Positions 1-34,104 of a stretch of DNA of 34,104 nucleotides are shown here, in pieces; position 1 is the first letter of the stretch; each line of letters starts with the position of its first letter. The stretch covers positions 1-34,104 of the forward strand of contig CAVVOP010000001.1 of assembly GCA_963749915.1 (NCBI GenBank). Direction: 5' to 3'. The notes beneath the pieces were generated by a model. That model saw only the letters and a program-made list of their open reading frames with translations. It had not been told where the DNA came from and made no database searches. The position numbers and the translations under genes are program-made. The DNA is from an uncultured cyanobacterium. Its GTDB lineage: Bacteria > Cyanobacteriota > Cyanobacteriia > Cyanobacteriales > Cyanobacteriaceae.

Positions 1-22
1 GCCATTTTTAACCCACTCCACC

Positions 23-661
23 CTAGCTCACTTTCTCGATAAATACCAAGGGAATTTCTTCAATTTCGGGAGTCTTCTTTTTGAAGAGAGTTTCTAGGTA
101 CTTAAACCAAACGTTTGGACTGTCTTCTTGAGGAAACTGGGATTGCTGAAATTCTTTCGCTTCTTGGAGTAACCGAACGGGGTCGGGGATGTCCACGTTA
201 TCTCGGTCAAAGAAGTGGTCATAAGGGGATTCTAATAATTGCTCGACGTTATGCTCTCTTGAGGCAGCAAAGAATCGATTGACCACTCGTAGTTTATGAG
301 CTTCAGCCGCTCTGGGGTTAATGCGTTTTTTAAAAATTCGAATCTCGGCTTGAACTGGCTCCGTCGATAATGAGCGCACTTCCAACCATAATTCCTGGTC
401 TCCCCGAAAGAAGAGAAAATCGCCCATGACAATCGGTTTGGCTTCTTTAGGAATTTTGGAATAAGAAATCTCAAATCTCAGCTTCTGGGCTTCATGTTCG
501 TAAGTCCAACGCCAACGCTTGAGGGCTTGCTCAAAATAGACACAGCGGAGTTTTTTTAAGACCCCTAAAACCGTCTTGGGCTTAACAACTTGGTAGTAAA
601 TCCTAACGGGTTGGCTAGGCTCTCCCGTATAGGTGGTAATCAAGGTCTTGTTTTCTTTCAT
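23..661 (-). CDS. Hypothetical protein
   Basis: 212-aa ORF with ATG start and GGAG-like RBS; no recognisable motif. Confidence 0.55.
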   Translation of the reverse strand: MKENKTLITTYTGEPSQPVRIYYQVVKPKTVLGVLKKLRCVYFEQALKRWRWTYEHEAQKLRFEISYSKIPKEAKPIVMGDFLFFRGDQELWLEVRSLSTEPVQAEIRIFKKRINPRAAEAHKLRVVNRFFAASREHNVEQLLESPYDHFFDRDNVDIPDPVRLLQEAKEFQQSQFPQEDSPNVWFKYLETLFKKKTPEIEEIPLVFIEKVS

Positions 662-759
662 CGCTCCTGTAAATCAATGCTATGTTCAAGATAACATCCA
701 GTCACGCACCTAAACCCTTTGACAATGATGAGATATTTAAAATTCTTCCAACTTGATCT

Positions 760-858
760 CTAGTGGTCTGTCAATAAAAAACTGACGGGTATTTTAAGAG
801 CAAAAAATTATAAGTTTGGATTCTTCTATTCGTCAAAATCTGCCTGACAGACTCCTAG
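760..858. repeat. ~100-bp MITE-like element bounded by CTAG
   Basis: Imperfect terminal inverted repeats CTAGTGGTCTGTCA...TGACG and CGTCA...TGACAGACTCCTAG; non-coding. Confidence 0.55.
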
Positions 859-936
859 CTTATGTATTAGGCTAAAAACGAATCGCACAACCGAGCAGTA
901 TTAGGTCACAGTATTATTCCCTTTAGGGAATAATAC

Positions 937-1755
937 CTAAGAATTCGACAAAACGTTGCCACAGTATTTACAGTATCTAGCATCGTCATCATGCTTTTGA
1001 CTGCCGCAGACAGAACAAGTTCGGTTTGAACCCTTAAATAAGGAGCTGTTTGACAAATCGACAGTGACAATTCCGGTGGGGACAGCGATGATTCCGTAGC
1101 CCAGCAGCATAATGATTGAGGCCAACAATTTCCCTAAGGGGGTTTGTGGTGCGATATCCCCATATCCTACCGTGGTCAAGGTCACAATTGCCCAATAAAT
1201 ACTGACAGGAATGCTGGTGAATTCATTAGTCTCTCCTTCGATGAAATACATTAGTGAGCCAAGAATAATTACAAGCACGAGGACAAAAGCTAAAAAGACA
1301 ATAATTTTACGTATACTCGCTTTGAGAGCTAACATCAGGCCCATCTGCTCTTGTAAAAATTGGCTGAGCTTCAAAATCCGAAAAATCCGCAGCAAACGAA
1401 GGGTTCTCACGGCTAATAAAGAGTAACTGGCGGGGAAAAGAAGACTGATATAGGTAGGTAGAACCGTAATCAGATCGACGATACCATAGAAACTGACTAC
1501 ATATCGCCAAGCACGTTTGGCTGAAATTAGACGCAAAATGTACTCTACAGTAAAAAGCAAAGTAAAGAACCATTCAGCCCATTGGAGTTCTTGACCATAC
1601 TGAATTTGAATCGCTTTGACACTACCAAGTAAGATGACCAGCACGCTAGCCAAAATACATGCTGACAGAATTAGGTCAAAAGCCTTACCAGAAATAGTAT
1701 CCGTTTCAAAGATGATCTGCCGGAGCTTTTCCCTTCGATGCAACCAAGAGGACAT
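937..1755 (-). CDS. Voltage-gated potassium channel / ion transporter with C-terminal zinc ribbon
   Basis: TVGYGD selectivity filter, S4-like RTLRLLRIFRILKL, six hydrophobic segments, C-terminal CSVC..CKYC; likely start MSSWLH at 1755 (ORF track extends to 1923). Confidence 0.92.
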   Translation of the reverse strand: MSSWLHRREKLRQIIFETDTISGKAFDLILSACILASVLVILLGSVKAIQIQYGQELQWAEWFFTLLFTVEYILRLISAKRAWRYVVSFYGIVDLITVLPTYISLLFPASYSLLAVRTLRLLRIFRILKLSQFLQEQMGLMLALKASIRKIIVFLAFVLVLVIILGSLMYFIEGETNEFTSIPVSIYWAIVTLTTVGYGDIAPQTPLGKLLASIIMLLGYGIIAVPTGIVTVDLSNSSLFKGSNRTCSVCGSQKHDDDARYCKYCGNVLSNS

Positions 1756-2147
1756 AGGAGATAGACTGAGAATATAGATATACAAGAAGTTAATTAAAGG
1801 CTCTAAATTTTCTATGATAGGGCAGTCGGAAAATTGCCGTTTTTGGTGCTTAATTAGCTGGCAGGGAGTTGTCTGTGGTCTGGTGCTGGACAGTCGCACC
1901 CAAAAATTCGCTTCGCCGGACAATTTTCCTTAGTTGGCTGGTGGGGTCTCATGCCAACTTGGGTTCTTAAACGTAATTCTCAGATGAGGTAATTTTGAAT
2001 TTTGGATTGAGATTTCTTTATTTTGAATTTTGAATTCTGCATTTCAGCACTAGTGGTGGAGAAGTCTGTGGCTTTTCTGTGTGAAGGATCTACTTAAGAC
2101 TTTTGAGGAAGGAAAATAGAGAGCAAAGACAATCCCACCCTAGAACG

Positions 2148-2357
2148 TTAATTTTGTTTCGCCTTTTCTAATTCAGCAGCGATCGCTCTTCTTGCTACTT
2201 CCTGCCAGTCTTCAATTAATCCTGCTTTGATGTCTGCTTTCAAACTAGAAGGTAATCGTAAGGTCATCTTTTCAACGCAAGGCTCATTCCAATCATATTG
2301 CTGTTTGAATCCATATTTTTTAATTTCTGGGTTTCCGCCCGGTCTTCCTTTCGACAT
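2148..2357 (-). CDS. Small putative DNA-binding protein (ribbon-helix-helix-like)
   Basis: Start MSKGRPGGNP after GGGAG RBS; MTLRLPSSLKADIK strand-helix pattern. Confidence 0.55.
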   Translation of the reverse strand: MSKGRPGGNPEIKKYGFKQQYDWNEPCVEKMTLRLPSSLKADIKAGLIEDWQEVARRAIAAELEKAKQN

Positions 2358-2378
2358 TTTTTTCTCCCTTTTTTCTCT

Positions 2379-2447
2379 ATTATAACAGGACAGACTTATT
2401 AAGAAATGTGACAATTACCAGTTTTAATTAGACAGACTTACTATAAT
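2379..2447. promoter_or_regulatory. Divergent promoter pair with repeated candidate operator GACAGACTTA
   Basis: TATAAT on - strand at 2379-2384 and on + strand at 2442-2447; GACAGACTTA at 2389-2398 and 2431-2440. Confidence 0.5.
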
Positions 2448-2450
2448 AGA

Positions 2451-2636
2451 TTGGAAGCTGCCAAACTTCTGAAGGATGAACAAGATCTGATTGGTTCATC
2501 TGAAGCCATAGCAAATATCCTTTGTGATTGGCTCTGTCAGGAATTAGAAGAAATTGAATGGAATTACCAGCATTCAAGCTTTTTGCAAAGAAAAATTTTT
2601 AATCTCGAAATGAACACCGAGAAATTAGCAGCATAA
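2451..2636 (+). CDS. Small hypothetical protein
   Basis: 61-aa ORF with TTG start; start uncertain. Confidence 0.4.
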   Translation: MEAAKLLKDEQDLIGSSEAIANILCDWLCQELEEIEWNYQHSSFLQRKIFNLEMNTEKLAA

Positions 2637-2642
2637 TTCAAT

Positions 2643-2680
2643 AGCCGAGACGGACACTAACCAAAGTGCCTGCCTCGGCT
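2643..2680 (+). other. Stem-loop
   Basis: AGCCGAG..CACT-AACCAA-AGTG..CTCGGCT inverted repeat just after the small ORF. Confidence 0.55.
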
Positions 2681-2838
2681 TATGCTCACTTATGAAGTAC
2701 TTACCACCCCACGGTAATTTCAGAATGTGGTAATACAAAAAAATAATTGATAATACACGAATTGTTTTGCCCAAGACTCTCAGCAAATGAACTTTTATTT
2801 AGCTTGAGGGTTCTCGCCTATACCCTAAGGAGAAAAAG

Positions 2839-3333
2839 ATGAAACTAACTGAAATACTGGAACGTCTGCGGCAGCCCGTTCCCCAGAATCTAATCAGCTA
2901 CAAAACCATTAAAGGCAACCGCATCGATTATATTTCTTGGGTCAATTTAGCAGATTTACTTGACGATCGAGCTGGTATCGACGGCTGGAGTTGGAGACTA
3001 GTTGACCAACAACAAATCGGCAACAGATTAACACAAGTGTGGGAGTTGAGCATTATCGGTGAAGATCGCTCTATTTCCCGTCAAGCCAGTGGAGATGAGA
3101 GCGTTGATTTAGATGCCTACGGTACTCCGTCAACCAATGTTGAAGCACAGTGCCTGAGAAGATGTTGTGCGAAGTACAATCTGGGCAGAATTCTGTGGAA
3201 GAAGGATAGAAAACAAGTTAAAAGTCCTCAGCTTCCACCTACTCCCCAAGCCGTCCAACCACAAAGCAAAAACGAAATCACCCGAGAAGAGTGGTTAAGT
3301 AAATTCAGCAGCAAAAAAGTAGAAAAAGTTTAA
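2839..3333 (+). CDS. Rad52/Rad22-family single-strand annealing protein
   Basis: LRQPVP..IDYISW..LLD..WSW and STNVEAQCLRRCCAKYNLG resemble the Rad52 fold; AAGGAG RBS. Confidence 0.7.
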   Translation: MKLTEILERLRQPVPQNLISYKTIKGNRIDYISWVNLADLLDDRAGIDGWSWRLVDQQQIGNRLTQVWELSIIGEDRSISRQASGDESVDLDAYGTPSTNVEAQCLRRCCAKYNLGRILWKKDRKQVKSPQLPPTPQAVQPQSKNEITREEWLSKFSSKKVEKV

Positions 3334-3338
3334 AAGCA

Positions 3339-3368
3339 AAAGCCTCTTCCAATAAAAGATGGGGCTTT
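3339..3368 (+). terminator. Stem-loop / possible terminator
   Basis: AAAGCCTC...GGGGCTTT followed by T-rich sequence, directly after the stop codon. Confidence 0.4.
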
Positions 3369-3398
3369 GTTCTTGTCTCCAAATTATCAAGTAAGACC

Positions 3399-4638
3399 AT
3401 GATTTCACAAATACCAACCCCCCAAAGAACCAATAAACAAAGTACAAGGAGAATTTTATCCTTTACAAAAGCAAGAGTTAATTGCTCTAAGAAAAGCCAA
3501 GCTCATCAACAATACTGCTTTTATTCATTTAGCACTGCGGTACGAAAATCCATTTTGCGACCGCCCAGTAGAAGTTAATCCCAAAGAATTCGCCCTTTCT
3601 TGGAATATACCAGAGAGCAGTATTTATAAAGCAGTCGCTCAACTCAAGAAATTAGGGTTGATTTTGATTAAATCAGGCAAACTGCTGATTGAATGGATCT
3701 CCAAATCTGGGCAAACATTATCAGAACCAGCCCCCATTAATAGTCCTGAAACTGAATTATCAGATCCGAGAATAAATTATCAGATCCGGCAAAAAATTCT
3801 CAGATCCGAGAATAAATTCTCAGATCCGGCAAAAAATTCTCAGATCCGGCAAAATCGATCGCCAGAACCATTGCCAGAACTTGATTCTAATCTCTCTCGG
3901 ACTATTCAGACTAATTCAGACTTATCAGATCAATCAGAAAGATTGAAAGATAATAGAAAGATGGAAGATATACAAGATATACAAGAAGAGAGAATAACAA
4001 TTCAAGGCAACGGGGAATGGGGAACAGGGAACGGGGAACGGAGAACGGAGAACGGGGAACTGGGAACGGGGAACAGTGAAGGGGTGTTGAGAGAAAATAC
4101 TACTCCCTACTCCCTACTACCTACTCCCTCAGAAGAAGATGAGAGATTAGAAAATGAGGAGTTTATCAAATATTGTCAGGGCAAATTGCCAAAAGCGAGA
4201 GATATTAAGCGATACCTCCTCACTAATGATAAAACAACGGGCAATCGCATCCTCGAAAGATTATGGTTAGAGTATCAGCAATGGAAAACAGGAAAGAATA
4301 ACCCCAACTCCACGGGGTCAGAATATTTTGATAACCTCATTGACGAATACCGACTTAAAAGCCGAAGCCTAGAACAAATAGCATGGGAGAAAATCTCCTG
4401 GAAGGATAAACTACCTTGTTTTGATTTATGGTTGACCAGGGCTAAAAATTGCCGTGTTGATTACATCTTTACTGATGATAATAGCTTAGGTTATACCAGA
4501 AATTTAAGGACAGTATTTTATCGATGGTACGAACAGTATTATGTTAAACAATCAGAAACAACAATACCAGAAAATCCTCAAGCACTAGGTTTGATAAATG
4601 CTTTCCGGCAAATTATGGGAGGAGGTCACTATGCTTAA
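3399..4638 (+). CDS. Putative replication initiator-like protein with N-terminal winged HTH; +1 frameshift in a C6 tract
   Basis: The frame of ORF 3658-4638 is open back to 3424 (KEPINKVQGEFYPL...EFALSWNIPESSIYKAVAQLKKLGLI, HTH-like); ATG 3399 joins it if one C of 3418-3423 is removed. Confidence 0.55.
3755..3854 (+). repeat. Five tandem 20-bp repeats (iteron-like)
   Basis: CAGATCCG core at 3761, 3781, 3801, 3821, 3841; units AATT(A/C)TCAGATCCG-AGAATA or -GCAAAA. Confidence 0.9.
4012..4128 (+). repeat. Heptamer tandem repeats (GGGGAAC)n and (TACTCCC)n, STRR-like
   Basis: About 9 degenerate GGGGAAC units at 4012-4075 and 4 TACTCCC units at 4101-4128, inside the CDS. Confidence 0.85.
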
Positions 4639-6115
4639 ATCTAAAAATTATCCTGACTTTTCTCTCAATCCTAATAATATTGGAATCGGCGATTGGGTAT
4701 TTGCCAGGGGGAATGTCGGCAAAGTAACTGATATTCATGTTAATAACGGCAAGATGTTGCAGTTTTGGGTTAATTGGGATAGTTCTAATGTTCCTAGCCC
4801 CGAACTGGCTAACAATCTTCAGAAGGTTAATAAACCTATGGCGATCTCAGATAGTATTCAGGAAGTATCAGGAAGGATTAAGCTAACTTTACTTACCATT
4901 GATGTCAATCTACAGCAGAGGGTAGAGATTAATAATTCTGTGGTGGATGATTATGCTAATGCTTATTCTGAAGGTACAGAACTTCCTCCCATTACTGTCT
5001 GGAGAGAAGAAGGGAGTGGAGAACAGGGAGTAGGGAGTAGTGACAATAATCAATTATTTGATTCTCATAATTCTGAATTAACCACCACTGCCCGTTGCCC
5101 GTTGCCCACTCCCCGTTATTATTTGGTAGATGGATTCCACCGTGTAGAAGCGGCAAAACAAGCAGGAATAACTGAATTACCCTTTATCGAAAAATCTGGT
5201 ACTTACCGAGAAGCTTTATTATTTTCTCTGACGGTTAATGCTACTCATGGACTTCGCCGTAGTAATGCTGATAAACGAAAAGCGGTAATGACTCTACTTG
5301 AAGATTCTGAATGGAGTCAGTGGAGCGATCGAGTAATAGCCAAACAGTGTGGAGTCAGTAATCGCTTTGTTAGCAATCTTCGTCAAAAATTTATTCACAC
5401 GAATCAAGATACTTCTTGTGACAATGGTAGTTTAACTGTGAACGTTCACAGTTCCACTTCGCTAAAAGACAAAAGGAAATACCAGAAAGACGGTATAGAG
5501 TATGAGATGGATATTACGAATCTTAGCTCCAACCCTTCGGGTAATTCTGACTTTCCTCAAGATGATGTTTTTTCCGAAGATGTCATTAAAAATTTAGATG
5601 AAGATAATGAGGATAACTTAGAGTTAACAGAGAATGAGGATAATTTAGAGTTAACAGAGAATGAGGATAAGTCAGAAAATCCTACTAAACCCAGTAAAGG
5701 AAAAGAGAAAATAACTAATCCCTTATCTATAGGCGATCGAGTCAGAATCAAAGATAATCATTATTTTGGTGGGCGTGAAGGAGTCGTGACCCAGATTAGC
5801 TCTGTTAATTCTCTTGTGGTTGCTTTTGATAATGACCAACGAGAATTAATCCGACTCCAAGATTTAGATTTACCATCATTATCTAAACCACAAAAACCTC
5901 AGAAGAAAGAAATTCTGATTAAAGAAGGGCTTAATTATAAAGCAGGACAAGGTTGTAAATGGTATGTTGAGGTTGAGGAAGAAGTCTATAAAGGATTACA
6001 AATATATCAGAAGAGATTGAGTACTCCTACTCTCAATGGTGCTTTTTCCCGATTCTTGGTAGAAAAGGGTATCTTAAAAACTCATCCTGATAATCCTACT
6101 AAATTGCTTGATTTA

Positions 6116-7376
6116 ACCTGAGTTCGATATAAGAAAATAGTCTCAAACTCTTAACTTATATGAGTTTTGGGTTTATACTATTTTTCGCTATTTTACAATT
6201 CTTAATGTATTAAAAGTTCTACCCAGATTAATAAGTTAATTTTTCTGAATATTTATTAAATTTCATTGCTAATATCTCCTTTTTTTTTAAAATTAATTTC
6301 ATAATCAATATGTTATTTTTTAAAAATTAATTTTTATGGAATTAGAAACACTTTTCTATGATGTAGATGATTTCTGTTTAATTTTTGAACCATCTTTTAA
6401 TCGTCAAATTTTATCATCTAAACAGAAAAAAAGAATCAAAAATAGTCGATTATCCTTGAGTGAAATTATGACTATTATTATTTATTTTCATCATTCTAGT
6501 TATCGAAACTTTAAACACTATTATCAAAATCATATTCAGGTTTATCATTTTCAAGATTTTCCTAATTTGGTCAGTTATAATCGTTTTGTTCAACTTAAAT
6601 CTTCCGCTTTAATTCCTTTAATTTTTTATCTCAATACTCGTAAAGGATCATGTACAGGAATTTCTTTTATCGATACAATGGGTATTCCTATTTGCCACAA
6701 TAAAAGAGCCAAAAGAAATAAAGTTTTTGATAACTTGGCTCATTGGGGAAAAAGCTCTATAGACTGGTACTTCGGCTTTAAATTACATTTAATTATTAAT
6801 GAATTGGGAGAAATATTGGCATTTCAAATAACAAAAGGTAATGTGGACGATAGAAAAACAGTACCTTATTTAACGAAGGATTTATGGGGTCGATTATTTG
6901 GAGATAAGGGCTACATTTCTCAAGATTTATTTCAACAATTATGGCTGAAAAATATTAAATTAATAACACCATTCAAAAAAAAGATGAATAATAAATTATT
7001 AGAATTATGGGAAAAATTAATGTTAAGAAAAAGGTCATTAATTGAAACGGTAAATGATCAATTGCAAAATATCTCACAAATAGTTCACTCTCGTCATAGA
7101 AGTCCGGTTAACTTTTTGGTGAACACAATTGCTGGGTTAATAGCTTATACATGGCAAGACAAAAAACCAAAATTGCAGTTAGAAAAAGAAGAAATAAAGT
7201 TATTACCTACATTGGTAATCTGAGCAATTAAGTAATTTTAAAAAAGATAAAATTGAGGCTAAAAACAGCAATTTTTAGCTAAATTTGTGCTGTTTATTGG
7301 TTATGAATAATTAGAAAAAAGGGGAGAACACTTATTATAGCTAGCTTCCAGCATTATTGTTATATCGAACTGAGGT
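6116..7376 (+). mobile_element. IS982-family insertion sequence
   Basis: IRs ACCTGAGTTCGATATAA / TTATATCGAACTGAGGT (1 mismatch); 6-bp TSD GATTTA at 6110-6115 and 7377-7382. Confidence 0.92.
6336..7223 (+). CDS. IS982-family transposase
   Basis: YFGFKLHL, LFGDKGY, RSLIETVNDQL, HSRHRS motifs. Confidence 0.93.
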   Translation: MELETLFYDVDDFCLIFEPSFNRQILSSKQKKRIKNSRLSLSEIMTIIIYFHHSSYRNFKHYYQNHIQVYHFQDFPNLVSYNRFVQLKSSALIPLIFYLNTRKGSCTGISFIDTMGIPICHNKRAKRNKVFDNLAHWGKSSIDWYFGFKLHLIINELGEILAFQITKGNVDDRKTVPYLTKDLWGRLFGDKGYISQDLFQQLWLKNIKLITPFKKKMNNKLLELWEKLMLRKRSLIETVNDQLQNISQIVHSRHRSPVNFLVNTIAGLIAYTWQDKKPKLQLEKEEIKLLPTLVI

Positions 7377-7497
7377 GATTTAGAAGATACTACACCTACT
7401 TTTAAGGCTTTAAATCTATCTATTACTACTATGAATCTGTTACAGCAGTATATTAATAAGCATGGGGAGGAAGCGATCATTCGATTGTTGTCGTAAT

Positions 7498-8001
7498 CTA
7501 TTTCTTTTGGTAAACCACGAAGGAATAATCATAGGGATTGTTGAGATCTTTGTGATAATCCCTTCGGCTGATTTCTTGCCATTGGCTTTTGTCAATTTCG
7601 GGAAAAAAGGTATCTCCTTCAAATTCAGCATGAACTTCTGTGACTATCAGTTGGTCAGCTAATTCCATCGTCTGTTGATAAATTTTACCGCCTCCTAAAA
7701 TACATACTTTTTTGGCTCCTTCTTCTTGGGCGAACTTTAGAGCTTCTTCAATTGAGTGAGCTACTTTAGCCCGATTTCCTTGGTATGATTTTTGCTTAGT
7801 GATGACAATTACCTGTTCATTACCGGAGAATATTTCTTGACCGGCTACTGATTCAAATGATTTACGCCCAGTAATTAAGTAAGAGCAATCTTTAAGTCTT
7901 TTTCTAAAAGCTTCTAGATCAGCAGGTAAATGCCACAGTAAGGTATTATTCTTGCCAATCACGTTATTATCAGCTTTAGCTACAATAATAATTTTTTCCA
8001 T
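7498..8001 (-). CDS. folA: Dihydrofolate reductase
   Basis: NNVIGKNN.L.WHLPADL, GRKSFES, ILGGGKIY, EGDTFFP. Confidence 0.93.
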   Translation of the reverse strand: MEKIIIVAKADNNVIGKNNTLLWHLPADLEAFRKRLKDCSYLITGRKSFESVAGQEIFSGNEQVIVITKQKSYQGNRAKVAHSIEEALKFAQEEGAKKVCILGGGKIYQQTMELADQLIVTEVHAEFEGDTFFPEIDKSQWQEISRRDYHKDLNNPYDYSFVVYQKK

Positions 8002-8191
8002 GAATTAGAAGAGAATGATGATCTTCTCTTTCAAGAATATCAAAGACAAGTTAATGGTCCCAGTATTCGCTCCTGTTTAGTCAGAGCTGTAGAGGGGCAA
8101 AAACAACAAGAATCTTCCATTAAAACTGATGATCTACATTAGCTATCCCACAGTTATTTGATGGACGACCCACGACCGAAATATTCACTGT

Positions 8192-9874
8192 TTAATATTT
8201 AATTAAAGATTTGCGCTGTTGATGATAATGTTTCAGCTGTTTTTGATATTGCCAATAAGGATTAAGAAGTATTAAGACTAAGGGTAAACCTGTTGCTATG
8301 GTTAATAATAATAGTAAAGAATTACCACTAGTTAAAGTTAAATTAATACCTGAAGTAATGCCTAAAATAGCGGTTAAGAAAGCTAATGTAATCGTTATTA
8401 TTCTAGAACAATTCTTTTCAAGATAAAACTTAATCATCATTCCTGCGGTACAACTAACTACTAAGCCTTCTATAAAGCCGATAATTAAATCCAAATCTGT
8501 GCCTAATCCGATCAACCCTACAATTATAATAAGTGAAGTAGTACTGCCCACTGCTTTTACCAACCAATCTATTTTAGAAAAACTGGCACCATATCCACCA
8601 ATACTACCAATTACTAATCCTAAAATAAAGGTTAACCAATTAATTAAATTAGGCGTAAAACTCACCATAATTCCACTTAACCAACCACATATTAATGCTA
8701 TAACAAAAAGAACAATTAAAGAGCTATAAATTAGATTTTTACTTTTGATTGAGGCGGTTTTAATCCTTAAGGGTAAAATATGATTTTGTTCCGATGAGTT
8801 AGCTTTAATAATTAACTTTCTTTTATAGATTGTTTCTGTTTTTAACTTATTAGTATCTATGATTATCTTACAGTTAATTTTATTACCCTTAAATTCTAAA
8901 GGCTTAAAAGTAATCCAAGGATGAATATTATCAATACTAACATCATATTTGGAAGATGCAACTTCCCACTTCCCCTCTAAATTTGTATCAGTAATAGGGT
9001 TATTAATAGTAACAGTTTGAGTTATTATATCTCCATAATCATTACTTTTAAAATCCAGTAGATTGGGAGTAAATTGAACATCCGGTAAACGATTAATATC
9101 TACATTTTCAATAATATTTAAAGCAGTAATAGCGTCAGGATAACGATGTTGAGGATTAATAGCCACAATGTTTTCTAGCCACTCAATCCATGTTAAACTC
9201 ATTTTATTAGAAATTAATCCTAACAAATTAAACCCCCCGTCTTGACCAATTAAACTATTAACCTTATAACTTTTTGTACCTGTAATTAAACAGGATAAAG
9301 TGACCCCTAAACTGTAAAGGTCACTATTTTTAGTTAGTATTCTTCCTCGTTTTTGTTCCGGTGGAATAAACCCTTTATTTTTGTTCATTATCGAATAAAA
9401 AGGGCAATTCAGGTTACTTAATTGAGCAAAGGCAAAATTAATTAAATAAACTTGAAAATTACTGTCAATTAATAAATTTTCTGGACAAATTTGGTGATGA
9501 AAAATGGGAGGATTTTGTTTTTGTAAATAAACTAAGATATTCAGACTAGAAATAGCAATTTTTTTAAGTTCCTCTAATGTCCATTGATTTATTAATGTGA
9601 GGGGTTTAACATCTGGATATTCTTGTACCAAATAAAATCCATTTTCAGACTCAACGCAATCTATATGATGAGGAATACCGTCATGATTTAAAGATTGTAA
9701 TAACCCCAATATTGTTTGACAATCTTTATTTGTATCCGTAGTTGTCAAAGATGGAGGAATAATTAAATCCGTTAAAATAACAGTTTGATTATTGAGATTA
9801 TTTTGAGCGAGATAATTAATGTATATATCTTCATTATGTCTGCTTAATTCGCGGATAATTTGATAGTTTTCCAA
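8192..9874 (-). CDS. Ser/Thr kinase-like membrane protein, probable pseudokinase
   Basis: LNHDGIP, YLVQEY, GFIPPEQ, SDLYSLG, RYPDA; the HRD-K-N loop reads HHQICPEN and DFG reads NFA; C-terminal transmembrane helices. Confidence 0.8.
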   Translation of the reverse strand: MENYQIIRELSRHNEDIYINYLAQNNLNNQTVILTDLIIPPSLTTTDTNKDCQTILGLLQSLNHDGIPHHIDCVESENGFYLVQEYPDVKPLTLINQWTLEELKKIAISSLNILVYLQKQNPPIFHHQICPENLLIDSNFQVYLINFAFAQLSNLNCPFYSIMNKNKGFIPPEQKRGRILTKNSDLYSLGVTLSCLITGTKSYKVNSLIGQDGGFNLLGLISNKMSLTWIEWLENIVAINPQHRYPDAITALNIIENVDINRLPDVQFTPNLLDFKSNDYGDIITQTVTINNPITDTNLEGKWEVASSKYDVSIDNIHPWITFKPLEFKGNKINCKIIIDTNKLKTETIYKRKLIIKANSSEQNHILPLRIKTASIKSKNLIYSSLIVLFVIALICGWLSGIMVSFTPNLINWLTFILGLVIGSIGGYGASFSKIDWLVKAVGSTTSLIIIVGLIGLGTDLDLIIGFIEGLVVSCTAGMMIKFYLEKNCSRIITITLAFLTAILGITSGINLTLTSGNSLLLLLTIATGLPLVLILLNPYWQYQKQLKHYHQQRKSLIKY

Positions 9875-10067
9875 TTAATTGTTCCCAGTTTTAAGGATTA
9901 TTGATAGTTTACAATTTTATTGACGGCCTATAAGTAGTAAGTGTACAAGAACTTACGCTAAGGCTGAAACTTTTTTCATGACGACTGACTTGAAAGTGCC
10001 AACTTTCATCTCTGATGGTGAAAATTTTTTTTCATGGAGACTGCCTTCTGCCTCGCCCGAAGGGCAG

Positions 10068-10955
10068 TTAATTTCCGGATCCTTTAACCTTTAGATCTTT
10101 AAGAATATCTGTCATTTCTATGGGAAAAAGGATCACAGTATTGGAAGGACTAGCACCGAGACCATCAATTGATTGTAGGGTCCTCAATTCCAAAGCAACG
10201 GGATGGACTTCCATAAGCATCGCCGCTTGCACCAAGTTCTCCGCTGCCAATTTGTCCCCTTCAGCCTTGGTAATCGTTGCTCTCTTTTCCCTCTCGGCAG
10301 AAGCTTGCCTCGACATCATTCGTTTCAAGTCTTCAGGCAACTCTATGTCCTGTAGGCGAACTGAATCAAGATGTAGACCCCATTCTTGAACCTTCTCTTC
10401 AACCGCCGCCTGAATTTGCTCTTGAATTCGCTCTCTTTCTGACAGTAATTCGTCCAGTGTGAGGCCACCAATCACATCTCGAAGAGCTGCTTGAGCATAT
10501 TGTGAGATGGCAAATTGAAAGTCTTGAATCAAGATGACAGCTTTTTCGGCATTGCTAACCCGAAAGAACAAGGCACTATCAATTTCTGCAGGGACATTAT
10601 CTCGCGTAATCACTTTTTGATGAGGAATATTGAAGACTAAAGTCCGCATATCGATAAACTGTACCTCCTCAATACCTGGAACAACGTAGAAAATTCCAGG
10701 CCCCTTCACACCAGCAAATTTTCCTAATCGGAGAATCACACCCCGCTCCCATTCTGCGGCAACCCTTATCCCACTCACTAAAACGAGCCAAAATCCACCT
10801 AAGACCACAGCTCCCATCTTTCTTTGAGGAGAACCCAACAATCCAAAAACAATTAATGGCAAAATGAGAATTGCTGCCAGTATACCTCGTAATCCCTTAC
10901 CCAAAGAAACGTGACCTTCTTTGGGCGTTGCGTATTGTTTTGAAGAACCCTGCAT
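10068..10955 (-). CDS. SPFH/stomatin-like (slipin) membrane protein
   Basis: ERGVILRLGK, ITRDNV, ALRDVIG..TLDELLSER, RQASAEREKRA, ALELRTLQ; GGAGG RBS. Confidence 0.92.
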   Translation of the reverse strand: MQGSSKQYATPKEGHVSLGKGLRGILAAILILPLIVFGLLGSPQRKMGAVVLGGFWLVLVSGIRVAAEWERGVILRLGKFAGVKGPGIFYVVPGIEEVQFIDMRTLVFNIPHQKVITRDNVPAEIDSALFFRVSNAEKAVILIQDFQFAISQYAQAALRDVIGGLTLDELLSERERIQEQIQAAVEEKVQEWGLHLDSVRLQDIELPEDLKRMMSRQASAEREKRATITKAEGDKLAAENLVQAAMLMEVHPVALELRTLQSIDGLGASPSNTVILFPIEMTDILKDLKVKGSGN

Positions 10956-11469
10956 TTTTACCTCCAGTATTTTTCCGTTTTGGTGACTGGCCTATCTAAA
11001 ACTTCTTCCTTGTCAACATTATTCAATTCTGAGAGCCATAATTTTTAACTTATTGAATCTGAGCAAAATTAAATCACTCCACAATTTATAGGATGACGAC
11101 AGTTATTGGCGATCGACCAATACTTATCACCGACTTTAGCCACGAGGATAGATTGACCATTAGCTTTAGTTTTCAGGACTTTATCAGAACTGACAGAAGC
11201 GGTGGTGGCAATTTTGATTTTAGTCATGATTGAAGAGTCCTCTAGGATAGCCGAGCTGAAAATTCTTGAGAATAATTACCCTATTATAACCTGAGTTTTG
11301 GTTAAGCAGATTGAGGTAAAAGCCACTCCAAACGAAGACTTGGCTTCTTTGGTTGGTGACAATGTGCTATCAATCCACATAATAGATTGACGCAAAAATT
11401 TATGGGGGATCGCTACACTTATTATAATTACGCTTACTTTATATTAGTATCATGTAAATAATTCTGTCC

Positions 11470-11555
11470 ATCTACTTACTACTCTGAATCTGTTACAGCA
11501 GTATGTTAATAAGCATGGGGAGGAAGCTATTTTACAATTGTTATCTAAGAAATAA
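11470..11555 (+). repeat. Orphan copy of the ParB-like gene 3' end
   Basis: Matches ~7420-7496; reads TTLNLLQQYVNKHGEEAILQLLSKK*. Confidence 0.85.
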
Positions 11556-11606
11556 TCTATCTTCTTCTTTTTCTTAAGAACCAAATCCGTTAGAACCAAT
11601 AAGATT

Positions 11607-12803
11607 ATGACAGAACAAAAACGAATCGGAATTCTTACCAGTGGAGGTGACTGTCCGGGGCTTAATGCCGTTATTCATGCCGTCCTCAAGTATTCAAGCG
11701 ACAGAGGCTGGAACGTTTACGGTATTCCCAACGGAACAGATGGCTTCATAGATATAGCTAATGGAATTTGCCTCCCAGAAGACTTCGAGATAGGAGAACA
11801 CACCTTTGACCTCCCGGGACAGAAAGGAATGAACGTACTGCTGTTTCTTAGTGGTAGTGTTGTTGGCTGTCGTGGCAAGAAGAAAGAACGCCTTGGAGAA
11901 AGGGAAAAAATTCTTGAGGGCTACCAGCAGTTAAATTTAGATGCCTTAATTGTCGTAGGTGGAGATGGCAGCCTGGAAATTATTAACGACTTGGCTGAAC
12001 AAGGTAATTGGAAATTGATCGCCATTCCGAAGACGATTGACAAAGATGTTCCTTTAACAGAGCGAGTGGTAGGTTTTGATACCGCAGTCGATATAGTCAC
12101 TAACGCCCTCTACAACCTGACCTTCACTGCCGCCAGTCACGATCGAGTCATGATTGTACAGGTGATGGGGAGAGATGCCGGACATCTAGCCCTCCATGCC
12201 GGAATCGCTGGTGGGGCTGACGTGATTTTGATCCCTGAATTGACTCCTCAAGTAAACGAAGAGCTGCTGAACCGCATTTGCCATAAAATCGCTCAGATTC
12301 GTTACCAGAAGCGGAAATTTGTTCTCATGGTCGTGGCGGAGGGAGTTAAAAATGCCGCAGGGGAGAAAGAAGAAAATATCGGTAATTATCTTCAGGAAAA
12401 GATTTCTGAATACAGAAGCCATCACAGCGATTGCCATCAACCTAGTTTCTGCGGGCTCACAGAGGAAGATGAAATTGAAATGCGTGTTACTGTCCTGGGA
12501 CACCTGCCCCGCAGTAGTCCACCTTCCTCCCTTGATCGTTTGCTAGCCGTCCAGTTCGGCGTGAAGGCGATGGATTTAATCGCGGAAGAACAGTTCAACC
12601 AAATTGTCGTCTGGGAAAATGGGAATGTGAGCAGTAAGTCCTTGTCAGAGGTGATGGAGAAAATGCAACAGGAAAAGCAACGAAGAGAAGCAGCCGGAGA
12701 AGCTCCTTGTGCTTCACCAGTAGACCCTGATGGTTTTCTGGTTCATACGGCACGAGCTTTGGGACTTTGTCTTGGCGATCCAGCTAAGGGTTGCATAAGC
12801 TAA
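11607..12803 (+). CDS. pfkA: 6-phosphofructokinase (PFK-A family)
   Basis: GILTSGGDCPGLNAVI, GGDGS, PKTID, GFDTA, VMGRDAG, VVAEG. Confidence 0.92.
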   Translation: MTEQKRIGILTSGGDCPGLNAVIHAVLKYSSDRGWNVYGIPNGTDGFIDIANGICLPEDFEIGEHTFDLPGQKGMNVLLFLSGSVVGCRGKKKERLGEREKILEGYQQLNLDALIVVGGDGSLEIINDLAEQGNWKLIAIPKTIDKDVPLTERVVGFDTAVDIVTNALYNLTFTAASHDRVMIVQVMGRDAGHLALHAGIAGGADVILIPELTPQVNEELLNRICHKIAQIRYQKRKFVLMVVAEGVKNAAGEKEENIGNYLQEKISEYRSHHSDCHQPSFCGLTEEDEIEMRVTVLGHLPRSSPPSSLDRLLAVQFGVKAMDLIAEEQFNQIVVWENGNVSSKSLSEVMEKMQQEKQRREAAGEAPCASPVDPDGFLVHTARALGLCLGDPAKGCIS

Positions 12804-12837
12804 AGGAATTGGGATGCGACGCTGAATTTGGAGTCTT

Positions 12838-13431
12838 GTGAATCAGATGGGATTGTTAGGTCATTCTTTTGGCGGTTCAGTAGGTTTGGGGGCGATTCAG
12901 GGTGATTGTTTTCCTCTTCTCTGCACTACAGAGTTTACTCGACCAGAAGAACTGAAGGCGGGGATTTTCTATGGCACCAGGTTTGGCTCTCAAGACCCCA
13001 ACAGTCCTGCCCCCCCGATTTTTAATCAAGGGATTCCCACGGGACTGATAGCTGGAACTCTTGACGGAGTAATTTCACCGGAAAAAGTTCAGGAGAGTTA
13101 CAAGCAAATTCAAGATCCACCCAAAGTTTTGCTTAATGTACTCGGAGCAAATCACTACGGAATTACCAATGAGGATAATCAGCGAGATCAAACTCGTCCT
13201 AGCTTATCCCAAGAAGTAGCAACCGAGACGATCGCTCGTTGGAGTGCGCTGTTCTTACGAGCTCATCTTCAAGGTGATGAGGGAGCGTTCGATTACGTTT
13301 ATAGGACAGGTGAGCAAAGAGACGAAAATGTTACTGTTATCAGCGCTGAAGTGCCCGAACCTTCGACGATGGGGGGAATTTTTCTCTTCGGAATAGGACT
13401 GGCTGTTACGAGATTCAAAAGGAGCAAATAA
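12838..13431 (+). pseudogene. 5'-truncated alpha/beta hydrolase with PEP-CTERM sorting signal
   Basis: GHSFGG nucleophile elbow only 8 residues from the ORF start, GANHY, C-terminal VPEP-TM-KRSK; in-frame stop at 12823 and no signal peptide. Confidence 0.7.
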
Positions 13432-13448
13432 GTATCAGCAGTTCAATC

Positions 13449-13577
13449 CCTAAATTCCTTGATGTAGAAGATACTAAATTCACTCTTAAGGCTTTAAATC
13501 TATATGCTCCTACTCTAAATATATTACAGGAGTATATTTATAAGCATGGTGAGGAGGCACTGCTCGCTTTGCTCTGA
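13449..13577 (+). repeat. Second orphan copy of the ParB-like gene 3' end
   Basis: Aligns with 6098-6115 + 7383-7496; reads PKFLDVEDTKFTLKALNLYAPTLNILQEYIYKHGEEALLALL*. Confidence 0.85.
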
Positions 13578-14478
13578 CGCTCTTGCCCACGTCCGATTGT
13601 TGGAGCAGCGAATCAATTAACTATAAGTAAAGTAGTAAAGTAAGCGATCGCCCGTTATCATTTTTCTCAAGCTTATGGTGCAGCCCCTCATGTGGAGAAT
13701 AATTTAGGACTTAGTTAACCACTATTACTTTGTAGTCAGTTGCTGCTCGACCAGCTCAGTAAAAATTCCTTATTCCCCTTTTTCGAGGGTTGTGCAAAAA
13801 ACCCCAAGTTTATCTGTTGGGCAAAATTAAGCTCTAGCCGTACTTGTATGTCGTAGGTCACCCTATAGAAATTCTCTCGTAAGGAGGTAAGGGCAATGAC
13901 ACAAAAATTTTATGAACAACAGTTAGATGCTTCAGCAACGGGTTTTTTTAGTAACATTGGCGGTCAAGTAGGGGCAGACCAATTTACCTTTTCAGAAGAT
14001 GTTACTATCACTGGCATTAATTGGTACGGATTTTATGGCAGTGACTTAAATCCAAGTATTACATCAATAGATTTTGAACTTAGTTTTTATCTTGATAATT
14101 CAGGGGTTCCAACCTCTAACCCCATCTCTCAGCAAATATTGTCAGCTCAGGTACAAGATACTGGTCTACAAGAGCAGGGACAATTCAGCAGTTCGATTTA
14201 TGAATTCCAAACCGATTTGATTTCACCCTTAGAAATAGCGGCGGCAGAAACAACTTGGATAGCAATTGCCGAAAACGATACTTTGACACCAGCTTTTGGT
14301 AATACTCAGTGGCTGTGGAGCTTTAGCCTCCCTGGTACAGAGTCTACTAAAGCATTCCGAAATACCAATCCTAACCTGGCTTCCGATTGGGAGATTACTA
14401 CTGGTCAGCTTGCCTTCGCACTCACTGGAGAAACTAGCGGTAGCGTTACTAATGGTGAAGAAGAGGCGACTCTGACAA

Positions 14479-16044
14479 GAATGGCGCTGACTTAAGCATT
14501 CACCGTTTGAAGAATGTAGGTAGGCGATCGCTTACAATGGCTTGCGATCGCCGGCGGCGCAGCTTACCTGGCCGCCAACGCCGAATAATTGTCAAACTGG
14601 CTTCTTCAGAGGAAAATAACCTTGGCTCAGAAGAAAAAAATACTACTACTCATGTTTCAGTGTGTTGAAATTCTCCGACGTAAACTCTTGGAACGGACGG
14701 GTAAACCTTTCGCCAATATCCTCAATGAAAAAGTGATTGAAGCGGCAATTGTCCAGGCACAACTCAAATATCGCAACCGTCTGTTCACGCCAATTATAAC
14801 GATTTGGGCGTTTATCTATCAGGTGCTTGATCCAGATAAAAGCTTGGCCAATGCCGTTAAACAAATACGATCTTGCTTGGCCGTTGAAGGAGCAGAGGTT
14901 CCCTCCCTAAATACCGGTGGTTATGCTAAAGCCCGTAAGCGTTTGCCCGAGAAGATGCTGGAATGGTTGTTTGAGCATACAGGAGAAGCTCTAACGGCTG
15001 AAGCTGTGGCAGAGCAAAGGTGGCAGGGGCGTTGCGTCAAACTGCTAGATGGCTCAACTGTGGTTATGGCCGATACCGCAGCCAATCAAAAGGAATACCC
15101 TCAACACAAAAATCAACAACCGGGGTGTGGGTTTCCTATCGCCAAGCTGGTGGTGATGTTTTCCTTAACGACCGCCGCTGCGATTGGGGTGAGAATTGCG
15201 GCCTTGAATACCTCGGAAATTACCTTAGCTCGCAGTTGGTACAGCACCTTGAAGCCTGAAGATGTGGCCTTAGCCGACCGAGCCTATGGCAGTTATGTGG
15301 ACTTGGCCTTAGTCCAACAACAGGGAGCCGACGCGGTATTTCGGAAAAATCAGAGTCGTCACAGTGATTTAAAAAAGGCAAAGCGGCTGGGAAAAAACGA
15401 CTATCTTGTGACCTGGACTCGTCCAAAGCGTTGTCCTAAAGCCATGGATAAGTCAGAATTTGAAGCCCTACCCCCAACTCTTCAAGTGCGAGAGGTACAC
15501 TTCTGTGTTGAGCGACCAGGATGGCGAACCAAATCGGTCACGGTGGTGACCACCTTGCTTAAGCCGAAGGCTTACCCCAAAGCCAAACTAGCCGAACTCT
15601 ATGAGCTGAGGTGGCAAGCGGAAATCAATCTCGACCATATCAAGACTACTTTGGGAATGGAGATGCTGAAGGCACAATCTCCAGAAATGGTGCGCAAGGA
15701 AATTTATGTTCATCTGATGGCCTATAACTTGCTGCGCTATTTAATGTGGCAAGCTGGTTCTGAAAGTAGCCAAGCTCCCTTAAAACTATCGGTTCAGGGA
15801 TGTCGGCAAAGCTTCAATCAGTTTCGTTCCCTATTGGCTGAGGCTGGTCGAGTACGCTTGCCCAGATTCTGTCAATCCCTGCTCAAGATGATTGCGGAAA
15901 CAACAGTGCCACTGCGTCCTAACCGCTATGAGCCCAGAAAACGAAAACGACGTCCGAAGGCTTTTCCTCTGATGAACGAGCCTCGGGCAATTCTTAAACA
16001 AAAGCTAGCTGCGGCATGATAACAACCTTAAGTCAGCGCCATTC
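14479..16044 (+). mobile_element. IS4-family insertion sequence
   Basis: Perfect 18-bp IRs GAATGGCGCTGACTTAAG / CTTAAGTCAGCGCCATTC; no TSD visible. Confidence 0.9.
14589..16019 (+). CDS. IS4-family DDE transposase
   Basis: LDGS, ADRAY, YELRWQAEINLDHIK (YREK motif); true start may be ATG 14652. Confidence 0.92.
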   Translation: MSNWLLQRKITLAQKKKILLLMFQCVEILRRKLLERTGKPFANILNEKVIEAAIVQAQLKYRNRLFTPIITIWAFIYQVLDPDKSLANAVKQIRSCLAVEGAEVPSLNTGGYAKARKRLPEKMLEWLFEHTGEALTAEAVAEQRWQGRCVKLLDGSTVVMADTAANQKEYPQHKNQQPGCGFPIAKLVVMFSLTTAAAIGVRIAALNTSEITLARSWYSTLKPEDVALADRAYGSYVDLALVQQQGADAVFRKNQSRHSDLKKAKRLGKNDYLVTWTRPKRCPKAMDKSEFEALPPTLQVREVHFCVERPGWRTKSVTVVTTLLKPKAYPKAKLAELYELRWQAEINLDHIKTTLGMEMLKAQSPEMVRKEIYVHLMAYNLLRYLMWQAGSESSQAPLKLSVQGCRQSFNQFRSLLAEAGRVRLPRFCQSLLKMIAETTVPLRPNRYEPRKRKRRPKAFPLMNEPRAILKQKLAAA

Positions 16045-16858
16045 ATCTATATATAGGTGACATCCTCTCAAATCAGTATGTTTTCTTAATTGATTGGCAA
16101 CAACCTCAAAATCGAATAGAAACTGTTGAGTTATCGGATGTAAATTTAACTTACGATGCCATTATTACTAGCTTTCGTCAATTGTCAGGTTATCAGGGAA
16201 ACTTCAGTTGGGCGGAGCTAGAAGCATTAGAGGAGATTAATCTAAGGCGGATCGGTCTTAGCCCCTCATCCGTGAACGATGCCATCTCTCAAGTTATGGC
16301 TAGGGCAATGGAACTAGAGTATAAAGAAGATTCTCTGTTAAATACTCCCATTAACCGTTTTCAAAATTCTCAATTACCAGGTACTTATCTATTTGCTGGC
16401 GAAGAAGAAAGTGAGAATATACGTCAAAACTTTTCTAACTTTATTGAAGAAGGGCGGGCCTTTAGTGTCGCCAGCCAACCAGGAGATGATTTAATTCGTT
16501 TTAATCGTTTCCAAAATAGTTTAGTACCCGGAACATATCTTTATGCCTCAGAAGGTGAGAGTGAAAGTATTCGCCAAGACTTTCCTAATTTTCTCGAAGA
16601 AGGGATTGCCTTTTATGCCTATGGTGCAGATGCTAATCGAGGCTTAGATTTCTACCGTTTTCAAAACCTACAACAACCCGGTACTTATATTTTCGTAGGA
16701 GAAGCCGAGAAAAACACTATCCTTGCTAATTTCCCTCAATTTCTCCTAGAAGGAGTTGCATTTGAAGTTGCTGTTTAAAAAATATTAAACAAAGGCAGGC
16801 GATCGCCCGCAAAAAGTGTAGGAATTTTTTCTCGCGGATCAGGGGCAAAGTCAACACC

Positions 16859-17218
16859 CTAGTCACAAGGAGGAAGAACGATAGGTTCTTGAGGTATAGC
16901 TTCTGATTCTTCTGAATCAATAATAACTATATGGCCTTCAGAATCAACACACCATGCCGGAACCTTTTGAAAAGTAATGTCTTTTCGTTCTAACTGTAAA
17001 AGTTGGTCTGATGCGGTTCTTGGGATTTGGAGCCGTTTGATTTCTTGTTCTAATTGTTGCTCACCTGCTTCAAAGAATTGTTGAGAACCATAGGGTGTGA
17101 ATAGACTATTAATTTGACTACGCGTAATTTGACTACGTGTAATTTGACTACGTGCAGGTAATACTTGAATTGAAGTAAGTACTATTGCTGCAATCAAACA
17201 ACTTAGAGAAAAGCTCAA
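16859..17218 (-). CDS. Hypothetical secreted protein with three RSQI(T) repeats
   Basis: Signal-peptide-like N terminus; 15-bp tandem repeat at 17111-17155. Confidence 0.55.
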   Translation of the reverse strand: MSFSLSCLIAAIVLTSIQVLPARSQITRSQITRSQINSLFTPYGSQQFFEAGEQQLEQEIKRLQIPRTASDQLLQLERKDITFQKVPAWCVDSEGHIVIIDSEESEAIPQEPIVLPPCD

Positions 17219-17464
17219 ATTAGGGAAAGTAGTGATTTAGCCAACAACGTTTCATAAGAACCCCCAACAACAACATTATATTATAGTTCCTATATATATT
17301 ATATCCTCGGAAAGGCTTTCATGACGGGTATTAATAAGCCTTCTTCTCTTATTTCTAGTTATTTATTTATCGATGATTTAGACAATGTTAAAACGGCAAT
17401 CCAATTCTGCTTTTTCATCAACAAAATAAACTCCTCTTAAGCCACTATTTATAAGGATATTATC

Positions 17465-18223
17465 CTATAGTTTCTTCCTCGCTCCACAAACTTTACCTAA
17501 CTGCCTTAAAGTCATCCCTGCCACAAGTGTGACACCACCAAATATATAGAGTGACTTATTCCCTGTTCCCAGACCGATAAACCTGACAATTCCAAAACCC
17601 ATCAAAATAGCAATAATTATCGGCATAATCACCACATATTGGGTATGCTGAGGATTTTGTTTATTCAGCCCCAGATACTCATTTTGAATAGCCTTCCTTG
17701 CAAGCATGGGATTTTTCCCTACATAACATTGCAACTCAGCTAATTTACAATCGCTCAAACTCAACCCCAACCTCTGTGCTTCATCCTTCATTATCTCCCT
17801 AATCTGCTTATCCTTCGGTAAATCTAGCTCCATTTCCAGCATCTCAAGGAAAATATCTTTACAAGGATTATTGTTAGCCACAGCACAAATAGTTACCCCT
17901 ATATTCATCAAATCCTCCAACCAATATCTAATTGACGTTGGTAAACGATTAGCAAAAGGAATAATTATCGTAGTATCCTCATCACATGACTCAGCGATCG
18001 CTTCCTTCAATTCATCTACAGTAAGTCGTCGCTCACCAGTACAGTCTCCCTTATTGTTAAATTTAGGTTCTGTAGTATCAATGCTTAAATCAAAAGCTAC
18101 CTTTTCAATAAATTTTTTAGCACTGCCTTTATAGGTGGCGATGGCACACGAATAATAATCAGTCAAGGAACAGAATAAATATTCTGGTAGGTATTCAGTA
18201 CTTCCTGTTTCCGCAATAATCAT
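17465..18223 (-). CDS. Hypothetical protein, possibly a degenerate P-loop fold, with two C-terminal TM helices
   Basis: 252-aa ORF; IIAETGS at the N terminus is at best a decayed Walker A; hydrophobic C terminus. Confidence 0.55.
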   Translation of the reverse strand: MIIAETGSTEYLPEYLFCSLTDYYSCAIATYKGSAKKFIEKVAFDLSIDTTEPKFNNKGDCTGERRLTVDELKEAIAESCDEDTTIIIPFANRLPTSIRYWLEDLMNIGVTICAVANNNPCKDIFLEMLEMELDLPKDKQIREIMKDEAQRLGLSLSDCKLAELQCYVGKNPMLARKAIQNEYLGLNKQNPQHTQYVVIMPIIIAILMGFGIVRFIGLGTGNKSLYIFGGVTLVAGMTLRQLGKVCGARKKL

Positions 18224-18277
18224 TAAACTGGTTCTGTTTTTGAGTATGTTGAACTATCTTGCTTAACTGCTCATCAT

Positions 18278-18865
18278 TTAAGCTAAGTTTTGGCGATAGC
18301 TCATCAAGATTGAATCCGCCACCTCCGACGGCGTAAACTTTGGGTTAGAAGCTTCCCTCGCATCCTCAATCTTTTCCTGTAAATCTTCCGGTAACTCATG
18401 CTCTTCCAATTTGTCAGCGATTGCCCTGACAACTAAATGAGGCATCGCAATTTCACGAGCCTTTAATTCAGCACCCTTACGAACAATATTATCTACGTCC
18501 ATATTCTCTTTGGGATCTTCAGGAGTAACATAGATTTCTTGGTTACTTATTTCTCCTTTTTTATTAGTAGTAATATCATTATTTTCTACAGTTACTAATT
18601 CACCCATTTTTTTCTCATCAAATCCTGTTCTACGACCATTAATTTCTATATGCTTCCTTAATAGCAAAAGTCTCTCGAAATCTTCATTACTAATCCAAGA
18701 AAGATTCTCATTATCTTTAATTGTGCTAATTTTTAAAAACTCTAAATCTTTGTAAAGAGTTGAATTTTTGACTCCAATTATTTCGGTTACGTCCGTAATG
18801 CGTTTATGTGTTTCCGCACTTATTTCGATTATTTCTATTGTATTTTTATTTTCTATGTCATTCAT
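18278..18865 (-). CDS. Hypothetical protein with N-terminal HTH-like motif
   Basis: ITDVTEIIGVKNSTLYKDL pattern. Confidence 0.6.
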   Translation of the reverse strand: MNDIENKNTIEIIEISAETHKRITDVTEIIGVKNSTLYKDLEFLKISTIKDNENLSWISNEDFERLLLLRKHIEINGRRTGFDEKKMGELVTVENNDITTNKKGEISNQEIYVTPEDPKENMDVDNIVRKGAELKAREIAMPHLVVRAIADKLEEHELPEDLQEKIEDAREASNPKFTPSEVADSILMSYRQNLA

Positions 18866-19446
18866 AATATGATCTCTTCAATTTCCATACTTTTTCATTT
18901 TATCCATGAAAACTGCGGAAGTGCGGAAATGAATTATTAAGTTTTTTATAAGCAATTTAATCTAGCCTTTTAATTGATTCAGTAACTATGTACTTTAAGA
19001 GAAGATATGAGGCTTTATGCCTTTTAGAATCAGGATTTGTTATTATTCAAATATTAGTGTTTTACTAAGTGTATTTAAGAGTATTGGTAAAATAAATTAC
19101 TAAGTAAAGTACTAGAACCAAAATTAAAGTATTTTACCAGTAATGTAAAGTTTAATACACTTATTAGAAAGATAAAAAAAAGAAGTCACCACTTCTTAAT
19201 GCGATGCCAAGGGCACAGCGAAGCTGCACGTCAATTGTCTATTCTTATCCCTGTAAATATTGACTCCCATAGCCTTGCGTAGCGGGGCGGTGTATAAGTA
19301 ATCTTTAATAATTTATTAAGTAGTATAATAGTATTAATCGAAAGCCTGTGCGATAGCACGGGCGGTATTTAAGCGAAGTCAGATGAATATAGAAGGCGGA
19401 CGGCAAAGCCGCACCGGGGCGTGAGCGCTCTACAAAAGGCAATAAA

Positions 19447-19830
19447 TCAGCCCCTTTCTCTCTCTGGAAATGAGCACTCAACTGTTATCTTGAGATTACT
19501 GTCTGCTGAACCTTCTGTAACATAAGGTATTCCGGCCTTTCCTCCTACCTTGATGCCAAATTCCAAAGTAACCTTATCAATATTAGCGTTGCCAACTTTT
19601 TTAAAAGCATTTAGGGTGTAATCAGTATAGGCTCGAATAGTACCTTCAACTAACTGAAAATTACGGGCTAGATCTTCTTTTATCCCCTTGCTTCCCTTGC
19701 CTAAATCACCCCTTGTTTTTTCTTCCGATTCGTCAACAGCTAAGTCAACACTGTCGAGTTCTATACCCTCTTGGCTTTCCATATAAATTACTGTGTTGTC
19801 ATCCAATTTGAGGGGAGTTAGTTTGGTCAT
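19447..19830 (-). CDS. Trypco1 / CU044_2847-like protein
   Basis: DKVTLEFGIKVGGKAGIPYVTEGSADSNLKITV pattern; 127 aa. Confidence 0.75.
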   Translation of the reverse strand: MTKLTPLKLDDNTVIYMESQEGIELDSVDLAVDESEEKTRGDLGKGSKGIKEDLARNFQLVEGTIRAYTDYTLNAFKKVGNANIDKVTLEFGIKVGGKAGIPYVTEGSADSNLKITVECSFPERERG

Positions 19831-19908
19831 TTTCCGAAAATTCTTGAGTAGTTGAATAATTCTAGCTTAGACTATTAGTACATCCAGATAAATAAAATTC
19901 CTGTTTCT

Positions 19909-22900
19909 ATGAGTCGAGATGCGTTAATTGTCGGTATCAATAGCTATAATTACCGAGGCTTAAACAATTTGCAAGCTCCGGCTGAAGATGCCGAAGCGAT
20001 CGCCCTTCTCCTCAAAGATTATGGCGACTTCGATATTATTAACCGTCTTCCTGAAGCAATTAATGAGGAAAATAATGAACCCTACGTTGCCAAGAAGAAT
20101 AAAGTTTCTTTGTCTGCTTTAAAGAAAGCATTGGTTCAATTATTTAAGCCTGAAGGGAAAAATATTCCCGATACGGCTCTGTTTTATTTTTCTGGGCATG
20201 GATTGCGTGATACTCTTGGCATTTCAGAAGGATTTTTAGCAACCAGTGATGTTGACCCTAAACGAGAATTTTACGGCTTATCACTGCAATGGCTACGTCG
20301 TTTACTTCAAGAAAGTCCCATCAAAAAGCAAATTGTCTGGCTTGATTGTTGTCACAGTGGAGAAGTTCTTAACCTTGCTGACGCTAATCCGGGTGAATTA
20401 GGAAAAGCAAGGGATCGATGTTTTATTGCTGCCTCCAAAGAGTTCCAGAAAGCCTACGAAGAATTAGGAAGTCCCTACAGTGTCTTAACCAAAGTCTTGG
20501 GAGAAGGACTTGATCCGAGGCGATGCCCTCAGCAGTGGGTGACAAATATCAGTTTAACTGACTATATCAATAAACATCTCCAAGGTGCAATTCAAACCCC
20601 TTTGTTTACTAACTTTGGCGAACCTATTAACTTAACTCGCACTTGGGAAGTTTCACCACAGACAACTGAGAGCCAAGTTACTAGCGATATTTGTCCCTAC
20701 AAAGGATTGGAGTATTTTGATTGCAATGATGTAGATCCCAAATACTTTTATGGTCGAGAACAACTGACTGATCAACTGATAGATAAAGTTAGGCAGAGTA
20801 ATTTTCTCGCTATTGTGGGAGCATCGGGAAGTGGGAAATCTTCAGTGATGAGAGCTGGATTATTACATCAACTCAAACAAGGGAGAAAGTTATCGGGTTC
20901 AGGAGATTGGAAAATTCAGATTCTAGTTCCTGGAGAACATCCGATGGAGAACTTAGCCAGCTCATTCATTAACTCTGATTTATCTGATGTGGACAGAGCC
21001 GAACAACTAGGAAAAGCGAAAGAACTCTTAAAAAAAGGGGCTGAGGGATTAAAGCTATTAGTTCAGGTTTCTCAAGCTCCGAAAGTTGTTATTGTGGTTG
21101 ATCAGTTTGAGGAAGTTTTTACTCTTTGTAAGGATAAAAATGTAGCCGAAAGAAAACAATTTTTTGCCTGTCTTTTAGGGGCAGTAGAGAAAGCAGCAGG
21201 AAAATTGTGCGTCATCCTTGCCATGCGAGCTGATTTCTTTGGCAAATGTCTGGAACAAGAATATAGTGGTTTGGGGCAAAAGATTCAAGATAATTTAGTC
21301 TCTGTCACACCGATGAATCAAGAACAGCTTAGAGAAGCGATCGCTCGTCCGGCAAAAAGAGTTAATCTCAGGGTAGAGGAAGGATTGATTGAGCAGATGT
21401 TAACAGACGTAGAAGGAGCACCAGGAAGCCTGCCCCTGCTTCAATACACTTTGACTCAATTATGGGAAAAGAGAACTGACAATCAGTTGAAACTCTCGAC
21501 TTATGCCCAACTTGGTGGCATTGGCGGAACTCTAAATCAAAGAGCAAGGGAAGTTTACCAGGAATTTAATCCAGAACAACAGGATATAGCCAAGCATATC
21601 TTCCTCTGTTTGACGCAGTTAGGAGAAGAAACTGAAGACACCCGCCGAAGGGTGTTAAAAACAGATTTAGTCACTGCTAAATATAGTCAATCTGCCATTG
21701 ATGAAGTGATTCGAGAATTGGCAAAAGAAAGATTAATTGTTACCAGCCATAAAGTTGGCAAAGAGTCTACTGTCGAAGGAGTAGTGGTGGATGTAGCTCA
21801 CGAAGCTCTGATTCGCCATTGGGAGGATTTGCGCGGTTGGTTAGACGAGAGTCGGGATCCTCTCAGAAAACAGCGAGAGATTGAAAAGGAAGCGAAAAAT
21901 TGGCAACCACACGCAGAGGAAGAGAAGTCTCCAGATTATTTGTGGGGAGGCTCTAAATTAGCAGAAGCAGAAGTACTGCTACAAAAATACGCTACCAAGG
22001 TATCACTGTCGAATCTGGCTGAAGAGTTTATGGAAGCCTGTAGAGATAATCAGTTATGTTCTTATCTTTCCAGTCCAGAAATTGATACTTTTGACTATCA
22101 GAAATTAGAGGAGGAGGCAAAAGTCAAATCATACTTAACTAAAGATAAATTGCGCAGTTTTATGGAAGACGAAAGTAAAGAAGCGAAGGTAAGGCTGGCA
22201 GCATCTTGGTTAGTGAAGCAGTGGGGAGAGGACGTCCCTATGTGGATGGCAGAGACTGATGGTAAAGGGAATGTCTCTCTGAGTATCATAGAATCTCCAT
22301 CAATAGCAGTAGAAGATTTGGGAGATGGAATTAGCTTAGAAATGGTAGAAATTCCAGGAGGAGAGTTTTGGATGGGGGCGTCTGAAGGAGAAGAAGGTTC
22401 ATATAAGAATGAGTACCCGCAACATAAGGTGAAGGTTTCTCCTTTTCTTATAGGCAAGTATCCGGTAACTCAAGCCCCGTGGCGAGCAGTTGCTTCTCTG
22501 CCAGAAATCGAACGTGAACTTGTCTCAGAGCCATCATATTATAAAGGTGATGACCTGCCAGTGGAATGTATTTCTTGGTATGATGCGATCGAATTCTGTC
22601 AGCGACTTTCCCGAGCAACAGGAAGAGAGTATCGACTCCCCAGCGAAGCGGAGTGGGAATATGCCTGCCGGGCAGGAACTACCACACCCTTTCACTTTGG
22701 TGAGACGATTACACCAGATTTAGCGAATTATATAAAATCAGCTCGCGGTAAGACGACCCCTGTAGGCAGATTTCAAGTGGCGAATAGCTTTGGATTATAC
22801 GATATGCACGGAAATGTCTGGGAATGGTGTGCTGACCATTGGCATGATAACTATGAGGGAGCACCAGAAGATGGAAAACCATGGCTGAGAAGAATGGGGT

Positions 22901-23056
22901 TTTTTAGTAAGAAAGAGAATCAAGAAAGAGTGCTGCGCGGTGGTAGCTGGAACGACCACTCAGGACTACTGCCGTTGTGCTATCCGTTACGACGTCGTTC
23001 CCGACAATATCAATCTCAATATCGGGTTGCGTGTGGTTGCGGCGGCGAGGACTTAA
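19909..23056 (+). CDS. DGR target: caspase-like (C14) peptidase + nSTAND1-type NTPase + FGE-sulfatase/C-type-lectin-fold domain; +1 frameshift inside the VR
   Basis: ALIVGIN, FSGHG and LDCCHSG dyad; CPYKGL, GASGSGKSS, VVDQFEE, LPLLQY, VAHEAL; RLPSEAEWEYACRAG, GLYDMHGNVWEW, VLRGGSW. The TR-like frame ends [10 protein letters not shown] at TAA 23054-23056; as written the ORF runs to 23115. Confidence 0.92.
22930..23050 (+). repeat. DGR variable repeat (VR)
   Basis: 121 nt matching the TR; 12 internal and 2 edge substitutions, all opposite TR adenines, plus one extra base near 22963-22966. Confidence 0.96.
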
Positions 23057-23114
23057 TTTTCCCTTTTCACTCTTACCCTTTTACTCTTTACTCTTTATTT
23101 TTTATTCTTTTTTA

Positions 23115-23129
23115 GCGAGCGAAGCGAGC
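23115..23129 (+). promoter_or_regulatory. Candidate DGR target-recognition hairpin
   Basis: GCGAGC-GAA-GCGAGC within a T-rich tract about 65 nt downstream of the VR. Confidence 0.45.
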
Positions 23130-23172
23130 ATTTTTGTCGATTTCTATAAGCAAACTAAGCTTTTTTTTGAAG

Positions 23173-23517
23173 ATGAAAGACCTTTCTATTATTCAAAAAA
23201 CTTACGATTTAATCAAGTGGTATGTACCAATTTTGAACAAATTACCGAGAAATCATAAATTTCTCTTGGGCGAGCGCATGATTACGGAACTATACAATCT
23301 TTTAGACAGCCTAATTATGGCACAATATACTCAGCAAAAATTAGTTTATCTCGAACCTTTAAACGGAAGATTACAAATCTTACGCTATCAAACTCGCCTG
23401 TTGCTTGATTTCAGACTGATGGCCACCAATCGTTATGAATATGCCAATCAACAAATCAACTCCATTGGTCAAGAATTAGGAGGCTGGATTAAAACCCAAA
23501 AACAACGAGAAAAATAA
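23173..23517 (+). CDS. avd: DGR accessory variability determinant (four-helix bundle)
   Basis: LSIIQKTYDL, LPRNHKFLLGERM, IGQELGGWIK; located between VR and RT. Confidence 0.92.
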   Translation: MKDLSIIQKTYDLIKWYVPILNKLPRNHKFLLGERMITELYNLLDSLIMAQYTQQKLVYLEPLNGRLQILRYQTRLLLDFRLMATNRYEYANQQINSIGQELGGWIKTQKQREK

Positions 23518-23626
23518 TCAACCTCAGTTTAGTTTAAGAATTATTCGTGAGGATAGGGAATGGGGAACAGGGAACGGGCAAAGGTCAGAAATATTATATT
23601 TTCATTGTTAATAATCCCAAATCACC

Positions 23627-24697
23627 ATGAAACGTTATGGCAATCTTTACGGGCAAATAACCGATTATGCCAACCTCATTTCCGCCGCCAGAAAAGCTCA
23701 AAAAGGCAAGCGGTTTCGAGAAAATGTGTTGAGATTTAACTATCATTTGGAGCAGGAATTAGAGAAAATTAAAACTGAGTTAGAAACCAAAACTTATCAG
23801 CCAGGAAAATACAAAACTTTTGAGATTAAAGAGCCAAAACCGAGAATGATTTCTGCTGCTCCTTACCGAGATCGGGTTGTCCATCATGCCTTGTGTAATA
23901 TCATTGCTCCTATTTTTGAGAAGACATTTATTAATGACAGCTACGCTAATCGGGAAGGTTTTGGTACTCATAAAGCCTTAAGAAGATTTATTGATTTTGC
24001 TCGCTCCAGTCAATATATTCTCCAGTGTGATATCAAGAAGTATTTTCCCAGCATTGACCATCAGATTCTCAAACAAGTTATCAGGCGTAAAATTAAATGT
24101 CAAGATACCCTTTGGTTAATTGATACGATCATTGACAATAGTAATGAGCAGATTCGGGTAATTGACCATTTTCCTGGGGATGACTTATTAGCACCAATTC
24201 AGCACCAAAAAGGTCTTCCTATCGGTAATTTAACCAGCCAGTGGATGGGGAACATTTTTTTATCTCCTTTGGATCATTTTGTTAAAGAAAAATTGAGGCT
24301 TTCTAAATACCTGAGATACGTTGATGATTTTTCTTTATTCTCCAATGACCATGAGTTTTTACAAGAAGCAAGACAAGCAATAGAAGAATACTTAGCAAGA
24401 TTAAGGCTGAAAATTCATCCCCGTAAAAGCCAACTATTTGAAACCAAAAAAGGAGCCAACTTTTTAGGATTTTGCATTTTTAGCGATCGCATAAGAGTCA
24501 GAAGCGAAAACTTGAAAAGAGCAAGAAAAAGACTAAAAAGATTGCAACAGGAATACCATCAAGGTAAGATTAGCTTAGAGGATGTAAATCGTTCTCTTCA
24601 AAGCTGGGAAGCACATCTTAAACATGGTGATACCTGGCGATTGAGGCAACAGATATTCTCTTCTCTTGATTTTGACGAGAGAGGGAAGAAGGGGTAG
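23627..24697 (+). CDS. DGR reverse transcriptase
   Basis: [49 protein letters not shown]; 356 aa with no maturase or endonuclease extension. Confidence 0.96.
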
Positions 24698-24707
24698 GCA
24701 CTGTTAG

Positions 24708-24827
24708 ATGCTGCGCGGTGGTAGCTGGAACAACAACTCAGAAAACTGCCGTTGTGCTATCCGTAACAACAACAATCCCGACAATATCAATAACAATATC
24801 GGGTTGCGTGTGGTTGCGGCGGCGAGA
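24708..24827 (+). ncRNA. DGR template repeat (TR); the RNA probably extends into the downstream spacer to ~24980
   Basis: 120 nt, 35 adenines, 12 AAY codons in the target frame; identical to the VR at non-A positions. Confidence 0.95.
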
Positions 24828-25056
24828 GCTTTTCTCTGCCAGAACTGGTGGATGGGAATCTTCCGGGCGTGCCTAAGAAAAGTCCAGAACCTGCTCCTGC
24901 GATATGAGGTGACTCTATCCGAAAATAAACTGGGTCGCTCAGCTTGGTAGGTGAATACTGAAGAGTTGGTCGGCCCATCTAAATGATGAGTTATGAATAA
25001 ATTCAGCATTCATCATTTATTATTTGATAATAAGGGATAATAGAAAAAGCAATTGC

Positions 25057-25872
25057 TCACTCAATTAACAACATTAATTTAGATACATTCTGTTTATAAT
25101 CATTAGTAGCTTGAAGTAAATCAAAATCAAGTTTATCAATATTTTCCTGATAGTTTAAATACTGATTTGTCGTTCCCTCTCCATTACTATATTTGATGAG
25201 GAATACTTGAGATTGTAATTTTACTTTAGCTATTTTCTGATTAATTAATTTAATCCTTTCCCTACTTTCTTCAAGGTTTAAGAGAGCGATCGCCACTTCA
25301 TTTTTAATATTATCCTTCTCAATAATTAACTGATTTTCTAGCCTATCCTGATTATCCTTAAGCTGATTAATTTTAGTCTCAATATCAGTAATAGTAAGTT
25401 GATTTCTTTGCACATCACCACCACCAAAAAGATTCTGAATTAACTTAACTGGTTCTAAAGTAATAAAATTAGTCCAGTTCCGTGATTGATAATATCGAAT
25501 CTTCTCCTCTAAGTAGTTTATCTGTTCTCCTGTATTAGTAATTTTATCCTCCAGATTAGCAATTAAAAGGCTAGATGCGATCGCCCTCTGGGTCAAATAA
25601 TCATGGCAGTTGAGGACGGGGGAAGGACAGATTAATGATGGGGGAATTATGAATGAGGGGGGAATTATGAATGATGAATTATGAGTTATGAATGAGGAAT
25701 CATTTTGTGAATTCTCATTGGTTCCGAGTTCCGAGTTCTGAATTGTGGTTTCTAACCATGAGGGAGAGTTCGGCGTTGATTGTTCCGTCTGGGCTTTGGC
25801 TGAGTAATTTAATCCGACGGACGATGCCAGAATAAGGGCTAGTGGAATTACTGAGGCTTTGTAATTTTTCAT
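25057..25872 (-). CDS. Hypothetical secreted coiled-coil protein
   Basis: Signal peptide (..SAKA-Q), long coiled coil; in-frame low-complexity repeats at ~25630-25745. Confidence 0.65.
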   Translation of the reverse strand: MKNYKASVIPLALILASSVGLNYSAKAQTEQSTPNSPSWLETTIQNSELGTNENSQNDSSFITHNSSFIIPPSFIIPPSLICPSPVLNCHDYLTQRAIASSLLIANLEDKITNTGEQINYLEEKIRYYQSRNWTNFITLEPVKLIQNLFGGGDVQRNQLTITDIETKINQLKDNQDRLENQLIIEKDNIKNEVAIALLNLEESRERIKLINQKIAKVKLQSQVFLIKYSNGEGTTNQYLNYQENIDKLDFDLLQATNDYKQNVSKLMLLIE

Positions 25873-25939
25873 GGGCTAAACTAATTTGATTATTAAGCTC
25901 ATTGAGTTTGATTTCATGTTCTGATTTTCTCTGTTGATA
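25715..25939 (-). pseudogene. 3' remnant of a coiled-coil protein gene, cut by the MITE
   Basis: Heptad segment followed by SPYSGIVRRIK; upstream sequence is the MITE end. Confidence 0.4.
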
Positions 25940-26238
25940 TAGGGATTGAGCCGAGATAGATGTAAAAAAGTGCAAGATAGGGTCTAAAGTATTGCTATAT
26001 CTTGGTTTCAGAGTTTATTAATGTCTGTATTATGGTAAAAGCCTTGTCTAGACTGACTTTCAATTTAATCAGATTTTTAAGTCTAGTTTCCTCTATCAAG
26101 ATTATTGGCTGAAACGTCGTAAATTGGTTGAGAGTTCTCGGTTAATCGCTGAGGATTGTAGTATTACCCAAAGTCATAACCAGTAAGGCTTTGAATGGGA
26201 TCTTGCACTTTTTCGTTCGGATCTCGGCTCAATCCCTA
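25940..26238. mobile_element. ~300-bp non-autonomous MITE-like element
   Basis: 39-bp imperfect IRs TAGGGATTGAGCCGAGAT..AAAAAGTGCAAGAT (25940-25978) and its complement (26200-26238); terminal TA may be the TSD. Confidence 0.75.
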
Positions 26239-26285
26239 CAAGATCCGCGATCGCACTTAACCCACTAGCTACAGGCTACGCCAAA

Positions 26286-26567
26286 TCATGCCATTATCGC
26301 TTGTTTAATTTCTTTGGGTCTATTCAATGCTAAATCATAATTAGTCTGCAAATTCATCCAGAATTGAGGAGTAGTATTAAAGGCTTGAGCTAGTAACCAT
26401 GCAGTTTCAGGAGTAATCCCTCGTTTGCCTTTAATAATTTCATTAATCCGTTGTACTGGAATATTCAAATGATTAGCTAATGCGACTTGAGTGATATTCA
26501 TCGGTTCAAGAAATTCTTCTAAGAGAATCACTCCAGGATGGGTTGGTATACGATTAGTTGGTATCAT
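26286..26567 (-). CDS. higA: HigA antitoxin
   Basis: HPGVILLEEFL, HTH, KRGITPETA, FWMNLQ. Confidence 0.93.
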   Translation of the reverse strand: MIPTNRIPTHPGVILLEEFLEPMNITQVALANHLNIPVQRINEIIKGKRGITPETAWLLAQAFNTTPQFWMNLQTNYDLALNRPKEIKQAIMA

Positions 26568-26575
26568 CTTGTTAC

Positions 26576-26869
26576 TTAATTGTGGTAGTCAATAATTTGA
26601 ACTTGGGTAACTTTGCCGTTATCCCATTGAAAAATAATCCGCCACTGACTGTTTATCCGAATGCTGTAAAATCCTTTCAGGTTACCTTTGAGTGCCTCTA
26701 AGCGGTTGCCTGGTGGAACTTTTAATTCATCTAATTGTTCGGCAGCATTCAATATATCTAATTTTTTCAGGGCTGTTTTGCTGATTTGGGAGGGAATTTT
26801 TCTGGCTTCTCGACTTTCAACTCCATTAAATAAGTCGGCAGTACCCTGATTTCCAAAAGAAATAATCAA
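26576..26869 (-). CDS. higB: HigB (RelE/ParE-family) toxin
   Basis: PPGNRLEALKG, YSIRINSQWRIIF, IDYH; lies upstream of the antitoxin. Confidence 0.93.
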   Translation of the reverse strand: MIISFGNQGTADLFNGVESREARKIPSQISKTALKKLDILNAAEQLDELKVPPGNRLEALKGNLKGFYSIRINSQWRIIFQWDNGKVTQVQIIDYHN

Positions 26870-27073
26870 TTTACTATCTATTTGGATGTTAACTTCTTTT
26901 ATTTTAATGGTTTAACGGTTATCATGCAATGACTTGATCTAAAGAAGTGCAACCCAACCCCATCCACAGACGATCGCACTGAGCAAAAGAAGTTACAGTA
27001 AGGAACGCACCCTACAAGATCGGCGATCGCTTACTTATAGTGCGATCGCCGATAACTTCTCTGGACTTACCAA

Positions 27074-27404
27074 CCCACATTCCGCACGTCAAACTGTATA
27101 AATTCAGATTACGAGGTGAGAGGTTGAACAGTGATTGACTACGACAAGAAATACTCAGTGATTAGTTCTCTAGTTTATAAAGAGAACTCAGATAAATTAG
27201 TAGAAAAATGAGCAACGTTTAAGGGATAATTAAATTCAGTTTTTAATTTAATTTTGGAAATGATATTTTCAGAAGATATACAAGTTCAAACCATTAATCA
27301 TTTAGGATTAATTGCTGGAATTATAGATGAAATTGGTATTGAAGAAATTATTAATGATGCCCTCGGTATTGACGAGAGGGAAATCGTGACAGCAGGTCAA
27401 ATAG
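27074..27404 (+). mobile_element. IS1634-family left-end remnant with transposase N-terminal fragment
   Basis: End motif CCCACATTCCGCA; NHLGLIAGIIDEIG..INDALG..TAGQI, then an abrupt break. Confidence 0.7.
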
Positions 27405-27758
27405 CCCTCTTTTGTCATTTTCCGGTCCGGGAACGTCCGGGGGCAGTGGCTTCATGTCTTCGGGGCGGAACAAATTCCCGCGAATAAAGTCCAGAGCGAC
27501 ACCTCCGGGTTGGCTTTCCAGTTGGTGGAATCCCTGACTGAAGTCCACCAACTGATTTAAGATTGGGTGCTGAAAGGCATCATTGACTAGGTACAGTAAA
27601 TCTGAGGGGCTTTCTTGGGATTTGACGTTGATGGCGATGCGGTGTTTTTTCTGCCCATCGCTCACCAAGACTTGATAGTGGGGCGAAGGATCGGTCGCGG
27701 GATTGATTTGGCGCTCCAAAGCCCGACATTTCAATACTCCATAAGTTGCTAGAGACAT
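27405..27758 (-). pseudogene. YukJ/DUF2278-like protein, 3'-truncated
   Basis: YGVLK, SPHYQV, RIAINVKS, LDFIRGNLF, PGPEND, then runs into the IS1634 remnant. Confidence 0.7.
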
Positions 27759-27796
27759 TTTTTCAATACCTCTCTGTGTTGTTTTTTTTAGTGATA

Positions 27797-28981
27797 AGCT
27801 AAGACGCATCAATCTAGGATATAATTTAAGTCAGAAAATATTAAGATGAAAATCCATGCCTATTAAAAACTTTTTGTCGGATGAAGAAAAAAAATATCTC
27901 CAAAATTCCTTAAAAACGGAAAATAGATCAGAAGTTAGGCAAAGGATTTTGATATTTTTATTAGAAAATGATGGCAAAAATTATCAACAAATAGCAGATT
28001 TTTTAGGTTGTTCCACAAAAACAGTAGCGTATTGGGCAGTGCATGGTAATCCTAATAATGTAGATTCATTACAAGATAAAAGAAGAAAAGGAAATCAGAT
28101 AAAAGCAACGGATAAATATATCGAAATATTGTTAGAAGTGGTGGACACGACCCCCGAAGATTTAGGATATGAATTTGGGCGATGGACAGGGAAAAGATTG
28201 TCAGAACATCTCGAAAAAGAAACAGGAATTAAATTAAGTAAATCACAAATAGCGAGAATATTAAAAAGAAAAAAGTATAGTTATATTTGGGGAAAATATA
28301 GTTTGGAAGATAAGCAAAATAAAGAAGAAAGAAAGGCATTTAAAGAAAAATTAGAAGATTATATAAAAATAAGTAAAGAAAATCAGGAATTACTCCAGAT
28401 ATGGTTTTGGGATGAGTGTGGTTTTAGTTTAAGGGTAATAAGAAGAAAAACATGGACAAAAAAAGGAAAGAGAAAAAAAATCAAGGGACAAAGAAGAAGA
28501 GGAAGAGTAAATATCATGGGAGGCTTAAGATATTCAGATAAAAAAAGACTGTGCTTTATGATAGAGAAAGGGAACTCAGAAACATTTTATGAGAAAATAG
28601 AAAAGTTAAAAGAAGAAGTAAAAAAAGAATGGATAAGTAAGGGAAATAATGAAAAAGATTTTGAAAAAAAAGGACCAAAAATAATAATAATTTTAGATAA
28701 TGCGAGTTTCCATAAAAAGAAAGAAATAATAGAAAGAATAGAAACAAATTTATCAAATATAAGATTAGAGTATTTACCAGTATATAGTCCAGATTATAAC
28801 TTAATAGAATTAGTATGGCATTCGGCTAAAGAATTTATAGCTCATCGAGATTTTGAAAATAAAGAACAATTAGCAAAAACAGTGAATCAATTATTAAATG
28901 AAGGAGGTTTAGTGATTAATTGGAGCAAAAAAATCAAGAATAAGGGTGAATTAGTAAATGTAAGTTAAATGCGTCTTAGCT
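27797..28981 (+). mobile_element. IS630-family insertion sequence
   Basis: IRs AGCTAAGACGCAT / ATGCGTCTTAGCT flanked by TA on both sides. Confidence 0.9.
27856..28968 (+). CDS. IS630-family transposase
   Basis: FWDECGF, ILDNASFH, YSPDYNLIELVW; N-terminal HTH. Confidence 0.93.
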   Translation: MPIKNFLSDEEKKYLQNSLKTENRSEVRQRILIFLLENDGKNYQQIADFLGCSTKTVAYWAVHGNPNNVDSLQDKRRKGNQIKATDKYIEILLEVVDTTPEDLGYEFGRWTGKRLSEHLEKETGIKLSKSQIARILKRKKYSYIWGKYSLEDKQNKEERKAFKEKLEDYIKISKENQELLQIWFWDECGFSLRVIRRKTWTKKGKRKKIKGQRRRGRVNIMGGLRYSDKKRLCFMIEKGNSETFYEKIEKLKEEVKKEWISKGNNEKDFEKKGPKIIIILDNASFHKKKEIIERIETNLSNIRLEYLPVYSPDYNLIELVWHSAKEFIAHRDFENKEQLAKTVNQLLNEGGLVINWSKKIKNKGELVNVS

Positions 28982-28982
28982 T

Positions 28983-31160
28983 ACCATCCAAGAAATGATT
29001 TTAACTCTACTGACTGGAGATAATCCGAACTTATGCGTAGTGGGAGATGATGACCAAGGTTTATATCGTTTCAGAGGTGCGACTATCAGAAACATTCTCG
29101 AATTTAAAAATAAATTTCCTGAAGGTGCTTGTCAACAGGTAGAATTAACGATTAATTATCGCTCTCATCCTGAAATAATCCGTTTCTATAATAGCTGGAT
29201 GAGATCCCCTGACTGGATAATTCAAAATCAATCTTATCGCTATGATAAACAAATAAAGCCTCGCTCTGATGATTTCCCTGAGATACCTACAGTCATAAAA
29301 GTATCTGGTTTAAGTGCCGTTGATTGGCATGAGGAAATATTAGCTTTTTTATTGGAGTTAAGAGATAAAGGTAATTTAACCGACTGGAATCAAGTAGCAT
29401 TTTTATTTCGCTCGGTAAAAAATGACCAAGTAATAGGATTAGCAAAATTCTTAGAAGATAATGGTATTAGTGTTTACTCCCCTCGCTCAAATCAATTTTT
29501 TGACAGAGAAGAAATCAGGTTAATACTAGGTGCTTTAATCTTTTTATTTCCTCAATTTCCTACTATTAGAAAATGGGATGATGATGTTCATTTAGATATA
29601 TGGGATTATTACGATAATGATTGTTTTCGACTATTTGCTAATGAGTTACGCAAACCTGAAAATGAGGATTTATTGAAGTGGTGTAAACAGTCAGCGAAGA
29701 AACATTTAACTTTAATTGAAAATACTAATTATGCTTTTTCTGGGTTATTTTATCAGCTTTTACAGTTTCCTTTATTTAGTCATTATTTAGACGAAAAGCT
29801 CTTACTAAAAAAAGGTATTACTAATAGTCGATCGATGCGAAATTTAGCTATTTTTTCTCAGCTATTAGCTAAGTTTGAATACCTCAATAATATTAACGTT
29901 TTTTCTCCTAAATATTTAGATAGCTACCTGCAAAAATTATTTAATCAATTTTTCCGTTTTTTAAAAGACGGTGGTATTGATGAATATGAAGATGAGGCTG
30001 AATATGCCCCTAGTGGTTGTGTTTCTTTCTTAACTATTCACCAATCAAAAGGGCTAGAATTTCCTGTGGTGATAGTTGGCTCTTTAAATTCTGTACCCCG
30101 TCGTCAAAGTACAGATTTAGGAGTGATTTTAGAACATAATTACTATCATCGTCCACCTTTTGAACCTCTAGAAGAAATTAAGAATTTTGATTTTTATCGT
30201 CTTTTTTATACTGCTTATTCCCGCAGTCAAAATTTATTAGTTTTAACTTGTCTAGAAAAGCAAGGAAGAGGGAAAACACCTTCTAAATATTTCACCGAAT
30301 ATTTTGAGAGTATTCCTAATTGGAGATCGCCTTCTGTATCTTTCAATCAAATATCTTTAGAAAAGGTCAAAGATGTCAATATTAAAAGAGAATATTCTTT
30401 TACATCTCACCTAACTTTATATGAAAATTGTGCCGAACAATATCGCTTTTTTAAGGAGTTAGAATTTGCTCCTGTGCGCACCAGTCCGATTTTATTTGGT
30501 ACTTTAGTACATCAAACTATTGAGGATATTCATAATACTGTTTTAAGAGGGGAAGAAGGTAAGTTATCGGTAGAAAAAATTAGCAATTGGTTTGATACTA
30601 ATTATGCTTATTTAACTAAACGAGAAAGAGTCTATTTAGCCCCTGTGGTTAAGCAAATTGCCCTGCAACAGGTAATTAATTATTATCAGCGGCGTAATCA
30701 TAATTGGACTAGTATTAAAGAGGCTGAAGTTGATGTTTCTTTGGTTAAGGATGAATATATTTTAAGTGGTAGTGTTGACTTAATTGAAGGGATAAATAAC
30801 ACCATCGAAATTCTGGACTTTAAATCAGAGAAAAAACCAGATATTAATAATAGGAAAGATAAAGAAAAAATTAATCGTTATCGCCGTCAATTAGAAGTTT
30901 ATGCTCATATTGTCGAAAAAAGAACAGGGTTAAAAGTTAGTAAAACTCATCTTTATTATACTAGCGTTGATAATGGCAATCCCTATATTAGTTTTGAGGT
31001 AAATCCCCAGTTAATTAATACAACTATTCAAACTTTTGATAACGTAGTAAATAGAATCGAAAATAAAGATTTTAGTATTAAAGAGCGTCCGATAAAACTA
31101 TGTAAAGATTGTGATTTACAGTCTTATTGTGATGCTAAAAATTGGCAATTTAAGGAATAA
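28983..31160 (+). pseudogene. UvrD/REP-like helicase fused to a PD-(D/E)XK nuclease, 5'-truncated
   Basis: VVGDDDQGLYRFRGA, NYRSH, TIHQSKGLEF, YTAYSR; GSVDL..ILDFKS, QLEVYA, CKDC....YC; Walker A and B are absent and the IS630 end abuts. Confidence 0.82.
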
Positions 31161-31246
31161 AAGAATTTGTTTGAATAATTATTCAATACCTGACATTATG
31201 GTAAAATAATGGAAGAATAAAATAAAAAAATATGTAAATGAGTAAG

Positions 31247-31534
31247 CTATTTCAAAATATCTCTATCTTTCAAGATTTTTTCATATTTATATCGAGTTAA
31301 GGGGCAATCAATTAAGTCTAAGAAATCACTTTTAGTTAACCCACATTGTTTAGCCATTTGTGATAATAAATCATTTGATATAGTTTTCATTTTCTTGGTA
31401 TGACTGGTTTTAGTTTTTACAGTAGTTTTTTTGCCTTCTTGAGTATAATAAATAAAATAATGATGATGAGTTTCGTTAATTTGAAAACCTTTATTTAATA
31501 GCCCTTTTTCTACTTGACTTTTATCTCTAGGCAT
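31247..31534 (-). CDS. HicA-like small basic protein (putative toxin)
   Basis: LLNKGF...THHHYF, SH, LLSQMAKQCGLTKSDF pattern. Confidence 0.6.
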   Translation of the reverse strand: MPRDKSQVEKGLLNKGFQINETHHHYFIYYTQEGKKTTVKTKTSHTKKMKTISNDLLSQMAKQCGLTKSDFLDLIDCPLTRYKYEKILKDRDILK

Positions 31535-32604
31535 TAATTAATCTCCTCAAATGTCTCTAATAAAACTTGTCTTAACTCAAGGGCATCTTCCGCTAATTTT
31601 TCTATATTATCTTTAATATATTCATTCCACATGATGACAATTTGTTCATTAATTTCATGGATTAAATCTTCTCTAGTATAAGCAAAAACATAAAGATTAA
31701 TATTCACATCTTCAACTATAAATAATTGACTGCTTTCTTCATCCATATAAGGTGTTAACATCAATGGATTTTTTAGTCTTAATTTAGTATTTTGATAACT
31801 AACTTCTTTAAGTAAAATAGAAGATAAATCCACAGGTTCAATACGATTAACATCGGTTAATTTAATAGGATGCCCTTCACTATCTAAAGTAAATTTACCA
31901 GTAAATTGAATCAATTGACGGCGATTTTCGATTAAACTATCTTCTAATTCTTCTATATATATACATTCAATTTCTTGATGAGTTTGTTGATATTTAATTA
32001 CCACAGTACGTTTATCGAAGTCAATCCTAATTAAGTCACCCGTAACTGTCATTATTTCTTCTTCAGAAATATCAACATTTAACCAATTATCAATATAACT
32101 ATTAACATTTTCACTAACTAAAATATCAGGTTTATCTTGACTATTAAATCCTAAAATCCAGCCTTCCCCAGCTTTAGGAATAAACTTTCTAAATTCAGTT
32201 AAAACTCTGTTTCTAATTTTAGAATCGGGTAAAATTTCTCTAATATTATCTAAACTATTATTAGCTAAGTTGGTTAAGATAATTTCTAAATTATTAACAA
32301 CTTTTTGATAATCAGTAAAAACTGAAGTTTGACTATTGAGATTAGCTTCAAAAAAAACGGGTACAGCATAACTTCCGAGTTGAGGAATCTGACATTTTAA
32401 AGTATAAAGTTGTTGTAAATCATTAGAAATACGAAAACGTTGTCCGATATTTTTATTTTCTAAAGAAGCGGCGAGTAAATAAACTATTTGTTGAAAACCT
32501 GTTAATGTTCGTGCCAAAATCGGTGCAGGAATTTCTCGGCTATCTTTTTCCTGACTAATCATTTTAATAGTGGCTGTTACATTAGAGTTTTCGTAGGTTG
32601 TCAT
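31534..32604 (-). CDS. Hypothetical acidic protein with possible HicB-like C-terminal domain
   Basis: TAATG stop/start overlap with the HicA-like gene; C-terminal LYVFAYTREDLIHEINEQI. Confidence 0.55.
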   Translation of the reverse strand: MTTYENSNVTATIKMISQEKDSREIPAPILARTLTGFQQIVYLLAASLENKNIGQRFRISNDLQQLYTLKCQIPQLGSYAVPVFFEANLNSQTSVFTDYQKVVNNLEIILTNLANNSLDNIREILPDSKIRNRVLTEFRKFIPKAGEGWILGFNSQDKPDILVSENVNSYIDNWLNVDISEEEIMTVTGDLIRIDFDKRTVVIKYQQTHQEIECIYIEELEDSLIENRRQLIQFTGKFTLDSEGHPIKLTDVNRIEPVDLSSILLKEVSYQNTKLRLKNPLMLTPYMDEESSQLFIVEDVNINLYVFAYTREDLIHEINEQIVIMWNEYIKDNIEKLAEDALELRQVLLETFEEIN

Positions 32605-32720
32605 CTTTATTTAAGGTAATCTTGATTTAACTTTATCCCTTTTCTAATTCTTTTATACTAATAATTTGGGTGAAAAGATAATTATATAATTTTTATCATC
32701 TATTTTTGATTAATTTTTTT

Positions 32721-34104
32721 GGCTCTCTTGGAATTGCCGTGCTTAACCACCATATCTAGTTTGGTCACAGAGAAATAACTATTGTGAGATGATTGAGATA
32801 GGAACTCAAAGGTCAACTCAATATGGATAACTATATTCACATTCCTCTCGATTTGCCAGACGTTAGGATTTTAGACGTTTCCAAGACTAGCAAAGGTCAT
32901 TGGCTGATTCGCATCGAGAGTACCCTTCACGGTACTACATGTCATCGATGTGGTCGCCAAATCAACCACTTTCATGGCTGGGACCAGCCCATCCAACTTC
33001 GACATTTACCGCTGTTTGAGACACCAGTTATGATTGAGTTACGACCAAAACGCTATCAATGTCATCACTGCGACGGTCAACCAACCACAACCCAACGGCT
33101 CAGTTGGCATGAGCTACGCAGTCCTAACACTAAGCCCTATGAACAGTGGTTACTAAAAATGCTCATTCATTAACTCCACTGTTGCAGATGTAGCGAGAAA
33201 ACTGGAGCTGACTGATGAGACTGTTGCTGGCGTACTCAACCGCTGGGTCACGACTAAAGTGAACTGGGATGAGTGGGAAGAAATTGAGGTAGTAGGTATC
33301 GACGAGATCGCACTCAAGCGGGGTCATAGAGACTATGTAGTACTCGTAACAGTACCTTTAATCCCCAAAGGTGTTGAAGTCTTAGCTGTCCTGAGTGACC
33401 GTAAAAAAGAGACTGTCGCCAACTTCTTGGCTTCTATTCCTCCTCGACTTCAAAAAACAGTCAAAAGTATCTGCACAGATATGTACCAAGGATTCGTGAA
33501 TGCAGCCCAAGAGCAACTACCCGAAGTCAAGATCGTCATCGATCGCTACCATGTGGCCCAAGCTTATCGAGACTGTGCTGATCAGGTTCGAAAACAGGAG
33601 CTCAAAGTTCTGAAACGAGAATTGTCTGAGGATGAGTATGAGCAGATTAAGGGAGCGATGTGGCCATTCCGTAAATGTCCGGCGAAGCTCAAGAATGAAG
33701 AGAAACAGCTTCTTGAGCGGCTGTTCAGCTACTCACCTCGGCTCAAACAGGCATATATTCTGCGAGAGGAGTTGACCGACATTTTTGAGAGAAACTACAC
33801 GAAAGGGGAGGGGAAAGATGCGATTCAGGCATGGTGTCAGCGGGTAGTTAAGAGCAACATTCATGAATTTAAAAGCTTTCTGGGAACCGTTGAGACTTGG
33901 CTGGACAAGATCAGCAATTACTTTGTAGAAAGGCTAACCAGCGGCTTTGTCGAAGGTTTTAACAACCGGGTAAAGGTTCTCAAGCGTCGATGCTATGGCA
34001 TATTTGATGTGGCTCACATATTTCAAAGACTGACACTGGACATCAATGGCTATGAAAAATTTGCCTTAACCTAACACTATATCTAGTGGCTATCACGCTA
34101 ATTA
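32721..34104 (+). mobile_element. ISL3-family element; right end runs off the window
   Basis: Left end GGCTCTCTTGGAATTGCCGTG; complementary-like CACGCTAATTA at the window end. Confidence 0.8.
32823..34074 (+). pseudogene. ISL3-family transposase, frameshifted
   Basis: CxxC zinc finger, GIDEIA, CTDM, IDRYHV, EGFNNRVKVLKRRCYG; CATT duplication at 33164-33171 splits the frame. Confidence 0.9.

Follow-up and report, generated by a model that had tools for sequence, protein, structure and literature searches.

A diversity-generating retroelement directed at the sensor of a caspase-nSTAND1 NTPase, out of frame as assembled, in an uncultured cyanobacterium

The class of system to which the locus reported here belongs has already been described computationally (Kaur 2021, Dore 2024, Vallota-Eastman 2020 and the preprint Evans 2025). 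The sections of Kaur 2021 (PMC8195603) that treat STAND NTPase-FGS systems describe an N-terminal effector (caspase, trypsin or TIR), an NTPase of the nSTAND1 or NACHT type and a C-terminal FGS/FGE domain, encoded next to the reverse transcriptase (RT) of a diversity-generating retroelement (DGR) and a four-helix accessory protein, and propose that they are hypermutating invader receptors. In the corresponding sections of Dore 2024 (PMC10907252), nSTAND1-FGE DGR targets are proposed to be antigen sensors; DGR 6 of Thiohalocapsa PB-PSB1 and clade 5D likewise diversify CLec/FGE domains on nSTAND1 STAND NTPases, some relatives of which have N-terminal peptidase or TIR domains, while vWA/MoxR ternary systems are what most clade 5E DGRs of cyanobacteria serve.

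The locus was found in a 34,104 nt stretch of DNA from an uncultured cyanobacterium (the window; Table 1) and matches the systems of Kaur 2021 domain for domain, but its combination of a frameshifted variable repeat (VR) and a conserved Trypco1 neighbour is not named in the sections of that paper that were compared. It shares with the loci in the relevant part of Dore 2024 the presence of several DGRs per genome, a transposon-shaped locus and Trypco adaptors nearby. However, the targets of DGR 6 carry EAD8 adaptor domains and have a separate trypsin-like peptidase, whereas here the caspase is fused directly, and, unlike in the clade 5E systems, no MoxR or vWA gene was found within the window. 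The passages of Vallota-Eastman 2020 (PMC7517822) on variable proteins share with our case the cyanobacterial host, a multidomain target, an orthocaspase-type N-terminus and a C-terminal CLec VR, as well as dispersed paralogues with remnant homology between the template repeat (TR) and VR, like the 'frozen' FGE genes on contig C8 of this genome. The proteins are read there as regulatory, in a text that never uses the word NTPase. The SsPepco-SsAvs4 system, as set out in part of Evans 2025 (PMC12642450), has a small Trypco1/2-family protein encoded beside a STAND-linked protease; FGE-fused and cysteine-protease partners are listed, and the protein ends in a charged C-terminal tail after a conserved core, as here. 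In that system cleavage is by a trypsin-like serine protease, at a site following a conserved Ile, and the phage portal is sensed via Avs4. The present locus instead has a caspase as the protease and a DGR-programmed sensor, the Trypco1 tail has just 5–10 residues and cleavage is putative. A reading of the target as an NLR-like receptor, the variable surface of which would trigger oligomerisation and protease activation, agrees with the computational proposals in the sections of PMC8195603 and PMC10907252 described above.

Table 1. Features of the locus, with positions numbered from the first base of the window
Feature	Position	Strand	Length	Details
Trypco1 (Pepco-type) gene	19447..19830	-	127 aa	divergent from target, 78-nt intergenic gap; PF19493 1.3e-20
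DGR target gene	19909..23115	+	1068 aa as encoded	caspase 19921–20460, nSTAND1 20695–21921, FGE/CLec from 22339
VR	22930..23050	+	121 nt	target 3' end; 14 A-specific substitutions and 1 inserted base relative to TR
+1 insertion site	22964..22968	+		five VR bases opposite the four adenines of TR (24742–24745)
Canonical-frame sensor remainder	22970..23056	+		starts CRCAIR, stop TAA 23054–23056; outside annotated frame
avd accessory gene	23134..23517	+		ORF from TTG 23134; likely start ATG 23173
DGR reverse transcriptase	23627..24697	+	356 aa	IGNLTSQ and YVDD
TR	24708..24827	+	120 nt	starts 11 nt past RT stop
Structured element 3' of TR	24826..24973	+		stem-loops 24826–24885, 24899–24920, 24935–24973

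The prototype DGR is that of Bordetella phage BPP-1, the target of which is a tail fibre. The element in the window resembles it in its RT (32.5% identity to brt over 94% of the query, E 8e-40), in having an Avd, in A-specific transfer from TR to VR and in the CLec-fold end of its target. It differs in gene order (target-avd-RT-TR, where the TR follows the RT) and in its target, which is a cytoplasmic signalling protein rather than a tail fibre.

A first-pass annotation, made from the sequence alone, had placed the repeat pair at the positions listed in Table 1 and described the repeats as identical except at TR adenines, and both the pair and its substitution pattern were recovered. The TR contains 35 adenines in 120 nt and, as had been counted, 12 AAY codons, and its reading frame is open. 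All 14 substitutions lie at TR adenines (6 A>G, 5 A>T and 3 A>C; probability of about 3e-8 if placed at random) and none of the 85 non-A positions of the TR differs from the VR. The description of identity did not hold in one respect, as the VR exceeds the TR by one base, an indel within the A4 tract rather than a non-A substitution. A search of the genome for remote VRs using this TR gave no second VR. The VR forms the last 121 nt ahead of the canonical stop.

The avd gene and the RT with GNLTSQ and YVDD motifs, which that annotation had placed between the repeats, were borne out, with Avd scoring 133 bits against the NCBIfam DivGenRetAVD equivalog NF033474 (cut-off 80; Pfam bAvd 2.6e-20) and both RT motifs present. 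The SQ dipeptide in RT motif 4 marks the DGR clade, as stated in part of Schillinger 2012 (PMC3521204). The best solved relative of the RT was PDB 8ub7 (3e-48, 168 bits), ahead of the best group II intron RT (8.3e-24, 87.6 bits) and the retron Ec83 RT (25 bits), and its score of 150 bits against the NCBIfam group II model fell below the cut-off of 300. Judged by motifs and pairwise scores rather than by a tree, it appears closer to its DGR counterparts than to the RTs of group II introns or retrons. The confinement of repeat differences to adenines, the SQ-motif RT, the adjacent Avd and the location of the VR at the target 3' end in a C-type-lectin/FGE fold identify the element as a DGR.

The sequence downstream of the TR can be folded into three stem-loops, and RNAalifold predicted 40 pairs in an 11-sequence alignment, 18 of them with compensatory changes. 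No match to an Rfam family was found for this element. It is presumed to be the 3' domain of the DGR RNA, and may be equivalent to the BPP-1 spacer RNA.

The domains that had been named for the target were confirmed by profile searches, which placed Peptidase_C14 at residues 5–184 (3.9e-13), nSTAND1 (PF20703) at 263–671 (2.2e-125; 419.7 bits against a cut-off of 27.1) and FGE-sulfatase (Pfam) at 811–1035 (9e-52). Walker A (GASGSGKS, 304–311), Walker B (DQFEE, 398–402), His97 (SGHG) and Cys148 (DCCHSG) are intact and invariant in 43 homologues, and from their position in the motifs His97 and Cys148 are the predicted catalytic dyad. The caspase domain had no match among PDB sequences at E <= 0.01 and scored 90 bits against the NCBIfam EACC1-type caspase model, below the cut-off of 140. 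The target would work like an Avs (antiviral STAND) protein, yet is not filed as one; none of the PADLOC v2 Avs models matched it, and apart from a match to the generic caspase model (1e-17) there were only weak mad3/mad8 P-loop matches. As first proposed, there is no convincing transmembrane segment (best 19-residue Kyte-Doolittle mean 1.63, within the NTPase domain). The sensor could be aligned to the solved DGR variable protein TvpA (2y3c, 7e-18). Among homologues, the same chassis carries swapped sensors, including pentapeptide repeats, WD40 and FGE.

The divergently oriented Trypco1/Pepco gene upstream of the target was missed in the first-pass annotation, and it supplies a concrete candidate for the downstream effector. 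Its product, single-copy in the genome, scored 91 bits against NCBIfam CU044_2847_fam (cut-off 23) and has a conserved K[IV]TVECSFP core followed by a conserved short charged tail. The pairing of this gene with the protease gene is conserved, as a Trypco1 gene adjoins seven of the eight closest caspase-nSTAND1 homologues and is found at 8 of 29 loci overall. In the part of Kaur 2020 (PMC7159879) concerned, Trypco is described as co-occurring with trypsin-like peptidases, not caspases. Part of the preprint PMC12642450 reports Pepco as a protease-licensed pore toxin in an Avs4 defence system, and describes its partners as proteases of the serine or cysteine type that are fused to sensors, either FGE or STAND. 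Trypco1 is probably the pore-forming substrate of the caspase, a predicted effector released by proteolysis, although we infer its cleavage by the caspase from gene adjacency only.

While the assignment as a DGR and the caspase-STAND-FGE architecture held, the sensor end is out of frame as assembled. The TR AAAA is aligned to GACTA in the VR and the VR–TR spacing was 1777 and 1778 at D1 and D6; an insertion, overlooked in the first-pass annotation, was already implied by the lengths of 121 and 120 nt that follow from the coordinates first given. This one-base insertion in the A4 tract shifts the frame of the target, so that position 22962 (residue 1018) is the last in frame and the rest of the annotated ORF, residues 1019 to 1068, is read out of frame. 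The conserved lectin-fold ending CRxAxR...G[FL]RVV, part of the canonical motif series kept in 15 of the 16 FGE-bearing homologues examined, can be read in the +1 frame only. In place of the last 30 or so canonical residues of the sensor, to which 8 of the 12 AAY codons belong, the ORF encodes 50 out-of-frame residues. The C-terminal FGS sensor is therefore not intact as assembled, but would be if the extra base were an artefact. If the assembly is correct, the receptor as encoded is at present probably non-functional, or OFF, and the extra base was left by the last rewriting event or by a later slip. As the TR, RT, Avd, 5' homology and VR 3' end are all intact, another round of retrohoming could bring the target back into frame.

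On balance we favour the explanation, mechanism included, that this is a complete, recently active DGR with a single target, the sensor of a cytoplasmic caspase-nSTAND1 NTPase with a Trypco1 partner, probably caught in an OFF state if the assembly is right. A complex of RT and Avd would copy the TR RNA, misincorporating at adenines, and the resulting cDNA would take the place of the VR, so that as many as 20 codons on the surface of the sensor could change. Binding of an invader-derived ligand by one of the sensor variants would then lead to NTP-dependent oligomerisation of nSTAND1, which would activate the N-terminal caspase by proximity. The caspase would trim Trypco1/Pepco to give an active membrane pore, with cell death of the abortive-infection type as the outcome.

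A different explanation for the extra base is an artefact of assembly or of the consensus at a hypervariable and possibly heterogeneous site, in which case the true target (1048 aa) would be in frame and the system ON. The insertion site is the one position at which the consensus would be misled by a mixed population. None of 13 comparator TR/VR pairs from nine other cyanobacterial loci had an indel that breaks the frame, which would make a genuine one unusual. In repeat alignments of at least 98% identity across the genome (448 kb) there were 346 gap openings against 3733 mismatches, with 278 of the gaps of one base and 228 of these outside homopolymers, which makes a consensus error at a heterogeneous VR possible, and some small contigs had 3–5 gap openings per kb. 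However, indel noise is low on contig C1, where repeat alignments of at least 97% identity, 19,967 nt in all, contained 9 gap openings (0.45 per kb, an upper bound as true divergence between copies is included), and an error is therefore expected in at most about 5% of 120-nt stretches. Copies of IS630 and IS4 had no gaps against C1 in 7,827 nt. Chimeric joining of equal-length VR variants leaves the length unchanged, and the extra base falls exactly within the A4 tract of the TR, where the RT misincorporates. No public sequencing run contained more than 18% of the sampled words, and no contig from a relative spans the VR site. An artefact is possible, though we regard it as unlikely.

The locus may instead be decaying, with the target a fresh pseudogene and the DGR inactive like the two others of this genome, both of which look decayed. 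In DGR2 (contig C23) the RT is in three frames and the TR has an extra T relative to both its in-frame VRs, and in DGR3 (contig C8) the RT ORF runs into TR flank without an AAY-rich body. The frameshift in the target, the IS-rich surroundings and the lack of an orthologue in 19 other genomes of the host's family are all in keeping with decay. However, RT and Avd are encoded by intact ORFs with catalytic motifs present and the TR is in frame, and with no non-A differences between the repeats any inactivation must be very recent. In environmental relatives, the TR and 3' element (1 difference in 300 nt and 6 in 479 nt) are also far better conserved than the target body (83–84 differences in 809–893 nt), and decay seems improbable. 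We are similarly doubtful that the protein is a regulatory or developmental orthocaspase, involved in differentiation, homeostasis or programmed cell death signalling, for which the DGR tunes ligand specificity. The variable-protein passages of Vallota-Eastman 2020 (PMC7517822) report that DGR variable proteins of cyanobacteria can have orthocaspase N-termini, and argue for signal transduction, differentiation or cell death, and no PADLOC system model beyond the generic caspase was matched. Against this are the conserved pairing with Trypco1/Pepco, whose role as a pore toxin in the Avs4 system is reported in the part of PMC12642450 cited above, the swapping of sensors on the same chassis, a neighbourhood with mobile elements and a toxin-antitoxin pair, and a patchy distribution within the host's family. 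These features are typical of defence genes.

In a more speculative reading, the DGR would not only diversify its target but also switch it reversibly ON and OFF. Error-prone copying of an adenine tract would now and then insert a base and so silence a potentially suicidal caspase-Pepco sensor, the intact TR could later bring the VR back into frame, and the window would capture the OFF state. We offer this tentatively and think it unlikely. If true, silencing could follow, for example, the rise of a self-reactive variant, and DGR2 would represent the other route, in which the template is disabled by the base gained in its TR and the targets are 'frozen' with both VRs in frame.

The window carries a genuine and complete DGR acting on a caspase-nSTAND1-FGE sensor, a class that has already been described computationally. 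The window is the whole of contig C1 (34,104 nt), one of the 34 contigs of a 4.69 Mb cyanobacterial genome. The TR and VR were found at the positions proposed in the first-pass annotation and, in a global alignment, were separated by 14 substitutions, all of them at TR adenines (6 A>G, 5 A>T and 3 A>C), with no difference at any of the 85 non-A TR positions. With 35 A in the 120 nt of the TR, random placement would put all 14 on A with a probability of ~3e-8. The claim that the two repeats are identical except at TR adenines thus held for the substitutions and failed for the length, the VR having one extra base. The likeness stops sharply at 24827/24828, with AGCTTTT in the TR and GACTTAA in the VR. 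A codon count bore out the 12 AAY codons of the TR, which are among 20 variable codons giving nominally ~10^19 combinations; AGA, also among these, may turn into a stop as well. The genome was searched with this TR (TR1) for remote VRs, as had been proposed, and no second VR for TR1 was found in the rest of it. The other TR1-like matches were just 75-78% identical, with differences at non-A positions, and were rejected as VRs served by TR1.

The Avd protein, which probably begins with the ATG at 23173, scored 133 bits against a cut-off of 80 with the NCBIfam DGR-Avd equivalog. The closest solved structure to the RT was PDB 8ub7 (3e-48), which we take to be the Bordetella bRT, and the top group II intron RT was at 8.3e-24. 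The brt of Bordetella phage BPP-1 aligned over 94% of the length of the window RT (E 8e-40), other phage RTs aligned too, and the NCBIfam group II intron model reached 150 bits, under its cut-off of 300. The RT contains the motifs IGNLTSQ and YVDD, the SQ dipeptide being a hallmark of DGR RTs according to the relevant section of Schillinger 2012 (PMC3521204). The assignment to the DGRs therefore stands, since the substitutions are confined to adenines, the motifs and closest relatives of the RT are those of DGRs and the group II score is under its cut-off; neither non-A mismatches nor an RT of group II or retron type, which had been named as counting against it, was encountered.

A conserved element of ~150 nt directly follows the TR. 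It also follows the other two DGR RT genes of the genome and was present in eight other aligned cyanobacterial loci; at one locus, a loop carries a 54-nt insertion. Three stem-loops make up the consensus fold, compensatory changes were seen in 18 of its 40 pairs, and a scan of 22,800-25,200 produced no Rfam match at E <= 1. The element is taken to be a structured 3' domain of the DGR RNA, judging from alignment and predicted fold, and is presumably analogous to the BPP-1 spacer region. As a covarying RNA element with no Rfam family, it could be described as a conserved RNA domain of the sampled cyanobacterial DGRs. In environmental relatives, the TR and 3' element were nearly unchanged (1 difference in 300 nt; 6 in 479 nt), and the target body was ~10% different (83-84 differences in 809-893 nt). 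The avd-RT spacer (23612-23619) showed an indel polymorphism, with 6 bases replaced by 108 others in environmental relatives from three runs. In a promoter and terminator scan, the counts were at or under those expected from shuffled sequence, with 15 promoter-like sites vs 11.9 and 2 terminator-like sites vs 4.4.

Features of the DGR locus, its surroundings and the other DGRs of the genome (C, contig; L, locus handle)
Feature	Position	Strand	Remarks
Trypco1 gene	C1:19447-19830	-	opposite strand to target, 78 nt upstream; profile match
Peptidase_C14	target residues 5-184		Pfam
nSTAND1	target residues 263-671		Pfam
FGE-sulfatase	target residues 811-1035		Pfam
VR	C1:22930-23050		
TR (TR1)	C1:24708-24827		
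Conserved element, ~150 nt	C1:24826-24973		directly 3' of TR; alignment and consensus fold
HTH_3 antitoxin-like gene	C1:26286-26567	-	beside HigB-like toxin
HigB-like toxin	C1:26576-26869	-	~1.3 kb downstream of DGR cassette
IS630-type transposase	C1:27856-28968		five more near-identical genome copies
DGR2	C23:1-3245 (L003)		RT in three frames: 398-568, 561-1109, 1102-1446
TR2 of DGR2	C23 ~1480-1612		extra T vs both its VRs
DGR2 VR	C23:2790-2922		in frame; differs from TR2 mainly at adenines
DGR2 VR, remote	C21:764173-764297 (L137)		in frame; differs from TR2 mainly at adenines
DGR2 adjacent target	C23:1991-2920		309 aa, FGE only
Avd-like fragment	C23:3027-3218		follows DGR2 adjacent target
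DGR3 RT ORF	C8:888069-889226 (L136)		385 aa, 65% identity to window RT
FGE gene	C8:365271-366464 (L138)		in-frame VR-like end
FGE gene	C8:370988-371750		in-frame VR-like end
Avd-like ORF	C8		after one of the two FGE genes

The three domains proposed for the target were all recovered with Pfam, and the motifs described as intact proved to be invariant across 43 aligned homologues (His97, Cys148, Walker A at 304-311 and DQFEE at 398-402). No TM-like segment or signal peptide was evident in the target, in keeping with the earlier reading. The sensor matched PvdO and also TvpA (2y3c), a solved DGR variable protein, at 7e-18. The caspase-nSTAND1 part, or chassis, is widespread in cyanobacteria, being found in 46 of 401 sampled genomes of the phylum (E <= 1e-80). 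A protein search with the target matched 7803 of 8000 scored candidates; most of the 119 matches listed besides the query had C-terminal pentapeptide repeats and some had WD40, while 15 combined caspase, nSTAND1 and FGE and two more had nSTAND1 and FGE with no caspase call. The C-terminal sensors on this chassis are thus interchangeable. No orthologue of the target was found in the 19 other genomes of the family, where the best match was 49% identical over residues 1-667.

The extra base of the VR lies at 22964-22968, where GACTA stands opposite AAAA in the TR (24742-24745), and the distance from VR to TR is 1778 nt for one half of the repeat and 1777 nt for the other. Translation of the TR in frame gives an intact reading. 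The annotated target runs to VLRGGSWNDHS and then continues for 50 residues out of frame to a stop at 23115, and the canonical sensor ending, with its stop at 23054-23056, sits in the +1 frame. The ending RGG[SA]...CRS...G[FL]RV[VM] was found in 15 of the 16 FGE-bearing homologues examined, the exception being the protein P0116, and the annotated frame is therefore considered aberrant. An in-frame target would measure 1048 aa; those 15 homologues span 1035-1111 aa.

The extra base is probably real, with an artefact the less likely explanation by a fair distance. It falls exactly within an adenine tract, where the DGR RT misincorporates, and the merging of equal-length VR variants leaves the length unchanged. 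Full IS copies are resolved within contigs of the assembly, and comparison of the IS630 and IS4 copies with C1 gave 0 gaps in 7,827 non-self nt. All C1 repeat alignments at >=97% identity contained 9 gap openings in 19,967 nt (0.45 per kb), an upper bound as true copy divergence is included. The genome as a whole was less clean than C1, with 346 gap openings (278 single-base) vs 3733 mismatches in 448 kb of repeat alignments, and some small contigs had 3-5 gap openings per kb. Self-blastn of 76 further cyanobacterial FGE loci provided a base rate; repeats of 70-260 nt were accepted if they had >=5 mismatches, >=80% of these at A of one copy. This yielded 13 TR/VR-like pairs in nine loci, 12 of them gapless and one with an in-frame 3-nt gap, and a frame-breaking indel was found in none of the 13. 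Public sequencing runs were also searched. Matches were found in 21, each covering <=0.18 of the sampled words and none of RNA; contigs from four runs represented relatives only and none bridged 22,800-22,975, so they are uninformative as to the frameshift and VR polymorphism. A metagenome scan with a VR-specific 3' 24-mer gave 0 matches, and a shared 5' 23-mer gave three, all TRs from another DGR lineage. No report of a frameshifted VR was found in the literature on DGR frameshifts and variable regions; the frameshifts described in the relevant section of PMC3521204 concern RTs only.

The only Trypco1 gene in the genome is the one beside the target. In a scan of 123 ORFs flanking the chassis gene at its 29 best loci, Trypco1 was found adjoining seven of the eight closest chassis homologues (56-59% identity; the exception is locus L111) and one remoter homologue (L126), making eight of the 29. 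The Trypco1 proteins of the homologues are 52-62% identical to that of the window and have in common the core K[IV]TVECSFP and, after it, a tail that is short and charged. In the 76 loci that served for the TR/VR base rate, which came from a search with the whole target and were picked mostly via a generic FGE motif, Trypco1 was found in none (tblastn) and a distant caspase in only five, and this set is therefore no test of the pairing. The Trypco1 profile had no credible sequence match in the PDB (best E 0.046). Complex prediction for the caspase domain (residues 1-255, 43-row alignment) with Trypco1 (9-row alignment) scored 0.10 against a mark of 0.32, which speaks neither for nor against binding. 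As the Evans 2025 preprint (PMC12642450), in its relevant section, describes the partner proteases, of serine or cysteine type, as being fused to FGE or STAND sensors, we infer a chain in which the sensor would lead to an nSTAND1 oligomer, the oligomer would activate the caspase and the caspase would give rise to a Trypco1 pore. Adjacency and its conservation are what is observed, and the caspase may act on Trypco1 as a pore effector.

In six remoter chassis homologues (L114, L115, L118, L124, L125 and L128), a divergent ORF of 126-159 aa was found where Trypco1 would sit. These ORFs had no Pfam or NCBIfam match and may form a separate family of effectors released by a protease, perhaps resembling EACC1. 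Two ORFs upstream of the window locus (17465-18223 and 18278-18865) had no Pfam, NCBIfam or PADLOC match and are not kept beside the homologues, three of which (L106, L108 and L109) have a glycosyltransferase there; they were dropped as parts of the system on these grounds.

The genome contains three DGR RT genes. In DGR2, the RT is split over three frames and TR2 has an extra T, and this DGR looks recently disabled with 'frozen' targets, unless C23 is noisier than C1. The DGR3 RT ORF continues straight into sequence like the TR 3' flank, with no AAY-rich TR body. The window DGR is therefore the only one of the three in which RT and Avd are intact and the TR is in frame. No TR matching the VR-like ends of the two C8 FGE genes was found. 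The VR 3' ends all carry GAGGACTT, and the TR counterparts have GAGAGCTT or GAGGTCTCTT.

The surroundings of the window DGR include four IS families and a HigB/HTH pair. A ~333-nt element (27072-27404), which partly overlaps the 3' part of a DUF2278 ORF (27351-27812, - strand), was found with 97-99% identity at >=18 other sites in the genome (six on C21, two each on C3 and C5, and others) and resembles a MITE or the end of an IS. The IS630-type transposase is directly upstream of a UvrD-helicase/PD-(D/E)XK nuclease ORF (region 27856-31160). This ORF, which also matches the PADLOC RT-associated helicase and GajB models, appears to have been truncated by the IS630 insertion, as its UvrD N-terminal profile match begins at position 231 of 271. 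Two overlapping ORFs in different frames (3658-4638 and 4598-6121) had no Pfam match, and the region 3417-5341 is 98.5% identical, with 2 gaps, to C9:37398-39322. This region may represent a repeat or mobile element that has so far escaped recognition, or else a split gene. The zinc-ribbon and DDE parts of the ISL3 transposase (32823-34074) are separate ORFs that do not share a frame. Over 1,252 nt, the only difference from the C16 copy is one 4-nt gap, and one of the two copies is thus frameshifted.

The first-pass view that the class is not new agrees with the relevant sections of several papers. STAND (nSTAND1/NACHT)-FGS proteins with N-terminal caspase, trypsin or TIR domains, accompanied by a DGR RT and accessory protein, were described by Kaur 2021 (PMC8195603), who regard them as possible counterparts of adaptive receptors that undergo hypermutation. 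Dore 2024 (PMC10907252) reports nSTAND1-FGE DGR targets, several DGRs per genome and transposon involvement, and calls the antigen-sensor idea untested. Orthocaspase N-termini on cyanobacterial DGR variable proteins are reported by Vallota-Eastman 2020 (PMC7517822), and the Evans 2025 preprint mentions modules of protease and effector with links to FGE sensors and DGRs. The exact layout of Trypco1 and caspase-nSTAND1-FGE may already be in the supplements of these papers. No experimental test of a DGR-diversified STAND or caspase sensor was found in the literature on DGRs with STAND, caspase, Trypco1 or phage defense.

Three points are added here: the frameshift in the VR, the conserved pairing of caspase and Trypco1, which makes an effector step testable, and the covarying RNA element that follows the TR. 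The whole locus (Trypco1, a single gene for the fused caspase-nSTAND1-FGE protein, avd, RT, TR and RNA element) occupies ~5.6 kb, with just one target and without MoxR/vWA partners, so that it, or an in-frame relative such as that encoding P0004, a homologue with 76% identity that has a partner of its own, would be convenient for reconstitution. If real, the frameshift offers a testable point on the cost of mutagenic retrohoming and bears on cell survival after a self-reactive or broken sensor variant arises. DGR-programmed STAND sensors are the closest bacterial analogue of somatically diversified immune receptors.
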